In this document: positions 1-64,000 of the stretch, piece after piece
How the letters are laid out: each line of letters opens with the position of its first letter
Numbering within the stretch: position 1 is the first letter of the stretch
Source: Minisyncoccota bacterium
GTDB taxonomy: Bacteria; Patescibacteriota; Minisyncoccia; Phycocordibacterales; UBA2100
NCBI GenBank assembly: GCA_035708165.1
Contig: DASSSZ010000001.1
Span: 230,884 to 294,883, forward strand
Length of the DNA stretch: 64,000 bases
Direction of reading: 5' to 3'
Notes under the pieces: generated by a model
Seen by the model: only the letters and a program-made list of their open reading frames with translations
Database searches by the model: none
Told to the model about the DNA's origin: nothing
Translations under genes and position numbers: made by a program

Positions 1-2797
1 GCGCCGCGACGACGCCGACCGCCTCGCCGAGATCCACGAGCTCGCCCGTCGAGAGATCGTTGCCGTAGCACAGCTGGCAGACGCCGCGCAGCGTCCGGCA
101 CGTCATCGGGGAGCGGATCACTGCCGAGGAGATGTGCGCCGCTTCGATCGCTTGCGCGTCGTCATGGCTCACGAGGTGGCCTTTCTTGAAGGCCGTCTCC
201 CCCGCCGTGAGCTCCTCGACGAGCGTGCGGCCGGCGATCTGGTCGGCCGCGAGTCCTGCGCCCGCCTCGCGCTCGGCGATGCTGACGCCCTCCTTCGTGC
301 CGCAGTCGTGCTCGAGGATGATGACATCCTGCGCCACATCGAAGAGGCGGCGCGTGAGGTAGCCGGCCTTCGCCGTGTTGAGCGCGGTGTCGGCCATGCC
401 CTTGCGGGCGCCGTGGGTCGAGATGAAGTACTCGATCGGCGTCATGCCCTCCTTCATCGAAGCGATGATCGGGAAATCGATCGTCTCGCCGCGCGGGTTC
501 GCGATCATGCCCTTCATGCCGGCCATCTGGTTCAGCTGGCCGAGCGAGCCGCGGGCGCCGGAGACGATCATGTTATGCACGGAGCTCGTCGGGACCATCT
601 GCGAAGCCAGCTTCTCCTGGATCTTGGCCTTCACGCCTTCCCAGATCTCGATCGTGAGGCGCTTGCGCTCATCCTCCGTGAGGAGGCCCTCCTCATACTG
701 CTCCCAGAGATGCTTCACCGCTTCCTGGCCCTCGGCCACGAGCGTCTGCTTCTCAGCAGGGACGACCACGTCCGAGAAGCTCCAGGTGATGCCGGCGACA
801 GTCGAGTACTTGAAGCCGAACGCCTTGATCTTATCGAGGATCGCCGGGATGCCCGAGAGGCCGTAGCGCTTCACGAGCTCGTTGATGAGGCGGCCCATGC
901 GCTTCTTGGTCATCTCGTCGTTGATGTACGGGAAGTCGTTCGGCAGGACCGTGTTGAAGAGGAGCCGGCCGACCGTCGTCTCGAACGGCTTGCCCTCGTA
1001 CTGCGCGTACTTCGGGTTGTCCGACGGCAGGAGAAGGATCTTCGCGCGCAGGTCCACGTCGCCGAAGTCGTGCGCGGTGATCGCGATGTTCGTGGACGGG
1101 AATGCCTTGCCCTCGCCCTTCGCGCCCTCGATGACTTGCGTCATCCAGTAGCAGCCGAGGATGATGTCCTGGCTGGGGCCGGTGACGACCTCGCCCGAAC
1201 CGGGCTTGAGCACGTTCTTGTTGGCCGACATGATCTCGCGCGCCTCCATCTGCGCCTGCTCGGAGAGCGGCACGTGGACCGAGACGGTGTCGCCGTCGAA
1301 GTCGGCGTTGTAGGCGGCACAGACCAAGGGGTGCATCTGGATCGCCGAGCCCTCGATGAGGGTCGGGCGGAAGGCCTGGAAGCTGAGGCGATGCAGCGTC
1401 GGGGCGCGGTTGAGGAGCACGTACTTGCCCTCGATCACCTCCTCGAGGATCGCCCACACCTCCGGGACGCCGTCCTCGATGAGGCGGCCGGCGCCGCGGA
1501 TGTTGAACGCAAGCTCGCGCTCAAGGAGCCCATGGATGACGAACGGGCGGAAGAGCTCGAGCGCCATGTGCTTCGGGAGCCCGCACTCGTCGAGCGCGAG
1601 ATCCGGACCGACGACAATGACCGAGCGGCCCGAGTAGTCCACGCGCTTGCCGAGGAGGTTCTGGCGGAAGTAGCCCTGCTTGCCCTTGAGGTAGTCGGCG
1701 AGCGACTTCAGCGGGCGGCGGCGTCCGCCGAGGATGCCCGAGGTGCCGCCTCCGCGGCGCATCGAGTTGTCGAGGAGCGCGTCCACTGCTTCCTGCAGGA
1801 TGCGCTTCTCGTTGCGCAGGATCACTTCCGGCGCATGGATCGCCATGAGCTTCTTCAGGCGGTTATTGCGGTTGATGACGCGGCGATAGAGGTCGTTGAG
1901 ATCCGAGCTCGCGTGACGGCCGCCTTCGAGGGCGACCATGGGCCGCAGCGCCGGCGGGACGACCGGCAGCACGGTCATGAACATCCACTCCGGACGCACG
2001 TCCGCCTTCAGCATGCTCTGCGCGAGCGCGATGCGCTTGCGGAGCTTCTCGCGGTCGACGGCGTTCGCGTCCTCGTACTGCTTCTGGAGCGCCTCGATGA
2101 AGGCCGCGAGGTCGAGATTCTTGAGGATGTCATAGAGTGCTTCCGCGCCGATCGCCGCCTCGAACATGGCGCCGTAGCGCACGGCGAACGTGTGGTACGC
2201 CGCTTCATCGAGGACGACGCCTTCCTTGATGGACTCGATGTCGCGCTTGGCTGCGGTCGCGAGCTCCTTGAGCCGCGTCTTCTCCTTAGCGTCGATGGCG
2301 GCCTTCACCTTCATCTGGAGCTCGTTCTCGAGCTCCCGGAGGAGGCGCTGCTTCTCGCTATCGTCCACCTTCGTGACGATGTAGCTCGCGAAGTAGACGA
2401 CCTTCTCGACGTCCGTCGCCGAGAGCCCCATGAGGAGCGCGATCCTGCTCGGGATGCCGCGCAGGAACCAGATGTGCGAGACCGGCGTCGCCAGCTCGAT
2501 GTGGCCCATGCGCTCGCGGCGCACGATGGCGCGCGTCACTTCGACGCCGCACTTCTCGCACTCGATGCCCTTGAAGCGGATGCCGCGGTACTTGCCGCAG
2601 TAGCACTCGTAGTCCTTCTCCGGACCGAAGATCTTCTCGTCGAAGAGGCCGTTCTTCTCCGGGCGCTGCGTGCGGTAGTTGATGGTCTCAGGCTTCGTGA
2701 CCTCGCCGTGGCTCCACTCGAGGATGCGCTCCGGGGACGCGAGGCTGACCAGCAGCTTGTCGAACGTCTGCGGGATGATGTCTGCGTGTTTCTTCAT
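1..2797 (-). CDS. rpoC: DNA-directed RNA polymerase subunit beta-prime, N-terminal ~930 aa (C-terminus lies beyond window start)
   Basis: Minus-strand translation from ATG at 2795-2797 gives MKKHADIIPQTFDKLLVSLASPERILEWSHGEVTKPETINYRTQRPEKNGLFDEKIFGPEKDYECYCGKYRGIRFKGIECEKCGVEV..IELATPVSHIWFL (beta-prime zinc finger and N-terminal clamp motifs). The listed plus-strand ORF 134..2815 is its antisense shadow. The start follows the rpoB TAA stop by 1 nt. Confidence 0.93.
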   Translation of the reverse strand, partial: MKKHADIIPQTFDKLLVSLASPERILEWSHGEVTKPETINYRTQRPEKNGLFDEKIFGPEKDYECYCGKYRGIRFKGIECEKCGVEVTRAIVRRERMGHIELATPVSHIWFLRGIPSRIALLMGLSATDVEKVVYFASYIVTKVDDSEKQRLLRELENELQMKVKAAIDAKEKTRLKELATAAKRDIESIKEGVVLDEAAYHTFAVRYGAMFEAAIGAEALYDILKNLDLAAFIEALQKQYEDANAVDREKLRKRIALAQSMLKADVRPEWMFMTVLPVVPPALRPMVALEGGRHASSDLNDLYRRVINRNNRLKKLMAIHAPEVILRNEKRILQEAVDALLDNSMRRGGGTSGILGGRRRPLKSLADYLKGKQGYFRQNLLGKRVDYSGRSVIVVGPDLALDECGLPKHMALELFRPFVIHGLLERELAFNIRGAGRLIEDGVPEVWAILEEVIEGKYVLLNRAPTLHRLSFQAFRPTLIEGSAIQMHPLVCAAYNADFDGDTVSVHVPLSEQAQMEAREIMSANKNVLKPGSGEVVTGPSQDIILGCYWMTQVIEGAKGEGKAFPSTNIAITAHDFGDVDLRAKILLLPSDNPKYAQYEGKPFETTVGRLLFNTVLPNDFPYINDEMTKKRMGRLINELVKRYGLSGIPAILDKIKAFGFKYSTVAGITWSFSDVVVPAEKQTLVAEGQEAVKHLWEQYEEGLLTEDERKRLTIEIWEGVKAKIQEKLASQMVPTSSVHNMIVSGARGSLGQLNQMAGMKGMIANPRGETIDFPIIASMKEGMTPIEYFISTHGARKGMADTALNTAKAGYLTRRLFDVAQDVIILEHDCGTKEGVSIAEREAGAGLAADQIAGRTLVEELTAGETAFKKGHLVSHDDAQAIEAAHISSAVIRSPMTCRTLRGVCQLCYGNDLSTGELVDLGEAVGVVAA

Positions 2798-2798
2798 A

Positions 2799-5700
2799 TT
2801 AGTAGAGGGAGTTAGCTGCCGACTCGTCGCCCTGGGCGCCGTCGAAGTGGATATCGATCCCGAGGCCGCGCAGGTGCCGGACCACGACGTTGAACGTCGC
2901 CGGCGTGTTGCTCTCGGTGATGCGCTTGCCGGAGACGATCGCATCGAACGCGGCAGAGCGGCCGAGGATGTCGTCGGACTTGATGGTGAGGATCTCGCGG
3001 AGCGTGTGCGCCGCGCCGTAGCCGAGGAAGGCCCAGACCTCCATCTCGCCGACGCGCTGGCCGCCCGACTGCGCCTTGCCGCCCAGCGGCTGCTGCGTGG
3101 TGAGCGAGTACGGGCCGATCGAGCGCATGTGGATCTTATCCTCGACCATGTGGTGGAGCTTCAGCATGTACATCATGCCGACGGCGATCGGCTGGCCGAA
3201 GCTCTCGCCGGTGCGGCCGTCGAAGAGCTCCTGCTTGCCGCTCTCGGCGAAGCCGGCCTTCACGAGCTCCTCGCGGATCTCCTCCTCGGAGGCGCCGGCG
3301 AAGCTCGGGACCACCGCCTGGTAGCCCAGGGCGTCTGCCGCGAGCCCGAGGTGGAACTCGAGGATCTGGCCGAGGTTCATGCGGGACGGCACGCCGAGAG
3401 GCGTCAGGATCATGTCGATCGGGTTGCCGTCCTTATCGAACGGCATGTCCTCCTCCGGCAGGATGCGGGAGATGACGCCCTTGTTGCCGTGGCGGCCGGC
3501 GAGCTTGTCGCCCACCGAGATGGTGCGCAGCTCGGCGACTTCCACGTGCACGCGCTTGATGACGCCGCTCTCGAGCTGGTCGCCGTTCTCGCGGCTGAAC
3601 ACCTTCACGCCGACCACGCGGCCGCGCTTGCCGGCGTCCATGCGCAGGCTGGTGTCCTTCACGTCCTTCGCCTTCTCGCCGAAGATCGAGTGCAGGAGGC
3701 GCTCTTCCGGCGTCAGCTGCGTCTCGCCCTTCGGGGTCACCTTGCCGACGAGGATATCGCCGGGGCGGACCTCCGCGCCGATGCGGACGATGCCGTCCTC
3801 ATCGAGGTTGCGGAGCTTGAACTCCGAGACGTTCGGGATGTCGTGGGTGGTGAGCTCTGGCCCGAGCTTGGTGTCGCGCACGACGCACTCGAACTCCTCC
3901 ATGTAGATGGAGGTGAAGCGCGCCTCCTTCGCGAGCCGCTCGGAGATGATGATGGCGTCCTCGTAGTTGTTGCCGGCCCAGGACATGAACGCGATGCGCA
4001 CGTTCTGGCCGATCGCGAGCTGGCCGTTCTCGGACGTCGAGCAGTCCGCCAGCACGTCGCCGCGGGAGACCTTCTCCCCCATCGAGACAGCCGGGCGCTG
4101 GTGCAGGACCGTCGAGTCGTTGCTGCGGGCGAAGTTCACGAGCGGGTACTCGATCGCCGTGCCCTTGGCGTTGGTGACGATGACCTTCTTCGCGTCCACG
4201 GCCGTCACGGTGCCTGCCTCCTTTGCAAGCACGAGGCGGCCCGAGTCGCGGGCGGTCGCCTCCTCGACGCCGGTCGCGACGAGCGGGGCCGACGGCAGCA
4301 CGCACGGCACTGCCTGCTTCTGCATGTTCGAGCCCATGAGGGCGCGGTTGGCGTCATCGTGCTCGATGAACGGGATGAGCGCGGTCGCCACGGAGAACGG
4401 CTGGTTGGTCGCCACCTCCATGAAGTCCACCTCCTCGCGCGATACGAGGATCGGCTCGCCTTCCTTGCGCACCTCCACCTGCTCGACCGTGATGCGGCCG
4501 GCGGCGTCGCGCGGGGTGCCGGCGTGCGCGATCGCGTAGCGCTCCTCGTCGAGCGCGTTCATGTAGGCGATCTCGCTCGTGATGACGCCGTTCTTGACCT
4601 TCGCGTACGGCGTCTCGATGATGCCGAACTCGTTCGGGCGCGCGTAGAGCGCCATGCGCAGCACGAGGCCGATGTTCTTTCCTTCCGGCGTGTGGATCGG
4701 GCACGCGCGGCCGTAGTGGCTCGAGTGCACGTCGCGTACCTCGAGCCCGGCGCGCTCGCTCGAGAGGCCGCCCTGGCCGAGCGTCGAGAGCGTGCGCAGG
4801 TTCTCGATCTCGCCCAGCGTGTTGTGCTGCTCCATGAGCTGCGAGAGCTGATTGCTCGTGAAGAACTCCTTGACCGCGGCCTGGAACGGGCGCGGGTTGA
4901 TGCAGGAGACCGGGAGCACCGTCTCGATGTCCATCGTGGACATGCGATCCTGCGTGTTGCGCTTCATGCGGCTCATGCCGATGCGCATGCGCGCGGCGAT
5001 GAGCTCGCCGACGAAGCGGACGCGGCGGTAGCCCAGGTGGTCGATGTCATCCGGCTCTGCGTCCGGCTTCGCGTTCTGCGCGATGATGTGCGCGACGATC
5101 GCCATCATGTCATCCACGGTGAGCGTCCCCTTGCCCGTGATGCCCGCCTCGCTGGTGTCCCAGCCGAAGCGGCGGTTGATCGTGTAGCGGCCGACCTTCG
5201 AGAGGTCGTAGCGCTCGGACGAGAGCATGCCCTCGACGTATGCGCGCGCCGTCTCCGGCGTGGTGACGTCGCCGTCGCGCAGCCGGCGGTAGATCTCGAG
5301 CGCGCTCTCCTGCGCGTTCGTCGCGGTGTCGTGCGCGAGGCTCGCCTTGAGCGCATCCTCGCCGCCTTCGATCGCCTTGAAGCGCTTCTCGATCTCCTTC
5401 TCGTCGGTGAGTCCCATGACGCGCAGGAGGTCCGTGACCGGGAACTTGCGCTTACGGTCGATCTTCACGGAGATGCCGCCGTCCGGGTCGGACTCCACCT
5501 CGATCCACACGCCGCGCTGCGGGATCACCTTCGCCGCGAAGTATCCGACGCCCTTGTAGGGCACGGCGTCGAAGAAGACGCCGTAGCTCCTCGTGAGCTG
5601 CGGGACGATGACGCGCTCGACGCCGTTGATGATGAACGTGCCGTGGTCGGTCATCCACGGGAAATTCGCGAGGAAGATCTCCTGCTCCTTCTCTTCGCCG

Positions 5701-6002
5701 GTGATCTTGTTCTTGAGCTTCGCCACCATCGTGAGCGGCGCCTCGAAGGTGAGCATCTTCTTCTTCGCGTAGTGCTCGTCGTACGCGGGCTTGCCGTACG
5801 TGAACTTGCTGAGCGTGAGCTCGAACTTCTTATTCGAATAGTCGGTGATCGGGGTGAACTCCTTGAACACCTCAGCCGAACCTTCCTCGATGAGCCAGCG
5901 GAAGGATTCGAGCTGCGGCTCCACGAGGTTCGGGAGCTCGACCAGCGGCTGCTGGTATTTGCCGAAGAATTTCTGTTCCCGGCGCGCGGTCTTCTTTGCC
6001 AT
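2799..6002 (-). CDS. rpoB: DNA-directed RNA polymerase subunit beta (short form, 1067 aa)
   Basis: ORF-track protein carries the hallmark GDKLAGRHGNKGVISRILPEEDMPF and NIGLVLRMALYARPNEFG motifs. ATG at 6000-6002, TAA stop at 2799-2801, directly upstream of rpoC. Confidence 0.97.
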   Translation of the reverse strand: MAKKTARREQKFFGKYQQPLVELPNLVEPQLESFRWLIEEGSAEVFKEFTPITDYSNKKFELTLSKFTYGKPAYDEHYAKKKMLTFEAPLTMVAKLKNKITGEEKEQEIFLANFPWMTDHGTFIINGVERVIVPQLTRSYGVFFDAVPYKGVGYFAAKVIPQRGVWIEVESDPDGGISVKIDRKRKFPVTDLLRVMGLTDEKEIEKRFKAIEGGEDALKASLAHDTATNAQESALEIYRRLRDGDVTTPETARAYVEGMLSSERYDLSKVGRYTINRRFGWDTSEAGITGKGTLTVDDMMAIVAHIIAQNAKPDAEPDDIDHLGYRRVRFVGELIAARMRIGMSRMKRNTQDRMSTMDIETVLPVSCINPRPFQAAVKEFFTSNQLSQLMEQHNTLGEIENLRTLSTLGQGGLSSERAGLEVRDVHSSHYGRACPIHTPEGKNIGLVLRMALYARPNEFGIIETPYAKVKNGVITSEIAYMNALDEERYAIAHAGTPRDAAGRITVEQVEVRKEGEPILVSREEVDFMEVATNQPFSVATALIPFIEHDDANRALMGSNMQKQAVPCVLPSAPLVATGVEEATARDSGRLVLAKEAGTVTAVDAKKVIVTNAKGTAIEYPLVNFARSNDSTVLHQRPAVSMGEKVSRGDVLADCSTSENGQLAIGQNVRIAFMSWAGNNYEDAIIISERLAKEARFTSIYMEEFECVVRDTKLGPELTTHDIPNVSEFKLRNLDEDGIVRIGAEVRPGDILVGKVTPKGETQLTPEERLLHSIFGEKAKDVKDTSLRMDAGKRGRVVGVKVFSRENGDQLESGVIKRVHVEVAELRTISVGDKLAGRHGNKGVISRILPEEDMPFDKDGNPIDMILTPLGVPSRMNLGQILEFHLGLAADALGYQAVVPSFAGASEEEIREELVKAGFAESGKQELFDGRTGESFGQPIAVGMMYMLKLHHMVEDKIHMRSIGPYSLTTQQPLGGKAQSGGQRVGEMEVWAFLGYGAAHTLREILTIKSDDILGRSAAFDAIVSGKRITESNTPATFNVVVRHLRGLGIDIHFDGAQGDESAANSLY

Positions 6003-6236
6003 AGCGTGCTACGGACTAATGCCGAGCATCCCGGACGGACGGATGCTCGTCGCGTATAAATAGTCGCCCGGAACGAACCTGAGCGAGGATTTACTTTTAC
6101 GGGAAATGCGCAACCGGGACTCAATCAGGCACGCAAAAGTATGCGAGTACTGTACCGCGCGCAAAGGGGTGCGTCAAGCTAACCAGTACAGTATCCGGAT
6201 CGCTGGTGAAGAGAAGATGAAGCGTACAAATAGTCA

Positions 6237-6264
6237 GCGGGACCCGATCGAATCGGGTCCCGCC
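6237..6264. terminator. strong GC hairpin (12-bp stem GCGGGACCCGAT/ATCGGGTCCCGC, loop CGAA) followed by CTTTTCGCC on the plus strand
   Basis: Seen directly in the noncoding stretch upstream of rpoB. The plus-strand T-run suggests an intrinsic terminator for an unannotated plus-strand transcript; orientation is ambiguous. Confidence 0.4.
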
Positions 6265-6327
6265 TTTTCGCCGCATTTTGCCCCCCAGAAGGATGGAAAA
6301 TGGCAAATATGCAGATTGGGTCGTTAC

Positions 6328-6534
6328 TCAGTCGCCGGAGACAGCCATGTTCGCTGCGATGCACCTGAGATCGACGATGCTCGGGTTGAGTCTGCGCTCA
6401 CCGCACCGCCGGTCCATCGCCTGCATGACCGTAATCATGCCCGCCCGTTCCAGGGCGCCCTCGCTGTGCAACCGCCCCAGTTCGTATTCGTACTGGCTGC
6501 TGCGCTGCGGCACTGATGACGATTTCTTCCCCAA
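6328..6534 (-). CDS. hypothetical small protein (68 aa), TTG start preceded by AGGAGG
   Basis: AGGAGGAAAGA-TTG context and high GC3 consistent with coding, but no recognisable homology. Lies in the 660-nt leader upstream of rpoB. Confidence 0.25.
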   Translation of the reverse strand: MGKKSSSVPQRSSQYEYELGRLHSEGALERAGMITVMQAMDRRCGERRLNPSIVDLRCIAANMAVSGD

Positions 6535-6665
6535 TCTTTCCTCCTATGAGACTCCGCACGAGCGGAGTGAGAAAAACAGATCAATCCTGCATGCCTTTGG
6601 CCTTCATGGCATGCACCTGACCCGTTTTCGACGATACACCCTCCAGTGCTGTAGCGTCAAATGAA

Positions 6666-7400
6666 TTATGCACCGTCCTGCGGACGGGATGTACGCTTCA
6701 CGGATGCGCGCTTCGAGGCATTCTTCTTCGCGGTCTCGAGCCTGCCGCCGCGCCATTCCTCGAGGAGCGCATGGTGCCCGGAGAGGAGCACGGGCGGCAC
6801 GCGATGCCGCTTCCCCTTCCACGTGAGGATCTCAGGCCGCGTGTAGACGTCCGGCGAAGCGGTCCGTTCGTCTTCCCTGCTCTCGTTCTTGCCGAGGACG
6901 CCATTCACGTAGCGTGCAGCGGCATCGATGACGATGCCTGCGGCAAGCTCGCCGCCGGTCAGGACGTACGGGCCGACGGATACCGCCTTCGCCTTGAGGA
7001 TCTTCGGGACGCGCGCGTCGATCCCCTCATAGCGCCCGCACAAGAGCACCACGTGCTTCGCGCGGGCGAGCTCCTTCGCCATGCCGGCATCGAACTGCGC
7101 GCCTGAGGGCGAGAAGAAGAGCACGGTGACATCCTTCTTGCGGCCGATCGCCTTCTCTGCCGCCTTCAGCACCGGCTCGGGAGCGAGCACCATGCCCGGA
7201 CCGCCGCCGTACGGCCGGCGATCCACGCGCTCCCAGTGCTTCCCGCGCGTCGCGCCCTTCGCCGTGTCCGCGACGAAATCGCGCGGGTTGTAGTATGAGA
7301 CCGCGATCTTCTTGTCGTCCTGAGCGCGCCCGAGGATGGACGACTCGAAGTACGCCGCGATCGCCTCGGGGAAGAGCGTGATGATATGGAAATGGGTCAT
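6666..7400 (-). CDS. trmD: tRNA (guanine37-N1)-methyltransferase
   Basis: MTHFHIITLFPEAIAAYFESSILGRAQDDKKIAVSYYNPRDF...RPYGGGPGMVL..LLCGRYEGIDARV matches the TrmD SPOUT fold signature. Confidence 0.95.
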   Translation of the reverse strand: MTHFHIITLFPEAIAAYFESSILGRAQDDKKIAVSYYNPRDFVADTAKGATRGKHWERVDRRPYGGGPGMVLAPEPVLKAAEKAIGRKKDVTVLFFSPSGAQFDAGMAKELARAKHVVLLCGRYEGIDARVPKILKAKAVSVGPYVLTGGELAAGIVIDAAARYVNGVLGKNESREDERTASPDVYTRPEILTWKGKRHRVPPVLLSGHHALLEEWRGGRLETAKKNASKRASVKRTSRPQDGA

Positions 7401-7420
7401 GATCGGGAGGCGATGCGCAT

Positions 7421-7460
7421 ATCCATTTTAATTGCAATTTTAATTGCAATTAAAATGGAT
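7421..7460. promoter_or_regulatory. perfect AT-rich inverted repeat ATCCATTTTAATTGCAATT-tt-AATTGCAATTAAAATGGAT
   Basis: 19-bp perfect arms with a 2-nt spacer, about 90% AT in a ~65% GC genome. Sits 20 nt upstream of the trmD ATG, in the slot where rimM normally lies; followed on the plus strand by GTGCTTTTTCC. Confidence 0.5.
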
Positions 7461-7531
7461 AGTGCTTTTTCCGGCGAGCTGCCGTGCGGCATTGCTGGCA
7501 CCCCGCCAGGGTCGGCCTCAGGCTGCCGTGG

Positions 7532-7846
7532 CTATGCGTCGAGATCCGCGAGGACATCGTCGACCGTGCGGTCGCGCGCAGGCTCGCTCGCCCGCATGCC
7601 GCCTTCCGGCTCGTTGATCTTGAGGTTCACGCGCGCGTCGTTCTTCATGCCGACGACGCGCAGGAGGGTGCGGATCGCCTTGGCGGTCGCGCCGGAACGC
7701 CCGATGATCTTGCCCATGTCGTCGGCATTGACGGTGAGGGTGAGGAGCACGCCCATCTCGTCGATCGTGCGCGTGATCGCGACGTCGTCCGGATGATCCA
7801 CCAGGGATTTGACTACGTATTCAAGGAAGGTCTGATCTCGTTCCAT
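7532..7846 (-). CDS. KH-domain RNA-binding protein (YlqC/UPF0109-like)
   Basis: 104 aa with VGKIIGRSGATAKAIRTLL (KH GXXG loop). Canonical position between rpsP and trmD. Confidence 0.8.
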   Translation of the reverse strand: MERDQTFLEYVVKSLVDHPDDVAITRTIDEMGVLLTLTVNADDMGKIIGRSGATAKAIRTLLRVVGMKNDARVNLKINEPEGGMRASEPARDRTVDDVLADLDA

Positions 7847-7937
7847 GGCTGTCGTTGCTATCGGTATCAGTAGTAAGGCGCACGCTGCTTCCTCATGCTA
7901 GCGTGCGCTCGCTGCGGGCGCAAATGAGAGCAGCGGA

Positions 7938-8354
7938 TTACGCGGCGGTCTCGTCGGTCGCCGGAGCCTCTTCGGCTGCGGGAGCCTCTTCGGCAGCTGG
8001 CGCTTCCTCGGCTTCAGGCGCGGGAGCCTCGGCTGCCGGCTCTGCCGGAGCGGCTTCCTCGGCCGGAGCCTCCTTCGCGATCGGCGTCTTCTTGGGGAGG
8101 ACGTTGATCTTCTCGCCCTTCACGATGCCGGCGGACACGAGCATGTTATGCACGGTGTCGGACGTCTTCGCACCCTTGCTCATCCAGTACGTGATGCGCT
8201 CCGCATCGAGCTGGCGCTCCTTCGTCTTCGGGTTGTACGAGCCCACGCGCTCGAGGAAGTTGCCCGTCTTCGGGCTCCTGGTGTGCTCGGCGACGACCAC
8301 GCGGAAGGCGGGGTCGTTCTTGCGGCCGGTGCGCTGCATGCGGATCTTCAACAT
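7938..8354 (-). CDS. rpsP: 30S ribosomal protein S16 with C-terminal Ala/Glu/Pro low-complexity tail
   Basis: Internal start MLKIRMQRTGRKNDPAFRVVVAEHTRSPKTGNFLERVGSYNPKT is the S16 N-terminus. The upstream 66 aa of the track ORF are read-through. The tail is AEEAAPAEPAAEAPAPEAEEAPAAEEAP. Confidence 0.93.
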   Translation of the reverse strand: MLKIRMQRTGRKNDPAFRVVVAEHTRSPKTGNFLERVGSYNPKTKERQLDAERITYWMSKGAKTSDTVHNMLVSAGIVKGEKINVLPKKTPIAKEAPAEEAAPAEPAAEAPAPEAEEAPAAEEAPAAEEAPATDETAA

Positions 8355-8480
8355 ATGTGGCGGTACTCTACCAGAAGCGCGCCGCGGGGTCAACGAGGGG
8401 CGATCCGCCCGCGGCGGCGGCGGCATCCAGCCGGCAGTCCCGTTTCGACTTCGCTGCCGTTGTGTTGTATAGTCGCTGTG

Positions 8481-10522
8481 TGAACAACCGAGACGGGCGC
8501 CAGCACGAACAGCGCCGCAACCATCAGCACCATCAGTATCGCGACCGCTCAAGCGCGCCCTCGCGCGGCCCTGCCCCCGCTGCCGGCACCGAGTACGAAG
8601 GCGTCATCGCGGTCACCAGGAAAGGCGTCGGCTACTTCTCGCACGAGACGCTCCCGGAGGATCTCGAGATCGATCCCGGGAAGCTCAACTGCGCGCTGAA
8701 CGGCGACACGGTGATCGTGAAGGTCGCCGGCTACTCGCCGCGCGGCCGCCTGCAGGGCGAGGTCGCGAAGGTCGTCGCGCGCGCGACGACGCAGTTCGTC
8801 GGCACGCTCGTCGAGGAGAACGGGTTCCTGATCCTCCATCCCGACAACCAGCGCGTCTATATCCATATCCGCATCCCCGAGAGCGGGCGCACGCCCGAGG
8901 CGAAGGAGGGCTACAAGGCGCTGGTCGCGCTCGATGCATGGACTGATCCCCTCTCGCCGCCCATGGGCCGCGTCATCCGCGTGCTGGGGCCGGCGGGCCT
9001 CCACGAGACGGAGATGCAGGCCACGCTCGCGGCCCACGGCTTCGTGCCGGCATTCCCGCCCGCCGTCGAGCGCGAGGCCGAGGCGATCGCTGCCAGAGGC
9101 GCGGTATCCGCAGCGGACTATGCCGAGCGCCGCGATTTCCGCGATATCCTCACCTTCACGATCGACCCGACCGACGCGAAGGACTTCGACGACGCGCTCT
9201 CGTTCCAGGCGCTCGGCGACGGCGCGTGCGAGGTCGGCATCCACATCGCCGACGTGACCAACTACGTCCGCCCGGGCACGGCGCTCGATGCCGAAGCGCG
9301 CCATCGCGCGACGTCCGTCTACCTCGTGGACCGCACCATCCCGATGCTGCCGGAGGCGCTCAGCAACAACCTCTGCTCGCTCGTGCCGCACGAGGAGCGC
9401 CTCGCCTTCTCCGCCGTCTTCACCGTCGCGCATGACGGGCAGGTGACGGAGCGCTGGTTCGGCAAGTCGGTCATCCGCTCCGCGCACCGCTTCACGTATG
9501 AGAGCGCGCAGGAATCGCTCGATGGGAAGAGCGACGTGCATCGCGAAGCGCTCGCCGAGCTCGACCGCCTGGCGCAGATCCTGCGCCAGGAGCGCACCGC
9601 GAACGGCGCCATCTCCTTCGAGACGGATGAGGTGCGCTTCGAGCTCGACGCGGACGGCAAGCCGATCCGCGTGTACGTGAAGGAGCGCCTCGAGACGATG
9701 CGGATGATCGAGGATTGGATGCTGCTGGCGAACAAGGAGGTCGCCGAATTCATCAGCAGGAAAGCGCACGAGGACCGCGCGAGCGGCAAGGCGACCGATG
9801 AGACCTTCATCTATCGCATCCACGACGAGCCGGACACCGACCGCATCGAGGACCTCAAGATCTTCCTCCATGCGATCGGCCACGACCTCGGGCATAAGGA
9901 TGCCGCGAGCATCACAGGGCGCGACGTCAACAGGCTCCTCGCCGAAGTGCGGGGCACGCCGGAAGAGGCCGTCGTCCAGATGGCGACCCTGCGCTCGATG
10001 GCAAAGGCCGTATACAGCCATAAGAATGTCGGGCACTTCAGCCTCGGCTTCAAGCATTACACCCACTTCACCTCCCCCATCCGCCGCTACCCTGACATGA
10101 TGGTGCACCGCATCCTCGAGAGCCACCTGCACGGCGAGCCGCTCTCAGCGCATGAGCTCGAGAGCTACCGCACGGCAGCGATCCACTCGAGCGAACGCGA
10201 GGTGGAAGCCGTAGCAGCCGAGCGCGACTCGGTGAAGTACAAGCAGGTCGAGTTCATGCTGGGCAAGATCGGCCAGGAGTTCGATGGCGTCATCACCGGC
10301 GTCGGCGAGCACGGCGTCTTCGTCGCGGAGAAAGAGAGCCGCGCCGAGGGCATGGCGCACGTCTCCACGCTCGGCAACGACTACTTCGAGCTCGATCGGA
10401 AGCACTACTCGATGGTGGGCCGCTCGAGCGGCAAGAAATTCCGCCTCGGCGACGCGGTCAGGATCAAGCTCCTCGCCGCCGACCTTGAGAGCCGCCAGCT
10501 TGATTGGGGCATCGTCTCCTAG
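8481..10522 (+). CDS. rnr: ribonuclease R (RNB-family 3'-5' exoribonuclease with C-terminal S1 domain)
   Basis: CSD-like N-terminus (EYEGVIAVTRKGVGYF), RNB core (DFRDILTFTIDPTDAKDFDDALS..HIADVTNYV) and S1 domain at the C-terminus. The track start at 8357 abuts the divergent rpsP start, so the true start is probably the GTG near 8481. Confidence 0.88.
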
Positions 10523-10525
10523 CGG

Positions 10526-12721
10526 TCACTTCGCCACGGCCTGCGCCTCCTCGAGCTTCACCGAGAGGAGCTTCGAGACGCCATCGGCGCCCATGGTGAC
10601 TCCGTAGAGCTCGCCTGCCGCCGCCATCGTCGCGCGGTTATGCGTGATCACGATGAGCTGGCTGCGCTTCGCGAGCGTCTCCATGATCTGCGCATAGCGG
10701 CGCGAGTTCGCTTCGTCGAGCGCCGCGTCGGTCTCGTCGAGGATCAGGAAGGGCGGCGGGTTCACCTGGCTCATCGCGAAGATGAGCGCGATCGAGGTAA
10801 GCGCGCGCTCGCCGCCGGAGAGGGTCTCGAGCCCGCGCGCCTGCTTCTTCGGGAGCTGAACGGAGACGGCGAGCCCGGCGGGCTGCGCCTCCGCATCCCC
10901 GTCGGCCTGCGGCTTCGCCGCCTCGAGCGTGAGCGATGCAGTGCCGCCGCCGAAGAGCTGCGCGAAGTAGGCGCTGAATTCCTTCTGGATGAGCGCGAGC
11001 CCGTTACGGAAGCGCTCGTCGATGGATGACTCGAGCTCCGCGATGATCTCTCGCAGCTGCTCGGCCGAGCGCGAGAGGTCCTCGGTCTCGCGCGCCAGGA
11101 ACTCGTCGCGCTCTTTCGTCTCGCGGTACTCCTTCATCACTTCGTCCGCGTTGCCGCCGCGGTACTCCTCGATGCGCACCTTCAGCCGCTCGATCTCGCG
11201 CCGGCGATCCTCCTGCAGGCGGCGATCCTCCGAGGCGGCTTCCGGCGGGACCGGCTCGCTCTGGTAGCTCATCGTGCGGCCGCCGATCAGGGCGACGCCT
11301 TCGCGCACCTCTTCCTCGAAGCGCTCGCGCGAGCGCGCGAGGTCCGCGAGCGCGGCATCGGCACGCGCGAGGGCCGCTTCCGTCTCGCGCAGCTCGCCCG
11401 TCTTCGCGATGAGATCCCGCTGCGCCGCATGGAACGCCTCGCGGCCTTCGTCGGCCTTCGCCTGAAGCGCTGCGAGCGCCTGCTCGCGCTCGCGCTCGTC
11501 CACCTGCGCGTTCTCGAATTCCATCATCAGCGCCTGCACCGTGTTCGCTGCATCATGCGCGGCATCCGCCATGGGCGAGCGCGCGTCCGTGCGATCGCCG
11601 ATCTCGCGGCGGAATGCCGCGACGCGATCTGCCACCTTCGCGAGCGCGTCGTGCGCGGCGGGCAGGCTCTCGGCCGCGCGCGCAGCGTCGATCCCGCGCT
11701 CGATATCATCCGCGAACGCCCGCGCTGCCTCTGCAGCGATCGCTTCGGCGGGCGAGCTCGGGCGCGCGACAGCGGCGCGCAGCGCAGAGAGCTCCCCTTC
11801 GGCGCGGCCGAGCGCGCGGGATGCTTCTTCGCGCGCGGCGCGCGCGGCGCTGAGCGCCTCCTTCGCCGCCTGCACGGCCGGGTCTTCCTCGGCGCCCGCG
11901 CCGGGTTCGTGCGCCGCCACGGTCGCCTGCGCCTGCGCGAGTGCGCGCGTGAGGCCGGCGAGCCGGTCGGCGAGCGCATGCCGCTCGCTGGTCGCGCGCG
12001 CGTTCTCACGAGTGAGGTAGCCGTGCTCGCGCGCTAGGTAGGTCGCGAGCTTCCCCGAGAGCGAATCCGCGAGCTCCTTTGCCGCTTCGATGCGCTCCAT
12101 CTGCTTGCCGAGGTAGCGCAGGTGCGGCGCGAGCTCGCGGCGCAGCGAGCCGACTTCGTGCAGGTTGCGGTCGGTCTCCTCGAGCTTCTTCTCGCTCTCT
12201 ATCTTCTTGCTCTGGAAGAGCTTGAGGCCGAGCGCTTCCTCGACCATCTCGCGCCGCTCGCGCGGCGATGCCGCGAGCACGCGGTCCGCTTCGCCTTGGG
12301 AGATGATGTGGTAGCCGGATGCGCCGACGTTCGCCTGCGCGAGGAGCTGCGCGACATCCCGCAGGCGCACCGGGCTGCCGTTGATCGAGTACTCGTTTGC
12401 GCCGTCGCGGAAGACGGCGCGCTCGATCACGACCTCGGGGAAATCGAGCGGGAGCGCGTGGCTCTCGTTATCGAAGACGACCTTCACCGATGCGCGGTTC
12501 GCGCGCGGCGCCTGCGAGCTCCCCGCCCAGATGAGGTCCTCCCCCTTCTTGCTGCGCATCGATTTCATCGACTGCTCGCCGAGCACGAAGCGGAACGCCT
12601 CGGCGACGTTGCTCTTGCCCGAGCCGTTCGGCCCCACGACCGCGACGATCGGCGAGCTGAACGAGAGCTCGCTCTTGCGGCCGAAGGATTTGAATCCCGA
12701 GAGCTCGATGGATTTCAGCAT
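10526..12721 (-). CDS. smc: SMC-family chromosome segregation ATPase, short form (731 aa), no recognisable hinge
   Basis: N-terminus MLKSIELSGFKSFG...VVGPNGSGKSN (Walker A). C-terminus LSGGERALTSIALIFAMSQ..FLILDETDAALD (signature plus Walker B). Long Ala/Glu/Arg-rich coiled coil between them. Confidence 0.85.
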   Translation of the reverse strand: MLKSIELSGFKSFGRKSELSFSSPIVAVVGPNGSGKSNVAEAFRFVLGEQSMKSMRSKKGEDLIWAGSSQAPRANRASVKVVFDNESHALPLDFPEVVIERAVFRDGANEYSINGSPVRLRDVAQLLAQANVGASGYHIISQGEADRVLAASPRERREMVEEALGLKLFQSKKIESEKKLEETDRNLHEVGSLRRELAPHLRYLGKQMERIEAAKELADSLSGKLATYLAREHGYLTRENARATSERHALADRLAGLTRALAQAQATVAAHEPGAGAEEDPAVQAAKEALSAARAAREEASRALGRAEGELSALRAAVARPSSPAEAIAAEAARAFADDIERGIDAARAAESLPAAHDALAKVADRVAAFRREIGDRTDARSPMADAAHDAANTVQALMMEFENAQVDEREREQALAALQAKADEGREAFHAAQRDLIAKTGELRETEAALARADAALADLARSRERFEEEVREGVALIGGRTMSYQSEPVPPEAASEDRRLQEDRRREIERLKVRIEEYRGGNADEVMKEYRETKERDEFLARETEDLSRSAEQLREIIAELESSIDERFRNGLALIQKEFSAYFAQLFGGGTASLTLEAAKPQADGDAEAQPAGLAVSVQLPKKQARGLETLSGGERALTSIALIFAMSQVNPPPFLILDETDAALDEANSRRYAQIMETLAKRSQLIVITHNRATMAAAGELYGVTMGADGVSKLLSVKLEEAQAVAK

Positions 12722-12748
12722 GCGTCACCATTGTATCAAACGAAAGGA

Positions 12749-12777
12749 AGGACGGGCGCATGCATGATGCGTCCGTC
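12749..12777 (-). terminator. hairpin GGACGGGCGCATG..CATGATGCGTCCGTCC followed by a T-rich tract on the minus strand
   Basis: Imperfect palindrome 28 nt upstream of the smc start codon; would terminate an upstream minus-strand transcript. Confidence 0.35.
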
Positions 12778-13048
12778 CTAGCGCCGGGGGCGGGAGCGGC
12801 GAAGCTGGTGTATGATCCCGGAATCTACCAGCATGCCTCGCCTGCCGTTGACGATAAGCCCCAATGAGCGGAGCAGCTGATCGTGCCGCATCATCGATCC
12901 TTTCACCCGTATCCTGCCGATCCGACGGCGGGATTTCTTCTTCATCGTGCCCGTTGCCTCCTTGGTGAGGGCCGCTTCGTACGGTATACCACGCGTGCGG
13001 CTTGGCCGCCATGCATGAAAGAGCGGGCGCCGTGGGCGCCCGCCAGTG

Positions 13049-13294
13049 TCAGAGCCGGATGACCGGATCCTTCTCATCCTTCTCGAGATAGCTCTCCTCT
13101 AGCTTTGCATCGTGCGAGACGGCGTACATGCCATCCCGCATGACGACACGGCCGTTCGCGCGCATGAGCTTGCCTTGCATCGCGAGCTCGAACACGCCTT
13201 TGGACGTCAGTCGCAGCCAGAGCACTCGGGATTTCTGAGTCTGCTCCATCGCATCGGAACCTCCTTCGGTACGGTCCCCTACTGGCACCATCAT
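13049..13294 (-). CDS. hypothetical small protein
   Basis: In-frame tail of track ORF 13049..13426 downstream of rnc (MEQTQKSRVLWLRLTSKGVFELAMQGKLMRANGRVVMRDGMYAV). A GC hairpin (13019..13042) follows the stop. No homology recognised. Confidence 0.3.
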   Translation of the reverse strand: MMVPVGDRTEGGSDAMEQTQKSRVLWLRLTSKGVFELAMQGKLMRANGRVVMRDGMYAVSHDAKLEESYLEKDEKDPVIRL

Positions 13295-13334
13295 AGCCCC
13301 GAAGGCGCCTTGACGGCTATCTGATTGCGTCGCG

Positions 13335-14024
13335 CTACCAGCCCTTCGCTGCGAGCGCAGCTTCCGCAGCGGCTTGTTCCGCCTCCTGCTTCGAATTCCC
13401 TTCGCCTTGAGCGATGAGTTCTTCATTGAGAAAGACGCCGGAGACGAAGACCTTGTCGTGATCCGGGCCGCGCTCCTCGAGGAGCTCGTAGGAAGGCGTC
13501 ACGCTCTCCTTCTCCTGCGAGAGCTCCTGGAAGCGGCTCTTCGGATCCTGCCAGAGGCGCTTCGCGACCATCTCATCGGTCTTATAGAAGAGATTGTCCG
13601 CGATGAACTGCTTCGCCCCGTCGTACCCCTGATCGAGGTAGAGCGCCCCGATGAACGCCTCGAAGGTGTTCGCGAGGATGTACTGGCGCGCGCGGCCCGT
13701 GTCCTTCGCCTCGCCTTTCGAGAGGCGGAGGTACTCGTTCATGCCGAGCTTGTCCGCCGCGTCCGAGATCGAGATCGTGTTCACCAGCGCCGCGCGGTAG
13801 GCGGTGAGCTCGCCTTCGGTCGCCTCGGGATACTTGTGGAAGAGGAAATCGGTCATCACGAGCTCGAGGACCGCGTCGCCGAGGAACTCCAGGCGCTCGT
13901 TATGCTCGATCTGCTCCTCGCGATGCTCATTGACGTACGAGCGGTGCGTGAAGGCCTGCCGGATCAGCGTCTCGTCGGCGAACGACGCGACGCCGATCTT
14001 GCGTAAGAAGGGCTCGAATTCCAT
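13335..14024 (-). CDS. rnc: ribonuclease III
   Basis: ERLEFLGDAVLELVMTDFLF (RNase III signature) plus a C-terminal dsRBD. Confidence 0.95.
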   Translation of the reverse strand: MEFEPFLRKIGVASFADETLIRQAFTHRSYVNEHREEQIEHNERLEFLGDAVLELVMTDFLFHKYPEATEGELTAYRAALVNTISISDAADKLGMNEYLRLSKGEAKDTGRARQYILANTFEAFIGALYLDQGYDGAKQFIADNLFYKTDEMVAKRLWQDPKSRFQELSQEKESVTPSYELLEERGPDHDKVFVSGVFLNEELIAQGEGNSKQEAEQAAAEAALAAKGW

Positions 14025-14035
14025 GCGGCGGCAGA

Positions 14036-14986
14036 TTACTCCTTTTCGCCCTTGCGCGCAATAAGGAGGGTGATCGCGTTCGTCACGATCGGAAGGATAT
14101 CATCATAGAAATTAAGGTCGCCCACGCGCGCGAGCGGGAACCACTGCGCGTCGTCGAGGCCGCCTTCGCGCTTGAGCGTAAGGTCATCGAAGGGAGACCG
14201 CACCAGGAAGTACTGCGCGTGGCGGCGCTTCTTGCCGTGCTCAGGGTCATTCGCGATGTACTCGTTCTCTCCCAGCCGGTCCTCCACCGTGCCGGGCAGG
14301 CCGATCTCCTCCTTCACCTTGCGCAGGACGCCGTCCTCCGGCTTCTCATCCGGCAGGAGCTTGCCCTTGCTGAGGGTCCAATGGCCGAAGATGTCATGCA
14401 CGAGCGCGAGATAGATGTCGGTCCCCTCGACGGCATAGACGATCGCGCCTACGAGCTGCTCGAGATGCATCTGCTCGTACGGGATCTGCTTCTTCTTCGA
14501 GACCTCGTCCTTGCCCGGCTCGCCGAGCTCGACGTAGACCGCGCCGAGGACGCCGTTCACGAAGCGGCTGCTGGTCTCGCTGCCGAATGTCTTGGCAAGC
14601 TCGATCGCCTCGTTGATGGCGACCTTCGCCGGCACCTGCGTGCGATCGGCATAGAGGAGCTCCGCGAGCCCGAGGCGCAGGATATTGCGATCGATGACCG
14701 AGATCTTCTCGATCGGCCATTCGGGTGCGGCCTTCTCGATGACAGCATCCAGCTCCGAGCGCTTCGCGGTCACGGTAGAGAGGAGCTCCTGCATGAACGG
14801 CTCGTCGGCGACGCCCTGGCCGAACTCCTCCGTATTCGCCGCTAGCCGCTCCATGAGCGCGTCCTGGGCCATGGTGCATCCGGCGGAATCCCATTCGAAG
14901 AGGGTCTGGAGAACGATGGATCGCGACCGGTGCCGATTCGCCATATGTCTTGCTGCCAGTGTGCCTGCTTGGCGGCCGATGCGCAA
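14036..14986 (-). CDS. nusB: NusB (transcription antitermination) fused to a C-terminal NUDIX hydrolase domain
   Basis: N-terminal half: RSRSIVLQTLFEWD...SSRFVNGVLGAV (NusB). C-terminal half: GVLRKVKEEIGLPG (Nudix box GX5EX7REVXEEXGU) with DAQWFPL. The likely real start is MANRHRS near 14944. Confidence 0.85.
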   Translation of the reverse strand: MRIGRQAGTLAARHMANRHRSRSIVLQTLFEWDSAGCTMAQDALMERLAANTEEFGQGVADEPFMQELLSTVTAKRSELDAVIEKAAPEWPIEKISVIDRNILRLGLAELLYADRTQVPAKVAINEAIELAKTFGSETSSRFVNGVLGAVYVELGEPGKDEVSKKKQIPYEQMHLEQLVGAIVYAVEGTDIYLALVHDIFGHWTLSKGKLLPDEKPEDGVLRKVKEEIGLPGTVEDRLGENEYIANDPEHGKKRRHAQYFLVRSPFDDLTLKREGGLDDAQWFPLARVGDLNFYDDILPIVTNAITLLIARKGEKE

Positions 14987-15026
14987 GTGTGCACAACAGC
15001 GAGGCCCGCTCTCGCGGGCCGTGTCG

Positions 15027-15320
15027 TTACTTCTGCTCGTCGTGCGAGTGGTCGTGCTCGTCGGCGCCCCCCTCGGAGGCGGACGTCATGCCGAGCTCGG
15101 CAAGGAGCTGCTCGCGGCGCTTCGTGCGGCGCTGCGTGCGCTCCGTGCGGGCGACGACATCGATCACCTGCTTGCCGCGGTACATCCCGCAGGCCTGGCA
15201 GGCGGTGTGGCGCACATGCATCGCCCCGCACGCGCACTGCGTGAGGCGCGGCTCGGGAAGCGCGTGGTGCGACCGGCGGTTGCCGGTATGCCCCTTGGTG
15301 CTACGCATGCGATTGACCAT
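15027..15320 (-). CDS. rpmF: 50S ribosomal protein L32 with acidic/His C-terminal extension
   Basis: MVNRMRSTKGHTGNRRSHHALPEP..C.C...RHTACQACGMYRGKQV matches the L32 zinc-ribbon pattern. Tail is SEGGADEHDHSHDEQK. Confidence 0.85.
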   Translation of the reverse strand: MVNRMRSTKGHTGNRRSHHALPEPRLTQCACGAMHVRHTACQACGMYRGKQVIDVVARTERTQRRTKRREQLLAELGMTSASEGGADEHDHSHDEQK

Positions 15321-15414
15321 AGTGCTGCGCAGTATACCGGTTTTCCTGCCGATGGCAAGGCCCCCAAAAGGAAGCCGCCGCGCTGATGCGCGGCGGCGTT
15401 CGGGGCTACGCTGC

Positions 15415-15678
15415 TCATGCCGCCGCCCCGGGGAGCGGGGTCCGACGGTTATGCTCCTCGACGGTCGCCTGGAGCGCCTGCTCGATGCGCCGGTCCCCTT
15501 CGGGGCCTGAAAGGTCGATCAGCGGTATCCCGCTCGCATGGCAGCCGGCACGCTGGACGCCGTAGCGGCCGCACCGGCCGCGGTCCTCCCGGAGCGTGCA
15601 GACGGCGCAGAGCCGCAGCGCGTCGGGCGGGTAGGAGCCGCTCGCGCTCACGACCTGCATCAGCTGTTCGTCAGTCAT
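15415..15678 (-). CDS. small Cys4 zinc-ribbon protein in the YceD/DUF177 position upstream of rpmF
   Basis: 87 aa with CAVC..(9)..C..(9)..C and high GC3. Too short for a canonical DUF177, so the assignment is positional only. Confidence 0.35.
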   Translation of the reverse strand: MTDEQLMQVVSASGSYPPDALRLCAVCTLREDRGRCGRYGVQRAGCHASGIPLIDLSGPEGDRRIEQALQATVEEHNRRTPLPGAAA

Positions 15679-15741
15679 TCAAGGCACCTCTGCCGCTTCG
15701 TTCCAGAACAATGCCGCGCGATGCGCGGACCGCATACGAGG

Positions 15742-16344
15742 CTACACCTCTTCCGCTTTCGCGGTCAAGCCGGTTATGAACGTGAGCCGGTGGACGCGCG
15801 GGATCGGGCCATGCGCGCGCAAGCGCTCCTGGTGGAGCTTCGTGCCATACCCTTTATGGCGCTCGAAGCCGTAGAGCGGGTGCTCCTGCGCGAGGCGCAC
15901 CATATAGCGGTCGCGCGTGACCTTCGCCATGATGCTCGCGAGCGCGATCGCCGGGAACCGCTCGTCCCCTTTCGTATGCTGTTCCTGCCGCCAGGCGGCG
16001 GGCAGGCTGATCCCGCGGTCGAGCAGCACCTCGGCGTCTGCCGTGCGGATCGAAAGCGACGCGATCGCCCGCTGCGCCGCATCGAGGATCGCGGGGACGA
16101 TGCCATCCGCATCGATCGTGGCGGCGTCCGAGAGCGCAACGGCGCTCCGCACGTGCGGATCGCCCGCAAGGGCGCCATACCAGGTCTCGCGCTGCTTCTC
16201 CGTCAGCTGCTTGCTGTCCTTCAATCCCGCCCAGCACGACCACGCGGCACGCGCTGCAGGCAGCGCGACCGCGCCGACCGCGACCGGGCCCGCCAAAGGG
16301 CCGCGGCCCGCTTTGTCGATGCCGATGATCCATTCCGGTTCCAT
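15742..16344 (-). CDS. rnhB: ribonuclease HII
   Basis: Internal start MEPEWIIGIDKAGRGPLAGPV (RNase HII DEAGRG motif). The upstream 23 aa of the track ORF are unlikely to be coding. Confidence 0.92.
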   Translation of the reverse strand: MEPEWIIGIDKAGRGPLAGPVAVGAVALPAARAAWSCWAGLKDSKQLTEKQRETWYGALAGDPHVRSAVALSDAATIDADGIVPAILDAAQRAIASLSIRTADAEVLLDRGISLPAAWRQEQHTKGDERFPAIALASIMAKVTRDRYMVRLAQEHPLYGFERHKGYGTKLHQERLRAHGPIPRVHRLTFITGLTAKAEEV

Positions 16345-16409
16345 CCCGGCATCATAGCAAACGGCCGCCCTCCGGGGCGGCCGTATCATGCCTGGCAGCG
16401 AGAGTGAGC

Positions 16410-16747
16410 TCACGTGCCGTTCGGGTCATCGAACGCGCGGATGCCTTCGAGCTTCTCGCGGATCTCCGTGCTCGAGGCAGTACCGAGCAATCGCTGCATG
16501 GTTCTCTCGCGATGCTCTTCCTCCGGGCTCGGCGGAAGCCGCCTCACGACATCCCACAGGTCGGGATAGTCCGCATCATAGGGGCCGATGCCGCGCGAAC
16601 GCGCCGCTTCGCGCTGGCGCACGAGCTCGCGCGACGCGTAGCGCGCCCGGTAGTCCGCGTCATGCACGAGCAGGTACGCTTTCGCCCGTTCGCATCGCCA
16701 TGCCCGGTACCGGCACTGCAGCTGCCGGAATAATCGTGCACCATCCA
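16410..16747 (-). CDS. hypothetical protein (about 112 aa), divergent from dnaE
   Basis: The in-frame MDGARLF.. tail of track ORF 16410..17609. The rest of that ORF is an antisense shadow of dnaE. No homology. Confidence 0.3.
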
Positions 16748-16817
16748 TTGAGGGACCTCCCTGTTCACTGCCGTGCACTCTACTCCATTTGCTATACTTC
16801 CACCATCCTGCGTGCGC

Positions 16818-19800
16818 ATGGCAGACATCCCGTTCACACACCTCCACACCCACAGCCACTACTCGCTCCTCCAGGCGCTGCCGCAGATCGGCCCTCTGGT
16901 GAAAGCGGCGAAGGCGGATGGCCAGACGGCGCTCGCTCTGACGGACGCCGGGGCGCTCTATGGCGCGATCGAGTTCTACCAGAAATGCCAGAAGGAGGAC
17001 ATCAAGCCGATCATCGGCGTGGACGCGTACATGGCGCCGCGCACGCGGCACGATAAGGAGCACCGCATCGACAACCGCACGTCGCGCCTCGTCCTGCTCG
17101 CCAAGGACCGCACCGGCTACCAGAACCTGATCCGCCTCGTGACGGCGTCCTACCTCGAAGGCTTCTACTACAACCCGCGCATGGATCGCGAGCTCCTCGA
17201 AGCCTCGCATGAGGGGCTGATCGCGCTCGTGCCCTCGTTCGCCGGCGAGACTGCCAAGGCGCTGAAGGACGGCGATACGGATCGCGCGCACGAGGCGCTC
17301 GCATGGTATCGCGATCTCTTCGGCGATGACTGCTACCAGGAGATCACCATGCACCCCGAGATCGAAGGGCACCAGGAGCTCCAGGAGCAGCTGATCGCGC
17401 TCGCCCGCGAGATGCGCGTCCCCATCGCCGCGGCGCACGATACCTATTACCTGAAGCCCGAGGATGCGCTCGCCCGCGAGCTCGTCATGAAGATCAGGAC
17501 CGGCGAGCGCCTCGACCGCGACGGGGGCATCCGGCAGGAGGACTTCTCGTTCATCACGCAGAAGCGCGCGAACGAGCTCTTCAAGGAGCTGCCGGAAGCG
17601 CTCGAGCATACGCAGCGAATCGCCGAGGCCTGCACCCTCGAACTCGGGCTCGGCAAATGGGTCTTTCCCGACTTCCCCATCCCCGCGGGCTCCTCATACG
17701 ATGCGGAGCTGCGCGCGAAGGCATACGACGGCCTCGAGAAGCTCGGCATCGAGCGGACGCCTGCAGTCCTCGAGCGCATCGAATACGAGCTCGGCGTCAT
17801 CGCGACAAAGGGCTACTCCGTGTACTTCCTTGTCGTCTCCGACCTCCTCACCCACGCGGCCGAGGACGGCATCCTCACCAACACCCGCGGCTCGGCGGCC
17901 GGATCGCTCGTCTCCTACCTCGCCGGCATCACGACCGTGAACCCGCTCGAGTACGGCCTCCCGTTCGAGCGCTTCCTCAATCCTGAGCGGCCGAGCCCGC
18001 CGGATATCGACATGGATATCGCCGATAACCGTCGCGACGACCTCATCGCGTACGCCCGGCAGAAGTACGGGACCGACCATGTCGCGCAGATCGGCACCTT
18101 CGGGACCATGCTCGCGCGCGCGGCCGTGCGCGATGTCGCCCGCGCGCTCGGCCACTCCTATTCCACCGGCGACATGATCGCCAAGATCATCCCGCCGCCG
18201 AAGCAGGGCTTCCCCGTCACGATCGCCTCGGCGCTGCGCGACGTCCCGGAGCTCAAGGAGATCTACGACTCTGATCCGGATGCGCGCGAGATCATGGATC
18301 TCGCGCAGAAGATCGAAGGTAATGCGCGCCATATGGGCATCCACGCGGCAGGCGTGGTCATCTCCCCCACCGTCGCGACCGATTTCGTCCCGCTGCAGTA
18401 CGATCCGAAGGGCGGCAAGATCATCACGCAGTACGAGATGCACGCGGTCGAGGACGCCGGGCTCCTCAAGTACGACTTCCTCGGCCTCACCAACCTCTCC
18501 GTCCTTGCTGACGCCATCGCGCGCGTGAAAGCGCGCCTCGGCGTGGACGTGAATATCCGCACGATCCCGATCGATGACGCGAAGACCTACGCCATGCTCT
18601 CCCGCGGCGAGACCCTAGGCGTCTTCCAGTTCGCCTCAAGCGGCATGACGAGCTACCTCGTCGAGCTGAAGCCCTCGGTGATCGACGATCTCAACGCCAT
18701 GGTCGCCCTCTATCGTCCCGGGCCGATGGCGTTCATCCCGGAATACATCGAGCGCAAGCGGAATCCCGCGCGCGTGACATACCTCGACCCGCGCATGGAA
18801 CCGATCCTCAAGCGCAGCTATGGGATCATCACCTACCAGGACGACGTCCTGATGATCGCGATCGAGCTCTCGGGCTACACCTGGCTCGAGGCGGATAAAT
18901 TCCGCAAGGCGATCGGCAAGAAGATCCCCGAGGAGATGGCCGCGCAGAAGGAGCGCTTCATCGCAGGATGCATCGAGCGCGGCATGGCGCCTGCGGTCGT
19001 GCAGGCGCTCTGGGACCAGATCGAGACCTTCGCCGCGTACGGCTTCAACAAGGCGCACGCCGCCTCCTACGGGAACCTCGCGTACAAGACCGCCTACATG
19101 AAGGCGAACTACACGGTGGACTACATGGCCGCCCTCCTCACGGGCGAAGGCGGCGACGTGGAGAAGATCGCGCTCGTGGTCGCGGAGTGCGAGCGGCTCG
19201 GCATCACGGTGCTGCCGCCGTCCATCAACGAGAGCCGCGGCGACTTCACCGTCTCGGACGAGACCACCATCCGCTTCGGGCTCTACTCGATCAAGAACTT
19301 CGGCCAAGGCATCAGCGACGCGATCATCGCGGAGCGCGACGCGAACGGCCCGTACGCTGATCTCGGCGACTTCCTCGCCCGCGTGCGCGACAAGAACCTC
19401 AACCGGAAGTCGCTCGAGGCCCTGATCCAGTGCGGGGCCCTCGATGCCTTCGCCGAGCGCGGGCGCATGCTCGCGGCGATCGAGCTTCTGCTCGCCTATC
19501 ACAAGGAGCATATGAGCCTGGATCAGTCGCAGGATTCGCTCTTCGGCGCGCTCCCGGCCGCCGCAGCGGGGATCCAGCTCCCGGATGCGCCCCCCATGCC
19601 CGCGCGCGAACGCCTCCGGCTCGAGAAGGAGCTCCTCGGGCTCTACGTCTCAGGCCATCCGCTCGATCCGTATATCGAGACCCTCAAGCGCCAGAAGTTC
19701 GATATCGCGGGGACGAAAGAGCGCATGCAGGAAGGCGTCACGACCGTGATCGGCGGGCTCCTCGAGAACGTCTCGACGATCCTCACCAAGAACGGCGAGA

Positions 19801-19982
19801 AGATGGCCTTCGGCACCTTGGCCGATCACTCAGGCGCGGTCGAGGTGGTCGCCTTCCCCCGGACGCTCGCGGAATACGCGCATCTCTTCCGCCCCGAGCA
19901 GCTCATCCTCATCAAAGGCAAGATGTCGTCCCGCAACGGCGACAAGAGCTTCGTCGCCGAAGCGATGAAGGAGCTCACCTAG
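16818..19982 (+). CDS. dnaE: DNA polymerase III alpha subunit (short form, ~1055 aa)
   Basis: Internal ATG giving MADIPFTHLHTHSHYSLLQALP (PHP domain), then the polymerase core and OB fold. Confidence 0.96.
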   Translation: MADIPFTHLHTHSHYSLLQALPQIGPLVKAAKADGQTALALTDAGALYGAIEFYQKCQKEDIKPIIGVDAYMAPRTRHDKEHRIDNRTSRLVLLAKDRTGYQNLIRLVTASYLEGFYYNPRMDRELLEASHEGLIALVPSFAGETAKALKDGDTDRAHEALAWYRDLFGDDCYQEITMHPEIEGHQELQEQLIALAREMRVPIAAAHDTYYLKPEDALARELVMKIRTGERLDRDGGIRQEDFSFITQKRANELFKELPEALEHTQRIAEACTLELGLGKWVFPDFPIPAGSSYDAELRAKAYDGLEKLGIERTPAVLERIEYELGVIATKGYSVYFLVVSDLLTHAAEDGILTNTRGSAAGSLVSYLAGITTVNPLEYGLPFERFLNPERPSPPDIDMDIADNRRDDLIAYARQKYGTDHVAQIGTFGTMLARAAVRDVARALGHSYSTGDMIAKIIPPPKQGFPVTIASALRDVPELKEIYDSDPDAREIMDLAQKIEGNARHMGIHAAGVVISPTVATDFVPLQYDPKGGKIITQYEMHAVEDAGLLKYDFLGLTNLSVLADAIARVKARLGVDVNIRTIPIDDAKTYAMLSRGETLGVFQFASSGMTSYLVELKPSVIDDLNAMVALYRPGPMAFIPEYIERKRNPARVTYLDPRMEPILKRSYGIITYQDDVLMIAIELSGYTWLEADKFRKAIGKKIPEEMAAQKERFIAGCIERGMAPAVVQALWDQIETFAAYGFNKAHAASYGNLAYKTAYMKANYTVDYMAALLTGEGGDVEKIALVVAECERLGITVLPPSINESRGDFTVSDETTIRFGLYSIKNFGQGISDAIIAERDANGPYADLGDFLARVRDKNLNRKSLEALIQCGALDAFAERGRMLAAIELLLAYHKEHMSLDQSQDSLFGALPAAAAGIQLPDAPPMPARERLRLEKELLGLYVSGHPLDPYIETLKRQKFDIAGTKERMQEGVTTVIGGLLENVSTILTKNGEKMAFGTLADHSGAVEVVAFPRTLAEYAHLFRPEQLILIKGKMSSRNGDKSFVAEAMKELT

Positions 19983-20086
19983 CGCTTGCCCCGCGCATCC
20001 GCGCGGGGCGCCGTCTATCCGCTTGCGCGGATGCACGGGGCAGCTTAGAGTGTCGGCGGCACCACGTTCTATCAACAGGAGAAATC

Positions 20087-20533
20087 ATGCTTTCAGAACG
20101 GCTTTCGAGCCGCTCGCCGCGTACCCCCGAACAGCTCCGGGGGACATTCATCTACGAACGGTTCGTGAGCGCCTCGCTGCTAGCGGCAGCAGGCACCCTC
20201 GAGCACGGGCGGCGCGAGCCGGATCTCGGCGTGCAGGAGCGCAAGCACGTCCAGCGCGCGATCGGGATCCTGGAGAAATCCGGATTCGCGACCCGCGCTG
20301 CATTCCTGCGCGATGCACCCGGGCAGGCGTACATCATCGAATTCATGGTGGCGTTCTTCTCGGCCGCATCGCCTGAGGAGGCCGCCGCCGCGTGCGTCGA
20401 GGCGTATGCGAACATCCTCGCCGTCTGCTATCGCGGCACGGGGAACCGCGCCGGCGCAGCGGACTTCCTCCGCGCGCTCCACCAAGTCGCCCAATCGCTC
20501 CAGCCGGCGACGGTGCAGATCCGCCGCAGATGA
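20087..20533 (+). CDS. hypothetical protein (149 aa)
   Basis: AGGAGA RBS 9 nt upstream of ATG, followed by an intrinsic terminator. No homology recognised. Confidence 0.5.
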   Translation: MLSERLSSRSPRTPEQLRGTFIYERFVSASLLAAAGTLEHGRREPDLGVQERKHVQRAIGILEKSGFATRAAFLRDAPGQAYIIEFMVAFFSAASPEEAAAACVEAYANILAVCYRGTGNRAGAADFLRALHQVAQSLQPATVQIRRR

Positions 20534-20543
20534 TCACTCCGAA

Positions 20544-20570
20544 GCCCCGCGCACGCGCGGGGCTTTTTCA
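20544..20570 (+). terminator. intrinsic terminator GCCCCGCGC-acgc-GCGCGGGGC-TTTTT
   Basis: Perfect 9-bp GC stem plus a U-run directly after the 20087..20533 CDS. Confidence 0.6.
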
Positions 20571-20589
20571 TGCGCCGTTGCCCCTTTTG

Positions 20590-20800
20590 CGCTCGCCGCA
20601 CGATAGCGCTACTATGACCCTACGGAGATTGCTTCGGAGTACCGCCCGAGGATGCGCGAGAGCGCATGCGCCGTGAGGCGCCTAATCCGCCCAATGAGAG
20701 CCTAGGGACCCTAGGAAGCTCGGTGGAACCGCGATTCGCTGAATCGTCCGAGCAAGGATGCGAGCCGCCCCTCGCATCCTTGCTCGGGCGATTTTTTAAT
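20590..20800 (+). promoter_or_regulatory. T-box riboswitch leader (Thr specificity inferred) controlling thrS
   Basis: T-box consensus AGCTCGGTGGAACCGCGA (GGUGGNACCGCG) at about 20718-20735. Mutually exclusive terminator GAGCAAGGATGCGAG-ccgcccc-CTCGCATCCTTGCTC-GGGCGATTTTTT at about 20750-20797. Stem I contains ACC in GAGTACCGCC. The UGGA bulge matches the UCCA 3' end of the tRNA-Thr in this window. Confidence 0.75.
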
Positions 20801-20814
20801 AAGGATCACTCAGC

Positions 20815-22644
20815 ATGAGGCACGATCCATTGAGGCCCCTCCTCGCGCACGCGAAGAGGCGCCGAGACGGAAGCGCCGATCGATCCCCATCACTACCAGC
20901 CGCTATCATGAATCTCGAACACAATCGTCACACCCTCGCCCACCTGCTTGCGCAAGCGGTGCTCGAACGCTACCCCGACGCGAAGCTCACCTTGGGCCCG
21001 GCGGTCGACAATGGCTTCTACTACGATATCGATTTCGGCGAGACGAAGCTCTCCGATGCCGACCTCCCCGCGCTCGAGGCGCTCATGAAGGAGCATCTGC
21101 CCGCTTGGACCGCGTTCACGCATGAGGAAGTCTCGCCCGAGGAGGCGCGGGAGCGCTTCGCGGGGAACCCGTACAAGCTCGAGCTCATCGATGAGATCGC
21201 TGCGCGAGGCGAACCGATCACGCTCTATGCCGCGGGCGGCTTCACGGACCTGTGCCGCGGCGGGCACGCCGAGCACCCGGCGCACGAGATTCCGGCGGAT
21301 TCCTTCGCGCTTGACCGCGTCGCCGGCGCCTACTGGCGCGGCGATGAGCGCAATACGATGCTCACCCGCATCTACGGGCTCGCCTTCGGCGACGGCGCGG
21401 CGCTTGCGGCCTTCCGCGCCGCGCGCGAGGAAGCCCGCGCACGCGACCACCGCAAGATCGGGCAGGAGCTCGACCTCTTCACCTTCTCCGAGCTCGTCGG
21501 CCCCGGGCTGCCGCTCTGGACGCCGCGCGGCACCCTCCTGCGCTCGCAGCTCGACGCATTCGTCTGGGAGCTGCGCTCCCGGCACGGCTACCAGCGCGTG
21601 ACCATCCCGCATATCACGAAGCGCGCGCTGTATGAGACGTCAGGCCATTGGCAGAAATTCGCCGATGAGCTCTTCCATGTGGCCACGCGCGAGGGCAAGG
21701 AGTACGCCCTGAAGCCGATGAACTGCCCGCACCACACGCAGATCTTCGCCCGCAAGCCGCACAGCTACCGCGAGATGCCGCAGCGCTACGCCGAGACCAC
21801 CATGGTGTACCGCGATGAGCAGTCGGGCGAGCTCGGCGGCCTCACGCGCGTGCTCTCGATCACGCAGGACGACAGCCACGTCTTCTGCCGCCACTCGCAG
21901 GTGAAGGAGGAGTTCTTCGCCATCTGGGACATCATCGATACCTTCTACAAGACGTTCGGCTTCTCGCTGCGCGTACGCCTCTCCTTCCATGACCCGGCCG
22001 AGATGGAGAAATACCTCGGCACGCCTGAGATCTGGGAGAACGCCGAGAACGCGCTGCGCGAGATCGCCAAGGAGCGCCATGCCGATTACTTCGAGGCGCC
22101 TGGGGAAGCGGCGATGTACGGCCCGAAGCTCGACTTCATGGCGACCGATTCGATGGGCCGGCAGCACCAGGTCGCGACGATCCAGCTCGACATGAACCTG
22201 CCCGAGCGCTTCGACCTCTCCTGCACCAACGAGGAAGGCCAGAAGGAGCGGATCGTGATGATCCACTGCGCCGTGATGGGCTCGATCGAGCGTTTCAGCG
22301 CCGTCCTTCTCGAACACACGGCCGGCGCGCTGCCGAGCTGGCTCGCGCCGACGCAGGCGATCATCCTGCCGATCGCGGACGCGCACGCCGAGTACGCGCA
22401 CCAGGTCGCCGATGGCCTCCTCGAGGCCGGCATCCGCGCGATGATCGACGCCAGCTCAGAATCGCTCGGCAAGCGCATCCGCACGGCGAAGACGGGCAAG
22501 GTGCCCTACGTGCTCGTCGTGGGCAGCCAGGAAGCGGAGCACGGCACCGTTTCCGTGGAGAGCCGCGAGAAGGGAAAGCTCGACGGCATGAGCCAGGAGC
22601 AATTCCGCGAGATGCTCCTGACCGAGATCCGCGAGCGGGCCTAG
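20815..22644 (+). CDS. thrS: threonyl-tRNA synthetase (N2 editing, catalytic and anticodon-binding domains; no TGS/N1 domain)
   Basis: HRHTLAHLLAQAV..GPAVDNGFYYDIDF (N2), DHRKIGQELDLF, class II motifs, and a C-terminal anticodon-binding domain. AAGGA RBS 8 nt upstream. Confidence 0.95.
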   Translation: MRHDPLRPLLAHAKRRRDGSADRSPSLPAAIMNLEHNRHTLAHLLAQAVLERYPDAKLTLGPAVDNGFYYDIDFGETKLSDADLPALEALMKEHLPAWTAFTHEEVSPEEARERFAGNPYKLELIDEIAARGEPITLYAAGGFTDLCRGGHAEHPAHEIPADSFALDRVAGAYWRGDERNTMLTRIYGLAFGDGAALAAFRAAREEARARDHRKIGQELDLFTFSELVGPGLPLWTPRGTLLRSQLDAFVWELRSRHGYQRVTIPHITKRALYETSGHWQKFADELFHVATREGKEYALKPMNCPHHTQIFARKPHSYREMPQRYAETTMVYRDEQSGELGGLTRVLSITQDDSHVFCRHSQVKEEFFAIWDIIDTFYKTFGFSLRVRLSFHDPAEMEKYLGTPEIWENAENALREIAKERHADYFEAPGEAAMYGPKLDFMATDSMGRQHQVATIQLDMNLPERFDLSCTNEEGQKERIVMIHCAVMGSIERFSAVLLEHTAGALPSWLAPTQAIILPIADAHAEYAHQVADGLLEAGIRAMIDASSESLGKRIRTAKTGKVPYVLVVGSQEAEHGTVSVESREKGKLDGMSQEQFREMLLTEIRERA

Positions 22645-22674
22645 GCGCGCCGCCGCGCGGCAGCGATGCAAAAG

Positions 22675-22702
22675 AACCGCCCCGGCATATGCCGGGGCGG
22701 TT
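22675..22702. terminator. bidirectional hairpin AACCGCCCCGGCATATGCCGGGGCGGTT between convergent thrS and the surface-protein gene
   Basis: Perfect palindrome flanked by A-run/T-run. Confidence 0.6.
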
Positions 22703-22746
22703 CTCCCTTTGGAGTCTCTCAGGCAGCTGCCTGAGCGCACCCGTCC

Positions 22747-24711
22747 TTAGTTCTGGCCAGGCAGGCCGGTGCCGGGGCGCTTCGAGCGCGTGATCACGAG
22801 GCGCGGCATGCCGCTGCTCGTATCTAGCGTCATCGCGTCGCCGTTGCCGCCCTCCTCGCCATCCGATTCGTCGTCAATGACTGCCTCGACGCTCTCGGGG
22901 AGCTCAGCCTCGCCATCCTCGTCCGTCTCGTCCTCGGAGGCGACGATGTGATTGCTGCGAGCGCCGAGCGCCGAGAGGGCGAAGTTCACTGCGCCGCCGC
23001 GGTACATCGTGAGGAAGTACGCAGCCGCAAGCGCACCGCCCGCGAGCACGAACCAGTAGATCGTGTCGCCGACAGGCCCGAAGTCGAAGCCGGTGTACGG
23101 GACCTGGGTGAGCGAGACGTACGTGCCGTTCACATAGGTGTCCGTAGAGCAGGTCTGCGTGTGGCCGTAGCCGTCAGAGACCGTGAGCACGTAGTGCGTG
23201 GTGCCCGACGGGTGCACGATGAGCGAGCCGTTAGTCGCTACCGAGCCGATGCCGTCAGAGAGCCATGCGCTGGTCGCGCCCGTCGAGGTCCACGAGAGAT
23301 AGCTCGCGCCGCCGCTCGTCACGTAGTTCTGGCTCGACGTGATCGAACAATAGAGATTGCTGGTCGGCGGGTAGTAATTGTTCTGCTGCACGTTCGCGTA
23401 GCCGGTGCAGGTCGCACTCTGGCCGTTGTAGCCGTAGACCGTCATCGTGTACGTGCGGCTCGTGCCCGGGTAGATGGTGCGGGAACCGCTGCCGACGTTC
23501 ACGCTGCCGAGCCCCTGGTCGATATACGCGGAGCTCGCGTTGGTCGTCGTCCAGGTGATGGTGGCGCTGTTGCCATTGTAGATCGGGTTCGGGTTGACCG
23601 AGAGCGAACAGTACGGCTGCTGGTACTGCTGCTGATTGACGGAGACCGTCGTCTGGCAGGTGTTCGTCTGGCCGTTGTAGCCGTAGACCGTGAGGGTGTA
23701 CGTCTTCGAGCCGGTCAGATTGCTGAACGAGTAGCTGCCGTTCGTCGAGACCGTGCCCGCGTCGGTGAGCGAAGCCGAGAGGGCATTCGCCGACGTCCAG
23801 TGCAGGGTCGAGCTGCCGCCGTAGCTGATCGAAGTCTGGTCAGCGTAGAGCGAGCAGGTCGGCTGCTGATACTGCTGCTGGTTGACATAGATCGTGGTCT
23901 GGCAGGAATTGCTGCCGCCGTTGCCGTAGACCGTAAGGGTGTACGTGCGGGTGCCGGTGAGATTGTTGAGCGTGTAGGAGCCGTTCGTCGAGACGTTCCC
24001 GGCATCCGTGAGGGTGGCAGAGGTCGCGTAGTTGCTATTCCAGGTCAGGGTCGCGGAGCCGCCATAGGTCGCGGAGTTCGGGTTCGCGCTGATCGAACAG
24101 GTCGGCTGGTACGTGACCGGGTTGCCGTTCTGCACCGTATGCTGCGGCGGCGTGTACGTGTACGTATACGTCGGAGTGGTCGTGTACGCGTAGGTCGGGG
24201 TCGTCGTGTACGTGTACGTCGGGGTGGTCGTGTACGTGTAGGACGGCGTCTCGTAGTCGGAGTACGTGTACGAAGGGGTCTCGTAGTCGCTCGTCGTGTT
24301 GTCCGTATACGTGTACGACGGAGTCGTGTAGTCCGTGTACGAGTAGGACGGCGTCGAGTAATCAGTCGTGTCGTAGCTCGGCGTCGTGTAGTCCGTATAC
24401 GAGTAGGACGGCGTGGTGTAGTCCGTGTACGAATAGGACGGCGTCGAGTAATCAGTCGTGTCGTAGCTCGGCGTCGTGTAATCGCTGTAGGAGTACGAAG
24501 GCGTCGTGTAATCGCTGTACGAATAGGACGGCGTCGTGTACGACGTGTCGTAATACGACGGCGTCGAGTAGTCGGTGCAGCACGAGACCGGATCGCTGTA
24601 CGTCACGGCCTCCGTGCTCGCCGGCATGATCACCGCGACAGCCGAGAAGCTGAGGAACGAGGCAAGGATCGCCACGAGAGCGACGCGAGCCTGATTGGTA
24701 ATGGTATTCAT
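22747..24711 (-). CDS. cell-surface protein: signal peptide, Tyr/Ser/Thr-rich tandem repeats, four ~95-aa Cys-pair Ig-like repeats, C-terminal TM anchor and acidic tail
   Basis: MNTITNQARVALVAILASFLSFSAVAV signal. (YSYSDYTTPS)n repeats. Four repeats each with C..TLTVYG..C. TM segment IYWFVLAGGALAAAYFLTMY, then a D/E-rich tail. Confidence 0.75.
   Translation of the reverse strand: MNTITNQARVALVAILASFLSFSAVAVIMPASTEAVTYSDPVSCCTDYSTPSYYDTSYTTPSYSYSDYTTPSYSYSDYTTPSYDTTDYSTPSYSYTDYTTPSYSYTDYTTPSYDTTDYSTPSYSYTDYTTPSYTYTDNTTSDYETPSYTYSDYETPSYTYTTTPTYTYTTTPTYAYTTTPTYTYTYTPPQHTVQNGNPVTYQPTCSISANPNSATYGGSATLTWNSNYATSATLTDAGNVSTNGSYTLNNLTGTRTYTLTVYGNGGSNSCQTTIYVNQQQYQQPTCSLYADQTSISYGGSSTLHWTSANALSASLTDAGTVSTNGSYSFSNLTGSKTYTLTVYGYNGQTNTCQTTVSVNQQQYQQPYCSLSVNPNPIYNGNSATITWTTTNASSAYIDQGLGSVNVGSGSRTIYPGTSRTYTMTVYGYNGQSATCTGYANVQQNNYYPPTSNLYCSITSSQNYVTSGGASYLSWTSTGATSAWLSDGIGSVATNGSLIVHPSGTTHYVLTVSDGYGHTQTCSTDTYVNGTYVSLTQVPYTGFDFGPVGDTIYWFVLAGGALAAAYFLTMYRGGAVNFALSALGARSNHIVASEDETDEDGEAELPESVEAVIDDESDGEEGGNGDAMTLDTSSGMPRLVITRSKRPGTGLPGQN
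24110..24580 (-). repeat. in-frame coding tandem repeats (about 30-nt units encoding Y-S-Y-S/T-D-Y-T-T-P-S)
   Basis: Visible DNA-level periodicity GTACGAGTAGGACGGCGTCGTGTAGTC.. inside the surface-protein gene. Confidence 0.6.
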
Positions 24712-24758
24712 ATATTCCTACGGATACGGTTAACCCGAAAAACCCTTATAACAAGCAA

Positions 24759-24786
24759 ATTTTACCACATACATGACATTTGTCAA
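24759..24786 (-). promoter_or_regulatory. sigma70-like promoter TTGACA-16nt-TAAAAT for the surface-protein gene
   Basis: Minus-strand TTGACAaatgtcatgtatgtggTAAAAT, about 50 nt upstream of the ATG at 24711. Confidence 0.5.
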
Positions 24787-24787
24787 G

Positions 24788-24823
24788 TATGAAGAAGCCA
24801 CGGGAAACATACGTTCCCCGTGG
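24788..24823 (-). terminator. hairpin CCACGGGGAACGTATGTTTCCCGTGG plus T-rich tract after the 163-aa gene
   Basis: Palindrome directly downstream of the 24834 stop. Confidence 0.45.
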
Positions 24824-24833
24824 CGGTATACCA

Positions 24834-25325
24834 TCAATCGGGCACCTTTTTCAATGCAAGGCGGCGATCGCACGCAGCCCCGTCCATGAGGCAGACGGTC
24901 GTGCGCAGCGTTTGCGGCGCATCCCCTGCCTCATAGTACCCGCGCAGCTCGGCGCCTTCGATGCGATGGCTGGTCCAGTGATGATTGCACAGGATGATCC
25001 AGCCGCCGTCCGCGAGGACATCGGCCACGTAGTGGCTGCCGATGCAGTACGAATCCGACGTGCCCTTCACCTTGTGGTGATCGGGATTGCCCTCATCGAG
25101 AAGCTTCCCCGTCCCGCTATAGACGAACAGAGGCGTTGCCTCCCGGGCGTCCTGCTCGATATAGAAGCAGGTGCGCGGATGCGGATACGGGATCTTCCCC
25201 TTCGGGGTTGCCGCATGCATGGCGATGCAGCGGTCGGATACGCACGGCTGGTCAGCACGAGCCGTCACCGGAGCGACCGTCAGCATGCTGACGAGCGCCG
25301 TGATTGAAAGGAACAAAGCGCGCAT
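24834..25325 (-). CDS. secreted Cys-rich hypothetical protein (163 aa)
   Basis: Signal peptide MRALFLSITALVSMLTVAPVTARA; 8 Cys; no homology recognised. Confidence 0.55.
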   Translation of the reverse strand: MRALFLSITALVSMLTVAPVTARADQPCVSDRCIAMHAATPKGKIPYPHPRTCFYIEQDAREATPLFVYSGTGKLLDEGNPDHHKVKGTSDSYCIGSHYVADVLADGGWIILCNHHWTSHRIEGAELRGYYEAGDAPQTLRTTVCLMDGAACDRRLALKKVPD

Positions 25326-25453
25326 CAGGTCTCTCCTTGGTTGCGCGGCCTCTCACGAAGGCCATGACATGCATCCCGCAGGATGCACGATAGGCATTCA
25401 CGAAAGAGAAAGAGCTGGAGGCGGGAACGGTCCCGCCTCCCTCAGCGGCCTGC

Positions 25454-26050
25454 TCACTGCTCGGCAAGGTGGAAGTGCCACTTGCAGTCGGTACCATCCC
25501 AACGCACGTCGTAGGCGCCCGGCGGGACGAACTGGTGCAGGCGGTGCTTGTCGCACACGAGCCGCGTCTTCTGCTTGCACAGCGCGACGCCGTTCAGGGT
25601 GACGAGCGTGCCCGTATCGCAGTGCGGCGTGCCGAGAGCGCTATCGCCGGCCTGCATGTCGGGAACCGCCGCACCGTCATCCGGCATCGTGCCGGATACG
25701 CTGGACTGGTCCGTAGCGTTCGCCGACGTATCGGCGGTGACGCCGGGGATCTGCTCTACCGTGCCGGCGGCGCACATCTCCTTGCCATCATGCAGGACGA
25801 GGACCTGCTGGCCGGTGCAGTGCGCACCGGTCGCGCTCTGGAGCACCTCGCACTGCACGCGACCGTCGATCATGATCGGGGTCGTGCTGTCCGCTGGGCA
25901 GTTGGCGGCTGCTGCCGCGCCAGATGACGCGCTGCTCATGGCAGACGGCGTCATTTGGTCGCTGGTGCTTTCGCCCTGCGCGAACGAGTACCCCACGGCC
26001 GCTATGGTGGCGGCGACCGCAGCGGCGAGAATCGCATTCGCAAGTTTCAT
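25454..26050 (-). CDS. secreted Cys-rich hypothetical protein (198 aa) with an internal duplicated HC.G..V.L.G...C motif
   Basis: Signal peptide MKLANAILAAAVAATIAAVGYSFA. Repeats HCTGQQVLVLHDGKEMC and HCDTGTLVTLNGVALC. Confidence 0.55.
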   Translation of the reverse strand: MKLANAILAAAVAATIAAVGYSFAQGESTSDQMTPSAMSSASSGAAAAANCPADSTTPIMIDGRVQCEVLQSATGAHCTGQQVLVLHDGKEMCAAGTVEQIPGVTADTSANATDQSSVSGTMPDDGAAVPDMQAGDSALGTPHCDTGTLVTLNGVALCKQKTRLVCDKHRLHQFVPPGAYDVRWDGTDCKWHFHLAEQ

Positions 26051-26182
26051 TCCGAAACCCTCCGATAAGCGACCATACGCGGTCGCGAGTTGAAGAACAA
26101 TGGTTCATCATCCGGGCTTTCGCGCGGATGCATAAAGGCACGGCGAGCGCGCCTTCCTGCATTCGAACGAACAGAACATGAG

Positions 26183-26212
26183 TCGGTGCGTGCGGGGCGA
26201 GCCCCGCACGCA
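26183..26212 (-). terminator. perfect 12-bp GC hairpin GTGCGTGCGGGG-cga-GCCCCGCACGCAC
   Basis: Immediately downstream of the 26219 stop. Confidence 0.45.
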
Positions 26213-26218
26213 CGAGAG

Positions 26219-26716
26219 CTAACGAGGATTCCTCATCGAGTAGCGGAATGCGCACCGCGCCGCATCCGGACGGATATTGAATGCGCCGGCCGGTATTGCT
26301 GCGCGAGCAGCTTGCCAGTTGCAGCGGTTGCTTCCCGCCTGCGGGATCGGCACCCCGCCCTGGACAGGCTCTCCGATAGCCACCGGACCAGCCTGAATCG
26401 GATCGGCATGCGCTGCCGAACCGAATACCCAGAGCGGCGGCGGATACTCCGTGCCGCCATACCAGTACCTGATGCCCAGGATGAGCCACAGGAGCACCAA
26501 GGCACCGAAAATCGCCTTCATCCACTCAGCTGCCGTCTTAGGCATTATGCTCTCCTTCTTTTCTCCGACAGCCGCCGTTGCCTGCTTCGCCCCGGTTATG
26601 ACTGTTTCCTTGGCTTTGCTCAGGTCGACGGTGACCTTCCCTTGGGGTTCGACGAGAAGATCGGTCGTGGCTACGCGAGTCTGGCCGATCGTTCCTAGAT
26701 TCTGCACGTCGGCCAT
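26219..26716 (-). CDS. hypothetical single-pass membrane protein (165 aa)
   Basis: Hydrophobic segment AIFGALVLLWLILGIRYWY; no homology. Confidence 0.5.
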   Translation of the reverse strand: MADVQNLGTIGQTRVATTDLLVEPQGKVTVDLSKAKETVITGAKQATAAVGEKKESIMPKTAAEWMKAIFGALVLLWLILGIRYWYGGTEYPPPLWVFGSAAHADPIQAGPVAIGEPVQGGVPIPQAGSNRCNWQAARAAIPAGAFNIRPDAARCAFRYSMRNPR

Positions 26717-26742
26717 CAGGCCCTCCTGCTTCAGGATTGGTT

Positions 26743-26979
26743 CTATTCGCCGCCTGCGTCGCTTCCCGTGTCGTGCCTGCTCGAGGAGACGGCACGCTTA
26801 TGTCCATGGAAGGATTCAGCAATCGACTCGACGAGGCTCGGCGGCGGCTCGGTCTTGATCACCTCGCCGCCGTATGGGCGAAGGTTAAGAAAGACTCTCA
26901 CCTCCAGGTACACATCGTAATACCCGATCGCATCCGGCTTATCTGGATGCGGGATCTGGCGAGGTTTTTCCTCTGCCAT
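26743..26979 (-). CDS. hypothetical small protein (78 aa), apparently strongly expressed
   Basis: Consensus promoter plus AAAGGAG RBS 7 nt upstream of the ATG. Sequence MAEEKPRQIPHPDKPDAIGYYDVYLEVRVF.. has no homology. Confidence 0.5.
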   Translation of the reverse strand: MAEEKPRQIPHPDKPDAIGYYDVYLEVRVFLNLRPYGGEVIKTEPPPSLVESIAESFHGHKRAVSSSRHDTGSDAGGE

Positions 26980-27046
26980 GTGGGACTCCTTTCAAGTTCC
27001 TGCTGCTCTCAAAGCATCCTCGTGGATAGCTCTGAAATCTGACAAC

Positions 27047-27074
27047 ATTATATCACGAGCAGTATCTTTGTCAA
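27047..27074 (-). promoter_or_regulatory. perfect consensus sigma70 promoter TTGACA-16nt-TATAAT
   Basis: Minus-strand TTGACAaagatactgctcgtgaTATAAT, about 65 nt upstream of the 26979 ATG. Confidence 0.6.
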
Positions 27075-27104
27075 TAGCAAAATACGGCCCTACTGGGCCG
27101 TATT
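27072..27104 (-). terminator. hairpin AATACGGCCC-agta-GGGCCGTATT plus TTTTGCTATTG; overlaps the sortase stop codon
   Basis: The stop TAG at 27090-27092 lies at the stem/loop junction. Confidence 0.5.
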
Positions 27105-27788
27105 CGAGGCGCCGATAAAGGTCGCATGAACGACCCATCGCGCCGTCTTCGCCGAGAGCGTATCGCACGTGGAGAGCGTGAGCTTTGCCGTGCCGTCATT
27201 GCTGAGGTCGATGTAGGTATCCGTCGCGTCCACATGCTCTACATCCTCGACCTGGTAGTCGTACGAGGTCCCGTCTGCGGAGATGAGCGAGATGATGGCT
27301 CCCTGCTTCAGGTCCGGCAGGCCGTTGAATGCCTGATAGAAATGATTATGGACGATCGGAAGGTGCGAGCTATGCCCGAAGACGAGCACGTTGCCATCCT
27401 GCCCCGCGAGCGCAGAGCTCGGATAGCGCACGACTTCGCTCTCGAGCAGCGCATCGAGCGCATCCACGTCGGTCGTGGTCGGATTGCCGACAGGCAGGTC
27501 GAGCCCGATCGACGAGGCAACGATGCGCACCGGCGCTGCCGGCGCGGTCGTGGCGCCGCCGAGGACCGGGAGGGTCGAGAGCGAGACGCCCGGCTCGATA
27601 GAGCCGATCGCATACGCCAGCCCGCCGCTTGCGGTACGGGCGGCGGCCGGCTGCGTCCCATCGACGTAGTACGGCACCGCCCCGACCGAATCGGCCGCCG
27701 AAAGGCTGAGCAGGAAGACCATGCCGAAGGTCACCAGGAAGGTTCCTGGCGTCTTTGCGAGCGGATTCTTGAGCTGGAACGGCTTCAT
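27090..27788 (-). CDS. sortase family transpeptidase (membrane-anchored)
   Basis: VRIVASSIGLDLPV, VLVFGHSSH (catalytic His) and LTLSTCD (TLXTC Cys) motifs. N-terminal TM anchor. Start probably MKPFQLK (GTG or ATG near 27788). Confidence 0.85.
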   Translation of the reverse strand: MKPFQLKNPLAKTPGTFLVTFGMVFLLSLSAADSVGAVPYYVDGTQPAAARTASGGLAYAIGSIEPGVSLSTLPVLGGATTAPAAPVRIVASSIGLDLPVGNPTTTDVDALDALLESEVVRYPSSALAGQDGNVLVFGHSSHLPIVHNHFYQAFNGLPDLKQGAIISLISADGTSYDYQVEDVEHVDATDTYIDLSNDGTAKLTLSTCDTLSAKTARWVVHATFIGASNTAQ

Positions 27789-27933
27789 ACCGGCTTTTGT
27801 ATGCCCGGATATTACCATGATTATGGGAGTAATGTCAACAGGCACTGGACTGCGCCGTTCTTTGACATAGGGTAATCTTCATGGTAATATCCTTACATTA
27901 ACCGCTCATACGGCACTCGCCTTTCACGGCTTT

Positions 27934-28869
27934 ATGGCAGATGCACCTGAAACGAAACCGAGCCTGGTCTCGAATATCATCGCCCTCATCGGTTTCATCT
28001 TCATCCTCATCATCATCGTCTGGGGGCTGCTCAATATCGGCAGCTGGGTGCCGGGCATCGGCAGCTGGTTCTCCGGCCTGTTCGGTCCTGGCAAGACCCT
28101 GACGATCGAGCTGCAATCCTCGAGCGTCCCCTCCGGGACGCCGACCACGATCGGCTGGACGCATAAGGCGTCGGACGGGACGTACGCGTTCGAGTACGAG
28201 TGCACGAAGAATGCCTCATTCTCGGTGCCGACTGCCGCGACGAGCACGTACGCGACGCTGCCGTGCGCGACGCCGTACATCATCGCCGCGGCAGGCCCGC
28301 ACGCGATCAAGGTCGTCCCGACCTCGTCCGCGGCTTCGGTTACGATCCCGTTCACGATCACCTATCGCGACACGAAGGGCGTCGCCGGCGCCTCGGGCAC
28401 GAGCGCGCTCACGATCACGAACGCGCAGAAGGATGATGGCGGTACGGGCAGCACCGGCGGCAGCACCAGCACGACGACTCCGCCGGCCGCCGGCAAGCCG
28501 GATCTCACGGTCTCGGTCCTCGGGCTCGGCGTCATCGTGAACGGCGTCTACCAGACGGCGAACCAGATCAATCCTGGCGACACGGCCGCGATCCGCTTCG
28601 AGATCCGGAACGCGGGCACGAAGGCGACGGGCGCCTGGCGCTTCCGCGCGAGCCTCCCCACCGCCGATGGCTATATCTACAACTCAGCGCTGCAGGACTC
28701 GCTCGCGCCCGGGTCATACGTCATCTACACCCTTCGCTTCACGAATCTCGCGGCAGGCGGCGGCATCGTGACCATCGAGGCCGACCCGCAGCATGCGGTC
28801 GCGGAATCGAACGAATCGAATAACGGCGTCTCGTACCGCATCACGGTGCAGCCTGCATACAGCTACTAG
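27934..28869 (+). CDS. membrane-anchored exported protein with C-terminal CARDB-like domain
   Basis: TM segment LVSNIIALIGFIFILIIIVWGLL. C-terminal PDLTVSVLG..INPGDTAAIRFEIRNAG..APGSYVIYTLRF..ADPQHAVAESNESNN matches the CARDB fold pattern. Confidence 0.6.
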   Translation: MADAPETKPSLVSNIIALIGFIFILIIIVWGLLNIGSWVPGIGSWFSGLFGPGKTLTIELQSSSVPSGTPTTIGWTHKASDGTYAFEYECTKNASFSVPTAATSTYATLPCATPYIIAAAGPHAIKVVPTSSAASVTIPFTITYRDTKGVAGASGTSALTITNAQKDDGGTGSTGGSTSTTTPPAAGKPDLTVSVLGLGVIVNGVYQTANQINPGDTAAIRFEIRNAGTKATGAWRFRASLPTADGYIYNSALQDSLAPGSYVIYTLRFTNLAAGGGIVTIEADPQHAVAESNESNNGVSYRITVQPAYSY

Positions 28870-28887
28870 CCGTTGCAGGATAGTGCG

Positions 28888-28920
28888 GACGGCGGGCCAC
28901 TGGCCCGCCGTCTGCTTTCT
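28888..28920. terminator. hairpin GACGGCGGGCCACTGGCCCGCCGTC plus T-rich tract between convergent genes
   Basis: Between the CARDB gene (+) and gyrB (-). Confidence 0.45.
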
Positions 28921-28952
28921 CGGGGAACAGCTCTTCTATGGGCTGCCCTCCG

Positions 28953-31043
28953 TTAGATATCGAGCGTCGCTTCCTTCGCGTGCGACTGGATGAACGACTT
29001 GCGCGACGACACGTCCGTACCCATCAGGATATCGAAGATCTTGTCCGCGTCGCGGGCGTCCTCCACGGTGACCTGCTTCAGTACGCGGCGCGCCGGGTCC
29101 ATCGTCGTCTCCCAGAGCTCTTCGGCATTCATCTCGCCGAGGCCCTTGTAGCGCTGGACGGAGAATTTCTTCGGCTTCCCCTTCCCCTTCGCGGCACTTT
29201 CCTCGGCTTCCTCTTCAGTCTCCTCGCCCTCAGGTGCCTCGCTCTCTTCCTCGATCGGCGTTTCTTCGCCCGCGATCGCGATCTTCTGCTCGTCCGTGAA
29301 GGCGTAGTAGATCTCCTTCCCTGCCTTGATCTTATAGAGCGGCGGCTGGGCGATGTAGACGTACCCGCCGTCGATGATCGGGCGGAAATGGCGATAGAAG
29401 AGGGTCAGCAGAAGCGTGCGGATGTGCGCCCCGTCAACGTCGGCATCGGTCGCGATGATGAGCTTATGGTAGCGCAGCTTCTCGATATCGAACGTGTCGC
29501 CGATCGCCGCGCCGAGCGCCACGACGAGGTTGCGGATCTGCTCGGAGTCCAGCATGCGGTCGAGGCGGGCGCGCTCGACATTGAGGATCTTGCCGCGTAA
29601 GGGCAGGATGGCCTGCGTACGGCGATCGCGGCCCATCTTGGCCGTGCCGCCTGCCGAGTCGCCCTCCACGATGAAGAGCTCGGCCTCTTCCGCATTCTTG
29701 ACCTGGCAGTCGGCAAGCTTGCCCGGGAGCGTCATGCCCTCCAAGGCGCCCTTGCGCAGGATCGAATCCTTCGCGGCCTTCGCGGCCTTGCGCGCCTTCA
29801 TGGCCATCGTCGCCTTGTGCATGATGGCCTTCGCGTCGTCCGGGTTCTCCTCGAGGAACGTACTGAAGGCGTCGGCGAAGACCGTGTCTACCGCGCCGCG
29901 CGCCTCGACCGAGCCGAGCTTCGCCTTGGTCTGGCCCTCGAACTGGATCTCCGGGAGCTTCACCGAGATGACGGCCGTGAGGCCTTCGAGGACGTCATCG
30001 CCGCTGAATGCTTCCACGTCCTTGCCGTTGTTCGCCTTCTTGAGATAGGTGTTGAGCGTGCGCGTGAGCGCGGTCTTGAAGCCGGTGATGTGCGTGCCGC
30101 CTTCCGGCGTATGGATATTGTTCGCGAACGCTTCGACGCGCGTACCGAAGTCGTCCACGTACTGCAGCGCGATCTCCACCTGCACGGCGTCGAGCTCGCG
30201 GTCCACGTAGAAGACGCTCTTGTGGAGCTTCTCGAGATGGCGGTTCTCGAACTTCACGAGCGAGCGAAGTCCGCCCTCGAAATAGAAGCTCATGGACGGG
30301 CACTCGAGCGTGCTGCCCTGCTTTTCGAAGAGCTCGCGGAGATAGAAGACGTCCGTATCATCCACGTCCTGCAGCTCGCGCATGTCGTAGATAGCGATGC
30401 GCATGTCCGGGACGAGGTATGCCTGCTGGCGCAGGTGGTTCACGATCGTGTCCCAATTGAACGTCGTATCCGGGAAGATGGAACCGTCCGGGATGAAGGT
30501 GGTGATCGTGCCGCGCAGGTCCGAGGCGCCGGTCTTCTTCACCTTGGCGACTGCCTTGCCGCCATCCTTGTACTCCTGGACGAAGCGGCCGCCATCGCGG
30601 TGTACCTCGACGCGGCAGTAGGTGGAGAGCGCGTTCACCACGGAAGCGCCTACGCCGTGCAGGCCGCCTGAGACCTTGTAGCCCTCGCCGCCGAACTTGC
30701 CGCCGGCATGGAGCGTCGTCATGATCGTCTCGAGCACCGAGACCTTGGTCTTCGGATGCACGTCGACCGGCATGCCGCGGCCGTTATCCGCGACGCGCAC
30801 GCCTCCTCCTGGCAGGAGCGCGACTTCGATGTCGTTCGCGTGCCCGTTCATGGCCTCGTCGCGCGAGTTGTCGAAGATCTCCCAGATCAGGTGATGGAGG
30901 CCGTCGGTGCCAGTCGTGCCGATGTACATGCCCGGACGGCGGCGCACCGCTTCGAGCCCCTCGAGGACGCTGATATCCTTCGCGGTATACGAGGACGCGG
31001 CCGCTTTTGCGGCCGTTTTCTTGGCGGTCTCCTTTGCTGCCAT
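28953..31043 (-). CDS. gyrB: DNA gyrase subunit B (696 aa)
   Basis: GLEAVRRRPGMYIGTTG, GLHHLIWEIFDNSRDEAMNG and GLHGVGASVVNALS (GHKL ATPase), then Toprim EGDSAGG. Confidence 0.97.
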   Translation of the reverse strand: MAAKETAKKTAAKAAASSYTAKDISVLEGLEAVRRRPGMYIGTTGTDGLHHLIWEIFDNSRDEAMNGHANDIEVALLPGGGVRVADNGRGMPVDVHPKTKVSVLETIMTTLHAGGKFGGEGYKVSGGLHGVGASVVNALSTYCRVEVHRDGGRFVQEYKDGGKAVAKVKKTGASDLRGTITTFIPDGSIFPDTTFNWDTIVNHLRQQAYLVPDMRIAIYDMRELQDVDDTDVFYLRELFEKQGSTLECPSMSFYFEGGLRSLVKFENRHLEKLHKSVFYVDRELDAVQVEIALQYVDDFGTRVEAFANNIHTPEGGTHITGFKTALTRTLNTYLKKANNGKDVEAFSGDDVLEGLTAVISVKLPEIQFEGQTKAKLGSVEARGAVDTVFADAFSTFLEENPDDAKAIMHKATMAMKARKAAKAAKDSILRKGALEGMTLPGKLADCQVKNAEEAELFIVEGDSAGGTAKMGRDRRTQAILPLRGKILNVERARLDRMLDSEQIRNLVVALGAAIGDTFDIEKLRYHKLIIATDADVDGAHIRTLLLTLFYRHFRPIIDGGYVYIAQPPLYKIKAGKEIYYAFTDEQKIAIAGEETPIEEESEAPEGEETEEEAEESAAKGKGKPKKFSVQRYKGLGEMNAEELWETTMDPARRVLKQVTVEDARDADKIFDILMGTDVSSRKSFIQSHAKEATLDI

Positions 31044-31175
31044 ATGGCTCTAGTATACCAGAAATCAGGCACCGTTTCAGCACATCTTCAAGCCCGATTC
31101 ACCATGAGCGGCAGTTGAACGCTTCACGTTTCCGTGCTTCTATACGCAGCAGATTCCACGCACAAGGAGGTGAAG

Positions 31176-31799
31176 GTGGAACAGAAGGCCTATGCGGCAC
31201 TCACTGCGTCAGCGGCACTCGTGCCGTTTCCCGATCGGTATCGGGCCTTGATCGGCATGGAGCCGATCGCACCCGAAGCCTGGGAGACACACAAGCGCGC
31301 CCAGCTGGCGAAATACGGCGGTACGCTGCTCGGGCGGATGCTCTGGCAGATGCATATCCGGGATCAGGACACCTATGCCGTCCTGCTGCGCCTGCTCACC
31401 TATGGCGTGGCTGTCCTTGCGGCGGTGATGATCACCAGCGCCCTGATGCCCTTCACGATCGCCGGAGTGACTCCGGCACTCGTGACGCTTACGACCGGAC
31501 TGTTCCTCGTCTGGGCCGTATCCGCCATCATCCGCTACTGCGGGTTCGTGCGGTGGCCTGCGCAGTGGCGGGAGGTTGCGCTCGATCGCGCGATCCCGCC
31601 GCCATATGACGTGTACGAGCTGATCGCACGCATCGCGCAGCTCATGCCCGATGTCCGGTTCACCGTCCACGAGCTCTGGCAGGAAGAGATCGTCGACCCG
31701 GCGCTCGAAGTGCATGACGACGCGACCGGCGAATCCCTCATCGCAGCGATCTGGGATGCGCCGGTGCGGATGGCACACTGGGGCGCCCCGCAGCCCTGA
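31176..31799 (+). CDS. hypothetical polytopic membrane protein
   Basis: AAGGAGG RBS then a GTG start. Three hydrophobic segments. No homology. Confidence 0.5.
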   Translation: MEQKAYAALTASAALVPFPDRYRALIGMEPIAPEAWETHKRAQLAKYGGTLLGRMLWQMHIRDQDTYAVLLRLLTYGVAVLAAVMITSALMPFTIAGVTPALVTLTTGLFLVWAVSAIIRYCGFVRWPAQWREVALDRAIPPPYDVYELIARIAQLMPDVRFTVHELWQEEIVDPALEVHDDATGESLIAAIWDAPVRMAHWGAPQP

Positions 31800-31803
31800 A
31801 CCA

Positions 31804-31834
31804 TTGCCGGCAGGCCATAACGGCCTGCCGGCAA
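31804..31834 (+). terminator. hairpin TTGCCGGCAGGCC-ataac-GGCCTGCCGGCAA plus TCTCTTT
   Basis: Perfect 13-bp stem after the 31799 stop. Confidence 0.5.
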
Positions 31835-31846
31835 TCTCTTTGCATG

Positions 31847-32365
31847 CTACGCCGCGCGCGCGATGAAGATCGCGAGCTTCCGGAACCGGCGCGCGAATTC
31901 CTTCGTGCTCATCACGAGGTCCTTCCCCTCACGTTCGGATCGCTTCGCCGGATCGTTATACCGCCAGCCTTCTCGCCCGAAGCCGGTCAGCGTGACGAGG
32001 TGCGTATCCTCGGTGCTTGTCGTAAGGGAGACGATCGGCACGATACCGCGCTTCAGCGCATGCCGCAGCGCAGAGAGCGCGAATGGCATCGCGAACGGCC
32101 TCGCGAGACCGTTCCATTTGTACTCGCGCCGCCATGCCCGCGCGCCGTGCCGGAGCGCGAGTTCGGCGAGCCCGGCATGCTGCCATCCCCTGCCCGCGCG
32201 GTAGGCGCCAGCAGCGACGCCTTCGTCGATGAGCGCCGGCACGGGAGCGTCCGCTCCCGCATATGCGAGCGCCATCGAGAGCGCCGCCACGCCGCACGCG
32301 CGCGAATGCCACTCTTCCGGGATATCGCCGGCCTGCTGTGAGAAGAACGGGACAGGGAGCTGCAT
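31847..32365 (-). CDS. C39-like (papain-fold) peptidase domain protein
   Basis: PVPFFSQQAGDIPEEWHSRACGVAALSMALAY resembles the Peptidase_C39_2 N-terminal Gln/Cys motif. Confidence 0.55.
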   Translation of the reverse strand: MQLPVPFFSQQAGDIPEEWHSRACGVAALSMALAYAGADAPVPALIDEGVAAGAYRAGRGWQHAGLAELALRHGARAWRREYKWNGLARPFAMPFALSALRHALKRGIVPIVSLTTSTEDTHLVTLTGFGREGWRYNDPAKRSEREGKDLVMSTKEFARRFRKLAIFIARAA

Positions 32366-32370
32366 ACGTA

Positions 32371-34726
32371 TCAGCGCGTCTCGAACCCCGCTTCCCTCAT
32401 GGCGGCGTAGAGGCGGTCCATGAGCGGATCCATATCCTGATCGGAGAGCGTGCGCTCTTGCGACTGGAAGACGAGATGGAACGCGAAGCTGGTCCGGCCG
32501 TCTTTCGAGAACTGATCGAACAGCTCGAGGCGCACCAGGAGGTCGCCTGCCGTCTCCCGGATCATCGTCTCGAGCGCATCAGCGCTCGTGCCTCCCGGCG
32601 TCCACGCCGCGATATCCCGCAGCACGAAGGGATACGGCGAGAACGGCTTGTAGAGCGCTCCCGGCGCGATGCGCGCGCCGCGGACGTATGCCTCGGGTAC
32701 GGCGAGCTCTGGGATGATCATCGAGAGGTTCCATTCGAGCGTCTCCTCGCCTGCTGCTGCGGGCGCAGCCTCGGTCCCGAGCGCGGCAGAAACGACGGCG
32801 CGCGCCTGCTCGAGCGCCTCGCGCGTCTGCTGCGCACGCTTCTTCCCCGCCGGGAAGCGCACCGCGATCCCGAGGCGGAGCTCTTCAGCTTCGCTCGGGA
32901 AGACGTTGCCGATCTCGAAAAGCCGCACCGCATCGAGTCCCAAGAGCGGCAGGTTCCCTTCGTTGAGCGGGAGCGACGCTGCGAGCCCGGACGCGAGATC
33001 CTCGCGCAGGTGGCTCTTATCGCTCGCGAGCGCGTTGGCGAGCGCGGTCGCGCCCGTCTCGCGCAGGGAGTACGTATAGGTCTCGATGAATCCTGCCTCG
33101 CCAAGGGCGGCGCGCAGCTTCTCGGCGTACGCGAAGCGCGGATTGATGAGCGGGGCCGCCGGCGCGGCGGGCAGCATCTGCTCCGCGATATTCGCATAGC
33201 CGAAGACGCGGCCGAGCTCCTCGATGAGGTCGGTGCTCGTGCGGAGATCCAGCCGCTCGATAGGCGCAGTCACGATGAAGCGCGGCACGGGTGATGCGAG
33301 CGGGCGGCGGTAGGCCACGATGCGCTGGAACATCGGGCTCGACGCCATGGGCTCGATCGTCACATGCCCCGGATTTCGCGATGCGTGGATGACCATTCCT
33401 TCGCCGAGGTACATGCCGACGTGGTCCACGCCGGACGGTACGGGCGTCCCTGGAAGGTACTGCACCGTCTCGGTGCGGATGCGGCCTTCGCCCGTGTTCT
33501 CGAAGACGAGGTCGCCCGGCGCGAGGCCGTCCGCCTCGATTGGCGTCGTCGCCGCGTACTGGTCGATCGAGATCGAGGGCAGCGCGAGGCCCGCGCCATG
33601 CACGTAGACGTAGTTGGTGAAGGACGAGCAGCTGAACGCGCGCGGCGCATCGAAGCGCATCGCGCTGTCCTCCGCGTACGCGGCGCCCTCAAGCGAGCGG
33701 GCGAGCGCGATCACGCGCGCGAGCGGGTCGTCTGCCTTCTCGTACGCGAAGCCGAGCCTGCCGAGCAGGGCCGCGAGCGCCGCATCATCGAGCGCGGTGC
33801 CGAGGCGCCGGTTCGCTTCCTGTGCCGAGACGCCGAGCACGAACGGCGCCGGCTGCGGAGCATCCGCATGCGCGAAGCCCGCGAGCTCGCCGCCCGCGAT
33901 CTTCGCGATGAGCGCGACGACGGCGTCGAGCCCGTAGCGCGGCAGCATGTCCGCGATGCCGTGCTCGAAGCGGGTCGAAGCATCGGTGCGCAGCTTGAGC
34001 GCCTGAGAGGTGCGGCGCGTGCGCGCGGGGTCGAAGGAAGCCGCTTCGAGCACGATGCGCGTCGTCGCCTCCGTCACCTCCGCGCGCGTGCCGCCCTTGA
34101 TGCCCGCGATCGCGAGCGCGGCATCCGCATGCGCGTCCGCAATGACCGTCATCTCGCTCGTGAGCGCGTACTCGGCTCCGCCGAGCGCCGTGACCGTCTC
34201 GCCGTCCCTCGCCGCGCGCACGCGGATGCCGATCGTGCCGCCGCTCGCGGAAAGCTTGTCCGCATCGAACGCGTGCAAGGGCGTGCCGAGTGAGAGCATG
34301 ACGTAGTTCGTCGCGTCAACGACATTATTGATAGAGCGCTGGCCGAGGCGCGCGAGGCGCGCCGCAAGCCACGCGGGCGAAGGGCCGACCGAGACCCCTT
34401 CGAGCAGCGCCGCCGCGTAGGAAGGGCAGCGTGCAGGGTCGTCCACCGCGACCGCGAGCCCAGGAGCCGCGGGCAGGAGCTCCGGCAGCGCATGCGAGAG
34501 CGGGTCATCCGCAAGCGGCAGCCCGAGCAGGACCGAGAGCTCCTTGGCGATGCCACGGTGGCAGAGCATGTAGCAGGCGCGGTCCGGCAGGACCTTCACG
34601 TCGATGATGCTGTCGTCATCGGCCTCCTCGATGCTTTCGATCTCCGCTACGCCGAACGTGAGCGCATCCGCGAGCGCGGCCGCATCCGGCAGCGGCTCCG
34701 CGAAGAAATCCTGCAGCCATTCCCTG

Positions 34727-34737
<11 letters not shown>
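32371..34737 (-). CDS. pheT: phenylalanyl-tRNA synthetase beta subunit with an NlpC/P60-like domain inserted in the B5 domain
   Basis: N-terminus MKVSREWLQDFF, then B3/4 (SINNVVDATNYVMLSLGTPLHAFD), the B5 boundary, FDX-ACB at the C-terminus, and a C-terminal anticodon-binding-like domain. Residues ~356-506 match NlpC/P60 (FSCSSFTNYVYVH..QY..GDLVF..HVGMYLG..IHAS). Confidence 0.93.
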
Positions 34738-35464
<727 letters not shown>

Positions 35465-35576
35465 GAATCGCAGTATACCGCACGGGTACCCGCCCCCCAA
35501 TGGCGCAGCGCAGCCGCGCATCCCCTTGACGCTTCATGGAAAATATAGGAAAAGTCAGCTATACTCGAGGCGTCCT

Positions 35577-36839
35577 ATGGCACTCTCGAGCATCCTCCCC
35601 TACCTCACTGACGGGCTGTTCTTCGTGTCCCTCTACTTCGAGGTGTTCATGCTGATTGCCCTTCTCCAGAAGCGTTCGCTCCGCGACCGGCATGAGCAGG
35701 AGCCGATCCTGCCCGCCGTCCTGCCATCGGTCGCTATCGTCGTGCCATGCTTCAACGAGGAGCATACCGTCGGACCCACGATCGAATCCTTGCTCGCGCT
35801 CGAGTACCCCGCGGATCTGCTCGAGGTGATCGTCGTCGATGACGGCTCGACCGACGCCACGCTGGCAGCGGCGAAACGCTACGAAGGCGAGCGCGTGCGC
35901 GTGCTCAGCAAGGAGAATGGCGGCAAGCACTCCGCGCTCAACCTCGCGCTCTCGCAGACGGACGCCGACCTCATCGGCTGCCTCGACGCGGATTCGGTCG
36001 TAGCCGCAGACGCGCTCAAGCGCACGGTCGCCGCGTTCACCGATGAGAACGTCGCGGCGGTGACGCCTGGCATCCATATCCAGAAGCCGCAGACCCTGAT
36101 CCAGCACCTGCAGGAAGCCGAGTACCGGCTCGCGATCTTCACCCGCGCGGCGTTCGCGGATATCGGCGCGACCTACATCACGCCGGGGCCGTTCTCCATC
36201 TTCCGCACGCACATCGTGCGCGAAGCCGGCGGCTGGCGCCATGCCCATGCCACCGAAGACCTCGAGCTCGGCCTCCGGCTCCAGGAACGCGGCGCGATCA
36301 TCCGCAACGAGCCATATGCCGCGGTCTACACCAAGACGCCGTCCACCGTCCGCGCACTCGTGAAGCAGCGCGTGCGCTGGACGTACGGCTTCCTGCGCAA
36401 TGCGTTCGACTACCGCCACATGATCGGGAACTGGCGCTACGGCAACCTCGGGCTCCTCGCGCTGCCGTTCGGGATCATCTCGATCGGCGTCGTGTTCTAT
36501 TTCGTCGCGCTCATCACGTACGATTGGGCGCAATCGCTCGCGAACTGGATGACGTACGTCTCGGTCACGCACACCGTCTTCGCAGCGCCATCATTCGATC
36601 CGTTCTTCATCGATACCACCGTGATGAGCTTCATCGTCTATCTCTCGACCGCGCTCGTCCTCGTCCTCCTCTTCGTGGGATCGCGCCTCTCATCGCGCCC
36701 GGAGCGGAAATTCCGCGCGCTCGGCACGTCATTGTTCCTGCTGTTCTACGGATTCCTGACGCCTATCTGGCTCGGCATCGCGGTCGCGCGCGCGAGCTTC
36801 CGGACCGGCGTCGATTGGAAGGGCGTCCGCAACCGCTAG
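35577..36839 (+). CDS. processive family-2 glycosyltransferase (cellulose/PNAG-synthase-like, membrane-integral)
   Basis: DDGSTD, DAD, TED and QRVRW (QxxRW) motifs with flanking TM helices. Internal start MALSSILPYL with a GAGG RBS. Confidence 0.8.
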   Translation: MALSSILPYLTDGLFFVSLYFEVFMLIALLQKRSLRDRHEQEPILPAVLPSVAIVVPCFNEEHTVGPTIESLLALEYPADLLEVIVVDDGSTDATLAAAKRYEGERVRVLSKENGGKHSALNLALSQTDADLIGCLDADSVVAADALKRTVAAFTDENVAAVTPGIHIQKPQTLIQHLQEAEYRLAIFTRAAFADIGATYITPGPFSIFRTHIVREAGGWRHAHATEDLELGLRLQERGAIIRNEPYAAVYTKTPSTVRALVKQRVRWTYGFLRNAFDYRHMIGNWRYGNLGLLALPFGIISIGVVFYFVALITYDWAQSLANWMTYVSVTHTVFAAPSFDPFFIDTTVMSFIVYLSTALVLVLLFVGSRLSSRPERKFRALGTSLFLLFYGFLTPIWLGIAVARASFRTGVDWKGVRNR

Positions 36840-36872
36840 CCTTCCTGCGCATTGTGCGGTAGATTCGACTCC

Positions 36873-37574
36873 ATGCCATTGCCTGCTTCCGATCCGCACC
36901 GACGCGTCCGCTGGGGGACCTACCTCATCGCGTTCATCATAACCGCCGCGCTCTTCGGCACGGCTATCGGCGCATCCGCCTATTTCGATGCGCGCCGGGC
37001 AGACGAGGTGCGCTCGACGACGGACAGCATCTCCGTAGACATCCTCTCGCTCGAGACGCAGTTCGACCTCCTCGCGCAGAACTCCTGCAAGAACATCGCC
37101 GATAATTCCGTGCTCTCGACCGAGCTCTGGCCGCTGGGCGAGCGCCTCGCCTACCTCGAATCGCAAGGCGGCGACCAGGCGCAGATAACCGAGCTCAAGC
37201 GGTACTATTCGCTCCTCGAGATCAAGGATCTCCTGCTCGAGCAGCAGGTCGCAGATAAGTGCGACATCAAGCCGGTCGTGATCATGTACTTCTACAGCAA
37301 CGCCGGCGATTGCGCCGACTGCACGCAGCAAGGCTACGTCCTGACCTCTCTCGCGGACCGCTACCCCGACGTGCGGATCTACTCCTTCGACTACAACCTC
37401 GACCTCGGGGCGCTGCAGACCCTGATCTCGATCGACAAGATTCCCGACACGCTCCCCGCGCTCGTGATCAACGGCAAGGTCTACACGGGCTTCAAGGACA
37501 TGGACGCGATCCATGCGATCCTGCCCGGGCTCGCGGCAATGTCGAGCACGACGGCGACGAGCACGCGCAAGTAG
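36873..37574 (+). CDS. membrane-anchored thioredoxin-like protein (CxxC)
   Basis: N-terminal TM, then VVIMYFYSNAGDCADCTQQGYVL. The CADC motif in a Trx-like context; weak assignment. Confidence 0.45.
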   Translation: MPLPASDPHRRVRWGTYLIAFIITAALFGTAIGASAYFDARRADEVRSTTDSISVDILSLETQFDLLAQNSCKNIADNSVLSTELWPLGERLAYLESQGGDQAQITELKRYYSLLEIKDLLLEQQVADKCDIKPVVIMYFYSNAGDCADCTQQGYVLTSLADRYPDVRIYSFDYNLDLGALQTLISIDKIPDTLPALVINGKVYTGFKDMDAIHAILPGLAAMSSTTATSTRK

Positions 37575-37728
37575 CGCTCGCTCGCCTTCACCTCCACGAA
37601 CTGGCTTGCTTGGAGCCGCCTCTCGGGCTTGAACCGAGTATTCGGATGACAAAACGTGAACGCTGCGCTCGCTCGCCTTCACCTCCACGAACTGGCTTGC
37701 TTGGAGCCGCCTCTCGGGCTTGAACCGA
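37575..37728. repeat. tandem direct repeat (2 x ~90 nt) covering the tRNA-Thr 3' end plus downstream flank
   Basis: GCGCTCGCTCGCCTTCACCTCCACGAACTGGCTTGCTTGGAGCCGCCTCTCGGGCTTGAACCGAG occurs at about 37575-37638 and 37665-37728. Confidence 0.7.
37611..37664 (-). pseudogene. tRNA-Thr pseudogene fragment (3' ~50 nt: degenerate anticodon arm, intact T-arm, acceptor 3' strand, CCA)
   Basis: Minus strand reads ..CGTTTTGTCATCCGAATACTCGGTTCAAGCCCGAGAGGCGGCTCCA. Identical to the intact gene from the T-arm onward, diverged upstream. Confidence 0.5.
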
Positions 37729-37777
37729 GGACCTACGGTTTACAAAACCGTTGCTCTACCAACTGAGCTAAGGCGGC
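37702..37777 (-). tRNA. tRNA-Thr (anticodon UGU), 76 nt, CCA encoded, discriminator U
   Basis: Minus strand GCCGCCTTAGCTCAGTTGGTAGAGCAACGGTTTTGTAAACCGTAGGTCCTCGGTTCAAGCCCGAGAGGCGGCTCCA. 7-nt anticodon loop TTTGTAA gives anticodon TGT. Confidence 0.9.
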
Positions 37778-37792
37778 TTCTAGGACGTTGCG

Positions 37793-37801
37793 ACTATACC
37801 A
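37793..37801 (-). promoter_or_regulatory. extended -10 element TGGTATAGT for tRNA-Thr, duplicated at about 37909-37917
   Basis: Minus-strand TGgTATAGT about 15 nt upstream of the mature tRNA 5' end. Confidence 0.5.
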
Positions 37802-37834
37802 TATTCCGAGGGAATTCGAGCGCAACGGTTTTGT

Positions 37835-37869
37835 GCCAAAACGTCCGGCAGTGCCCCGCACTGCCGGAC
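37835..37869 (-). terminator. intrinsic terminator GTCCGGCAGTGC-ggg-GCACTGCCGGAC-GTTTTGG; second copy at 37952..37985 terminates the 38017..38424 gene
   Basis: Perfect 12-bp stem plus U-run on the minus strand; part of the 116-nt repeat unit. Confidence 0.6.
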
Positions 37870-38016
37870 CTCTACCAACTGAGCTAAGGCGGCTTCTAGG
37901 ACGTTGCGACTATACCATATTCCGAGGGAATTCGAGCGCAACGGTTTTGTGCCAAAACGTCCGGCAGTGCCCCGCACTGCCGGACCGCTTCCAGCTGCGC
38001 ACGGCCTGGGCGGGCG

Positions 38017-38424
38017 CTATTCGGCAACCGCGTCTGCGGGGATCACGAGCGTCTCCTTGTGCTTGCGGACCTGCTTGAGGAAATCGGACTTCGTCTCGCG
38101 ACGGGAAAACGTGCGCTTGTGCGAGACGAACTCGGCTACGCGGTGCGCCTGCCGTTCGATCCCGCGCGCGGAGCGCGCCACGAGGAATGCGCAGACGTGC
38201 ACCAGATAGAGCGCGAACGCGATCGTGAATGAGGGCAGATGCTCGACCGCGTATGCGGCCTTCTCGCCCATGCGCTCGACGACGAGCGCCTTCTCATCGA
38301 GCATGGCCCGCGTATTCGGAGCAAGCGTCCGGCCTGATACGGCCTCGACAAGCTTGAGGATGAAGAGCGCGAGGATAAGCGCGAAGGCGCCGCCGAAGAT
38401 GATCATCGATATGGGCACTTCCAT
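38017..38424 (-). CDS. hypothetical membrane protein (135 aa)
   Basis: Two hydrophobic segments (MIIFGGAFALILALFILKLV; FTIAFALYLVHVCAFLV). No homology. Confidence 0.5.
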   Translation of the reverse strand: MEVPISMIIFGGAFALILALFILKLVEAVSGRTLAPNTRAMLDEKALVVERMGEKAAYAVEHLPSFTIAFALYLVHVCAFLVARSARGIERQAHRVAEFVSHKRTFSRRETKSDFLKQVRKHKETLVIPADAVAE

Positions 38425-38478
38425 AGGATAGTACGTAGTGTAGCGCGGCAGCTGCCGCAGGCAAGTGGCTGTGCGCCG

Positions 38479-39057
38479 CTAGACCGTGAAGCGCTCACAG
38501 CGCACCACAGCGATCTTCTCGCCGAACTTCTGGGTCGCCTGCTCGACCATCTGGCCGATGGTCATGGTCGGATCCTTCACGAACGGCTGGTCGAGCAGCA
38601 CTTTCTCCGCGAGATAGCTCTCGAGCTTGCCCGCGAGGATCTTCTCCTGCATCTCGGCGGGCTTGTCGGCGACCTCTGCCGCGAACACCTCGCGCGCTGC
38701 CTTCGTATCCTCCGGCGTCACATCATCCTTGCTGATGAACGAAGGCGCCATCGCTGCGGCATGCAGCGCGATCTCATACGCGAGCTTCACGAACTCCTCG
38801 TTCTTGGAGACGAAATCTGTCTCGCACGCGAGTACGACCATCGCGCCCACCTGGTTGCCCGCGTGGATGTACGCCTGCACGGCGCCGGCGCCGAGCTCGC
38901 GATCGGACTTCTTCGCAGCTGTCGTCGCGCTGATCTTGCGCAGCACGACCTTCGCCTTCTCGATATCGCCGCCCGCTTCCTCGAGCGCCTTCTTGCACTG
39001 CATGATAGAGACGCCGGTCTCGTCGCGAAGCTGCTTGATCTCGTCGATGGTAGCCAT
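38479..39057 (-). CDS. tsf: elongation factor Ts (short form, 192 aa)
   Basis: MATIDEIKQLRDETGVSIMQCKKALEEAGGDIEKA (UBA-like N-terminus) plus the dimerisation core. Confidence 0.93.
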   Translation of the reverse strand: MATIDEIKQLRDETGVSIMQCKKALEEAGGDIEKAKVVLRKISATTAAKKSDRELGAGAVQAYIHAGNQVGAMVVLACETDFVSKNEEFVKLAYEIALHAAAMAPSFISKDDVTPEDTKAAREVFAAEVADKPAEMQEKILAGKLESYLAEKVLLDQPFVKDPTMTIGQMVEQATQKFGEKIAVVRCERFTV

Positions 39058-39108
39058 AACGTATGGGAAAAGGAGCTAGCGCCCCGAAGCGGGGCCTGAT
39101 AGATGCGC

Positions 39109-39846
39109 TTACGCCTGCGGCGCTGCCGCCGGGGCCTCCGGCGCAGCCGTCGCCTGACGGAAGCTGTCGCGGTATGCGTTCGCGAACGCGTCCACGAAGT
39201 ACTGGACCGACTTCACGGCGCTGTCATTCGCCGGGATCGGGTACTGGAGCATGTTGAAATCGCAGTCGGTATTCGCGAGCGCGATCACCGGGATCCCGAG
39301 CTGGTTCGCCTCGCGGACCGCCTTGTCCTCGAAGCGCGGATCGACGACGAAGAGCGCCGCCGGGAGCTTCTCCATGCTCGTCAGGCCGCCGAAGCGGCTC
39401 TCGAGCTCCTCGATCTCGCGATCCTGCATCATGCGCTCGCGCTTGGTGTACTTCTTCTCGCGCTCGCCGGTCTCGCGGGCGCGGGTGAGCTCGAGCAGGC
39501 GCGCGATGCGGCCGCGGACCTCGGAGAAGTTCGTGAGCGTGCCGCCGATCCAGCGGCTCGCGACGAACGGCAGGTTCGTCTTGCCGGCTGCGGCCTTCAC
39601 GAGCGCTGCCGCCTCGGGCTTGCCGCCGACGATGAGGATCTGCTTCCCCTCGCCGGCGAGCTTCTCGACGAACGCGATCGCGCGCTCGAGATCGGCTGCT
39701 GTCTGCTCGAGATCGAAGATATCGTTGCGATCCTTGGTACCGAAAATGCGCTTCGCCGCGCTCGGGTGGCGGCGGCTGCGCGTATAGCCGAAGTGCGCCC
39801 CTACGGAGAAGAGCGCGTCGAGATCCTTCTGCTGCGTCGTAGCCAT
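39109..39846 (-). CDS. rpsB: 30S ribosomal protein S2
   Basis: LFSVGAHFGYTRSRRHPSAAKRIFG and IVGGKPEAAALV. Canonical rpsB-tsf order. Confidence 0.95.
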   Translation of the reverse strand: MATTQQKDLDALFSVGAHFGYTRSRRHPSAAKRIFGTKDRNDIFDLEQTAADLERAIAFVEKLAGEGKQILIVGGKPEAAALVKAAAGKTNLPFVASRWIGGTLTNFSEVRGRIARLLELTRARETGEREKKYTKRERMMQDREIEELESRFGGLTSMEKLPAALFVVDPRFEDKAVREANQLGIPVIALANTDCDFNMLQYPIPANDSAVKSVQYFVDAFANAYRDSFRQATAAPEAPAAAPQA

Positions 39847-39932
39847 TGTCGTGATTGAAAAATGCGAGACTCGGGAAACCGAGCCAGCGAGGGGATTCTA
39901 GCAGATACCCTGCCTGCGCGCAATGCGGCACC

Positions 39933-40925
39933 TCAGGCCTCGGGGCCCGCCTGCTCGAGCGCATCCTGCGCCGCCCCGAGCGCGTCGAGGATCGGCTGGA
40001 TGCGCCCGGCCATGATCGCCTCGATATTCGACCAGGACTCCTTGATCCGGTGGTCCGTCACGCGATCCTGCGGGAAGTTATACGTGCGGATCTTCTCCGA
40101 GCGATCGCCCGTGCCGACCTGGCTTTTCCGCTCGCCCGCGCGCTTGGCCGCCTCCTGCTCGTCCTTGAGCACCTGGAGCCGGGAGAGCAGGAGCTGCATC
40201 GCCTTCTCGCGGTTCGCCTGCTGGCTGCGCTCGCTCGTGACCCGCACATCGATTCCGGTCGGGGTGTGCACGAGGCGTACGGCAGTCTCTACCTTGTTCA
40301 CGTTCTGGCCGCCCTTGCCGCCAGCTCGGCTGAACTCCATCTCGATATCCGCCGGGCTCACCTCGACCTTCACCTTCTTATAGACCGGCATGATCGCGAT
40401 GGAAGCGGTCGAGGTGTGGATGCGCCCTTGCTTCTCGGTCGCCGGGATGCGCTGCACGCGGTGCACGCCCGTCTCGAAGCGCAGCGTCTTGTAGCAGTCC
40501 TTGCCTTTCACTTCGTACGATGCCTCCTTGAAGCCGCCGAGCGCCGCCCGCGAATCATCGAGAGCGCGCCACTGCCAGCCGCACGCTTCGCAATACCGCT
40601 CGTACATGAGCGCGAGCTCTTCCGCGAAGAGCGCCGCTTCCTCGCCGCCCACGCCCGCGCGCACCTCGAGCACGAGCTCGTTCGGGAACTCCTGCGTGTC
40701 GTCCTCCTTCACGATGCTGGCGATCTGCTGCATCAGCTGCTCCTTCTGCTGGCCGATCTCGGCAAGCTCCTGCTCCGCGAGCTCGCGCATGGACGGATCG
40801 GCTTCCACGAGCGCGGTCGCGTCGGCCTCCGCCTGCGAGAGGCGCTGCCACTCGGCGACCATGAAGGATACGCGCGGATCATCCGCGTATTCCGAGGGGT
40901 CGATGCTGGTCGTGTCGTCTGCCAT
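39933..40925 (-). CDS. prfA: peptide chain release factor 1
   Basis: PAT tripeptide ([14 protein letters not shown]) and GGQ motif ([17 protein letters not shown]). Internal start MADDTTS; the upstream Arg-rich 77 aa of the track ORF are not coding. Confidence 0.92.
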
Positions 40926-40980
40926 ACCGTGATGATAGCAAACGGGCGCCCCGCATGCGGGGCGCCCGTTTGCGAGGGCG

Positions 40981-41247
40981 TTACTTGCCCGCCTTCTTCT
41001 TCGCGGCCTCCTGGCGCGCGCGGAACTTCTCGAGACGGCCGGTGGTGTCCACCGTGCGCGCCTGGCCCGTGTAGAACGGGTGCGAGGCGCTCGAGATCTC
41101 CACCTTGACCAGCGGGTACTCCTTGCCGTCGTCCCACTTCCCCGTCTCCTCGGCACGGACCGTCGAGCCGACCAGGAAGCGTGCGCCGGAGGACGTGTCC
41201 TCGAAGATCACGTCGCGGTAGTCTGCCGGATGGATGTCTGCCTTCAT
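40981..41247 (-). CDS. rpmE: 50S ribosomal protein L31
   Basis: Internal start [29 protein letters not shown]...SHPFYTG. Confidence 0.9.
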
Positions 41248-41362
41248 ACGCGCCGTACTATACCCGAATCCCCCTGCTGCCGCAAGGCACGGCAGCGCGG
41301 CTTCAGGACGAGGAGAACGACGGCGCGGTGCGGACAAGGCATCGCCGCTCGATCCGCTCGTG

Positions 41363-42715
41363 CTACGCCCCGTTCAGGATATCGATCTGCTTCTGCAGCC
41401 GCGCCATGATATCCATCACGTCATCGCCGTAGAAGGCGTACGCCGGCTTGTTCGCGTTGCCCCACCCGGCGAAGTAGCGCAGCGCCGCCAGGCGCTCGGC
41501 CGAGTACGTCCCGGCGCCGGCGCCGTTATCCATCATGAGGATGGCCGCAGCGAAGATGGCCGTGCGCGCATCCCACGGGTTGGCCGGCGAGACGCCAGTC
41601 ATCGCGGAGATGCGGTCCTCGTAGAGCACCCACGTGGACGGGATGAACTGCGCCGGGCCCATCGCGCCGCCGTACCCGTATCCTGGCGGGCATGAGACGA
41701 CCATGCTATACGGGTCGAGCCCGAGCGACGCGGTGATATCCATGAACGGATCCACGTCGCGGCTCCCCTTCATCACCTGCGAGAAATGCGTACCGGTGTT
41801 CTTGCCGATCCCATCGCCCTTGTTCGGCGTGTTGGTGAGGAGGCACTGGCCGACGTTCTCGCCGAGGTTCGTCTCCTGCGTGAGGATCGCGAGCGTGAGC
41901 GCGGCCGGGACGCCCGTCTTCGCCTCGGCTTGCTTGGCGTACTGATAGGCATCACCGAACTGGATCGCGGCCGAATCGCGGATCGCGAAGAGCGCGGAGC
42001 GGATCTGCGATGCTGTCTGCTGCTGGTTCGCGATGATGTTCTGGTATGCGGCTTCCTGGCCCTTGGTCTCGTCGAGCAGCTGCTGCTTCTTATTCTCCTG
42101 GCTCTTGATGGTCTGTTGCTGCAGTAACGAGACCTGCCGCAGCTGCTCCTGCTCTTCCTGCTGGCTCTCGAGTGCGGCCTTGCTCTGCGTCAGGTCGTCC
42201 TTGAGCGCTGCCATTTGGTCGAAGGAGGTTCCGAGGGCGCTCTGGAGCGCCTCGTACGAGTCGAGGTCCTGGAAGAAATCCGAGAAGGTCCCGGAGAGCG
42301 CGAGCTCAATGAGGGATGTGTCATCGCTCTCGTTGGTGAGCCGGATCAGCTGCGCCAGGCTCGCCTGCCCTGCGGCGACCTTGTCATCGAGGACGCCGAT
42401 CGAGTCCTCCTTCTGGCCGATCTGGCCCTCGATCTGCTGGATCGTGAGGTTGCGCGCCTGGATATCGAGCTGGTTCTTCTTGATCTGCGCATCGAGGATG
42501 TCGATATCGTTCTGGAGCGACTCTCCTTCGGCCTCTTTCTGCGTGAGCAGCTTCTGCTGCTGCGCGATCTGGGCTTCGATCTGATCGAGCTGCTGCTGAA
42601 GCGCCGCTCGCTGCGCCTCGGTCGTCGGCGCCGTGACAGCGAGCGCGAGCGTCGGAGCGCATGCGAGCAAGGCGATGGCGGCCCCAGAGGCCGCTTTGAT
42701 GATCGAGACGCGCAT
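41363..42715 (-). CDS. secreted coiled-coil protein with C-terminal lytic-transglycosylase-like (MltB/SLT_2-like) domain
   Basis: Signal peptide [26 protein letters not shown]. ~250-aa Gln/Leu-rich coiled coil. C-terminus [12 protein letters not shown]...[10 protein letters not shown]. Confidence 0.7.
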
Positions 42716-42875
42716 GCCACGCACCGCTTCAGGCATGCGTGACAGTATACCATTGCCATCGGCGGCTCCGTCGCGCATCGTCATGCTTCCATGCAGACGC
42801 GGGACGAGCCGATCCGTTACGCATCCCATGCAAAAGGCCCGGCGCAAGCCGGGCCTCCTTTCTGCATCAGAAATG

Positions 42876-43496
42876 CTACTGCGCAGCCGTATCGCCCGCT
42901 GCCGGTGCGGCAGCTGCCTCGCCCTCTGCCGGAGCTGCCTCTTCCGCCGGCTCCTCCTCCTGCTCGGCGATCGTCACGACCGTCTCGTCCGGGTCGATCA
43001 TGAGCTCTGCGGACGCCGGGAGCGCGATGTGGCTGACGGCGATATGATCGCCGATCTGCTCGAGCGTGCCGAGATCCACTGCGAAGTGCTGCGGCAGCTC
43101 CGCGGCGGAGACCTTGATCGGGAGCTCGTGGAGCACCTTCACGACGACGCCGCCCAGCTTCTCGGCCGGAGCCGTGCCGGTGAATTCGATCGGAATCGCC
43201 ACTTCGAGCTTGCGCGTCACGTCGATCGCATAGAAATCGATATGGAGGACCTTCCCGGAGACGGGGTGCGTCGCCACATCATGGATGAGCACCTCCTTGT
43301 TCTTCTCGGCGCCGGTCAGGGTGACGATAGTCGTCTCGCCGGCATCCTTCCATACCTTCGCGAACTCGGCGGCGTCCACCGCGATCGGCGTGGACTCCTC
43401 CTTGGGACCGTAGAAGACAGCAGGGACCGAGCCGGCCGCGCGCATCGCGTCCGGATCCTGCTTCGTATCTCGTGCTGTCACTGCAAGCGTCAACAT
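42876..43496 (-). CDS. rplY: 50S ribosomal protein L25/Ctc family with acidic A/E/P tail
   Basis: MLTLAVTARDTKQ...VPAVFYGPKEESTPIAVD...VLIHDVATHPVSGKVLHIDF matches L25 plus the Ctc C-domain. Tail EEEPAEEAAPAEGEAAAAPAAG. Confidence 0.85.
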   Translation of the reverse strand: MLTLAVTARDTKQDPDAMRAAGSVPAVFYGPKEESTPIAVDAAEFAKVWKDAGETTIVTLTGAEKNKEVLIHDVATHPVSGKVLHIDFYAIDVTRKLEVAIPIEFTGTAPAEKLGGVVVKVLHELPIKVSAAELPQHFAVDLGTLEQIGDHIAVSHIALPASAELMIDPDETVVTIAEQEEEPAEEAAPAEGEAAAAPAAGDTAAQ

Positions 43497-43550
43497 GGCG
43501 GGAAGTATACCCGAGAAGGGCCGTTTTGCAACCTGATCCTCCGCGCTTCG

Positions 43551-44522
43551 CTATGCGGCGACCGCGTTCGGCGCCTCAGCGCCCGAGAGGACGGCGAGCA
43601 CGTTCTTCGCCGCGATATCCGCCATCGCGCTCCTCGTCCCTTCCGAGGCGGAGCATAGGTGCGGCGTCAGCACCGCGTTCTCGCAGGCCGCGAGGCCAGG
43701 GGCGAGCGCAGGCTCGTGCTCGTAGACGTCGAGCGCCGCTCCCTTGATCGTGCCATCCGTGAGCGCGGTGACGAGCGCCGCCTCGTCCACCACCGGGCCG
43801 CGCGACGCATTGATGAGGAAGGCCGATGGCTTCATCATATGCAGGCGCTCGGCATTCATGAGGTGATGCGTGGAGTCGAGGAGCGGCACGTGGAGCGTCA
43901 CCGCATCGCACTGCGGCAGCAGCGCCTCGATCGAGTCATCGAATACGGCGCCGGTCGCCGCTTCGAAGTCCTCATTCCGCTTGATATCGGTATAGCGGAT
44001 CTTCATGCCGAGCCCCTTCGCCGCGATCTCGCCCACGCGGGCGCCGATGCGTCCTGCGCCTGCGATCCCGAGCGTCGCGCCCTTCATATCCGTGCCGAGG
44101 AGCAGCATCGGCGCCCAGCCGTCGTACTTGCCGGCACGGACGAAGCGATCGCCCTCCGCGATGCGCGAGGTGAGGGAGAGCAGGAGCGCGACCACGTGCT
44201 CAGCGACGGTATCGGTGAGGACGCCCGGCGTGTTGGTGACGATGACGCCGGCAGCCTTCGCGGCTGCGACGTCTATGTTGTTGTAGCCCACGGCATAGTT
44301 CGCACAGATCTTGAGCGACGGAGCCGCCGCGAAGACGCTCGCGTCGATCGTGTCGGTGAGCTGGCTGATGATCGCTTCGGGCGCATGCTCCGCGAGCGCA
44401 GCAAGGAGCTCCTCATGCGTGAGGACGCGATCATCAGGATTCGTAATGACGGCGTGTCCGGCTGCCGTGAGCTCCTGCTCGGCCGGCTCGGGGATTCGAC
44501 GGGTGACGTAGATGGTTGCCAT
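43551..44522 (-). CDS. D-isomer-specific 2-hydroxyacid dehydrogenase (glyoxylate/hydroxypyruvate reductase-like)
   Basis: GIAGAGRIGARVGEIA (NAD Rossmann) and the catalytic R..E..H triad context (INASRG, HLCSASEGT). Confidence 0.85.
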   Translation of the reverse strand: MATIYVTRRIPEPAEQELTAAGHAVITNPDDRVLTHEELLAALAEHAPEAIISQLTDTIDASVFAAAPSLKICANYAVGYNNIDVAAAKAAGVIVTNTPGVLTDTVAEHVVALLLSLTSRIAEGDRFVRAGKYDGWAPMLLLGTDMKGATLGIAGAGRIGARVGEIAAKGLGMKIRYTDIKRNEDFEAATGAVFDDSIEALLPQCDAVTLHVPLLDSTHHLMNAERLHMMKPSAFLINASRGPVVDEAALVTALTDGTIKGAALDVYEHEPALAPGLAACENAVLTPHLCSASEGTRSAMADIAAKNVLAVLSGAEAPNAVAA

Positions 44523-44545
44523 GACGTGTGTGGTGTATGGATCTG

Positions 44546-45418
44546 TTATGCCGCTTTCCCGGCGAAGAGCGCGAGGCGCTTGCGCACGACCTCCTTCATC
44601 TGGTCGCGACCATGATCGAGATAGCGGTACGGAGCGATCTCATCAGCATCCGCTGCGAGCCCCGCCTCGATACCCTTGCGGTACGCGACGCGGATCTCAG
44701 TATTGATGTGCACGAGGTTCATGCCGGCCTTGATCGCCCCGGTGAAGTCCTCGTCCTCGATGCCCGAGCCGCCGTGCAGGACGAGCGGCGTATGCGGCAG
44801 GGCCGCACGGATCTCGGCGATGAGGTCGATATGCAGGCGCGGGTTTGGCTGGTTCTTCAGCATGCCGTGTACGTTGCCGACGGCCGGCGCGAGTGCCGTA
44901 ACGCCCGTCTCCTCCACGAAGCGCTGAGCATCGTCGGCGCTCGGGAGCGCCGCGGCAAGCACATCCTCCGGGATGGAATCGAGCAGCTTGCTCGAGGTGC
45001 CGATATAGCCGAGCTCGCCTTCTATCATCACATCGCGGCCGGATGCATTCGCGTATGCGACCACTTCGCGCGTCTGCGCGATGCGCTCATCCTCGGTAAG
45101 CTTCGTGCAATCGATGATTACCGAATCGAAGCCGGCATCGATCGCCTCCTTGCAGCCCTCGACCGAATGCGTGTGGTCGGCATTGAGGTAGACTGCTTTC
45201 CCCTGCGCCCGCTCAGAGGCGACGAGCGCGGCGACTTCAGGGACGCCGAGGAACGTGCGTTCCCCTTCCGAGACGCCGAGCACCACCGGGAGCTCGAGCT
45301 CCTGCGCCACGTCCACAATCGCGTGGAGCTGGGTCGAATCGGAGATATTGAAATGGCCGAGCGCGATCTTCTGCTCGGCTGCCGCTGCTAATGCCTCTCG
45401 AAGCGTGTGCATAGCCAT
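44546..45418 (-). CDS. fba: class II fructose-bisphosphate aldolase
   Basis: Internal start MAMHTLREAL. HFNISDSTQLHAIVDVA, LNADHTHS, LHGGSGIEDEDF. Confidence 0.88.
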   Translation of the reverse strand: MAMHTLREALAAAAEQKIALGHFNISDSTQLHAIVDVAQELELPVVLGVSEGERTFLGVPEVAALVASERAQGKAVYLNADHTHSVEGCKEAIDAGFDSVIIDCTKLTEDERIAQTREVVAYANASGRDVMIEGELGYIGTSSKLLDSIPEDVLAAALPSADDAQRFVEETGVTALAPAVGNVHGMLKNQPNPRLHIDLIAEIRAALPHTPLVLHGGSGIEDEDFTGAIKAGMNLVHINTEIRVAYRKGIEAGLAADADEIAPYRYLDHGRDQMKEVVRKRLALFAGKAA

Positions 45419-45495
45419 ATACGAGCATGCTAGCGCGCACGCAGGCCAGTGCCTGTGGATAACGCAAGCTGCGTGCGGTGCTACGCTACTCCCAT

Positions 45496-46491
45496 ATGGC
45501 TCATTATGATTTCGTCTCAATCGGAGACATTACCACGGACGCGTTCATCGAGCTCGAGGATGTACGCGTGGATTGCGATAGCAATAACGAGAATTGCCGG
45601 CTTTCGATGAATTTCGGCGATAAGATCCCCTACAAGTCGGTCACTGAGGTCCGCGCCGTCGGCAACAGCCCGAATGCGGCCGTCGCAGCGCACCGGCTCG
45701 GGCTCGCGACCGCTCTCATCAGCGATATCGGCGATGATCGCGGCGGACAGGACTGCCTCGATCAGCTGCGGACCGAAGGCCTCTCGACCGAATTCGTGAA
45801 AGTGCACCAGGGCAAGATCACTAATTACCACTACGTCCTGCGCTACCAGGCCGAGCGCACGATCCTCATCAAGCACGAGGAGTACCCGTACGCCCTGCCG
45901 TCATTCTCGGAGGCGCCCGGATGGCTCTATCTCTCCTCGATGGGCCCATCATCGCTTCCGTTCCATGACGAGATCGCGGCGTTCCTCGACGTGAATCCGG
46001 ACACGAAGCTCGCCTTCCAGCCTGGCACGTTCCAGATGGAGATGGGCAAGGAGCGGATGGCGAAGATGTATGCGCACGCGGAGCTCACGATCTGCAACAA
46101 GGAGGAATCGCAACGGATCCTCGGGAGCGCATCGGACGATATCACGGAGCTCCTGGTCGGCATGCATGCGCTCGGGTCGCGCCAGGTCGTGATCACCGAT
46201 GGCCCGAACGGCGGCTACGCCTCGGATGGCACGCATGCGTGGGCCATCCCCATGTACCCGGATCCAGCGCCGCCGGTGGATCGCACAGGCGCCGGCGACG
46301 CGACGGCAAGCACCACCGCAGCGTATCTTGCACACGGGCTCTCGCTCCCGGAAGCGCTCAAGCGCGGCATGGTCAATTCCATGTCGGTCGTGCAGCACAT
46401 CGGCGCGCAGGAAGGATTGCTCTCGGCCGAGCAGATCGACGACTATCTCGCCAAGGCGCCGGCTGATTTCGCCGCGACGCCGCTCGCGTAA
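45496..46491 (+). CDS. PfkB-family carbohydrate kinase (ribokinase-like)
   Basis: FVSIGDITTD N-terminal motif and the DRTGAGDAT anion-hole motif. Confidence 0.8.
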   Translation: MAHYDFVSIGDITTDAFIELEDVRVDCDSNNENCRLSMNFGDKIPYKSVTEVRAVGNSPNAAVAAHRLGLATALISDIGDDRGGQDCLDQLRTEGLSTEFVKVHQGKITNYHYVLRYQAERTILIKHEEYPYALPSFSEAPGWLYLSSMGPSSLPFHDEIAAFLDVNPDTKLAFQPGTFQMEMGKERMAKMYAHAELTICNKEESQRILGSASDDITELLVGMHALGSRQVVITDGPNGGYASDGTHAWAIPMYPDPAPPVDRTGAGDATASTTAAYLAHGLSLPEALKRGMVNSMSVVQHIGAQEGLLSAEQIDDYLAKAPADFAATPLA

Positions 46492-46560
46492 GCCGCACTG
46501 CGGCAAACGGAAAGCCGGGCGTATTCGCCCGGCTTCTGGTGTGCGGTCTCTTTCTCTTGC

Positions 46561-47001
46561 TCAGCTCTCTGGGCAGCCGAAGTCATGGCCGCCCACGCGA
46601 TGCACGCGGCGCATGTACCGTTGCCTGCTCGTCGCGAAATACTGGATGCAGGAAGCCCACCCTGGGACATCGAGCCGATGCTCGTACGCGGCTTCTGCAA
46701 CCCGCCAGATCTGCGGTGCGATGAGGTGCGTCGGCACGCCATGGAAGCCAGTGAACTGGTCGGGCTGATACACCACGCCGCAAGGCGTTTCCGGCCAGTC
46801 GCCATCCTCCGAACGGTTCACGATGACTTTCGCGACCAGCCGCTGTCCCATCAGCGGTTCGCCGCGCGCCTCATGGTAGATAGCCTGCGCGATGCAGGAT
46901 ATTTGCGCTTGCGCGCTATGATTTGCCGAGCTCGCATTTGCTGTCGTTGCCGGAAGCAACATCGTGGCAGCACATGCGAATAGACAAAGAAGAGATTTCA
47001 C
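46561..47001 (-). CDS. secreted cell-wall hydrolase, SleB/CwlJ-like (Hydrolase_2)
   Basis: Signal peptide, then AQAIYHEARGEP..VAKVIVNRSEDGDWPETPCGVVYQPDQF. Confidence 0.7.
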   Translation of the reverse strand: MKSLLCLFACAATMLLPATTANASSANHSAQAQISCIAQAIYHEARGEPLMGQRLVAKVIVNRSEDGDWPETPCGVVYQPDQFTGFHGVPTHLIAPQIWRVAEAAYEHRLDVPGWASCIQYFATSRQRYMRRVHRVGGHDFGCPES

Positions 47002-47128
47002 TCAAGAACTCCTGGATCGTTGCGATAGGTATGCCGCGCGTACGCGGCACGAGTTTCCTCGTCGAGCCTCCGATTTGGAATATACAACACGGATCAGATT
47101 CGTGCAAGGGTCTCCATGAAGCCTTTAG

Positions 47129-47302
47129 CTACCCCATGAGACCGCTCTCCTCGATGGCCGATTCGGTCGGATCCTGGATGCCGGCCGCTCGCACGATCAG
47201 CGTGGCAGCGAAGTAACCAAGGGCTGCGACCAGCACGAGGGAGAGCACTGCGTTCACATGGCTCTTCAAGAGCCCGGAAAGGAGGTACTTCTCAATGCGC
47301 AT
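47129..47302 (-). CDS. hypothetical small membrane protein (about 57 aa)
   Basis: Internal start MRIEKYLL.. with one TM segment; weak. Confidence 0.3.
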   Translation of the reverse strand: MRIEKYLLSGLLKSHVNAVLSLVLVAALGYFAATLIVRAAGIQDPTESAIEESGLMG

Positions 47303-47358
47303 GCCCACAATCGTAGCATGCTGCTTCGCCTCGGACTCTGAGGAGGAGCGCCGCGACT

Positions 47359-47601
47359 TTAGAGAGCGGCATCTCGCTGCGCGAGCGCGAAGCGCGGGAC
47401 CGTGATACCGCTGCCTTTCGGCCACTCCACCATCTCCTCGAACATCGAAAGCGGCCTGATCCAGACGCGCGATTCAGGGTTCTCGTACTGCGCCTCGTAG
47501 ACGACCATCGGCTCCAGGGTCTCGGAGTGCTTCCCGAGCGCGATGATGCGGTACAGGTTGCCCGTCTTGTAGTGCCGATACCGCTGCCCTGCCTCGACCA
47601 T
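47359..47601 (-). CDS. DUF1653-like small protein
   Basis: YRHYKTGNLYRIIALGKHSETLEPMVVYEAQY resembles the DUF1653 core. Confidence 0.6.
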   Translation of the reverse strand: MVEAGQRYRHYKTGNLYRIIALGKHSETLEPMVVYEAQYENPESRVWIRPLSMFEEMVEWPKGSGITVPRFALAQRDAAL

Positions 47602-47603
47602 AC

Positions 47604-48590
47604 CTATTTCCGCACGATGACCTTCCGCGCGGCCGTGACGATGTGCGGCGTATCCATACCGTAGTGCGCGATGAGCTCGTCCGGCTTGCCCGACTGCCCG
47701 AAGACGTCATGCACGCCGACGAACTCGACGGGGACTGGGTGCTCGCGCGCGAGGAGCTCGGCGACCGCACTGCCCATGCCCCCCATGATCTGGTGCTCCT
47801 CCACCGTGACGACCGCGCCTGCTTTCTTCGCCGCCGCAAGCACGGCTGCCTCATCCATAGGCTTGATCGTGTGATTATTCAGCACGAGCGAGCGGATGCC
47901 GCTCTCCTCGAGCTCGGATGCAGCACGGAGCGCGTGGTGCGCCAAGGCACCCGTCGTGATGATCGCGACCTGCGGGGCCGCGTCATCCCAGAGCGTGATC
48001 GCCTTCCCGATTTCGAAGGGCGTCTCGGGCGTGGTGAAGACCGGAGTCTTCTCGCGGCCGAAGCGCAGGTAGATGGGCTTCCCGAACGCTGCCGCGGCCA
48101 GCGTGGCCTTGCGCGCCTCTTCCGCATCGGCAGGGGCGACGACCGTCATGTTCGGCAGCATCCGCATGAGCCCGATATCCTCGAGCATCTGGTGCGTCGC
48201 GCCGTCTGGCCCCACCGAGACGCCGGCGTGGCATCCCGCGATGATGACCGGCTGCTGGTTGAGCGCGATCGTCGTGCGCACCTGCTCGTAATTGCGCCCG
48301 GGATTGAATGCCGCATAGCTCGCGATGAACGGGACCTTGCCGGCAGCAGCCAGGCCGCTGCCGAGGCCTGCCATGTGCTGCTCGGTGATGCCTGCCTCGA
48401 TGAAGCGGTCGGGGTAGGCTTCCTTGAACTTGTCCGTGCGCGTGGATTCGGTGAGATCGGCGCAGACCACCATCACGCGCTCATCGTCCTTCCCCGCGTC
48501 GAGCACGCCCGTCCCGAAGCCGTCGCGCGTGGCGGCTTCTTCCGCGGGCTGCTCCCAATCTTCTCTCAAATGCGCGTCAGGGTTGATCAT
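47604..48590 (-). CDS. transketolase, C-terminal subunit (Pyr-binding plus C-terminal domains)
   Basis: FIEAGITEQHMAGLGSGLAAAGKVPFIASYAAF and GPDGATHQMLEDIGLMRMLPNMTV. Confidence 0.93.
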   Translation of the reverse strand: MINPDAHLREDWEQPAEEAATRDGFGTGVLDAGKDDERVMVVCADLTESTRTDKFKEAYPDRFIEAGITEQHMAGLGSGLAAAGKVPFIASYAAFNPGRNYEQVRTTIALNQQPVIIAGCHAGVSVGPDGATHQMLEDIGLMRMLPNMTVVAPADAEEARKATLAAAAFGKPIYLRFGREKTPVFTTPETPFEIGKAITLWDDAAPQVAIITTGALAHHALRAASELEESGIRSLVLNNHTIKPMDEAAVLAAAKKAGAVVTVEEHQIMGGMGSAVAELLAREHPVPVEFVGVHDVFGQSGKPDELIAHYGMDTPHIVTAARKVIVRK

Positions 48591-49012
48591 AGGCTCATGA
48601 GCGAGAGGCCGGTCTCGTCATCGAAGCGGCGCTCGACCGGTTCGGCATCCGGCACGAGGCTCACCTCGAGCGTGACGGCGACCGTCGCCTCCTTGAGATG
48701 GCCGCCCGCGCACGCGAGCGTCTCGTCGCCTGCCGAGAGGACCGTATGGATATGGAGGGTGGGTGCGCCCTCGGCAACCGCGATCGTGCCGTTCATGGAG
48801 GCGACTTCGCGGGTGCCCGCGATCGGGAAGAAGAAGTACTGGCGCTTCGCAAGGTCGTAGTAGCCGAGCTCGGCGTCCATGATCGCGCCGATTGCGCAGA
48901 GCGTTCCGCTGCCGATCCCGCGCTCCGCGCAGAAGCGCGTGAGCGTCTCGATCACCTTCTCGCCGCGCGCAAGGCGGATGAGAAAGCCGTTGCTCGTCTC
49001 TCGTGATTGCAT
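48587..49012 (-). CDS. PPC/DUF296 domain protein, encoded between the two transketolase halves
   Basis: FLIRLARGEKVIETLTRFCAERGI...GTIAVAEGAPTLHIHTVLSAGDETLACAGGHL fits the DUF296 (PPC) pattern. Start and stop overlap the neighbours. Confidence 0.6.
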   Translation of the reverse strand: MQSRETSNGFLIRLARGEKVIETLTRFCAERGIGSGTLCAIGAIMDAELGYYDLAKRQYFFFPIAGTREVASMNGTIAVAEGAPTLHIHTVLSAGDETLACAGGHLKEATVAVTLEVSLVPDAEPVERRFDDETGLSLMSL

Positions 49013-49018
49013 GGCTGC

Positions 49019-49885
49019 TTATTGATGTTCGCTGGTAATCTTCCCGTTGAGCGTCCGCAATTCCGCAAGGAATCGCTTCCCCTCCTCTTCCGTCGGCGGC
49101 TTGCCGTGCCATTCGTACTTGCGCTCGATCTCGGGGATCCCCTTGCCAGGGATCGTGTGAGCGATGATCACGCTCGGCTTCTCGTAGACGGCCTGCGCCT
49201 CGCCGATCGCCTCCACGAACTGCCGCACGTCGTGCCCGTCCACTTCCTGCACATGCCAGTTGAAAGCCTCGTATTTCGCACGGAGCGATTCGAGCGGCAT
49301 GACATTCTCGGTGAAGCCGTCGATCTGGATGTTATTGCGATCGATGACGACGATCAGGTTCGCGAGACGGCTCCCCTGCTTGCCTGCCCAGAGGAACGAT
49401 TCCCAGACGATCCCTTCGTCCTGCTCGCCATCGCCCATGACGCAGTAGACGAACGAGCGCTTCGCATCGAGATTGAGCGCGTACGCGATGCCGGCGGCTT
49501 GCGAGAGCCCCTCGCCCAAGGGGCCCGAGGTCGTCTCGAGGCCGGGGAGCTTCAGCCGCTCAGGGTGCCCCTGCAAACGGCTGCCGAGGTGACGCAGCGT
49601 CATGCATTCGGCGACCGGAAAGTAGCCTGCGTGCGCCATCGCCGCGTAGCGCACCGGGACGATGTGGCCGTTGCTGAGGATCAGGCGATCGCGCTCGGGC
49701 CAATCGGGATCCTTCGGGTCATGGCGCAGGATATGGAAATAGAACGCGGCGAAGATATCCGCCATCCCCATGGGGCCGGCCGTGTGCCCGGATCCGGCCG
49801 CGACGAGCATCTCGATGATGGTCTCGCGGATCGCTTCCGCCTTCCCGGCGATAGCGGCGATACGCTCATCAGTCAGCGGCTGCAT
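49019..49885 (-). CDS. transketolase, N-terminal subunit (TPP-binding)
   Basis: GSGHTAGPMGMADIFAAFYF and MGDGEQDEGIVWESFLWAG. Confidence 0.93.
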   Translation of the reverse strand: MQPLTDERIAAIAGKAEAIRETIIEMLVAAGSGHTAGPMGMADIFAAFYFHILRHDPKDPDWPERDRLILSNGHIVPVRYAAMAHAGYFPVAECMTLRHLGSRLQGHPERLKLPGLETTSGPLGEGLSQAAGIAYALNLDAKRSFVYCVMGDGEQDEGIVWESFLWAGKQGSRLANLIVVIDRNNIQIDGFTENVMPLESLRAKYEAFNWHVQEVDGHDVRQFVEAIGEAQAVYEKPSVIIAHTIPGKGIPEIERKYEWHGKPPTEEEGKRFLAELRTLNGKITSEHQ

Positions 49886-49908
49886 GATCCGATTCTAGCA
49901 CACGCGGG

Positions 49909-50397
49909 CTAGAGCGATTCGCAGCTCGGCCAGTCGTAGCTCTGGATCGCGGAGTTCTCCACCGCGCTCGCTATGCCCGAGAGGTAGATGCAGTAGGTCG
50001 CTGCTTCCTCGTCGTACATCGCGAGGAAATAGCCGGCATGGACGTCCTTCGTGCCGTAGAGGTAGGGGTTGGCCGTGGCCGGCGTGGGATCCTCTGGGAG
50101 CGTCGTGGCGTACTTCGGCGTCATTTCCGACATGCCCGAGACGAGGTACGATCCCGGCTGCGGCGGGTAGGCGTTGTGGTCGGTCGCATAGAGCTCGAGC
50201 GCCTTCTGGAAATCGCGCATCGAGGCGAACCGGCTCGCGTCGCGCGCTTTCATGCGCGCGCTATCGAGCGATGCAAGCACGACGGCCGAAAGGATGCCGA
50301 TGATCGCGATGACGACGAGAAGCTCGATGAGCGTGAAGCCCCGCACCCTTCCTTGAGCCTGCAGCGGACCACGGTGAGAAGTATGAGTGATGTGCAT
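49909..50397 (-). CDS. type IV pilin / pseudopilin (prepilin N-terminal methylation domain)
   Basis: Internal start; leader then [25 protein letters not shown]. Confidence 0.8.
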
Positions 50398-50452
50398 AGC
50401 AGCGCTGCCTATACAGGCAGTGTACGGTGCGCCGTGCTGGCCGACAACGTGG

Positions 50453-51190
50453 TTATCCACCGCGCGGCATGTTCGCAGCGCGCTTGAGCTGACGGTACGC
50501 GAGCGGAAGATTGTCCGTGCGGAAGAGAGCCGAGCCGATGATGAATCGGGTCGCCTCCGTCAGCGCGAGGAGCTCGAGCGAGGTGAGGTTCACGCCGCCA
50601 TCCACTGAGATCGGCAGGCCCGGGTATGCAGCATGCACTTCCGCGATGCGTTCGATCGCCCGGCGATCGAACGCTTCCCCTTGGCGGCCGATCGTCGTGA
50701 TTCCCATTATCTGGATGACGCTGAGCTCCGCAGCGTATGGCTCGATTACCGAGACCGGCGTATCGGGCATGAGCGAGATGCCGATCTCCGCAGCGCCCGC
50801 CTCGCGCCAGCGCGCGAAGATGCCGGGCGTCTCTGCCGGCTTGAGCGTGAGCGCGTGCGGGATGAGGCGTTTGACGCCCGCCTTCGCGAGTAATGCCCCG
50901 ACCCGCTCCGGTTCGGCGACCATCAGGTGCGCCTCATAGGAGACGCTGTCGCCGTACGGCAGCTCCCACGAAAGCGGTCCGTGAGCCGCGAGCTTCTCGA
51001 GCTCGGCCCACTGCCCATCCTCGTACGGCCAGCCCGTGCTGCCCACGAAGCGGCCATCCATCACGTCGAGCTGCACCCATGGCGCGATGTCGTGCACGAG
51101 GTCGACCAGCCCTTCGATATCGCTGAACCGCTCGCCCATGATGGACGGGATGATCAGCTTCTCTCCGTTCGTGAGGTCCGTGTCACTCAT
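50453..51190 (-). CDS. rpe: ribulose-phosphate 3-epimerase
   Basis: Internal start [31 protein letters not shown]; C-terminal GG..N. The upstream Arg/Ser-rich 106 aa of the track ORF are not coding. Start overlaps the rpiB stop. Confidence 0.92.
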
Positions 51191-51677
51191 CGCTGTGCTT
51201 CTCGAGCATGGACGCATCCTTCGCGATCTCATCGAGCTTGCCGATGCGGTACGCGTGCCGCTCCTCGCCTGAGAACGGCGTCTCGAGCCACGTCCGCACG
51301 GCGTCCTTCGCCTCGTCCTCGGAGAGGAATCCGCCCGCGAGCGAGAGGATGTTCGCATCGTTATGCTCGCGCGAGAGCGTGAGGATCGAGGGCTCATGGC
51401 CGTAGTAGACGGCAGCGCGCACGTGCGGGAAGCGATTCGCCGCCATCGCTTCGCCCTGTCCGGATTTGCCGAGGATGATGCCGCGGCATTCCGTGCCGTT
51501 CGCCGCATCAGCAGAGACGCGCGATGCCGCGCCGGCGATCAGCTCAGGGTAATCATCCGCCGAATCGAGCTCGAAGGCGCCGCAATCCTCTACCTCATGC
51601 CCGAGCTCCTTGAGGAATGGCACGAGCGCCTCCTTGAGTGCGAATCCTGCGTGATCCGTCGCGACGTAGATCTTCAT
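51183..51677 (-). CDS. rpiB: ribose-5-phosphate isomerase B
   Basis: MKIYVATDHAGFALKE...GIILGKSGQGEAMAANRF. Confidence 0.92.
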   Translation of the reverse strand: MKIYVATDHAGFALKEALVPFLKELGHEVEDCGAFELDSADDYPELIAGAASRVSADAANGTECRGIILGKSGQGEAMAANRFPHVRAAVYYGHEPSILTLSREHNDANILSLAGGFLSEDEAKDAVRTWLETPFSGEERHAYRIGKLDEIAKDASMLEKHSDE

Positions 51678-51678
51678 G

Positions 51679-52686
51679 CTATGCCGTCTTCCCTGCCGCG
51701 ATGACGTGCTTCACGAGCGTGTGCACGTACCCGGCTTCGTTGTCGTACCAGCCGAGGACCTTCACCAGCGTGCCGTCCACGACGCGGGTCATGGCGAGAT
51801 CAGCGATGGAGCCGTACGGCTGCCCGACGACGTCCATCGAGGTGAGCTCGTCTTCCGTCACGGTGAAGACGCCATCCCAGCGCGGATCCGCGGCGGCCTT
51901 CTTCAGGGCGTCGTTCACCTCCTCGACGGAGGTCGGCCTCGAGGCGACGAAGGTCACATCCGCGATCGAGCCGGCCGGCGTCGGGACGCGCAGCGAGATG
52001 CCGTCGAACTTGCCAGCGAGCGAGGTGTGCGCGAGCGTGGTCGCTTTCGCGGCGCCGGTGGAGGTCGGGACGATGTTGAGCGCGGCTGCGCGCCCTTCGC
52101 GCACATCCTTCTTCGACGGCGCATCCACGATCGCCTGGCTCGCCGTATAGCTGTGCACGGTGTTGAGGATGGCGCGCTCGATCCCGATCGCCTCATTGAG
52201 GATGCCGATCAGGGGCGAGACCGCGTTGGTCGTGCAGGAGGCATTGCTGGTGATGGGGCAGGTCACGAACTGGTCCTCGTTCACGCCCATGAGGATAGTG
52301 GCCGCGCCTTCGCCCTTCGCCGGCGCGGAGATGACTACACGCTTCGCGCCCGCGTCGATGTGCCCCTGCGCCTTGGCCGGGTCGGTGAAGACGCCGGTCG
52401 ATTCCACGACGACATCCACGTCGTACTGCCCCCACGGGAGCTTCGCGAGATCTGGCTCATGCACGAATGCGACCTCCTTCCCGTCCACGATAAGCGCATC
52501 GTCCTTCGATTCCACGGAGAACGGCGCGCGACGATAGACGGAGTCATACTTGAGGAGGTATGCCAGCGTCTCTGTCGGCGCGAGATCATTGATGGCGACG
52601 ATCTCGATGTCGGGATTGCCCCATGCGGCGCGGAAGAAGACGCGCCCGATCCTCCCGAACCCATTGATTGCTACTCGTGTTGCCAT
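51679..52686 (-). CDS. gap: glyceraldehyde-3-phosphate dehydrogenase
   Basis: Internal start MATRVAINGFGRIGR; ASCTTNA catalytic Cys motif. Confidence 0.95.
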   Translation of the reverse strand: MATRVAINGFGRIGRVFFRAAWGNPDIEIVAINDLAPTETLAYLLKYDSVYRRAPFSVESKDDALIVDGKEVAFVHEPDLAKLPWGQYDVDVVVESTGVFTDPAKAQGHIDAGAKRVVISAPAKGEGAATILMGVNEDQFVTCPITSNASCTTNAVSPLIGILNEAIGIERAILNTVHSYTASQAIVDAPSKKDVREGRAAALNIVPTSTGAAKATTLAHTSLAGKFDGISLRVPTPAGSIADVTFVASRPTSVEEVNDALKKAAADPRWDGVFTVTEDELTSMDVVGQPYGSIADLAMTRVVDGTLVKVLGWYDNEAGYVHTLVKHVIAAGKTA

Positions 52687-52781
52687 ATCATTTTCCTGAT
52701 TATGCGCACGCCTGCCACCCGGCCGTGCCGCTACTATGCCAGAAGTGTACCACCACCCCGGCTGCCAGATATCCACCATTT

Positions 52782-52856
52782 GCGGAGGTTAAACCTCCGC
52801 AGATCTGTCCTCTATTTTAGATTATTTATGGAGATGTGCGGAGGTTTAACCTCCGC
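52782..52856. repeat. two copies of REP-like palindrome GCGGAGGTT-w-AACCTCCGC (52782..52800, 52838..52856) downstream of RAYT-1
   Basis: Perfect 9-bp arms, seen directly. Confidence 0.85.
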
Positions 52857-52876
52857 AATTTCCGCGAACCCTGCCC

Positions 52877-53533
52877 TCATTCCACCCACTCTGGTTGCTT
52901 GAGCCATGCATCGAGTTCGCGTTCCATCCCGATTCCTCCGGAGAAATAATCCGGGAATGCAGCAGGATTGATGATTGACTGCTGTATGCGCTTGCGCCCG
53001 ACATAATCAGCATAGCTGGAATACTCATAATCACGCAGGCCATGAGCATCCACGATCTCCCGCGGATTGAGGTGGATATATGCGAAGAGGTACTTGAGGT
53101 GAGTATCTTCGGTCACGTGGCGAGCCTTGAATGAGGAACCGAACAGGGCGCCAGTGCGCTCATTCTTCTTATTGAAATACATGGTGTAAGAAGTCATCAG
53201 CCTCTGCATGAACTTGCTCACACCCTTCCCTTCACTGTCATTCTCGCGAACGAGGATATGAAAATGATTCGGCATCAAGCAATATGCGCCAATGTCCACC
53301 AGCGGCCTTCCTCGATCGAATGAGAAAACGGATGAGGAATCCGCGGAGGTTAAACCTCCGCGAGATCGCTTGATCTCGCGGATTTCAGTTCCCTTCTGGA
53401 CCGCATTGAACAGATACATGCCTTCGAGGAATCGCTGATACTCTGCTCCATCCCGATAGACTGGCATCTTCTCGACGCCGCGCGCATAGAGATGGTAGTA
53501 CTCACCCGGAGCGAATACGTAGTTGCGTGCCAT
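52877..53533 (-). CDS. REP-associated tyrosine transposase (RAYT; IS200/IS605 Y1-like HuH)
   Basis: YHLYARGV, AYCLMPNHFHILV (HuH) and YIHLNP (catalytic Tyr). Real start MARNYVF; upstream codons of the track ORF merely translate REP copies. Confidence 0.8.
   Translation of the reverse strand: MARNYVFAPGEYYHLYARGVEKMPVYRDGAEYQRFLEGMYLFNAVQKGTEIREIKRSRGGLTSADSSSVFSFDRGRPLVDIGAYCLMPNHFHILVRENDSEGKGVSKFMQRLMTSYTMYFNKKNERTGALFGSSFKARHVTEDTHLKYLFAYIHLNPREIVDAHGLRDYEYSSYADYVGRKRIQQSIINPAAFPDYFSGGIGMERELDAWLKQPEWVE
53343..53361. repeat. REP-A palindrome copy inside the RAYT-1 coding sequence (encodes RSRGGLTSA)
   Basis: GCGGAGGTTAAACCTCCGC in-frame within RAYT-1. Confidence 0.85.
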
Positions 53534-53554
53534 GACAAAAGCATAGCACAGCTT

Positions 53555-53618
53555 GCGGAGGTTAAACCTCCGGAACTTCGTACAAGGTTCGCAGAGATTG
53601 CGGAGGTTTAACCTCCGC
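53555..53618. repeat. two REP-A copies upstream of RAYT-1 (53555..53573 imperfect; 53600..53618)
   Basis: Seen directly. Confidence 0.8.
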
Positions 53619-53639
53619 AAGAAGAGATGATTAGATTAA

Positions 53640-54239
53640 TTAGATGAACTGCCAGGTCTGCATGATTCCCGCGAGCCACGCATCATCATCCTTATAAGTG
53701 GTCACCTCATAGAGGAAGCCGCCATGGATGAACCACACCTCGCGCGTATCCCCCATTACCGGGTTGTTCCCGAAGAACATCGTCCCCGTCACGCCATCTA
53801 TGACCACGCTCGTGGGCTGCGTGCGCACGCCGGAGGGCTCGTCGAGCAGGAACCGCGCATCGCTTATGGTCGAGCTCGCGTACGACACGATATACACCTG
53901 GAACGCATGCGTATCATCCGCATCTTCGAAGGTGATCGTGTGCCCGCCGCCCGCTTCATCGTACTCGGCGCCGGTGAGCGTATCGGGATAGAGCAGGGAG
54001 AAATGATAGACGGCATTGTGGTACTCGCGTTCGCCCTCCGGCACCGCGCGCGGGTGCGTGAGAGGCGCACGCGGCGCGGCGAATGCTGCAAGCGCGCGCG
54101 CCGGATCAGCGGCAAACGCAGCAGGCGCAGCCGCATGGCGAAGCCATGCGGCTGCGCCGATCACGATCAGAAGCACCGCCGCCGCGCACCCGGCGAGTAT
54201 CAGCTTCCGGTTCCCGAGCTGCCGCATCAATGGAACCAT
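53640..54239 (-). CDS. membrane-anchored hypothetical protein, paralog 1 (199 aa)
   Basis: N-terminal signal anchor. C-terminus REVWFIHGGFLYEVTTYKDDDAWLAGIMQTWQFI paralogous to 55459..56079. Start overlaps the stop of the Gly-rich gene. Confidence 0.55.
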   Translation of the reverse strand: MVPLMRQLGNRKLILAGCAAAVLLIVIGAAAWLRHAAAPAAFAADPARALAAFAAPRAPLTHPRAVPEGEREYHNAVYHFSLLYPDTLTGAEYDEAGGGHTITFEDADDTHAFQVYIVSYASSTISDARFLLDEPSGVRTQPTSVVIDGVTGTMFFGNNPVMGDTREVWFIHGGFLYEVTTYKDDDAWLAGIMQTWQFI

Positions 54240-55393
54240 ATCAATCCATGGAACTTGATCCTGCCGTGCAGACGGATGACGCGGCCGTCCGATGTGCCGC
54301 TGCCGCCCGTACCCTCATCCTCTTCTTCGCCGCCGCTCGTCGGCGCATACGTGATCACGATGAGCCCCTGACCGCCGGTGCCACCCGCGCCATTGTACGT
54401 GCCGGAAGAGCCTGAAGAGCCGCCGCCACCTCCGCCGCCTCCGTAAATGCCACCCGCGCCACCCACTCCATACGTGCTCACGGTCGTCTGGCCGTAATAC
54501 GCATTTCCTCCCCCGCCGCCTCCGCCTGCGCCATGCGTCGCATCCCATTCGGTGCCTGCACCGCCTGCACCGCCCGTTTGCGTGCCGCTCGCGGCATTGT
54601 TCTGGCCGGCGCCGCCGCCGCCCGCGCCATCCGTACCATCCGTCGCTGGAGTAGTATTCGTGCCCGCCGTGCCTCCGTCCACTCCGTTTCGATTATTCCC
54701 GCCGCTCCCGCCTGCGTGGTAAGACGGCGCAACCGGCGAATCACCCACCGTACCGCCATCCGCACCACCTCCGCCTGAGCCACCGACGTAGCCAGTCGCC
54801 GTCTCATTACTCCCGCCGTCCGCACCGTCGGCATTCGGCCCGGCCGCACCGCCTCCGCCTCCGGCGCCATAGTTGCCCGCGCCGCTATTGCCGCCATTGC
54901 CACCGTCGTAAGTAACCGTCCCGATGCTTCCAGATACCGCGCCGCCCGCACCGCCGTTCGTGGACGAGCCGTTGGCGCCGGCCGCCGCCCGCACCGTTGA
55001 AATGCTACCGAACCACGTATCCGCTCCCGAGCCGCCGGCTCCGATGGAATACGAGACGGAACCGGAGAGCCCTTCGAGATCCGATACCTCGGCATATGCG
55101 CCACCGCCTCCTCCGCCGCCGCCTTTCGAGTTTGCGCCCTTCGCTCCGTTGCCGCCTGCGCCGATCACCTCGATTGTATTCGTGTCCGACCAGTCGCTCG
55201 GGACCGTCCAGTTTGTCGCAGCAGTATCGGTGAGATACCCGCGACACTCACCGCCGCCGATATCTGACCCGAAATCGCACGTAGTCGCCTGCGCGATCGG
55301 AACCGCTGATACGAACGGCGCGAATGCGAGCGCCGCCGCCAGAGCCGATGCGCATGCGCGGCGCAGCATCCGTTCCAGCATCCCCTTCCTCAT
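54227..55393 (-). CDS. secreted glycine-rich protein (388 aa)
   Basis: Signal peptide MRKGMLERMLRRACASALAAALAFAPFVSAVPIAQA. N-module TTCDFGSDIGGGEC..WTVPSDW..TNTIEVIGAGGNGA. Long GGxGG tracts. TEWDATHGAGGGGGG..GQGLIVITYAP shared with the 947-aa protein. Confidence 0.6.
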   Translation of the reverse strand: MRKGMLERMLRRACASALAAALAFAPFVSAVPIAQATTCDFGSDIGGGECRGYLTDTAATNWTVPSDWSDTNTIEVIGAGGNGAKGANSKGGGGGGGGAYAEVSDLEGLSGSVSYSIGAGGSGADTWFGSISTVRAAAGANGSSTNGGAGGAVSGSIGTVTYDGGNGGNSGAGNYGAGGGGGAAGPNADGADGGSNETATGYVGGSGGGGADGGTVGDSPVAPSYHAGGSGGNNRNGVDGGTAGTNTTPATDGTDGAGGGGAGQNNAASGTQTGGAGGAGTEWDATHGAGGGGGGGNAYYGQTTVSTYGVGGAGGIYGGGGGGGGSSGSSGTYNGAGGTGGQGLIVITYAPTSGGEEEDEGTGGSGTSDGRVIRLHGRIKFHGLIWFH

Positions 55394-55458
55394 ATCCTGA
55401 TTCTAGCATCGAGCGAACGCGACGCGCTCATACCGATCACTATCGCTCTATCCAGCGG

Positions 55459-56079
55459 CTACTGCGGATCCGCTGCATGATCCGTGCTGCTCGCGAAGCG
55501 GAACGTCTGCATGATGCTCGCGAGCCAGCTGTCAGCGCTGAATGGCGCCGTCACCTCGAAGAGGAATCCATCGTGAATGAACCACACCTCGCGCGTCTGC
55601 TCATGCGTCAGAGGATCCGAGCTCTGGAAGATCGCCGCGTGGATTGCCTGTCCTATCCCGATCACCGCTTCCTGCATGTCGCGGATGTCACCGTTCGGGA
55701 TGTCTTCCGCGAGCCGCGCCTGGGTGATCGTCGCCTGCGCATACGGCGTGATGAAGAGCTGGAAGCGCTCGTCGCTCGTCGAGCTCGCATCGCGCGGCGC
55801 GAAGACGTCTATCTCGGATGCGTTCCCTTCCTTATCGCGCGTCACGCCGAGCGAATCAGGAAAGTCGAGGCTGAAAGCGTAGCGCGGGTGCGTGAAGCGC
55901 GCCATGCCTGGCGCGAGCGCGTTGCCGACCTTCTCCACTTTCGGCACCAGGCCGGCCGCTCCGACAGCAGCAGGCTTCATAGCGTACCGCACGAAGAACC
56001 AGCTGCCCAGTCCAAGCGCAATGAGCATGACAATCACGGCAGGGACCAGCAGAGATATCTTGGAGAATGGCATATGCAA
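55459..56079 (-). CDS. membrane-anchored hypothetical protein, paralog 2 (206 aa)
   Basis: N-terminal TM. C-terminus REVWFIHDGFLFEVTAPFSADSWLASIMQTFRF. Confidence 0.55.
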   Translation of the reverse strand: MHMPFSKISLLVPAVIVMLIALGLGSWFFVRYAMKPAAVGAAGLVPKVEKVGNALAPGMARFTHPRYAFSLDFPDSLGVTRDKEGNASEIDVFAPRDASSTSDERFQLFITPYAQATITQARLAEDIPNGDIRDMQEAVIGIGQAIHAAIFQSSDPLTHEQTREVWFIHDGFLFEVTAPFSADSWLASIMQTFRFASSTDHAADPQ

Positions 56080-56086
56080 GATGATA

Positions 56087-57904
56087 TCAATAGAGTCGCA
56101 CGCCTGTCAGCCGCACGTTGCCGAGCAGCCGGATGATCTTCCGTACCGCCGTTTCCGTCGTCGTCACGCTCGCAGTCGGGCTCCAGTCAGAGATGGTGCC
56201 GCCCGTGTCCTTCGCTTCCGCTCGGAAGGTGTACTCAGTCCCATGAGTAAGCCCGGTGACGGTCGTCCCATCCCATGCGGCATCCGTCTGCCAGACGGCA
56301 GTGGCCGATGGATCGCCGGAGGCGTCCACGTACTTCCCGTCCCAGCTCGAGTCGGTCGGAAGCGTAGTGGAGACCTGGATCGCGTAAGTCACAGAGGATT
56401 CGTTCCCATTCGCATCGTTGCTGAGCGTGACAGATGAATCGGTCTGGTCAGCGAGCGCAGGAGCACCAGGAGCGGTGAGTACGCTAGGGAGAGTACCGGT
56501 CCAGATGTCGCCTTGGTTGCTATCTGCTACCACAATCTTTCCATCTGAAGAAATGGCGATGCCGCCCCATGAACGAGCACCTGCCGCAGTTTGATCGGTC
56601 CAGGTGACCCCACCATCAGAAGATGTATAGATATCACCGCTTAGGGTTGCAAGCTTCATACCGTCTGAGGACATGACGATACTTCCCCACATACGAGCAC
56701 CTGCCGCAGTTTGATCGGTCCAGGTGACCCCACCATCAGAAGATGTATAGATATCACCACCGGAATAACTCGCTCCAAAATAATCTACGGCAGCAAGCTT
56801 CATACCATCCGAGGACATGGCGATGCCGTTCCAATAACGAGCACCTGCCGCAGTTTGATCGGTCCAGGTGACCCCACCATCAGAAGATGTATAGATATCA
56901 CCACCGCCCAAATCTACGGCAGCAAGCTTCATACCATCCGAGGACATGGCGATGCCGTTCCAATAACGAGCACCTGCCGCAGTTTGATCGGTCCAGGTGA
57001 CCCCACCATCAGAAGATGTGAATATGTCACCACCGGCACCACCTCCATTATCAATTGCTGCGAGATGCGTCCCATCTGCCGATAAGGCAATGAACGACCA
57101 GTCGCGCGATCCGGCGGCAGTCCGATCGATCCAGGTGACCCCACCATCAGAAGATGTGAATATGTCACCCCCATTGGTATTATTCCCATCATGCCCAGAC
57201 ACTGTCACAGCAAGATTCATACCATCCGAGGACATGGCGATACCAGCCCAGTAACGAGCACCTGCCGCAGTTTGATCGGTCCAAGTAACGCCGCCATCAG
57301 AAGATGTATAGATATCGCCGCCGGAAAGATTTGCCCCATAACCATCTGTCGCCACAAGATGTACGCCATCAGCACTTGAGGCGACAAACGACCAAGAGCG
57401 CGTTCCAGAGCCAGTCTGATCGGTCCATGTATATGTCTCCGAAGGAGCTGCTGCGGCTGTCGAGAAGCTCAAGATCGAACCGTACCCAGAGTCATTCCCG
57501 CCGCCGCTCTGCTGGGAATAAGCTCTGAAATAATATGTAGTATCGGCGGCGAGACCGCTCAATGCCACCAGGAAGGTTCCCGTCCCGACTGATATCGAGG
57601 GACAGGATGCGGTAGTGGTTGCCGTATCGCCACCGGAGAGCGTCGGCACAGTACCCCATGCGAAGTCACAGGCCAGTAGCGTCAGCCCACCCTGAGGGAG
57701 GGTAACAGAACCATTGAGCGTCGCCGCATCGCTTCCGACCGCGCTCGCAGCCGTCGTAGTGACCGTCGGCGGTAAAGAACCGCCTGGTGCTGCAGCAGCC
57801 GTTTGCGGATACGAGAAGAACAGAGCGGCAGCGAGTATATACACACCCGCAAGGACGGGCAGCAGCAAGACTGATTCAGCTATTTTCGCACGCAGTATCC
57901 TCAC
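56087..57904 (-). CDS. secreted FN3 - BNR/Asp-box beta-propeller repeat - FN3 protein (605 aa)
   Basis: Signal/anchor, FN3 (TTYYFRAYS). Seven or more ~46-aa repeats GGDIYTSSDGGVTWTDQTAAGARYWNGIAMSSDGMKLAAVD (S-x-D-x-G-x-T-W). C-terminal FN3 shared with the 947-aa protein. Confidence 0.7.
   Translation of the reverse strand: MRILRAKIAESVLLLPVLAGVYILAAALFFSYPQTAAAAPGGSLPPTVTTTAASAVGSDAATLNGSVTLPQGGLTLLACDFAWGTVPTLSGGDTATTTASCPSISVGTGTFLVALSGLAADTTYYFRAYSQQSGGGNDSGYGSILSFSTAAAAPSETYTWTDQTGSGTRSWSFVASSADGVHLVATDGYGANLSGGDIYTSSDGGVTWTDQTAAGARYWAGIAMSSDGMNLAVTVSGHDGNNTNGGDIFTSSDGGVTWIDRTAAGSRDWSFIALSADGTHLAAIDNGGGAGGDIFTSSDGGVTWTDQTAAGARYWNGIAMSSDGMKLAAVDLGGGDIYTSSDGGVTWTDQTAAGARYWNGIAMSSDGMKLAAVDYFGASYSGGDIYTSSDGGVTWTDQTAAGARMWGSIVMSSDGMKLATLSGDIYTSSDGGVTWTDQTAAGARSWGGIAISSDGKIVVADSNQGDIWTGTLPSVLTAPGAPALADQTDSSVTLSNDANGNESSVTYAIQVSTTLPTDSSWDGKYVDASGDPSATAVWQTDAAWDGTTVTGLTHGTEYTFRAEAKDTGGTISDWSPTASVTTTETAVRKIIRLLGNVRLTGVRLY
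56494..57322 (-). repeat. near-identical DNA tandem repeats (about 138-nt units) encoding the BNR blades
   Basis: Repeated GCACCTGCCGCAGTTTGATCGGTCCAGGTGACCCCACCATCAGAAGATGT.. blocks visible at about 56560, 56700, 56840, 56950, 57090 and 57250. Confidence 0.7.
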
Positions 57905-58051
57905 ACCCTCATTATATAGCAGCTAATACAACCTGCCCGATTGATTGCAGATCCGAGCGCAGACCGAACAATCAGCTGTGCTCTGCGCACACAGAGTACA
58001 GCGTAATGAGTGGTAACGCGTACTATCGTCCCATTTTCCGCTCTTCACATC

Positions 58052-60877
58052 TTAGAAAAGCGCCATGCCGAAGAGGGTCGTACCGCCGAAGAGGATGACC
58101 GATTTCGCGATGTGCTCCGTCGTCGTCACGCCCCCGCTGCCGCTCCAGTCAGTCGTGATGCCGTCGCCGTTCTCTGCCTGCGATTCGATCGTGTACTGCG
58201 TGCCGCTCTGAAGGCCGGTCATCGTGGTCGCATCCCACGCTGCATCCGTCTGCCAGACAGGCGTCGCCGATGGATCGCCGGACGCATCCACATACATGCC
58301 GTCCCACGCGGAATCCGTAGGCGAAGACGCCGTCACCTTGATCGCGAAGAGCGTGTTGCTCGGATTGCCGTTCGCATCGTTCGCGATGTTCGCAGTGCTC
58401 TCGGTCTGACCGGAGAGCGAGGGCGTGCCGGGAGTATTGGCGAACGTGTACGCTTCCGCGACGCTGCTCGTCGCGGTGTAGTTCGGCGTCGGCGCAGAGT
58501 CGCGCGTCGTGATCGCGTAGCCGTAGCACTTGTTCACGTCGAGCCCGGTATCGGTGTAGGTCGCGCTCGTCTGCCAGCCGGAATCAGCGCCGCCCGTGCC
58601 TGCGTCACTTCCGCAGGCCTTGTAGGTGAAATCATATTCGACGGGCGTGGATGATGCATCGGTTGCTGTGGTTGCGGTCATGGTGATCGCAGAACTTGAA
58701 GTTGCAGCCGGCACGGAATCGAACGTCGCCGGATTCGGCGTGGGTGCAGTGGTGTCGGGAGGCGCCGATTGCGGCGTATAGATGATCACGATGATGCCCT
58801 GGCCGCCGGTACCGCCGGTACCGGCGGCACTGCCAGCCGCGCCAGCACCGCCGCCAGCACCGCCATACGTACCACCAGCGCCGCCATTTCCTGCATTATT
58901 GCCGAATCCCATTCCCGACCCGCCGCCGCCGCCGCCTGCGCCATGTGTGGCATCCCATTCAGTACCCGCGCCGCCTGCGCCGCCATTGCCTGAACTACCA
59001 GACTCCCAGCCATACCCAGAACCGGCGCCGCCACTTCCGTTGCTTCCGTTTCCGCCGGCGCTGCTGCTTCCCGAGGTTGACCCGTCCGATCCGATACCGC
59101 CAGCCGTGCCGGTCGTCCCTGCGCCGCCATTGCCACCCTTCGATGATGATCCGGCAGATCCGGCCGTGGAAGACCCTCCATCCGCTCCGCCGCCGCCGCC
59201 GGCGGTATTGGGCGTAGAGGCATATGGCTTTCCGCCGCCTTTGCCAGCGCCGAACGGGCCCGCGGCCCCGCCACCTCCGCCCCCACCGTATGGCGAGCTG
59301 CCAGACACGGCCGCGCCAGCTCCGCCTGCGTACAGCGTTGTCCCTACCGAATTGCTCGTGCTACCGCCCGCACCAGCAGTCTTCCCTGATGCGTTCGCTC
59401 CGTTCGCTGCTGCAACCGTGCTGCTCGTATCGAACCATGTCGTGCCGGAGCCAACGCCACCCGCACCGATCGAATACGCAACGGAGCTGCCTGGAGTGAG
59501 CGAGAGATTCGCGATTTTTGCGTACGCACCGCCGCCACCGCCTGCGCCAGCGTACGACTCAGCAACACTGTTTGCACCATTCCCTCCTGCACCGATCGCC
59601 TCGATCGTATTGTTCGTGCTATCCCAGTCATCCGGCACGGTCCAGCTCGTGCCTGAGGTGAGGAAGATGATGCACTCGGTTCCGTTATACACGGCGCCAG
59701 CGTCGCAGGTCACCGGTTCATCCTCTTCCTCTTCGTCCCCACCACCGAGCGATGTTTCCGCGCCGACCTCATAGAATGTGCTCGGGCTCGTTTCGGTGTC
59801 GTATGCGGCCGCGAGCCAATCGGCACTGCGCGCTACCGAGGAGATGCGGAATTCATCGATATCTCCCGTGAAATACGCGCTCCCCGATGAGCCGGATGAG
59901 ACGTCCGAACCGATGTTCAGGCCGCTCGTATCGCCTGCGTCGATACTCGAGCCCAAGCCGTTCGTCGTGCCTTTGAGCGTGCCGTCCGTATAACCCTTCA
60001 GCGTCCCTGCGGAGCCGTCGAAGACACCGGCGACCTGATGCCATGCGGAAGTCGAGAGCGTGCCGACGTTCGCGACCTCGTTCGCGCCGTCGATCTTCAC
60101 CAGAGGCCCCTGGTCCCCGGCACCGCTGAAGGAAAGCAGGAAGAGCTGATTGCTCAGCTCCATGGAGCGCTCGCCGCTGTATGAGCTCGATTTCACGAAC
60201 ATCGAGAAGGTCGCGGCGTTCCCTATCGCGGCACGCTGAGCCGTCGTCGTGTTGATATGCGCGTTCGTGCTGCCGGAGAAACTGGTCGCTTCGCCTGCGA
60301 TACCCGAGACGAGCGTCCCGCCGTCCTCCGTAGAGTCAGAGAAAGTGCCCGTCGAATCGACCAGAGTCGAGCCATCCATGTGCCAGACGCCAAGGAACCC
60401 GTTCGACCACACTGCCGGCGCATCCGACTGGTCCGTGGTAATGGAGGAATCGCCGTAGCAGAGATAGAAGGCGGTGTCGGACGTATGCGAGAGAGTCGGC
60501 AGTTTCACCCAGTACGTGACGGCCCCGGTCGAGGCATCATAGCTCTCCGTCTCCCAATCGAGCTTCGTGCTGCAGGAGGAATCGCTGTAGAAGCCGATGT
60601 CATAGCCGCTCGTATTCTGCGCATCGCCACCGTTCGCAGTCGTCGCGAGATAGCTGTACGTGCCGGAGACAAGTACCGGGAAATCGGTAAGATCCGATCC
60701 TACCGTACCGGAGGGGATGGTAATGGAGCGGGTATACGAGAAGCCGTCCGCATTGGCGAGCGCGGGCGAAAGCGCGTATGCGGTGGCGAAGATTGCCAAG
60801 CAAAGCAGCGCGACTCGCGCGGATGCGGTCGCGGGTGTGATGCGTCGTACGTGCGGTTGCGTATCAGGTTTTCTCAT
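58052..60877 (-). CDS. large secreted surface protein: DUF2341-like N-domain, LamG/ConA-like domain, glycine-rich module, FN3-like repeats, C-terminal hydrophobic tail
   Basis: Signal peptide MRKPDTQPHVRRITPATASARVALLCLAIFATAYALSPALANA (internal ATG). DGFSYTRSITIPS..LTDFPVLV..YWVKLP..AFYLCYGD (DUF2341-like). GDIDEFRISSVARSADWL (LamG-like). Gly-rich module with TEWDATHGAGGGGGG..GQGIIVIIYTP. C-terminal FN3-like SAWDGMYVDASGDPSATPVWQTDAAWDATT. Confidence 0.7.
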   Translation of the reverse strand: MRKPDTQPHVRRITPATASARVALLCLAIFATAYALSPALANADGFSYTRSITIPSGTVGSDLTDFPVLVSGTYSYLATTANGGDAQNTSGYDIGFYSDSSCSTKLDWETESYDASTGAVTYWVKLPTLSHTSDTAFYLCYGDSSITTDQSDAPAVWSNGFLGVWHMDGSTLVDSTGTFSDSTEDGGTLVSGIAGEATSFSGSTNAHINTTTAQRAAIGNAATFSMFVKSSSYSGERSMELSNQLFLLSFSGAGDQGPLVKIDGANEVANVGTLSTSAWHQVAGVFDGSAGTLKGYTDGTLKGTTNGLGSSIDAGDTSGLNIGSDVSSGSSGSAYFTGDIDEFRISSVARSADWLAAAYDTETSPSTFYEVGAETSLGGGDEEEEDEPVTCDAGAVYNGTECIIFLTSGTSWTVPDDWDSTNNTIEAIGAGGNGANSVAESYAGAGGGGGAYAKIANLSLTPGSSVAYSIGAGGVGSGTTWFDTSSTVAAANGANASGKTAGAGGSTSNSVGTTLYAGGAGAAVSGSSPYGGGGGGGAAGPFGAGKGGGKPYASTPNTAGGGGGADGGSSTAGSAGSSSKGGNGGAGTTGTAGGIGSDGSTSGSSSAGGNGSNGSGGAGSGYGWESGSSGNGGAGGAGTEWDATHGAGGGGGGSGMGFGNNAGNGGAGGTYGGAGGGAGAAGSAAGTGGTGGQGIIVIIYTPQSAPPDTTAPTPNPATFDSVPAATSSSAITMTATTATDASSTPVEYDFTYKACGSDAGTGGADSGWQTSATYTDTGLDVNKCYGYAITTRDSAPTPNYTATSSVAEAYTFANTPGTPSLSGQTESTANIANDANGNPSNTLFAIKVTASSPTDSAWDGMYVDASGDPSATPVWQTDAAWDATTMTGLQSGTQYTIESQAENGDGITTDWSGSGGVTTTEHIAKSVILFGGTTLFGMALF

Positions 60878-60895
60878 ATCGATATCATTCTTCAA

Positions 60896-61600
60896 TCATT
60901 CTTCCCGCGCGTTAGAGGCTAAACCTCTAACGGGTGCGTCATGCATGTCCCCTTCCTCAAGCCAGTCATCTATATGCGCATCGAGGCTCCGCCGTGTCGA
61001 GAAGTATTCGGGGAACCTTGCCGGGTCAGTAATCACATGCCGCTTGCGATTATATTCGCCGAAGCTCGAGTACGGATATGTCTGCACGTATTCCCGCACC
61101 TTTTTGAAATCGCGAGAGCCGAATTCTTTCCAGTGCGGATCGACGAGTTTCGCCGGATTGAGATGAATATAGGAAAACAGGTACCGTGCATACCGATCAT
61201 CGAGCACATGCCTTGCCTTGAACGTGCCCTGGAAGAGCGCGCCGCTTCGCGCATGCCGCTCATTGAAATACATCGTGTAGGCGGTCTGCAGGCGCTGCAT
61301 GAATTTCGATATTCCATTTTCGACGAGCGGCGTCACATACAGGTGAAAGTGATTCGGCATGAGGCAATAGGCGCCGATCGCCACCAATGGCGCACCTTGT
61401 GTTAGTTTTAGAGGTTTAGCCTCTAACACATAATCGCGACGGATCTCGTGTGTCAGCCGAGGCGCAGCGGCATCATTCAGAACACAGAGGTAAGCCAGGA
61501 ACCGCTGGTATTCATCGGCGTTTGAGAAGATCTCGCGCTTATCCACCCCCCTATTATAGAGGTGGTAGTATTCTCCTTCGCTGAAAATGATACGTCTCAT
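60896..61600 (-). CDS. REP-associated tyrosine transposase paralog 2 (RAYT)
   Basis: YHLYNRGV, AYCLMPNHFHLYV and YIHLNP. Its stop abuts the start region of the 947-aa gene. Confidence 0.8.
   Translation of the reverse strand: MRRIIFSEGEYYHLYNRGVDKREIFSNADEYQRFLAYLCVLNDAAAPRLTHEIRRDYVLEAKPLKLTQGAPLVAIGAYCLMPNHFHLYVTPLVENGISKFMQRLQTAYTMYFNERHARSGALFQGTFKARHVLDDRYARYLFSYIHLNPAKLVDPHWKEFGSRDFKKVREYVQTYPYSSFGEYNRKRHVITDPARFPEYFSTRRSLDAHIDDWLEEGDMHDAPVRGLASNAREE
60911..60931. repeat. REP-B palindrome GTTAGAGG-ctaaa-CCTCTAAC inside the last codons of RAYT-2 (encodes VRGLASNA)
   Basis: Seen directly. Confidence 0.85.
61407..61425. repeat. REP-B palindrome TTAGAGGTTTAGCCTCTAA inside RAYT-2 CDS (encodes LEAKPLK), at the position homologous to the REP-A insertion in RAYT-1
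   Basis: Seen directly; alignment of the two RAYT proteins places both intragenic REPs between EIR(E/R) and PLV(D/A)IGAYCLMPNHFH. Confidence 0.85.
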
Positions 61601-61615
61601 ACTGTATGGAAGATA

Positions 61616-61667
61616 TTTAGAGGCTTAGCCTTATTTAGAGGTATTTTAGAGGTTTAGCCTCTAAAAG
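61616..61667. repeat. cluster of REP-B copies (degenerate half at 61616..61631, TTTAGAGGTA at 61634..61643, full TTTTAGAGGTTTAGCCTCTAAAA at 61645..61667) upstream of RAYT-2; supplies the stop codon of the tail-fibre-like gene
   Basis: Seen directly. The TAA stop of the 61654.. gene lies in the REP loop (GGC-TAA-ACC). Confidence 0.8.
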
Positions 61668-64000
61668 AGGTGGCTGAGGTCGGGGTCGAGGTCGAAGCCG
61701 GAGTTTCTGTCGTGGGCACGGTTGCAGTTGCAGTTGTCGTTGTCGTTGCGGTCGAGCTTGCCGGGTCGAACATATCTTCAGGCGAGGGTGACGAACTGCC
61801 ATCCGGGGTCGAGCTCGCATCCCCTGCCTTCGGCGTCGCGGGCGCCGTGCGTGCGGTATCGCTCTCTGGCGTGCTCGTGGCGTTCCCGCCGATACCACCG
61901 CTCGTCGCGCTCGTCGAAGTCGCGGCGCTGCCCTCCCCTGCCCCCTGCTCATCCTCCTCGGTGCTCGTCGCTGCGGTCGAGCTCGCGTCCCCCACGATCA
62001 CGGTGCGCGTCGCGGTCGTCGTGTTGCCGTCCTGGTCGGTCGCGCTGTAGAGGATCGTGTGCGTGCCCGGCGCCGAGGTGTCGAGCGAGATCAAGCCCGG
62101 CGTCGTGGTCGCGCCTCCGTCAACAGACGCGCTGATGCCGAGATTCATGTTCGTGCCGTCGACGACCGTCTCGCCCACGTCGTTGTACGCCGCACCCACC
62201 GCGATGTGCGCCGGATTCGCGCCGAGGATGGTGATGACCGGCACCGTAGAGCTCGCGGTCTCCGCGGCCGGTGCGGCTGCCGCCTGGCTCGCCAAGACCG
62301 CGGCGAGCTGATCGCCCGTCACGCACACGTCCGTGCCATCGCTCTTCGTCACGCAGAGCTCCTTCGTGTGCACGCGGTTCGCGAAGAAGTCGCCGATGCC
62401 GTTGCCTGCCGACGCGAACCATTGCGCGAGCGCGAGCTTCATATCACCCGAGATCTGCACCATCTGCTGTACTTGCGCATTCAGCTCCTGCAGCGCCTGC
62501 AGCATGAGCCACTGCACATCGCCGTACTTCACTTCGTACATGCTGCTGCTCGCGTCGACCGTCACCAATTCCGGTGCGACCGTGAGTACCTGCTGCGCGA
62601 TCAGGCCGTGATAGGTGGTGGAGGTTGCCGTCTTGTAGGCGAAGGAATTGACCTGCAGCCCTGCGATCTGCGCAAGGGCGGTCGTCGAGCCTTGGTCGAA
62701 GGAGAGCGGCGTGATGTCGGTCTTCAGGCGCTCGTCGGAGGCGCAGGTGCCCAAGGTACCCGAGTTGTAGTAGATGCAGCCCCAGTTCAGGCCGGAGGCG
62801 CCGAGGTTGTAGCTCGACGCCGCACTCGGCGTGATGGAGCCGGCGATTTGAAGCTTCGATGCAGGTGATGTGACACCGATGCCGACGTTGCCGCCCTGCG
62901 ACCCGTTCAGGAGAAGCGAGCCCGAACCCTGTACCGCTACCTGATTCGCTGAGATCTGCAATGCGGATCCCGACGCACCGAAGCTCGCAGCCCACCCCGA
63001 TGATTGTGCCACGTGCAGTGGCGTTATCGGATCGGTCGTCCCGATCCCGACGAAGCCGTTGCTCAAGAGCCGCATGTTCTCGATGAACGAGGTGCCATTG
63101 TACGAATCGAATGCGAGGCCGCGATTCGTGCCGTCATTGATCGCGTTGATGCCGCCCGTCGAATTGGTGACGCCCGGATTGTTCGAGGTCGCACCGGAGA
63201 AGCGCAAGAGCGGCGTGGTGCGCTCGACCGAGAGATCGGTGTTATCGACGATCACTGCTGCAGGCTTCGTGTCGTCCGCGCTATTGAGCATCGTGTAATC
63301 GGTATCGCCCGAGGGGTTCAATGCAGGGCCCGTCATGATGCCTGCGCCGAAGCTGACCCGGTTGCTCCCGCCGATCGAGACCGCGGAATTGGTCACGGAG
63401 AAGATCGACGTGCCGTATTGGTCATAGACGCCGAGCAAGGTGCCGCCTGCACCGCCATTCGCTTGCGAGATGACGAGACCATTGCCTTGGTCGTTGCCGC
63501 CGATGCGCGCCTGCGCGGTCTCCGGTTTGTTGCCCGTCGTCCAGTTGTATGCCTGATCGCTACTTTCGATTGTGGTCGTCCCGGCGACGGTGAGAAGTGA
63601 GGAAGGTGTGGAGGTTCCGATGCCGACGTTGCCATTCGTCAGCATCTCAAGGATGGTGCCGACAGAGTTATCTATGCGCAGCGCTTCATGATAGTCATTG
63701 CTGTTAAGGAAACCGTAGAGACCGTTGCCGGATGAGTTGTTCTGATCGAAGCGCATCGCGTAGCCACTTGAAGCATTATTGCTGCTCACGTAGAGCGTCG
63801 CGCCAGTCGGGGCGGTGCCGATGCCGACGTTACCGGTCGATGCGAGGTAGAGCGTGCTGTTCGGCGTATTCGGCTCCAAGTAGAACGGATTCTTATCATG
63901 CGTCGCGTCGTAAAAGGTGAGGCCACCCGAGGTATCGTTCGAGAACGACCATGCTTGCGTATTATTACCATTCACCAGCTGGAAATTCGCCGATTGGCTG
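61654..64000 (-). CDS. tail-fibre-like surface protein with Peptidase_S74-like intramolecular chaperone domain, Ig-like domain and S/T/A-rich tail (N-terminus beyond window)
   Basis: Repeated NVGIGT.P...L.VAG beta-helix motifs. SDERLKTDITPL (S74 SDxRLK autoproteolysis motif), then coiled-coil VKYGDVQWLMLQALQELNAQVQQMVQ. Ig-like VITILGANPAHIAVGAAYNDVGETVVDGT..TRTVIV, then a low-complexity tail. The frame stays open to the window edge. Confidence 0.7.
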   Translation of the reverse strand, partial: SQSANFQLVNGNNTQAWSFSNDTSGGLTFYDATHDKNPFYLEPNTPNSTLYLASTGNVGIGTAPTGATLYVSSNNASSGYAMRFDQNNSSGNGLYGFLNSNDYHEALRIDNSVGTILEMLTNGNVGIGTSTPSSLLTVAGTTTIESSDQAYNWTTGNKPETAQARIGGNDQGNGLVISQANGGAGGTLLGVYDQYGTSIFSVTNSAVSIGGSNRVSFGAGIMTGPALNPSGDTDYTMLNSADDTKPAAVIVDNTDLSVERTTPLLRFSGATSNNPGVTNSTGGINAINDGTNRGLAFDSYNGTSFIENMRLLSNGFVGIGTTDPITPLHVAQSSGWAASFGASGSALQISANQVAVQGSGSLLLNGSQGGNVGIGVTSPASKLQIAGSITPSAASSYNLGASGLNWGCIYYNSGTLGTCASDERLKTDITPLSFDQGSTTALAQIAGLQVNSFAYKTATSTTYHGLIAQQVLTVAPELVTVDASSSMYEVKYGDVQWLMLQALQELNAQVQQMVQISGDMKLALAQWFASAGNGIGDFFANRVHTKELCVTKSDGTDVCVTGDQLAAVLASQAAAAPAAETASSTVPVITILGANPAHIAVGAAYNDVGETVVDGTNMNLGISASVDGGATTTPGLISLDTSAPGTHTILYSATDQDGNTTTATRTVIVGDASSTAATSTEEDEQGAGEGSAATSTSATSGGIGGNATSTPESDTARTAPATPKAGDASSTPDGSSSPSPEDMFDPASSTATTTTTATATVPTTETPASTSTPTSATSFRG

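Follow-up and report, generated by a model that had tools for sequence, protein, structure and literature searches.

The gene under study, nusB::nudix, lies on the minus strand of a 64-kb window (the whole stretch of 64,000 nucleotides that was analysed), between rpmF and rnc (Table 1). Its open reading frame is uninterrupted across 14036..14986, and a preliminary description had read it as one protein of 316 aa in which NusB is fused to a Nudix hydrolase. A continuous frame with a NusB and a Nudix-fold part is indeed present, and the strings quoted in that description occur in the translated protein, but the length has to be corrected to 302 aa. The true start is almost certainly the ATG at 14944 rather than the TTG at 14986, because the sequence MANR stands at this point in all 29 aligned homologs, 26 of which begin there, the other 3 being extended at the N-terminus. 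The RNA-processing neighbourhood proposed for the gene was confirmed, with rnc and rpmF flanking it on the same strand. In 72-79 of 80 loci the gene order is rnhB-rpmF-nusB::nudix-rnc-smc, and the distant orthologs P0176 and P0273 occupy the same rnhB-rpmF-X-rnc-smc slot. Neither blastn nor tblastx detected conservation of the 613-nt spacer between rnc and smc across 80 related loci.

Table 1. Features of the nusB::nudix locus, in positions of the window.
Feature	Positions	Strand	Remarks
rnc (RNase III)	13335..14024	-	Ribonuclease_3 and dsrm (Pfam); downstream, 11-nt gap after the nusB::nudix stop; same strand in 79/80 loci
nusB::nudix CDS	14036..14944	-	302 aa; ATG 14944, TAA stop 14036-14038; both codons checked
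Nudix-fold domain, Ap4A/ApnA-hydrolase type	14039..14464	-	aa 161-302; PF00293, AF2, Foldseek, domain profile
Y229 codon	14258..14260	-	counterpart of the ApnA-hydrolase X-loop Tyr by alignment
Nudix box, true register	14297..14365	-	aa 194-216, GKLLPDEKPEDGVLRKVKEEIGL; non-canonical
K209 codon	14318..14320	-	in place of the first Glu of REUxEE; codon checked
Interdomain linker	14465..14524	-	aa 141-160; flexible, 20 aa; GEPGK first, Lys-rich stretch after
GEPGK motif	14510..14524	-	start of linker; invariant in 81/81 sequences
NusB domain	14525..14944	-	aa 1-140; PF01029, TIGR01951, alignment to E. coli NusB
rpmF (ribosomal protein L32)	15027..15320	-	PF01783; upstream, 82-nt gap to nusB; same strand in 78/80 loci
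Sigma-70-like promoter match TTGCCA-16-TATACT	15331..15358	-	just upstream of rpmF; weak, 1 site vs 0.8 expected by chance
GC-rich terminator-like hairpin	15374..15397		followed by the promoter match TTGCCA-16-TATACT

The fusion is encoded in at least 573 GTDB species-representative genomes, all from Patescibacteria/Parcubacteria. At least 8000 homologs were found, the best 120 of which are about 300 aa long and carry both Pfam domains, and a continuous architecture of 290-310 aa recurs in thousands of independently assembled sequences (NCBI, JGI, ENA, and Logan). The fusion is ancient, and together with its genomic slot it persists between deeply diverged members that share only about 30% identity. 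The preliminary description had cautioned that a sequencing frameshift or an overlooked stop might have run two genes together. Such an artefact, or a mis-assembly, is refuted by the independent assemblies and the species genomes, and the kept synteny and the invariant linker motif also speak against it; no support for it was found, and its probability is practically nil. The two domains are fused in the relatives as well, and the search for split or unfused versions came up empty. The best candidate for one, P0127, has 149 aa and lies ahead of rnc, but it proved to be a truncated fusion on a contig that starts in a Nextera adapter. The remaining short matches proved to be either fragments or canonical Nudix proteins of the usual kind, about 30% identical. 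Among stand-alone proteins, the nearest relatives are likewise ordinary 140-aa Nudix hydrolases with a canonical box, one of them named a diadenosine hexaphosphate hydrolase. All named taxa among the divergent fused clades belong to the Parcubacteria group. Some third-party MAGs bear 'Candidatus Saccharibacteria' labels, which look generic because their sequences interleave with Paceibacterota-labelled ones. A literature search judged by titles, which included the Patescibacteria/CPR context, returned no report of a NusB-Nudix fusion, and NusB is absent from a review of the Nudix clan (PMC5389931).

The N-terminal half is a complete NusB domain, as had been proposed, and nusB::nudix is most probably the nusB gene of the organism. 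PF01029 matches residues 19-150, in the numbering of the 316-aa frame, with 116 bits (cutoff 23.1; E 2e-33), and the NCBIfam equivalog TIGR01951 is matched with 121.2 bits against a cutoff of 88.35. In sequence alignment this half covers residues 4-128 of the 139 residues of E. coli NusB (E 5e-16), and the E. coli chains matched are those from solved antitermination complexes. AF2 predicts seven helices in residues 5-139, mostly with pLDDT above 90, which corresponds to the full-length, all-helical NusB fold. The model of an ortholog superimposes on the NusB of the NusB-S10 complex (3imq) with a TM of 0.82 and on 1eyv with a TM of 0.77-0.80. No second NusB-like or Nudix gene is present within the 64-kb window, and the constant slot together with the universal presence in relatives argues for an ortholog rather than a paralog.

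NusB is a universal factor of rRNA antitermination and ribosome biogenesis, usually of one domain; it binds boxA in partnership with S10/NusE in the antitermination complexes of rRNA and of lambda N. The N-terminal half would bind S10/NusE and boxA RNA and serve rRNA antitermination as NusB does elsewhere. The window itself contains neither an rRNA operon nor a boxA, its sole Rfam match being one tRNA. Canonical NusB ends after about 140 aa, whereas the present protein continues for another 160 aa, comprising the linker and the Nudix fold, and is encoded in an rpmF-nusB-rnc operon. An N-terminal NusB-like RNA-binding domain followed by a C-terminal enzyme fold is also found in RsmB/Sun, the 16S rRNA m5C967 methyltransferase. 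However, the N-terminus of RsmB is merely NusB-like, whereas the NusB half described here is probably an orthologous NusB. It matches RsmB models below threshold (the best with 50.8 bits, cutoff 319), the match being confined to their NusB-like N-terminus, and the protein has no SAM-dependent methyltransferase domain.

The linker is predicted to be flexible, with pLDDT values below 50 at residues 145-152. The C-terminal domain behind it is again modelled with pLDDT mostly above 90, and no confident packing between the two domains is predicted (pTM 0.52). The HMM searches proposed at the outset gave matches above cutoff for both halves: PF00293 (NUDIX) covers residues 179-288 of the 316-aa reading (E 3e-12, 47.1 bits against a cutoff of 21.1), and NUDIX_2 stays below its cutoff (15 bits against 27). 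Foldseek returned 541 matches at E <=0.001, and the best 50 of the 541 are all Nudix-fold proteins, led by 3i7u with a target-normalised TM of 0.85. The top five domain-profile matches are CT771, aq_158, Rv2985, NUDT2, and the Ap4A hydrolase of C. elegans, in agreement with the top Foldseek matches. The Nudix-fold domain thus descends from Nudix enzymes of the Ap4A/ApnA-hydrolase type, whose members human NUDT2, the C. elegans enzyme, Aquifex aq_158, Chlamydia CT771, M. tuberculosis Rv2985/MutT1, and Thermus Ndx1 are its best profile and fold matches. With these enzymes it shares the HWT-x-x-KG sequence leading into the box and the Tyr of the X-loop (Y229, Tyr87 of NUDT2). Dcp2 Nudix domains are also significant matches. 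Among close homologs the two halves are equally well conserved, with mean pairwise identities of 75% for Nudix and 71% for NusB.

The preliminary description of an intact Nudix box is mistaken both as to where the box lies and as to what it contains. The quoted string GVLRKVKEEIGLPGTVEDRLGE is out of register, and the real box occupies residues 194-216 of the 302-aa protein. The consensus GX5EX7REUXEEXGU includes three core glutamates, and the present protein fails it at the Glu of the RE pair, which is replaced by K209; this lysine falls opposite the canonical glutamate in PDB alignments. The first Glu of REUXEE coordinates a catalytic Mg2+ (PMC6461439). Loss of Nudix-box glutamates had been named beforehand as evidence against the preliminary reading, and it was found in part: one of the three core glutamates is gone here, and more are gone in many orthologs. 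The substitution is not peculiar to one sequence, as the RK dipeptide is present in 118/120 close homologs by a fixed-spacing pattern, and R208 and K209 are invariant in an alignment of 30 sequences. E200, R208, E212, E213, E228, D264, and D265 are all invariant or nearly so in the clade of the present protein.

Beyond this clade, the box is highly variable. Box states in related loci were counted from alignments, since a fixed-spacing regular expression mis-registers sequences with indels; in 81 sequences, position 209 is occupied by K (28), E (25), A (9), V (7), G (6), or S (3). An independent sample of 120 sequences gave E78/A24/K9/I5/V3 at position 209 and E60/Q33/D16/K6 at position 212. 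The strict consensus is present in 0/120 close homologs and in 12/80, 5/37, and 18/120 fused proteins of other samples (0-15%), as opposed to 16/16 stand-alone relatives. Because positions 209 and 212 vary and so few fused proteins carry the strict consensus, selection on the catalytic motif has been relaxed since the fusion, and the motif has decayed more than once, while the remainder of the domain is still strongly constrained. When position 209 was compared with other sites for compensating changes, nothing convincing emerged; the top normalised mutual information (0.56) came from a low-entropy column and is consistent with shared ancestry. In the clade of P0207, P0272, and P0273, the box reads KKIKEK or RVIKKK, E228 is replaced by S, and D264-D265 by IS or IT. 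Most or all of the acidic candidate ligands are gone here, and no usable active site is left. This clade nevertheless retains the genomic slot and a confidently predicted Nudix fold, in an AF2 model whose input alignment contained box-bearing relatives.

These counts bear on an account of the fusion according to which a housekeeping hydrolase that sanitises nucleotides or clears ApnA was joined to NusB for convenience in a streamlined genome, with no function in the transcription complex. The ordinary canonical hydrolases found as nearest stand-alone relatives and the weak NCBIfam matches to MutT1 and MutT would fit such an origin. A free metabolic enzyme, however, should keep its box, and 85-100% of the fused proteins do not, compared with 0/16 of the stand-alone ones. 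The stability of fusion and slot at about 30% identity, and a sole apparent unfused case that is an adapter-truncated contig, also weigh against this account, which is very unlikely.

The preliminary description had suggested RNA decapping or NAD-cap removal as activities of the domain. In its developed form, this idea holds that the domain is an active pyrophosphohydrolase or decapping enzyme for RNA 5' ends (resembling RppH, NudC, or Dcp2) and is brought by NusB to nascent boxA transcripts, where the conversion of 5'-triphosphate or capped ends to 5'-monophosphate licenses RNase processing of the pre-rRNA leader. E. coli RppH belongs to the same Nudix branch as the ApnA hydrolases, which are the fold and sequence neighbours of the domain alongside Dcp2, and in kinetoplastids the Nudix enzyme MERS1 is targeted to the 5' ends of primary transcripts by an RNA-binding partner. 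The operon shared with RNase III, only 11 nt away, the retention of E200, R208, E212, E213, and E228 in the clade of the present protein, and the canonical box in 10-15% of orthologs would also agree with an active enzyme. On the other side, the Mg-coordinating glutamate is a lysine here and varies freely among orthologs, and whole clades have kept the domain without most or all of its acidic ligands. The RppH equivalogs of NCBIfam score far below cutoff (NF001936, 16.7 bits against 118; NF001937, 12.8 bits against 139). Ligand-bound structures of human Ap4A hydrolase (NUDT2) carry a mutation at this very site (E58A, RE to RA, the chains reading ALRATQEEAG), and the equivalent substitution inactivates NUDT9 (PMC6461439). 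An RppH- or NudC-like catalytic role is possible but not the best-supported one, because the premise of an intact box fails and glutamates have been lost; active decapping is unlikely.

Constraint rests on other residues. D184, F186, W189, T190, K193, G194, Y229, G262, W268, and Y280 are conserved in 120/120 sequences. Y229, invariant in 81/81 sequences as well, aligns with the Tyr of ELNYVA in NUDT2 (residue 87 in 1xsa numbering) in a sequence alignment, not a superposition. ApnA hydrolases are marked by a conserved Tyr in the X-loop, which follows the box; in the human Ap4A hydrolase it is Tyr87 (PMC5389931). Both Y229 and K193, the lysine just before the box, are invariant even in members with a dead box, which suggests that nucleotide recognition is retained. 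The invariant aromatic residues could also be plain residues of the fold core.

Precedents for Nudix folds that work without hydrolysis may be drawn, by analogy, from several systems. The NUDT9-H domain of TRPM2 is likewise fused permanently to an unrelated protein. The box is canonical and active in invertebrate orthologs, whereas RE is changed to RI in other lineages; neither the RILGEE form of NUDT9 nor the RILRQE form of human TRPM2 NUDT9-H is active, yet the TRPM2 domain continues to bind ADPR without hydrolysing it. Catalysis is uncoupled from what the host protein does (PMC6461439). This system differs in being eukaryotic, in belonging to the ADP-ribose pyrophosphatase branch, in its fusion to an ion channel, and in having an established ligand, ADPR. 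Degenerate boxes in the service of binding are also found in the RNA binder CFIm25/NUDT21, whose box is GX5EX7RLX2EIXGR (PMC5389931), and in the effector domain of NrtR, an ADP-ribose sensor that ranks fifth among the Foldseek matches. Both belong to other Nudix branches, and the present protein has neither DNA-binding nor CFIm partner domains.

A second line of analogy leads to the antitermination complex. SuhB, an enzyme-fold subunit of the Nus-factor complex, works in the rrnTAC of E. coli, where its phosphatase activity is not required and its recruitment needs NusB and boxA (PMC6614797). SuhB has an inositol-monophosphatase fold and is a separate polypeptide, and any functional equivalence with the Nudix domain is an analogy only. 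From this precedent, the domain has been considered as a purely architectural pseudo-enzyme that holds no small ligand and acts as a protein-protein or protein-RNA scaffold in a Patescibacterial antitermination complex. Its retention in dead-box clades, the presence of the fusion in every related genome sampled, and the invariant GEPGK of the linker, which resembles a docking or hinge element, are all in keeping with a scaffold. The persistence of K193 and of the adenine-contacting Tyr of ApnA hydrolases (Y229) in proteins with a dead box is not, nor is the absence of confident interdomain packing in the AF2 model; moreover, the domain is acidic (pI about 5), which disfavours non-specific RNA binding. 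A scaffold that binds no ligand at all is therefore unlikely.

The reading favoured here, to which a probability of roughly 0.5 is given, is that the NusB of Parcubacteria/Paceibacteria-type Patescibacteria carries on its flexible linker of 20 residues a second, C-terminal domain derived from an ApnA-type Nudix enzyme, with a relaxed box and a role that does not depend on hydrolysis. Across the family, this domain would most likely hold a nucleotide-like ligand, the candidates being a small molecule of the ApnA or NTP type and the 5' end of the nascent pre-rRNA leader, bearing either a triphosphate or an Np4 cap. It may also be an architectural subunit at the antitermination complex. The inactive NUDT9-H of vertebrate TRPM2 and the enzyme-fold SuhB of the E. 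coli rrnTAC could stand as its precedents. Catalysis is best read as dispensable across the family and uncertain in the clade of the present protein. As the remaining acidic residues are all kept in that clade (R-K-V-K-E-E), residual or altered catalysis stays conceivable there. Speaking against relaxation there, the fixation of Lys209 in this clade suggests that a particular chemistry of the pocket has been selected rather than that the box has decayed, and the lysine could act as a stand-in for a metal ion. The orthologs with a fully canonical box, about 10-15%, may be active enzymes.

A more specific form of the favoured reading may be put forward tentatively, though it is rather unlikely. 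The C-terminal tail might act as a sensor or tether that captures an Ap4A-type alarmone, (p)ppGpp, ATP, or a nascent leader whose 5' end bears a triphosphate or an Np4A cap, and keeps it beside the boxA-bound NusB-S10. In this way, nucleotide status or 5'-end identity would be coupled to rRNA transcription and to processing by RNase III in these ultra-small Patescibacteria, with a minority of lineages still hydrolysing the ligand. If true, a core transcription factor would here display natural stages in the passage from enzyme to pseudo-enzyme.

In a large and poorly understood bacterial radiation, NusB bears an extra nucleotide-binding fold that has been kept through deep divergence while its catalytic motif erodes. 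Within the family, Nudix boxes grade naturally from canonical to dead, which could be useful for studying how an enzyme becomes a binding module. Current annotation calls these proteins just 'NusB', and a Pfam match alone should not turn their Nudix half into a 'hydrolase'. If a nucleotide or an RNA 5' end is bound by this domain, it would represent an unrecognised input to rRNA synthesis and processing in organisms whose regulatory repertoires are minimal.

The preliminary description of a NusB fused to a Nudix hydrolase, lying between rpmF and rnc on one strand, holds for both architecture and neighbourhood. Searched with profile HMMs, one uninterrupted ORF contains, in order, the Pfam domains NusB (E 2e-33) and NUDIX (E 3e-12), both far above gathering scores, and it passes the NCBIfam NusB equivalog model (121 bits, cutoff 88). 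The true start is almost certainly the ATG at 14944, since MANR at that point is common to all 29 aligned homologs, 26 of which begin there and three of which carry longer N-terminal extensions. Between rnhB and rpmF lie a GC-rich hairpin and, just upstream of rpmF, a promoter-like element recognized by consensus match alone, which suggests that rpmF-nusB::nudix-rnc may be transcribed apart from rnhB. The encoded RpmF has a C-terminal extension with an acidic, His-rich tail, EGGADEHDHSHDEQK, and the Pfam L32p match is limited to residues 6-54.

Features of the nusB::nudix region (window positions; residues refer to the 302-aa protein)
Feature	Position	Strand	Detail
Uninterrupted ORF	14036..14986	minus	NusB, then NUDIX
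nusB::nudix	14036..14944	minus	302 aa from the ATG
Nudix box, true register	14297..14365	minus	aa 194-216, GKLLPDEKPEDGVLRKVKEEIGL; sole segment fitting GX5EX7-R-x-U-x-E-E-x-G-U
Linker motif GEPGK	14510..14524	minus	aa 141-145, directly after NusB fold
rpmF	15027..15320	minus	ribosomal protein L32, 97 aa; 82 nt upstream of nusB::nudix
rnc		minus	11 nt downstream of nusB::nudix
Hairpin and promoter-like match	15331..15397	minus	10 G-C pairs then T-rich tail, after rnhB; TTGCCA-16-TATACT after the hairpin
rnc-smc spacer	12722..13334		613 nt
smc	10526..12721	minus	731 aa
ORF downstream of smc	8549..10132	minus	527 aa

The fusion is widespread. At least 8000 homologs came up in a protein search, and the top 120, about 300 aa long, contain both Pfam domains; where the source gives a name, it is 'NusB', assigned to Paceibacterota, Uhrbacteria or Patescibacteria. 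With each GTDB species represented by a single genome, the fusion is encoded in at least 573, which among the matches listed are all Patescibacteria (Paceibacterota, Kaiser-, Adler- and Nomurabacteria, Parcubacteria, Minisyncoccia). Of 80 fetched loci, 72-79 have rnhB-rpmF-nusB::nudix-rnc-smc in collinear order on a single strand and 66 have a divergent dnaE; this slot is shared by P0176 and P0273, both very remote orthologs. Against this record an artefactual fusion is barely conceivable, and the architecture appears to be lineage-wide. No genuine unfused copy of this Nudix clade was found among the homologs inspected; that a housekeeping hydrolase was joined to NusB merely for convenience seems very unlikely. 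The best candidate for an unfused copy, P0127, called a stand-alone Nudix gene, was rejected: positions 1..21 of its public Logan contig, L083, are the Nextera transposase adapter AGATGTGTATAAGAGACAG, which truncates the gene with a false stop codon. Among 1.84 billion cluster representatives, searched exhaustively with HMMER, just 121 clusters reach E <=1e-10, and nearly all consist of fused proteins or pieces of them, so the clade is small and specific.

The same neighbourhood has other peculiarities. Both head halves of SMC, N- and C-terminal, are complete (a single Pfam SMC_N match covers residues 1-716), and orthologs have 735 aa in locus L081 and 723 aa in L084; typical bacterial SMC proteins have roughly 1200 aa, which implies a much shortened coiled coil. 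The spacer between rnc and smc contains no Pfam-annotated gene or Rfam match and showed no blastn or tblastx conservation across the 80 related loci; rnc is directly followed by smc in distant relatives. No Pfam model matches the ORF that lies downstream of smc, and a relative occupies this position in 30 of the 80 loci. The window has 64% G+C, a high value among Patescibacteria. Protein identity to the nearest public species-representative ortholog among the matches listed (L001) is only 75%, so the source species has probably not been described.

Over its first 140 aa the protein aligns to residues 4-128 of the 139 of E. coli NusB, including chains from lambda-N and rrn antitermination complexes of known structure. 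In the AlphaFold model both domains are confident (mean pLDDT 89) but their packing against each other is not (pTM 0.52), and linker residues 145-152 are predicted to be disordered. Despite this disorder, GEPGK is invariant in 81/81 sequences and is followed by a Lys-rich stretch; the motif might serve for docking or as a hinge. The closest folds to the C-terminal domain are those of the Aquifex Ap4A hydrolase (TM 0.85), Thermus Ndx1, Chlamydia CT771 and MutT1/Rv2985 of mycobacteria; Dcp2 and the NrtR domain, which is non-catalytic, rank high as well. The profile of this domain alone places CT771, aq_158, Rv2985, human NUDT2 and the C. elegans Ap4A hydrolase first. By these matches, the domain descends from the ApnA-hydrolase branch.

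The Nudix box had been described as intact, from a string that proved to be out of register; in the true box the Glu of 'RE' is a lysine, Lys209, which faces the canonical Glu in every alignment to solved Nudix enzymes. Position 209 varies in 81 sequences from 80 species genomes and the query (28 Lys, 25 Glu, 9 Ala, 7 Val, 6 Gly, 3 Ser), while D184, W189, K193, E213, E228, Y229, W268, Y280 and D282 are invariant. Of 120 fused proteins sampled independently, 78 have Glu at position 209, 24 Ala, 9 Lys, 5 Ile and 3 Val; position 212 is Glu in 60, Gln in 33, Asp in 16 and Lys in 6; D184, F186, W189, T190, K193, G194, Y229, G262, W268 and Y280 are present in 120/120. The 37 most diverse cluster representatives have Glu at 209 in 8 and at 212 in 20. 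A strict consensus box occurs in 0/120, 12/80, 5/37 and 18/120 fused proteins in four samples, against 16/16 of the nearest stand-alone 140-aa relatives, one of which is named diadenosine hexaphosphate hydrolase. In the orthologs P0207, P0272 and P0273 the box reads KKIKEK or RVIKKK, E228 is Ser and D264-D265 are IS or IT, so that most or all acidic candidate ligands are gone. This clade keeps the Nudix domain and its genomic slot, and its confidently predicted fold best matches the same Ap4A hydrolase. Taken together, the mostly non-consensus fused boxes, the canonical stand-alone ones and this degenerate clade show that relaxation of the catalytic box is specific to the fused state, repeated and in place. 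Separately, loci L016, L026, L029, L037, L042, L046, L054, L057, L058, L060, L071, L074 and L078 have five extra residues in the box's first loop (GKIGDxPxxAxE); most are canonical-RE (L054 is RG), but GX5E becomes GX10E, so even these RE orthologs are not strictly canonical. Mean pairwise identity among close homologs is 75% for the Nudix half vs 71% for the NusB half, so the former is at least as conserved; it is under purifying selection, with the constraint off the catalytic motif.

Human Ap4A hydrolase chains 4ick/4ijx (labelled E58A) and 1xsa-1xsc read ALRATQEEAG, so the Glu mutated by structural biologists is exactly the one that Lys209 replaces; the change was reportedly made to trap ligand complexes, and a natural 'RA' is common among fused orthologs. 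In NUDT9 the first Glu of REUXEE coordinates catalytic Mg2+ and a RILGEE version is inactive, while human TRPM2 NUDT9-H (RILRQE) binds ADPR without activity; invertebrate TRPM2 orthologs have canonical boxes and activity, and channel gating is uncoupled from catalysis (PMC6461439). TRPM2 thus shows the same mixture of canonical and non-canonical boxes as nusB::nudix, again in a Nudix domain joined to a different protein. Boxes that depart from the consensus, with altered or no chemistry, also occur in GDP-mannose glycosyl hydrolase (RLx2AE), the RNA binder NUDT21/CFIm25 (RLx2EI) and IDI (RRx2[AY]E) (PMC5389931). In the alignment, the counterpart of Y229 in human NUDT2 is the 'ELNYVA' Tyr (residue 87, 1xsa numbering), which touches the adenine ring and marks ApnA-hydrolase specificity (PMC5389931), and K193 directly precedes the box glycine in a 'KG' context shared with ApnA hydrolases. 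From the conservation of these two residues we infer that nucleotide recognition is kept even where catalysis is impossible; that the tail is a pure scaffold is improbable. That it is primarily an active RNA 5'-end or ApnA hydrolase is possible, if doubtful: the query's close homologs (R-K-V-K-E-E) keep all other acidic residues with Lys209 itself fixed, so this clade may have altered or residual activity.

The gene thus encodes a bona fide NusB with a covalently attached ApnA-type Nudix fold, in a conserved operon with RNase III; by alignment, the catalytic residues of the tail are relaxed and its pocket-type residues conserved. We put the probability that the tail is a binding or architectural module with dispensable catalysis at about 0.5. 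NusB binds boxA of the pre-rRNA leader, and the tail would be carried by the boxA-bound factor on the side of RNA polymerase where the RNA emerges; there it might bind a nucleotide-like ligand or the 5' end of the nascent leader, and possibly also act as an architectural element. RNase III cuts the leader-trailer helix at a site overlapping boxC (PMC10250234). A precedent for an enzyme fold among antitermination subunits is SuhB of the E. coli rrnTAC, whose phosphatase activity is dispensable in E. coli (PMC6614797).

Neither domain is new, and the architecture is visible in databases, annotated there as NusB alone. No publication title on a NusB-Nudix fusion was found, and the Nudix-clan survey (PMC5389931) does not mention NusB. 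There is as yet no evidence for a new mechanism. We rate nusB::nudix as a NusB of two domains, found across the lineage, with an accessory Nudix fold that is moving from enzyme to pseudo-enzyme. The fusion bears on how minimal bacteria organise rRNA synthesis, and simple biochemistry could test it.

Follow-up and report, generated by a model that had tools for sequence, protein, structure and literature searches.

The window, i.e. the whole 64-kb stretch that was searched within a 302.6-kb contig, carries the gene RAYT-1 (also labelled W1), whose product is identical in sequence to a protein annotated by NCBI as 'transposase' in a Candidatus Paceibacterota MAG (P0001). The features of the locus are displayed in Table 1. 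The gene had been identified in the initial annotation as a REP-associated tyrosine transposase (RAYT), and this identity is supported by the match to Pfam Y1_Tnp (31.2 bits, cut-off 23), by the class-2 tyrosine motif Y---NP, and by a fold nearest to that of the E. coli RAYT. H90, H92 and Y152 are invariant among 121 sequences, N156 and P157 are invariant in the alignment of the closest homologues, and the 61 residues that follow YIHLNP are conserved in the family, with Y169, S172, S173, P194 and W210 invariant. The NCBIfam equivalog REP_Tyr_transpos reached 41.9 bits, under its curated cut-off of 80, and covered residues 78-172 only. Regarding the structure, the AF2 model (pLDDT 91.8) found its best PDB match in 4ER8_A, the E. 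coli RAYT with bound REP (Foldseek E 9.8e-7), and the matches to the IS608 and ISDra2 TnpA proteins were poorer (E 4e-4 vs ~1e-6 for the RAYT). A profile search of the PDB sequences with RAYT-1 gave nothing at E up to 0.01, so the link to RAYTs of known structure comes from the fold search by itself.

RAYT-1 is a domesticated transposase-like gene in an ultra-small (CPR) bacterium. It is low-copy and vertically inherited: only two RAYT-like genes, 45% identical to each other, were found by tblastn in the 64-kb window, with no near-identical copies of the IS type, and the orthologues are 53-69% identical and syntenic. Both features set it apart from IS200/IS605 elements. The TnpA proteins of those elements are obligate dimers of about 130-150 aa that lack a C-terminal extension, and RAYT-1 has 218 aa. 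Concerning the start of the gene, the mechanical ORF begins at a TTG at 53620 and would take in both of the palindromes described as upstream, whereas the ATG excludes them. The homologue alignment and the NCBI annotation favour the ATG as the probable start, and with it the two copies lie upstream as had been claimed.

Table 1. Positions of the two RAYT-like genes, their palindrome copies and associated elements in the window.
Feature	Position	Strand	Description
RAYT-1	52877-53533	minus	218-aa Y1/HUH (TnpA-REP-like) gene, ATG start, MARNYVF...
RAYT-1 protein motifs	residues 90-92; residues 152-157		HUH = H90-F-H92; catalytic Tyr motif YIHLNP
-10-like hexamer	53540-53545	minus	TATGCT; ends 6 nt before the ATG; no Shine-Dalgarno
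Internal copy	53343-53361		stem of 10 bp counting 53342-53362; encodes R58-G-G-L-T-S-A64 in frame
Second CDS hairpin	53357-53382		11 bp, TCCGCGAGATC-GCTT-GATCTCGCGGA; 5 nt shared with the internal palindrome
Upstream proximal copy	53555-53573		1 mismatch; centre 18.5 nt 5' of the -10-like hexamer (-35 position)
Upstream distal copy	53600-53618		inverted doublet with 53555-53573, arms 53552-53575 and 53598-53621
Downstream proximal copy	52838-52856		gene-side end 20 nt past the RAYT-1 stop codon
Downstream distal copy	52782-52800		inverted doublet with 52838-52856, arms 52780-52806 and 52832-52858
37-nt inverted repeat bracketing RAYT-1	right-hand arm 52837-52873; left-hand arm 53583-53619		89% complementary; arm sequence TGCGGAGGTTTAACCTCCGCAATTTCCGCGAACCCTG
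RAYT-2	60896-61600	minus	paralogue of RAYT-1 (45% identity); has a palindrome family of its own
RAYT-2 internal palindrome	61408-61426		TTAGAGGTTTAGCCTCTAA; sense TTA GAG GCT AAA CCT CTA A = LEAKPLK
RAYT-2 upstream copy	61646-61664		degenerate partial copies at ~61617-61640
RAYT-2 3' copy	60912-60930		within the final ORF codons, translated VRGLASN

Five palindrome copies had been reported at RAYT-1, and the count was reproduced. When up to two mismatches were allowed, GCGGAGGTTWAACCTCCGC had five matches in the 64 kb, four of them exact and one (the upstream proximal copy) with one mismatch, and none away from RAYT-1. It was absent from 100 dinucleotide-preserving shuffles, the chance expectation being 0. 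The 13-nt core GAGGTTWAACCTC (<=1 mismatch) has 8 sites in the window, all of them at the two RAYT-like genes. The RAYT-1 copies are bordered by T/TT...A/AA, which lengthens the stem (TTGCGGAGG...CCTCCGCAA), and the foot tetranucleotide GTAG/GTGG was looked for beside these hairpins and not found. The Rfam scan of 52600-53800 gave only two sub-threshold matches to miRNA families, on the doublet, so no known RNA family is recognised there.

The internal palindrome is a true copy of the hairpin that flanks RAYT-1. It is read in frame, as had been described, by the codons CGC GGA GGT TTA ACC TCC GCG, between EIREIKR and PLVDIGAYCLMPNHFH in the protein, and the ORF runs on past it with conserved motifs on both sides. 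The residues that it encodes are placed by AF2 between two short helices, where the block-mean pLDDT is 72-85. The loop that holds the copy is modelled with less confidence than the rest of the protein. A self-targeting insertion that the fold tolerates, which was one of the suggestions of the initial annotation, is plausible, and there is a published precedent (PMC6006769). The second hairpin of the coding sequence shares 5 nt with the internal palindrome, so that only one of the two can form at a time.

The second gene, RAYT-2, presents its own hairpin sequence (TTAGAGGYTWARCCTCTAA, versus GCGGAGGTTWAACCTCCGC for RAYT-1), and its internal palindrome occupies the same loop as in RAYT-1, in the opposite orientation and in a different reading frame. 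In the clade of RAYT-2, one palindrome gives EAKP in one orientation and [RQG]GLA[SL] in the other. This bears directly on whether the internal copy is an accident of composition, that is, a generic GC-rich palindrome, or a GLTS peptide with incidentally palindromic codons. In favour of an accident, x-G-L-T-S-x is the majority loop consensus in the closest homologues, and 86/119 homologues show a loose motif of the G-x-T type. Against it, no match is expected by chance, and the 19-mer is rare, with 47 stretches found among 241 million metagenome records; it is not ubiquitous, and the counts in shuffles, window and metagenome records rule out a generic GC palindrome. Moreover, between RAYT-1 and the orthologue L081 (69% identical) the third codon bases at conserved residues agree in 45 of 133 cases (0.34), i.e. 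synonymous sites are saturated, whereas the hairpin codons are identical in 7/7. The peptide varies exactly as the palindromic symmetry dictates (LQGRTLE, FQEGRTFLE, RGGEASA), and the related loops come from the same palindromic DNA and not from unrelated DNA with the same peptide. A peptide motif is ruled out by the fact that the palindrome is read in two frames and two orientations, together with the frozen synonymous sites, and for the accident as a whole we see next to no probability. Since a single palindrome gives GGLAS or EAKP depending on its orientation, what is conserved is the palindromic DNA and not the peptide.

The palindrome had been called a REP, and this part of the claim needs correcting. 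In a 131.9-kb contig of a relative, the gene locus accounts for all 4 copies, with 0 outside it. Thus, the palindrome does not act as a dispersed REP here, in the 64-kb window or in that contig. The genome with locus L069, on the other hand, does show dispersed hairpin copies.

To avoid circularity, the related Patescibacteria loci were surveyed by searching the CDS from nt 31 to the HUH motif for the core of the upstream hairpin, with the rest of the CDS as the comparison. The 15-nt core (<=1 mismatch) was found again at nt 157-178 in 25/71 loci, and in the remainder of the CDS in 0/71. Matching hairpins are present on both sides of the gene in nearly all of 80 related loci, with a variable orientation relative to the gene. 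Within clades, the internal copy keeps its position and codon phase across many species-level lineages, each time matching its own flanks. It has decayed in several lineages (L004, L060, L074, L133 and L070) that still have the gene and the hairpins on its flanks, so it is dispensable in them, and the decayed relatives keep a loop of unchanged length. A single recent insertion is ruled out by the site and codon phase shared across clades and by these decayed relatives of equal loop length. The idea of a recent accident in this gene was therefore abandoned: across a large family of Patescibacteria the internal copy is conserved, and its changes go along with those of the flank copies. The internal REP had also been called unusual, which is not the case in the sense of undescribed, given the precedent of 2018 (subclass 2.4), nor in the sense of a one-off, given RAYT-2 and the 25/71 loci.

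The orthologues linked to GAPDH (53-69% identity) keep their place upstream of GAPDH-rpiB-rpe-tkt, and among them the stem has changed jointly in all three copies. RAYT-1 and L081 have stems of the type GCGGAGG..., and L085 has CCGAGG...; in L134, an imperfect CCGAGG..CCTTGG unit is repeated exactly inside the CDS. In L083, which lies in another genomic context, GACCAAGG... is found in all three copies. Taken together, these alignments show that the internal and flank copies evolve in concert, also in orthologues at an unchanged chromosomal position. In L135 the flank version would yield an in-frame TAG, so the ORF copy could not track the flank copies, and it keeps a different, perfectly paired stem. 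Internal stems also extend further than their identity with the flank copies (9 bp in L022, 4 bp in L014 and L085). Compensatory changes maintain the stems in the covariation test, whose sample consisted of loci picked for having the palindrome and thus carries an ascertainment effect.

These observations have to be weighed against a selfish origin, in which the enzyme repeatedly inserts or overwrites a REP-like hairpin near or inside its own gene, by local hopping with a preference for cis, so that the survivors are in-frame insertions in peripheral loops and the internal copy is functionless and decays when the overwriting ends. In-frame REPs in tnpAREP and in unrelated genes have been documented and read in this way (PMC6006769; PMC3733652). 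The paralogues present at least three insertion positions, distant ones having their own hairpin elsewhere in the CDS (nt 212, 284 and 449-450), both orientations occur, and inverted doublets resembling REPINs are found within the CDS in L139 and L141, of the RAYT-2 clade. Decayed internal copies stand beside intact flank copies, and the loop is shorter in clades without an internal copy (28-33 aa vs 34-43 aa). Other insertion positions, orientation flips and doublets fit opportunistic insertion into tolerant loops as well as they fit positional regulation. However, the constant position and phase within clades, with each internal copy matching its own flanks, would require continuous renewal in situ and not independent insertions. 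Perfectly paired internal stems also persist in L135 and L022 although they differ from the flanks, and the hairpins are otherwise hardly mobile, with 0 extra copies in the 64 kb and 0 off-locus in the 131.9-kb contig. Overall, a functionless passenger of this kind is a serious possibility, at clearly less than an even chance.

The upstream region adds positional information, on the basis of a relaxed -10 analysis over 74 loci. The distance from the end of the -10 to the ATG is 6-7 nt in 47/74 related loci, and the hairpin centre precedes the -10 by 18-29 nt in most cases (mode 22). From this geometry the RAYT family appears to use leaderless starts, and the upstream copy would usually lie over the -35 region of such an apparently leaderless promoter. 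The RAYT-1 mRNA is also apparently leaderless, with a hexamer that matches the -10 at 4/6 positions only and a strict sigma-70 scan that gave no promoter at this gene. An internal promoter derived from the in-CDS hairpin was considered and rejected: L001 has a perfect TATAAT after its hairpin, and inspection of the other carriers gave nothing comparable.

The initial annotation had also suggested a cis-regulatory hairpin inside the mRNA. A reading of this kind would be an mRNA structure selected independently of enzyme recognition, for translational pausing, for the folding of the N-terminal half or for transcript stability. The sense strand at 53310-53410 folds into three tandem hairpins (-37.9 kcal/mol, z = -2.95), and the compensatory changes and the sense-strand G.T wobble in the L134 unit point in the same direction. 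Nevertheless, a pure structure needs no sequence identity with the flank copies, loop bases included, and when the RAYT-1 strand is folded with DNA parameters, it is the adjacent 11-bp hairpin that forms and not the palindrome. One flank copy coincides with the promoter of an mRNA that is apparently leaderless, and would thus be untranscribed, so an mRNA hairpin could not be the role shared by all copies. Selection for RNA structure alone is hence quite improbable.

The reading that we prefer, tentatively and at slightly less than an even chance, is that the palindrome within RAYT-1 represents a heritable copy of the hairpin recognised by this Y1/HUH family and the local case of a fixed three-site layout shared by many RAYT-like genes of Patescibacteria. 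One cognate hairpin would have its centre at the -35 region of a leaderless promoter, a second would lie in frame in the alpha1-beta2 loop (CDS nt ~157-185), and a third would be found at or shortly past the stop codon. The two paralogues in one window, each with its own different palindrome on the flanks and in the same loop, count in its favour. The ancestral ORF may have gained the hairpin through the hairpin-directed cut-and-join activity of the enzyme itself, in cis, as for subclass 2.4, and the hairpin could be tolerated there because the loop is peripheral. The copies would stay matched since all three would be sites for one enzyme, either by selection for recognition or by enzyme-mediated replacement or conversion. 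Binding at the promoter site and at the site in the gene might hold a potentially dangerous nuclease in check by negative feedback, a role suggested by position alone. Such a layout would resemble a main operator with an auxiliary operator, in that one recognition site is on the promoter and another in the transcribed gene, although this is an analogy only. Auxiliary operators are known within genes, for example lac O2 in lacZ and gal OI in galE, and self-repression is known for HUH Rep proteins, among them geminivirus Rep; an HUH enzyme bound to its own origin or promoter region would likewise repress itself. The substrates bound by Y1 enzymes are single-stranded DNA hairpins, not duplex operators.

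A more far-reaching form of the three-site layout, which is unlikely, would be a self-referential co-evolving module, in which the enzyme's own ORF would contain the hairpin that it reads. Here the ORF copy, shielded by selection on the protein, would be the protected master, and enzyme-catalysed hairpin replacement would regenerate the promoter and terminator copies and, in some genomes, dispersed copies, while the promoter and in-gene sites would provide replication- or transcription-coupled negative feedback on ssDNA. If true, the concerted changes at a constant chromosomal position would be the first natural record of in vivo site conversion catalysed by a RAYT.

Among the known systems, the closest is subclass 2.4, for which in-frame REPs within tnpAREP (RAYT) genes were described in 2018 (Quentin et al., PMC6006769). 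As in RAYT-1, the cognate palindrome is on the flanks and inside the ORF, in a peripheral variable region and with the frame preserved. However, subclass 2.4 belongs to Cyanobacteria or Bacteroidetes, and the RAYT-1 family to Patescibacteria. The insertion is between HuH and Y in subclass 2.4 and at residues 58-64, N-terminal to H90, in RAYT-1. The HuH-Y spacing is 60 aa in RAYT-1 (H92 to Y152) versus a reported median of 88, and RAYT-1 has a C-terminal extension after the core that subclass 2.4 lacks. Its hairpins are without the GT[AG]G foot, and they are local rather than dispersed. What is new beyond subclass 2.4 is, hence, another lineage, another loop, local low-copy hairpins and concerted change at a constant chromosomal position, as well as the position and codon phase fixed across clades and the upstream copy on a putatively leaderless promoter.

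RAYT-1 shares with the E. coli RayT/REPtron (4ER8; PMC3479197; PMC3733652) the HUH and Y---NP motifs, a single-copy gene, bracketing cognate hairpins and inverted doublets. The E. coli rayT CDS contains no hairpin of >=7 bp and has <=9 nt in common with its REP flanks. The first residues paired in the profile alignment are 38 in E. coli and 68 in RAYT-1, so RAYT-1 has about 30 extra residues N-terminal to the core, including the stretch encoded by the palindrome. The E. coli REPs are high-copy with a GTAG foot, whereas neither feature was seen for the RAYT-1 hairpins in the 64-kb window. Intragenic REPs and Rickettsia palindromic elements (RPEs) are also short palindromes translated within functional proteins, presumably in surface loops (PMC3733652), but they form dispersed families in unrelated genes (uvrA, dnaE, recB...). 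Here the host is the presumed own enzyme and, unlike RPEs, the copies in the 64-kb window are confined to RAYT-like genes. Furthermore, the 37-nt inverted repeat that brackets RAYT-1 recalls the TIRYT/TIRtron arrangement, where the repeat is low-copy or absent elsewhere (PMC3733652). The RAYT-1 arms differ in being the cognate hairpin plus 16 nt, and the GGGGWSAS motif of TIRtrons was not found in them.

The role of RAYTs, and the way in which a RAYT and its palindromes stay matched, are difficult to study in the classical systems, which involve hundreds of REPs. In the Patescibacteria genes the system comes down to a single small gene with three to five hairpins, in a very large family (~5,900 homologues at E < 1e-5) that is annotated only as 'transposase'. 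They also offer natural experiments, such as paralogues with different hairpins in one genome, syntenic orthologues with jointly shifted hairpins, and the stop-codon constraint of L135. With a system of this size and these natural experiments, recognition specificity, in vivo conversion and possible self-regulation become directly testable.

The initial annotation had reported five copies of a palindrome at RAYT-1 (W1), a Y1/HUH gene, with one of them in frame inside it, and palindrome search and codon reading confirmed this. The 19-nt palindrome GCGGAGGTTWAACCTCCGC occurs in the 64-kb window as four exact copies and one copy with 1 mismatch, with none elsewhere in the window and 0 in 100 dinucleotide-preserving shuffles. 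Its 13-nt core GAGGTTWAACCTC, with 1 mismatch allowed, was found at only two loci of the window. The flank copies are two inverted doublets, and a bracketing 37-nt inverted repeat, made up of the hairpin and 16 further nt with 89% complementarity, gives the gene a TIR-like architecture reminiscent of TIRtrons. The protein is identical to a "transposase" of a Candidatus Paceibacterota MAG (302.6-kb contig); it matched Pfam Y1_Tnp over threshold and the NCBIfam RAYT equivalog below threshold (41.9 vs 80 bits).

Features at RAYT-1, at its paralogue RAYT-2 and elsewhere in the window
Feature	Position	Strand	Details
RAYT-1	52877-53533	minus	218 aa, begins MARNYVF
RAYT-1 flank palindromes, exact	52782; 52838; 53600
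RAYT-1 internal palindrome, exact	53343-53361		in frame; CGC GGA GGT TTA ACC TCC GCG = R58-G-G-L-T-S-A64
RAYT-1 upstream hairpin, 1 mismatch	53555-53573
RAYT-1 -10-like hexamer	53540-53545		TATGCT
37-nt inverted repeat	52837-52873 / 53583-53619
RAYT-2	60896-61600	minus
RAYT-2 palindrome, upstream copy	61646-61664		TTAGAGGYTWARCCTCTAA
RAYT-2 palindrome, 3' copy	60912		within final ORF codons, translated VRGLASN
RAYT-2 palindrome, internal copy	61408		in frame, reads LEAKPLK
RAYT-2 in-frame upstream ATG	61546-61600	minus	MRRIIFSEGEYYHLYNRG
AT-rich perfect palindrome, 42 nt	7420-7461		TATCCATTTTAATTGCAATTTTAATTGCAATTAAAATGGATA
GC-rich perfect palindromes	22673-22704; 40938-40973		32 nt; 36 nt
tRNA-Thr	37702-37777
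~91-nt unit, two copies	37780-37986		starts 116 nt apart; each ends in 27-nt hairpin GTCCGGCAGTGCCCCGCACTGCCGGAC; tRNA-like 5' fragment ctaccaactgagctaaggcggc between

RAYT-2, 45% identical to RAYT-1 (tblastn), is a second case, and its internal copy lies in the loop homologous to that of RAYT-1. The two palindromes have a common core, GAGG-N5-CCTC, but differ in the base of the stem, and the internal copy of each gene matches that gene's own flanks. Moreover, the internal palindromes differ in orientation and reading frame. In the public annotation RAYT-2 (P0121, 216 aa) begins at MDKREIF, and an in-frame ATG lies 18 codons further 5'; the MDKREIF start is probably wrong, since it leaves out the conserved first beta-strand.

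The family comprises about 5,900 homologues (E below 1e-5), all with lengths of about 210-235 aa; practically every one comes from Patescibacteria. Nearly all of the 80 loci fetched from species-representative genomes carry matching hairpins on both sides of the gene, with a single design (stem-RGG-5 bases-CCY-stem). For a non-circular census, a 15-nt core was defined from the upstream region only and searched in the CDS of 71 loci. With up to 1 mismatch, it was present between nt 31 and the HUH motif in 25 of them, every time at nt 157-178, and in none of the 71 in the remaining CDS. The palindrome is centred on codon position 2 in RAYT-1 and in every one of the 28 carrier loci fetched and examined but L032; RAYT-2 is a further exception. 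Carrier loop peptides are set by the palindromic symmetry (LQGRTLE, FQEGRTFLE, YRGLTSV, RGGEASA, VQGPTLY). In a neighbour-joining tree, carriers are spread over several clades, in which some members have decayed copies and an unchanged loop length (LHGKTLA, IQGKTLS, QKGRTF); in clades with no trace of the palindrome the loops are shorter (28-33 vs 34-43 aa). Among 30 carriers, 87% of cells were paired, with 74 double-sided changes vs 23 ± 4 in shuffles, but these loci were selected for having the palindrome, so the case rests on the flank-identity census and on the GAPDH-linked orthologues described below, not on covariation.

More distant paralogues (30-38% identical) also have a copy of their own flank hairpin elsewhere in the CDS: before HUH (nt 212 and nt 159), after it (nt 284) or directly after the catalytic Tyr motif (nt 449-450). 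These genes are located at L134:640-1323 and in L071, L018, L028 and L061; one has an 18-bp stem at nt 449, immediately past the catalytic YINLN, and another, at nt 212, a 31-nt palindrome whose sequence class is unrelated. The E. coli rayT control showed no such internal copy.

Because RAYT-1 orthologues with 53-69% identity share one location, immediately 5' of GAPDH-rpiB-rpe-tkt, the gene is stably inherited and not hopping. This synteny covers RAYT-1 (adjoining 51679-52779, minus strand), L081, L085, L133, L134 and L135; the other side is usually occupied by large Laminin_G_3 surface-protein genes. Flank and internal copies are the same in W1 and L081 (GCGGAGGTTTAACCTCCGC) and in L085 (CCGAGGTTTAACCTCGG). 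L134 has flank doublets of an imperfect unit, CCGAGGTTTAACCTTGG, and the same imperfect unit inside, identical over 18 nt. L135 has CCCTAGGTTTAACCTAGGG in the flanks and CCCGAGGTTTAACCTCGGG inside, one compensated base pair apart, where the flank version would give an in-frame TAG. In L133 (flanks TATCAAGGTTTAACCTTGATA) the internal copy is decayed. L083, related at 62% identity but located in another genomic context, has GACCAAGGTTTAACCTTGGTC at all three positions. W1 and L081 agree in the third codon base at 45/133 conserved residues (0.34), so synonymous sites are saturated, and yet they have 7/7 hairpin codons in common; five orthologues share GGT TTA ACC without change, at a genomic G+C content of 64%. 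The constraint on the internal hairpin thus acts on nucleotides.

Regarding the flanks, in 47 of 74 loci the 25 nt that precede the start codon hold a TATAAT-like hexamer, whose end is 6-7 nt from the ATG, and no Shine-Dalgarno. This is a leaderless-mRNA geometry, and from the sequence the genes of this RAYT-like family seem to have leaderless transcripts. The upstream hairpin is mostly centred 18-29 nt 5' of the hexamer, with a mode of 22, which is the -35 position; a strict consensus promoter scan called no promoter at the W1 hexamer and hairpin. Many relatives have a 3' copy that takes in the stop codon (...GAG GTT TAA), so that the stop lies in the central loop of the hairpin. Regarding how the RAYT-1 hairpin system works, we infer, as a favoured but tentative reading, that all copies could be sites for the encoded enzyme, with the promoter and in-gene copies giving negative feedback. 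The copies would be kept matched by selection, by enzyme-mediated replacement, or by both.

The RAYT-1 lineage shows no dispersal of its hairpins: the window has no copy away from the gene, all four copies on the 131.9-kb contig of a 69% orthologue are at the gene, and only 47 stretches among 241 million metagenome records contain the 19-mer. Dispersed copies do occur in a few other genomes (L069). At least 7 different short contigs (L086, L090, L108, L110, L119, L120, L123) contain a variant, ATGGCGGAGGTTWAACCTCCGCCAT, with no Y1 gene in reach; they come from several metagenome samples, most of them from two sample series. Some other organism may thus have this core hairpin as a true dispersed repeat.

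Other palindromic elements were seen in the window. The AT-rich one lies in 64% G+C DNA just past an apparent gene start region, and the two GC-rich ones may be bidirectional terminators. Around the ~91-nt units (37702-37986), ARAGORN called only the neighbouring tRNA-Thr.

The loop motif of the 120 closest homologues of RAYT-2 is (E/K)A(K/E)P in 43, [RQGK]GLA[SL] in 13 and both in 3. The DNA of four such loci shows that a single palindrome, read in its two orientations (GAG GCT AAR CCT C / AGA GGC TTA GCC TCT), gives both peptides, and the flip forces a frame change because the other frame would hold TAG or TAA. Judged by these sequences, the conserved entity is the DNA, not the peptide. Chance and a peptide-motif by-product were excluded as origins of the palindrome. 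Furthermore, L141:185-221 and L139:103-130 hold complete in-frame, REPIN-like inverted doublets (17-bp and 13-bp stems), translated AGGLASILEAKPP and HEAKPRGLASR respectively. The main rival, a lesser though real possibility, is that the internal hairpin is a functionless passenger, overwritten in cis by the enzyme again and again. This view agrees well with insertion at several positions, with flips of orientation, with doublets and with decayed copies; the perfectly paired internal stems that persist unlike their flanks (L135, L022) fit it less well.

The AF2 model of RAYT-1, confident overall (pLDDT 91.8), places residues 58-64 between short helices 51-57 and 66-71, with lower confidence there. 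The best PDB match was 4ER8_A, the E. coli RAYT with a bound REP hairpin (E 9.8e-7); ISDra2 and IS608 TnpA ranked below it. Profile alignment paired E. coli residues 38-139 with W1 68-176 (probability 42%, E 2.7e-4), and W1 thus has about 30 extra residues N-terminal to the aligned core, including the palindrome-encoded stretch. According to Quentin et al. (PMC6006769), small insertions close to where helix alphaB ends are far from the projected DNA surface.

On the W1 sense strand, the internal palindrome shares 5 nt with a hairpin of 11 bp at 53357-53382. The folds made possible by three CGCG blocks and an outer AATC/GATT pair in 53335-53385 exclude one another; folding this stretch as RNA gave three tandem hairpins (-37.9 kcal/mol, z = -2.95), and with DNA parameters the neighbouring 11-bp hairpin wins. 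Deleting 17 nt there would yield a perfect 13-bp palindrome. It is improbable that the copy is an mRNA structure independent of the enzyme, which would leave its sequence identity to the non-transcribed copy unexplained. The initial annotation had proposed a self-targeting insertion tolerated by the fold or a cis-regulatory mRNA hairpin; this is partly supported.

The core idea of a RAYT with its own REP inside its ORF is not new, because there are precedents. Quentin et al. describe it in tnpAREP subclass 2.4 and call it unique to that subclass (PMC6006769), and REPtrons, flank REPs overlapping gene ends, the TIR-flanked TIRYT and in-frame REPs in unrelated genes have been described (Di Nocera et al. 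2013, PMC3733652). The present family shares the Y---NP motif of class-2 RAYTs but does not fit subclass 2.4, given its HuH-Y spacing of 60 aa, its insertion N-terminal to HUH and its C-terminal extension. No description was found in the literature of such an occurrence in Patescibacteria, the fixed three-site hairpin layout, evidence that all copies change in concert between orthologues with a shared chromosomal location, hairpin orientation and frame switching, in-CDS hairpin doublets, or an upstream hairpin on a leaderless promoter. The main value of the finding is a compact natural system for testing RAYT hairpin recognition and the co-evolution of enzyme and hairpin.

Follow-up and report, generated by a model that had tools for sequence, protein, structure and literature searches.

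A conserved array of exchangeable surface proteins and small membrane-anchored partners in Paceibacteria, with a putative docking motif

Almost no CPR bacteria (Patescibacteria) can be cultivated, and how they attach to and recognize their hosts is still an open question. The locus considered here, in a 64,000-nt stretch of a Minisyncoccota contig (the window) from an ultra-small Paceibacteria genome, offers a concrete handle on it: a conserved and easily recognized cassette whose partner stays constant while the phage-style receptor-binding and lectin-like domains ahead of it are exchanged. Five co-directional minus-strand genes, all of them confirmed along with the two RAYT genes between which the first-pass annotation had placed them, make up the array in the window, and a giant gene lies upstream:

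53640-54239, minus strand: SMALL-199, 199 aa, with an N-terminal membrane helix, an Ala/Pro-rich spacer and a PsbP/Mog1-like outer domain; clade B; partner of the 388-aa cargo
54227-55393, minus strand: cargo of 388 aa, with a signal peptide, a TNF-like and glycine-rich receptor-binding domain (GRD, 54338-55288), an acidic linker and a T1 tail
55459-56079, minus strand: SMALL-206, 206 aa, TTG start, a paralogue of SMALL-199; clade C; partner of the 605-aa cargo
56087-57904, minus strand: cargo of 605 aa, GTG start, with a signal or anchor, a BNR (Asp-box) beta-propeller of tandem blades (56506-57430), FN3 and a T1 tail
58052-60895, minus strand: cargo of 947 aa, with a signal peptide, DUF2341 (60419-60607), LamG (59813-60268), GRD (58772-59713), two FN3-like domains and a degenerate tail
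61654-64000, minus strand, cut by the window end: giant tail-fibre-like surface protein with a Peptidase_S74 intramolecular chaperone and an Ig-like domain (Pfam and PHROG matches)

Two details of this layout differ from the first-pass annotation. The end at 60877 that it gave for the largest gene is an ATG that yields 941 aa, as does the public gene call, and a product of 947 aa requires the TTG at 60895. Overlapping gene ends had also been proposed at 54227-54239 and at 56079-56087. Overlap holds at the 388/199 junction only, where the stop TGA of the cargo (54229-54227) and the nearly invariant start Met of SMALL-199 (54227-54225) have one base in common, TGATG, the longest SMALL-199 ORF beginning at 54239; the 605/206 junction has a 7-nt spacer instead. 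Both cargo/SMALL junctions are thus tight, and 147 nt separate the 947- and 605-aa genes.

In dozens of Paceibacteria the same order recurs, with a giant S74 fibre-like protein followed by one to three pairs of cargo and small protein and then by gap-rpiB-rpe; the S74 protein occupies the same upstream place in ten of the other loci compared. Housekeeping genes form the flanks, and the synteny is kept across several orders. The first-pass annotation had viewed the five genes as an accessory island bracketed by the two RAYT genes, which are accompanied by palindromes:

52877-53620, minus strand: RAYT1, a Y1/HUH (IS200-like) REP-associated transposase-like gene (Pfam Y1_Tnp, E = 3e-7), its real start probably at 53533 (218 aa, as in the public gene call)
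60896-61600, minus strand: RAYT2, Y1/IS200-type and RAYT-like (Pfam Y1_Tnp, E = 1e-7), with its own palindrome TTAGAGGYTWARCCTCTAA
52780-52858, no strand: two REP-like palindromes GCGGAGGTTWAACCTCCGC, between RAYT1 and gap
53555-53573 and 53600-53618, with one more in the ORF at 53343-53361: further RAYT1 palindromes
60912-60930, 61408-61426 (within the ORF) and 61646-61664: RAYT2 palindromes

Both RAYT proteins have a Y1 HUH domain with the HFH (MPNHFH) and YIHLNP motifs, and palindrome copies number five at RAYT1 and three at RAYT2, against none expected by chance and none elsewhere within the 64-kb window. The arrangement resembles a REPtron in its Y1 HUH domain, its HFH and YxHxNP motifs and the putatively cognate palindromes either side of each RAYT gene; it differs in that the palindromes are confined, within the 64 kb, to the RAYT genes, with one copy inside each ORF, and in that the scores against the NCBIfam RAYT equivalog NF047646 (41.6 and 39.6 bits) fall under the cut-off of 80. 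An island delimited and moved by the two genes would suit their position either side of the five genes with flanking palindromes, the atypical GC3 of the RAYT genes and of the 605-aa gene (0.54, compared with about 0.8 for host genes), and the recurrence of RAYT genes beside the locus in other genomes. Such an origin is nevertheless quite improbable. In many Paceibacteria the array stands at this site upstream of gap-rpiB-rpe whether RAYTs are absent, a single one is present or one points the other way, nine loci lacking any RAYT beside the array; the RAYT genes are neighbours of the array and not its borders. Identity between the two RAYTs is only 45% and their REP palindromes are distinct, so that they are not two ends of one element; the ends of the supposed island have no terminal repeats in common and no near-identical DNA between them; and we know of no RAYT that moves multi-gene islands. 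Across the array, GC3 of the SMALL genes (0.77-0.79) is close to that of host genes and that of cargo and RAYT genes is atypical (0.54-0.71), a pattern that fits resident partners and exchangeable cargo.

The cargo proteins are built from shared and shuffled modules. Pfam matches comprise DUF2341 and Laminin_G_3 in the 947-aa protein and BNR repeats (BNR_6) and fn3 in the 605-aa protein; an additional FN3 domain once placed at the N-terminus of the latter finds no Pfam support. The tandem BNR blades of the 605-aa gene are 73-92% identical to one another in nucleotide sequence. The FN3 and tail module common to the 605- and 947-aa proteins stands at 54% identity (E = 4e-38). The glycine-rich module that the 388- and 947-aa proteins were said to share is likewise borne out, with a Smith-Waterman score of 779 against 253 +/- 16 for shuffled sequence, a similarity that composition-corrected BLASTP misses. 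That the glycine-rich ORFs are genuine genes and no antisense shadows is seen from their 310 homologues at E<=1e-3 (best E = 5e-39), and the 388-aa protein has an AF2 pLDDT of 89.5. The Pro-rich ORFs of the plus strand are the shadows.

[quoted passage not shown] Its relatives are Pam3 gp24 (7YPX), Bxb1 gp33/gp29 (9D93) and Pfam PF21722, with the glycine-rich domain of ALK/LTK more distant. PF21722 matches 17 of 56 aligned homologues (best E = 4.6e-11), and many homologues bear a precomputed PF21722 label; the window's own 388- and 947-aa proteins do not match it even at E<=10, probably through the composition filter. To our knowledge, solved structures of this polyglycine receptor-binding fold have until now come from phage fibres and ALK/LTK receptors, and the locus shows a cellular use of it. 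In phage, an N-terminal helical shaft docks the fibre to the baseplate (PMC9608196), whereas the GRD cargos of the array begin with signal peptides (called by eye) in place of such a shaft, carry the GRD fused to LamG, DUF2341, FN3 and the T tail, and have no phage genes around their locus, so that a virion-fibre role does not apply.

These same modules bear on the possibility that the locus is a prophage tail-fibre remnant. The GRD and the S74 protein are modules of phage-fibre type, but the five proteins have no PHROG structural match (only the 605-aa protein has any match, a weak one, to a PHROG whose function is unknown), the cargos carry N-terminal signal peptides, the flanks are housekeeping genes with gap-rpiB-rpe adjoining and synteny kept across orders, and SMALL is not found in the 2.9 million viral contigs of IMG/VR. 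As read to position 64000, the locus contains no contiguous phage hallmark genes, and a prophage origin is very improbable. An adhesin or host-interaction role, as proposed in the first-pass annotation, is plausible, in that the fold of the glycine-rich module is one that phages use for receptor binding and adhesin candidates among CPR bacteria are usually LamG proteins (PMC11310336).

The small proteins form a family of their own. The 199- and 206-aa proteins had been called paralogues, as indeed they are (37% identity, E = 1e-29), and throughout the family an N-terminal transmembrane helix is followed by an Ala/Pro-rich spacer and a PsbP/Mog1/Eag-like outer domain. The latter has the alpha-beta-alpha sandwich fold of the PsbP/Mog1/DUF1795 superfamily, which also takes in the DUF1795 Eag chaperones, DcrB, LpqN and Tsi3. 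The likeness is one of fold and not of sequence-level membership: SMALL has no match in Pfam (E<=10), NCBIfam (0.01) or PHROG (0.1), none of 120 SMALL homologues among the matches listed carries a Pfam domain, and the conserved hairpin TREVWFIxGGxLYEVTTY belongs to SMALL and not to the rest of the superfamily. SMALL proteins are 40-60% identical across genera, and the residues that tell their classes apart cluster at 153-162 and 168.

That conservation argues against a polymorphic toxin-immunity array, with which the locus shares the placing of small genes after large ones and a PsbP-like fold also seen in the T6SS immunity proteins Tsi3 and TplEi. Immunity proteins are hypervariable, the opposite of SMALL, and the polarity of the cargos is reversed, a conserved short tail following a variable N-terminal remainder. 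This reading, too, is very improbable.

The feature that ties cargo to partner had gone unrecognized in the first-pass annotation. Each of the three large proteins ends in a tail that belongs to a conserved motif of about 18 residues, here called T, which occurs on cargos in two main classes, T1 (GRIIRLxGGxRLxGGVRL) and T2 (RxMRLFEGFKIKLxSGKIxL). In the window its instances are:

54230-54295, minus strand: putative T1 docking motif of the 388-aa protein, GRVIRLHGRIKFHGLIWFH, at the extreme C-terminus (T1 HMM 33.0 bits, residues 367-388)
56090-56152, minus strand: putative T1 docking motif of the 605-aa protein, RKIIRLLGNVRLTGVRLY (T1 HMM 28.6 bits, residues 585-605)
58055-58108, minus strand: degenerate tail of the 947-aa cargo, SVILFGGTTLFGMALF

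The third tail is not among the T1 HMM matches; it shares its ancestry with the tail of the 605-aa protein, of whose type it is a decayed copy; the 947-aa cargo has no SMALL gene of its own. Usually the motif makes up the last 18-22 residues, although it also occurs internally between domains or directly after the signal peptide, and its passengers are of unrelated architecture (GRD, LamG, BNR with FN3, DUF7483 and unannotated proteins). In the monomer model of the 388-aa protein the T1 tail is unstructured, with a low pLDDT of 48-65. The conserved R, L and G residues are written with many synonymous codons, which indicates that selection acts on the T peptide.

Two samples relate the motif to SMALL. 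The first comprised 40 loci (640 kb, 856 ORFs of at least 150 aa, motif threshold >=15 bits), in which 39 of 39 T1/T2 genes lie upstream of a same-strand SMALL gene, 33 of them within 100 nt; these loci were found through SMALL with at most 10 kb taken on each side, and T-bearing genes far from any SMALL would thus escape this count. In the second, of 80 independent metagenome loci, SMALL follows within 2.5 kb in 43 of 43 T genes and within 300 nt in 38 of them, bringing the two samples together to 82 of 82. The motif class also matches the SMALL clade without exception (33:0 and 30:0). Clade A accompanies 13 T2 and no T1 motifs and clades B and C 20 T1 and no T2 in the first sample (Fisher p = 1.7e-9, shared ancestry ignored), and the corresponding ratios in the second are 10:0 and 20:0 (p = 3e-8, shared ancestry again ignored). 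Paralogues within one genome, in the window and in two further loci, group by tail class and not by genome, and a third tail type (T3) accompanies a divergent SMALL. When four tail-bearing GRD homologues were chosen without regard to SMALL, three had a SMALL gene downstream, in one case with an IS3-family insertion between cargo and SMALL. One tail-bearing gene (L045) has no SMALL downstream, and about a third of SMALL genes have no T1/T2 motif (>=15 bits) within 100 nt upstream, among them tandem second SMALL copies and three genes preceded by LamG cargos whose C-terminus reads ...YNRALS..QLY.

Thus the earlier idea of secreted surface proteins of shuffled modules with small membrane-anchored partners gains from conserved adjacency and co-variation. 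The gene order, the domain identities, the motif, its exclusive adjacency to SMALL and the matching of class to clade are best read, on genomic grounds, as a docking tag with a cognate membrane anchor or assembly platform for adhesins. We put at roughly 55% the probability that the locus is a Paceibacteria-specific array of cargo and partner cassettes at a conserved site, in which the T motif docks to its cognate membrane anchor. Each cargo would be a Sec-exported protein with freely swapped binding domains (the phage-type TNF-like/polyglycine receptor-binding domain, LamG, BNR propeller, DUF7483 or unknown domains) and a short T1 or T2 motif of beta-strand/Gly-turn type, and the next gene downstream, often translationally coupled, would supply SMALL. 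After export, SMALL would engage its cognate cargo through binding of the outer domain to the T motif, with beta-strand addition near the 150-172 hairpin as the probable mode, and so tether or assemble the adhesin on the cell surface; in the window the predicted pairs are the 388-aa protein with SMALL-199 and the 605-aa protein with SMALL-206.

The proposed pairing is reminiscent of cohesin and dockerin, in which a short, mostly C-terminal docking module (here putative) sits on many unrelated cargos, the receptor domain that matches it is anchored to the cell and type-specific pairs co-vary. The resemblance is functional only, with no relationship of sequence or fold: the T motif consists of about 18 residues of beta/Gly-turn repeats, in contrast to the Ca-binding dockerin, SMALL is a PsbP-like alpha/beta domain and cohesin a jelly roll, and one putative receptor gene accompanies each cargo gene, unlike a multi-cohesin scaffold. 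Pfam gives no match to dockerin or cohesin.

A different function for the same pairs is unlikely, though it has several points in its favour: SMALL may be an extracytoplasmic folding or assembly chaperone of fibre-like cargos that is released after assembly, a cellular counterpart of Pam3 gp25, Mu Tfa and T4 gp38, and not a permanent anchor. Pam3 gp24, a homologue of the GRD, depends for its assembly on the chaperone gp25, which binds to the TNF-like/GRD region, and the PsbP/DUF1795 fold includes the Eag-type chaperones SciW and PA0094. In the phage pairs (Pam3 gp24-gp25, Mu S-U/Tfa and T4 gp37-gp38) a receptor-binding protein is likewise followed by a small cognate partner gene whose specificity follows the C-terminal region of the fibre, an order and a specificity that fit the class-to-clade matching. 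SMALL differs, however, in being membrane-anchored, outward-facing and PsbP-like, with no Tfa-like fold found for it, and its cargos are not all fibres.

The mostly extreme C-terminal position of T, its diverse secreted passengers and its dedicated, conserved partner gene would also be expected of a sorting signal cut by an unknown enzyme in the manner of sortase or exosortase, with SMALL as the sorting or attachment factor. This is improbable, since the motif is also internal and N-terminal, no basic cluster follows it, nor the hydrophobic helix that C-terminal sorting signals (LPXTG, PEP-CTERM, GlyGly-CTERM and others) require, no NCBIfam or Pfam sorting-domain model is matched, and SMALL, whose PsbP fold is of a binding type, resembles neither proteases nor transpeptidases.

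Co-variation of the tag with the membrane-anchored protein encoded next to it points to a hitherto undescribed means of keeping adhesins at the cell surface. More tentatively, and with somewhat less confidence than in the docking reading itself, T and SMALL may constitute a Patescibacteria-specific surface display in which a portable tag of about 18 residues, able to sit at either end of any exported passenger or within it, and a cognate membrane-anchored, PsbP-like receptor, in at least three co-evolving classes, mount exchangeable adhesins of phage-receptor-binding type for host attachment. If the pairing of tag and anchor is real, the surface adhesin repertoire of a genome would be defined by a simple rule, a T motif plus a SMALL gene, cargo could be exchanged without rebuilding the anchoring machinery, and a short portable tag for surface display would be at hand.

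The window derives from a Candidatus Paceibacterota MAG. The five co-directional minus-strand ORFs of the first-pass annotation, encoding proteins of 199, 388, 206, 605 and 947 aa, were confirmed within 53640-60895, together with their domains. Pfam matches were obtained for DUF2341 and Laminin_G_3 in the 947-aa protein and for BNR repeats and fn3 in the 605-aa protein, the 199- and 206-aa proteins are paralogous (37% identity, E 1e-29), and the 605- and 947-aa proteins have in common an FN3 domain and tail (54% identity, E 4e-38). The glycine-rich module common to the 388- and 947-aa proteins yielded no alignment by BLASTP with composition correction; Smith-Waterman alignment with shuffles, used in its place, gave a score of 779 versus 253 +/- 16 in shuffles. 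Some details required adjustment. An end coordinate of 60877 gives 941 aa, which is also the public gene call, and of the two proposed stop/start overlaps only the one at the 388/199 junction is real (TGATG at 54229-54225), while 7 nt separate the 605 and 206 genes. The start codon within the TGATG overlap corresponds to the nearly invariant start Met of the family to which the 199-aa protein belongs, and the 947 and 605 genes are 147 nt apart. That the glycine-rich ORFs might be antisense shadows of plus-strand genes was rejected; rather, the long proline-rich plus-strand ORFs at 58782-59774 and 54924-55400 are themselves shadows of the glycine-rich coding regions, with GGN codons read as NCC on the opposite strand, and not genes.

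DNA self-comparison revealed no near-identical duplications between genes. Within the 605-aa gene, the BNR propeller blades correspond to tandem DNA repeats (56506-57430) that are 73-92% identical, and the GC3 of this gene is 0.54 versus ~0.8 in neighbouring housekeeping genes, a combination that suggests recent acquisition and internal expansion.

The genomic contexts of homologues of the 199- and 206-aa proteins (hereafter SMALL-199 and SMALL-206, small partner proteins with an N-terminal membrane helix and a PsbP-like outer domain) were collected from 3 + 36 + 4 loci. A conserved order emerges in Adler-, Kaiser-, Nomura-, Vogel- and Zambryskibacteria-type genomes: a giant fibre-like protein with Peptidase_S74 comes first, a large secreted protein (the cargo) and a SMALL protein follow as a pair that occurs one to three times, and gap-rpiB-rpe comes last. 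At least 10 other loci have the giant protein as a conserved neighbour upstream of the array, and in the window it is represented by the following feature:

61654-64000, minus strand: giant S74 protein, with a Peptidase_S74 intramolecular-chaperone and an Ig-like domain and PHROG tail-fibre matches, cut by the window end.

The GC3 of SMALL genes (0.77-0.79) is near that of the host (gap and rpiB, 0.81-0.86), and cargos (0.54-0.71) and RAYTs (0.60) are atypical, a pattern that fits resident SMALL partners and exchangeable cargo. An integrated prophage is not supported, because the five window proteins have no PHROG structural match and SMALL was not found in 2.9 million viral contigs. A toxin-immunity array was also considered and rejected.

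The two flanking genes at 52877-53620 (RAYT1) and 60896-61600 (RAYT2) are indeed Y1/IS200-type RAYT-like genes (Pfam Y1_Tnp), with 45% identity to each other. The idea that they bound an island does not hold, as the same array occurs at gap-rpiB-rpe without any RAYT in many genomes. A RAYT lies between SMALL and gap, in either orientation, in the window, L005, L038, L043 and L045, and none does in L001, L003, L007, L011, L012, L018, L024, L027 and L044. DNA self-comparison of the window found no repeats linking the two ends of the putative island.

The glycine-rich module, previously regarded as not assignable to a described family, can be placed through its relatives: 17 of 56 aligned homologues match Pfam PF21722 (Gly_rich_2). 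The window copies have no hmmscan match in Pfam, even at E<=10, or in NCBIfam or PHROGs. [quoted passage not shown] On this similarity, the window module is a phage-type receptor-binding domain carried by cellular, signal-peptide-bearing proteins. Three homologues of this domain (GRD) have prepilin N-termini. In about 20 of the 120 GRD homologues, among them P0010, P0011, P0017, P0018, P0021, P0023 and P0024, the C-terminus is extended by another conserved sequence, ...ADPPxLLLVSxERLLRSPGRIRILAGPxSIHPLRGQ; these proteins are encoded on contigs of up to 1.8 Mb and are probably from another lineage.

All three large window proteins end in related tails, GRVIRLHGRIKFHGLIWFH, RKIIRLLGNVRLTGVRLY and a decayed version, SVILFGGTTLFGMALF; the 947-aa protein has the decayed 605-type tail and no SMALL partner of its own. 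Related tails recur on many homologues and neighbours, falling into two main classes, T1 (GRIIRLxGGxRLxGGVRL) and T2 (RxMRLFEGFKIKLxSGKIxL), and a third, T3 (FKIxGGRxLIxGGRVxI). With HMMs for T1 and T2 at a threshold of 15 bits or more, 24 + 15 genes were detected in 640 kb (856 ORFs of at least 150 aa), and in these loci, which were picked through SMALL, a SMALL gene lies downstream on the same strand in 39/39 cases, within 100 nt in 33. Among 80 further, independent loci from metagenomes, SMALL follows within 2.5 kb in 43/43 T genes and within 300 nt in 38. A blind check of four tail-bearing GRD homologues, picked without regard to SMALL, found SMALL downstream in three and none in the fourth. 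In one of the three positives, L042, an IS3-family element (HTH_Tnp_1 and rve, 5815-7464) lies between the T1-tailed GRD gene and the displaced SMALL gene, whose product appears N-terminally shortened. About a third of SMALL genes have no T1/T2 motif at 15 bits or more just upstream, among them three that follow LamG cargos, as well as second SMALL copies in tandem.

The passengers of the motif are varied (GRD, LamG, BNR and FN3, DUF7483, and many that lack any Pfam domain). It is the peptide and not the DNA that is conserved, since the Arg, Leu and Gly positions use many synonymous codons; an RNA- or DNA-level cause of the conservation was rejected on the same grounds. The motif is found between domains in L038, L017, L012 and L003 and directly after the signal peptide in L015; a classic C-terminal sorting signal was also rejected. 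A padded T1-tail profile run database-wide gave only 2 matches and was uninformative.

Tail class also follows the phylogeny of the partner. When SMALL outer domains are placed in a neighbour-joining tree, the tails encoded ahead of clade A are all T2 (13:0) and those ahead of clades B/C all T1 (20:0; Fisher p = 1.7e-9, with no correction for shared ancestry), and a metagenome replicate gave 10:0 and 20:0 (p = 3e-8, shared ancestry again ignored). Paralogues within one genome (L007, L038 and the window) group by tail class and not by genome, and the SMALL behind a T3-tailed protein is a divergent one (37 bits). The positions discriminating clade A from clade B cluster at 153-162 and 168, in the strand and turn before the most conserved segment of the family, the hairpin TREVWFIxGGxLYEVTTY. 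An AlphaFold2 model of SMALL (pLDDT 87.6) comprises an N-terminal helix (10-36) and an alpha/beta domain, joined by an Ala/Pro-rich spacer modelled with low confidence. The family is large: a full scan gave 2647 clusters at 50% identity, and more than 250 homologues have 40-60% identity; no Pfam domain appears in the homologues among the matches listed, and SMALL itself matches nothing in Pfam at E<=10, NCBIfam or PHROGs. Structural comparison with viral proteins gave few significant matches, most of them annotated as lipoproteins, with no fibre chaperone among them. A lipobox in SMALL-199 was rejected, as its LAGC is not retained across the family.

A mechanism can be proposed in which cargos would leave the cell through Sec, and the outer domain of membrane-anchored SMALL would bind its cognate cargo at the T motif, probably through strand addition, thereby holding or assembling the adhesin on the cell surface. 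The putative window pairs are the 388-aa protein with SMALL-199 and the 605-aa protein with SMALL-206. In a monomer model the tail of the 388-aa protein is of low confidence, as would be expected of a peptide whose folding depends on a partner. In outline the proposed pair resembles dockerin-cohesin, or a fibre and its cognate assembly factor, without being a member of either family. The cargo domains and RAYT/REP units are of known kinds, and we rate the locus as a kind of surface-display or adhesin cassette array. No model in Pfam, NCBIfam or PHROGs covers the SMALL family or the T motif, and literature searches on PF21722 and on a CPR sorting signal or surface-anchor motif turned up no description of either. 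That the putative tag-anchor pair constitutes a separate, new system of display is a tentative reading, to which we assign a probability of roughly 40%.

Each window RAYT has a separate palindrome family, confined within the 64-kb window to that gene. One copy of the respective flanking palindrome also falls inside each ORF, at a homologous position where the sequence between YHLYxRG at the N-terminus and the HUH motif is variable:

53343-53361: palindrome inside RAYT1, GCGGAGGTTAAACCTCCGC
61408-61426: palindrome inside RAYT2, TTAGAGGTTTAGCCTCTAA

A RAYT-like gene adjoins the SMALL/gap junction, in either orientation, in the window (52877-53620), L005, L038, L043 and L045, and also in L010, L020 and L022. 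Several records with Paceibacteria-type synteny (L008, L013, L014, L019, L025 and several 'Saccharibacteria' records) are labelled Acidobacteriota, Alphaproteobacteria, Gammaproteobacteria or Saccharibacteria; as their contigs of about 0.9 Mb resemble complete CPR genomes, these labels are probably wrong. In two related loci, L043 (8096-8608) and L045 (7818-8850), the interval from rpiB to rpe, directly downstream of the cassette array, contains type IV pilin-like genes (N_methyl).
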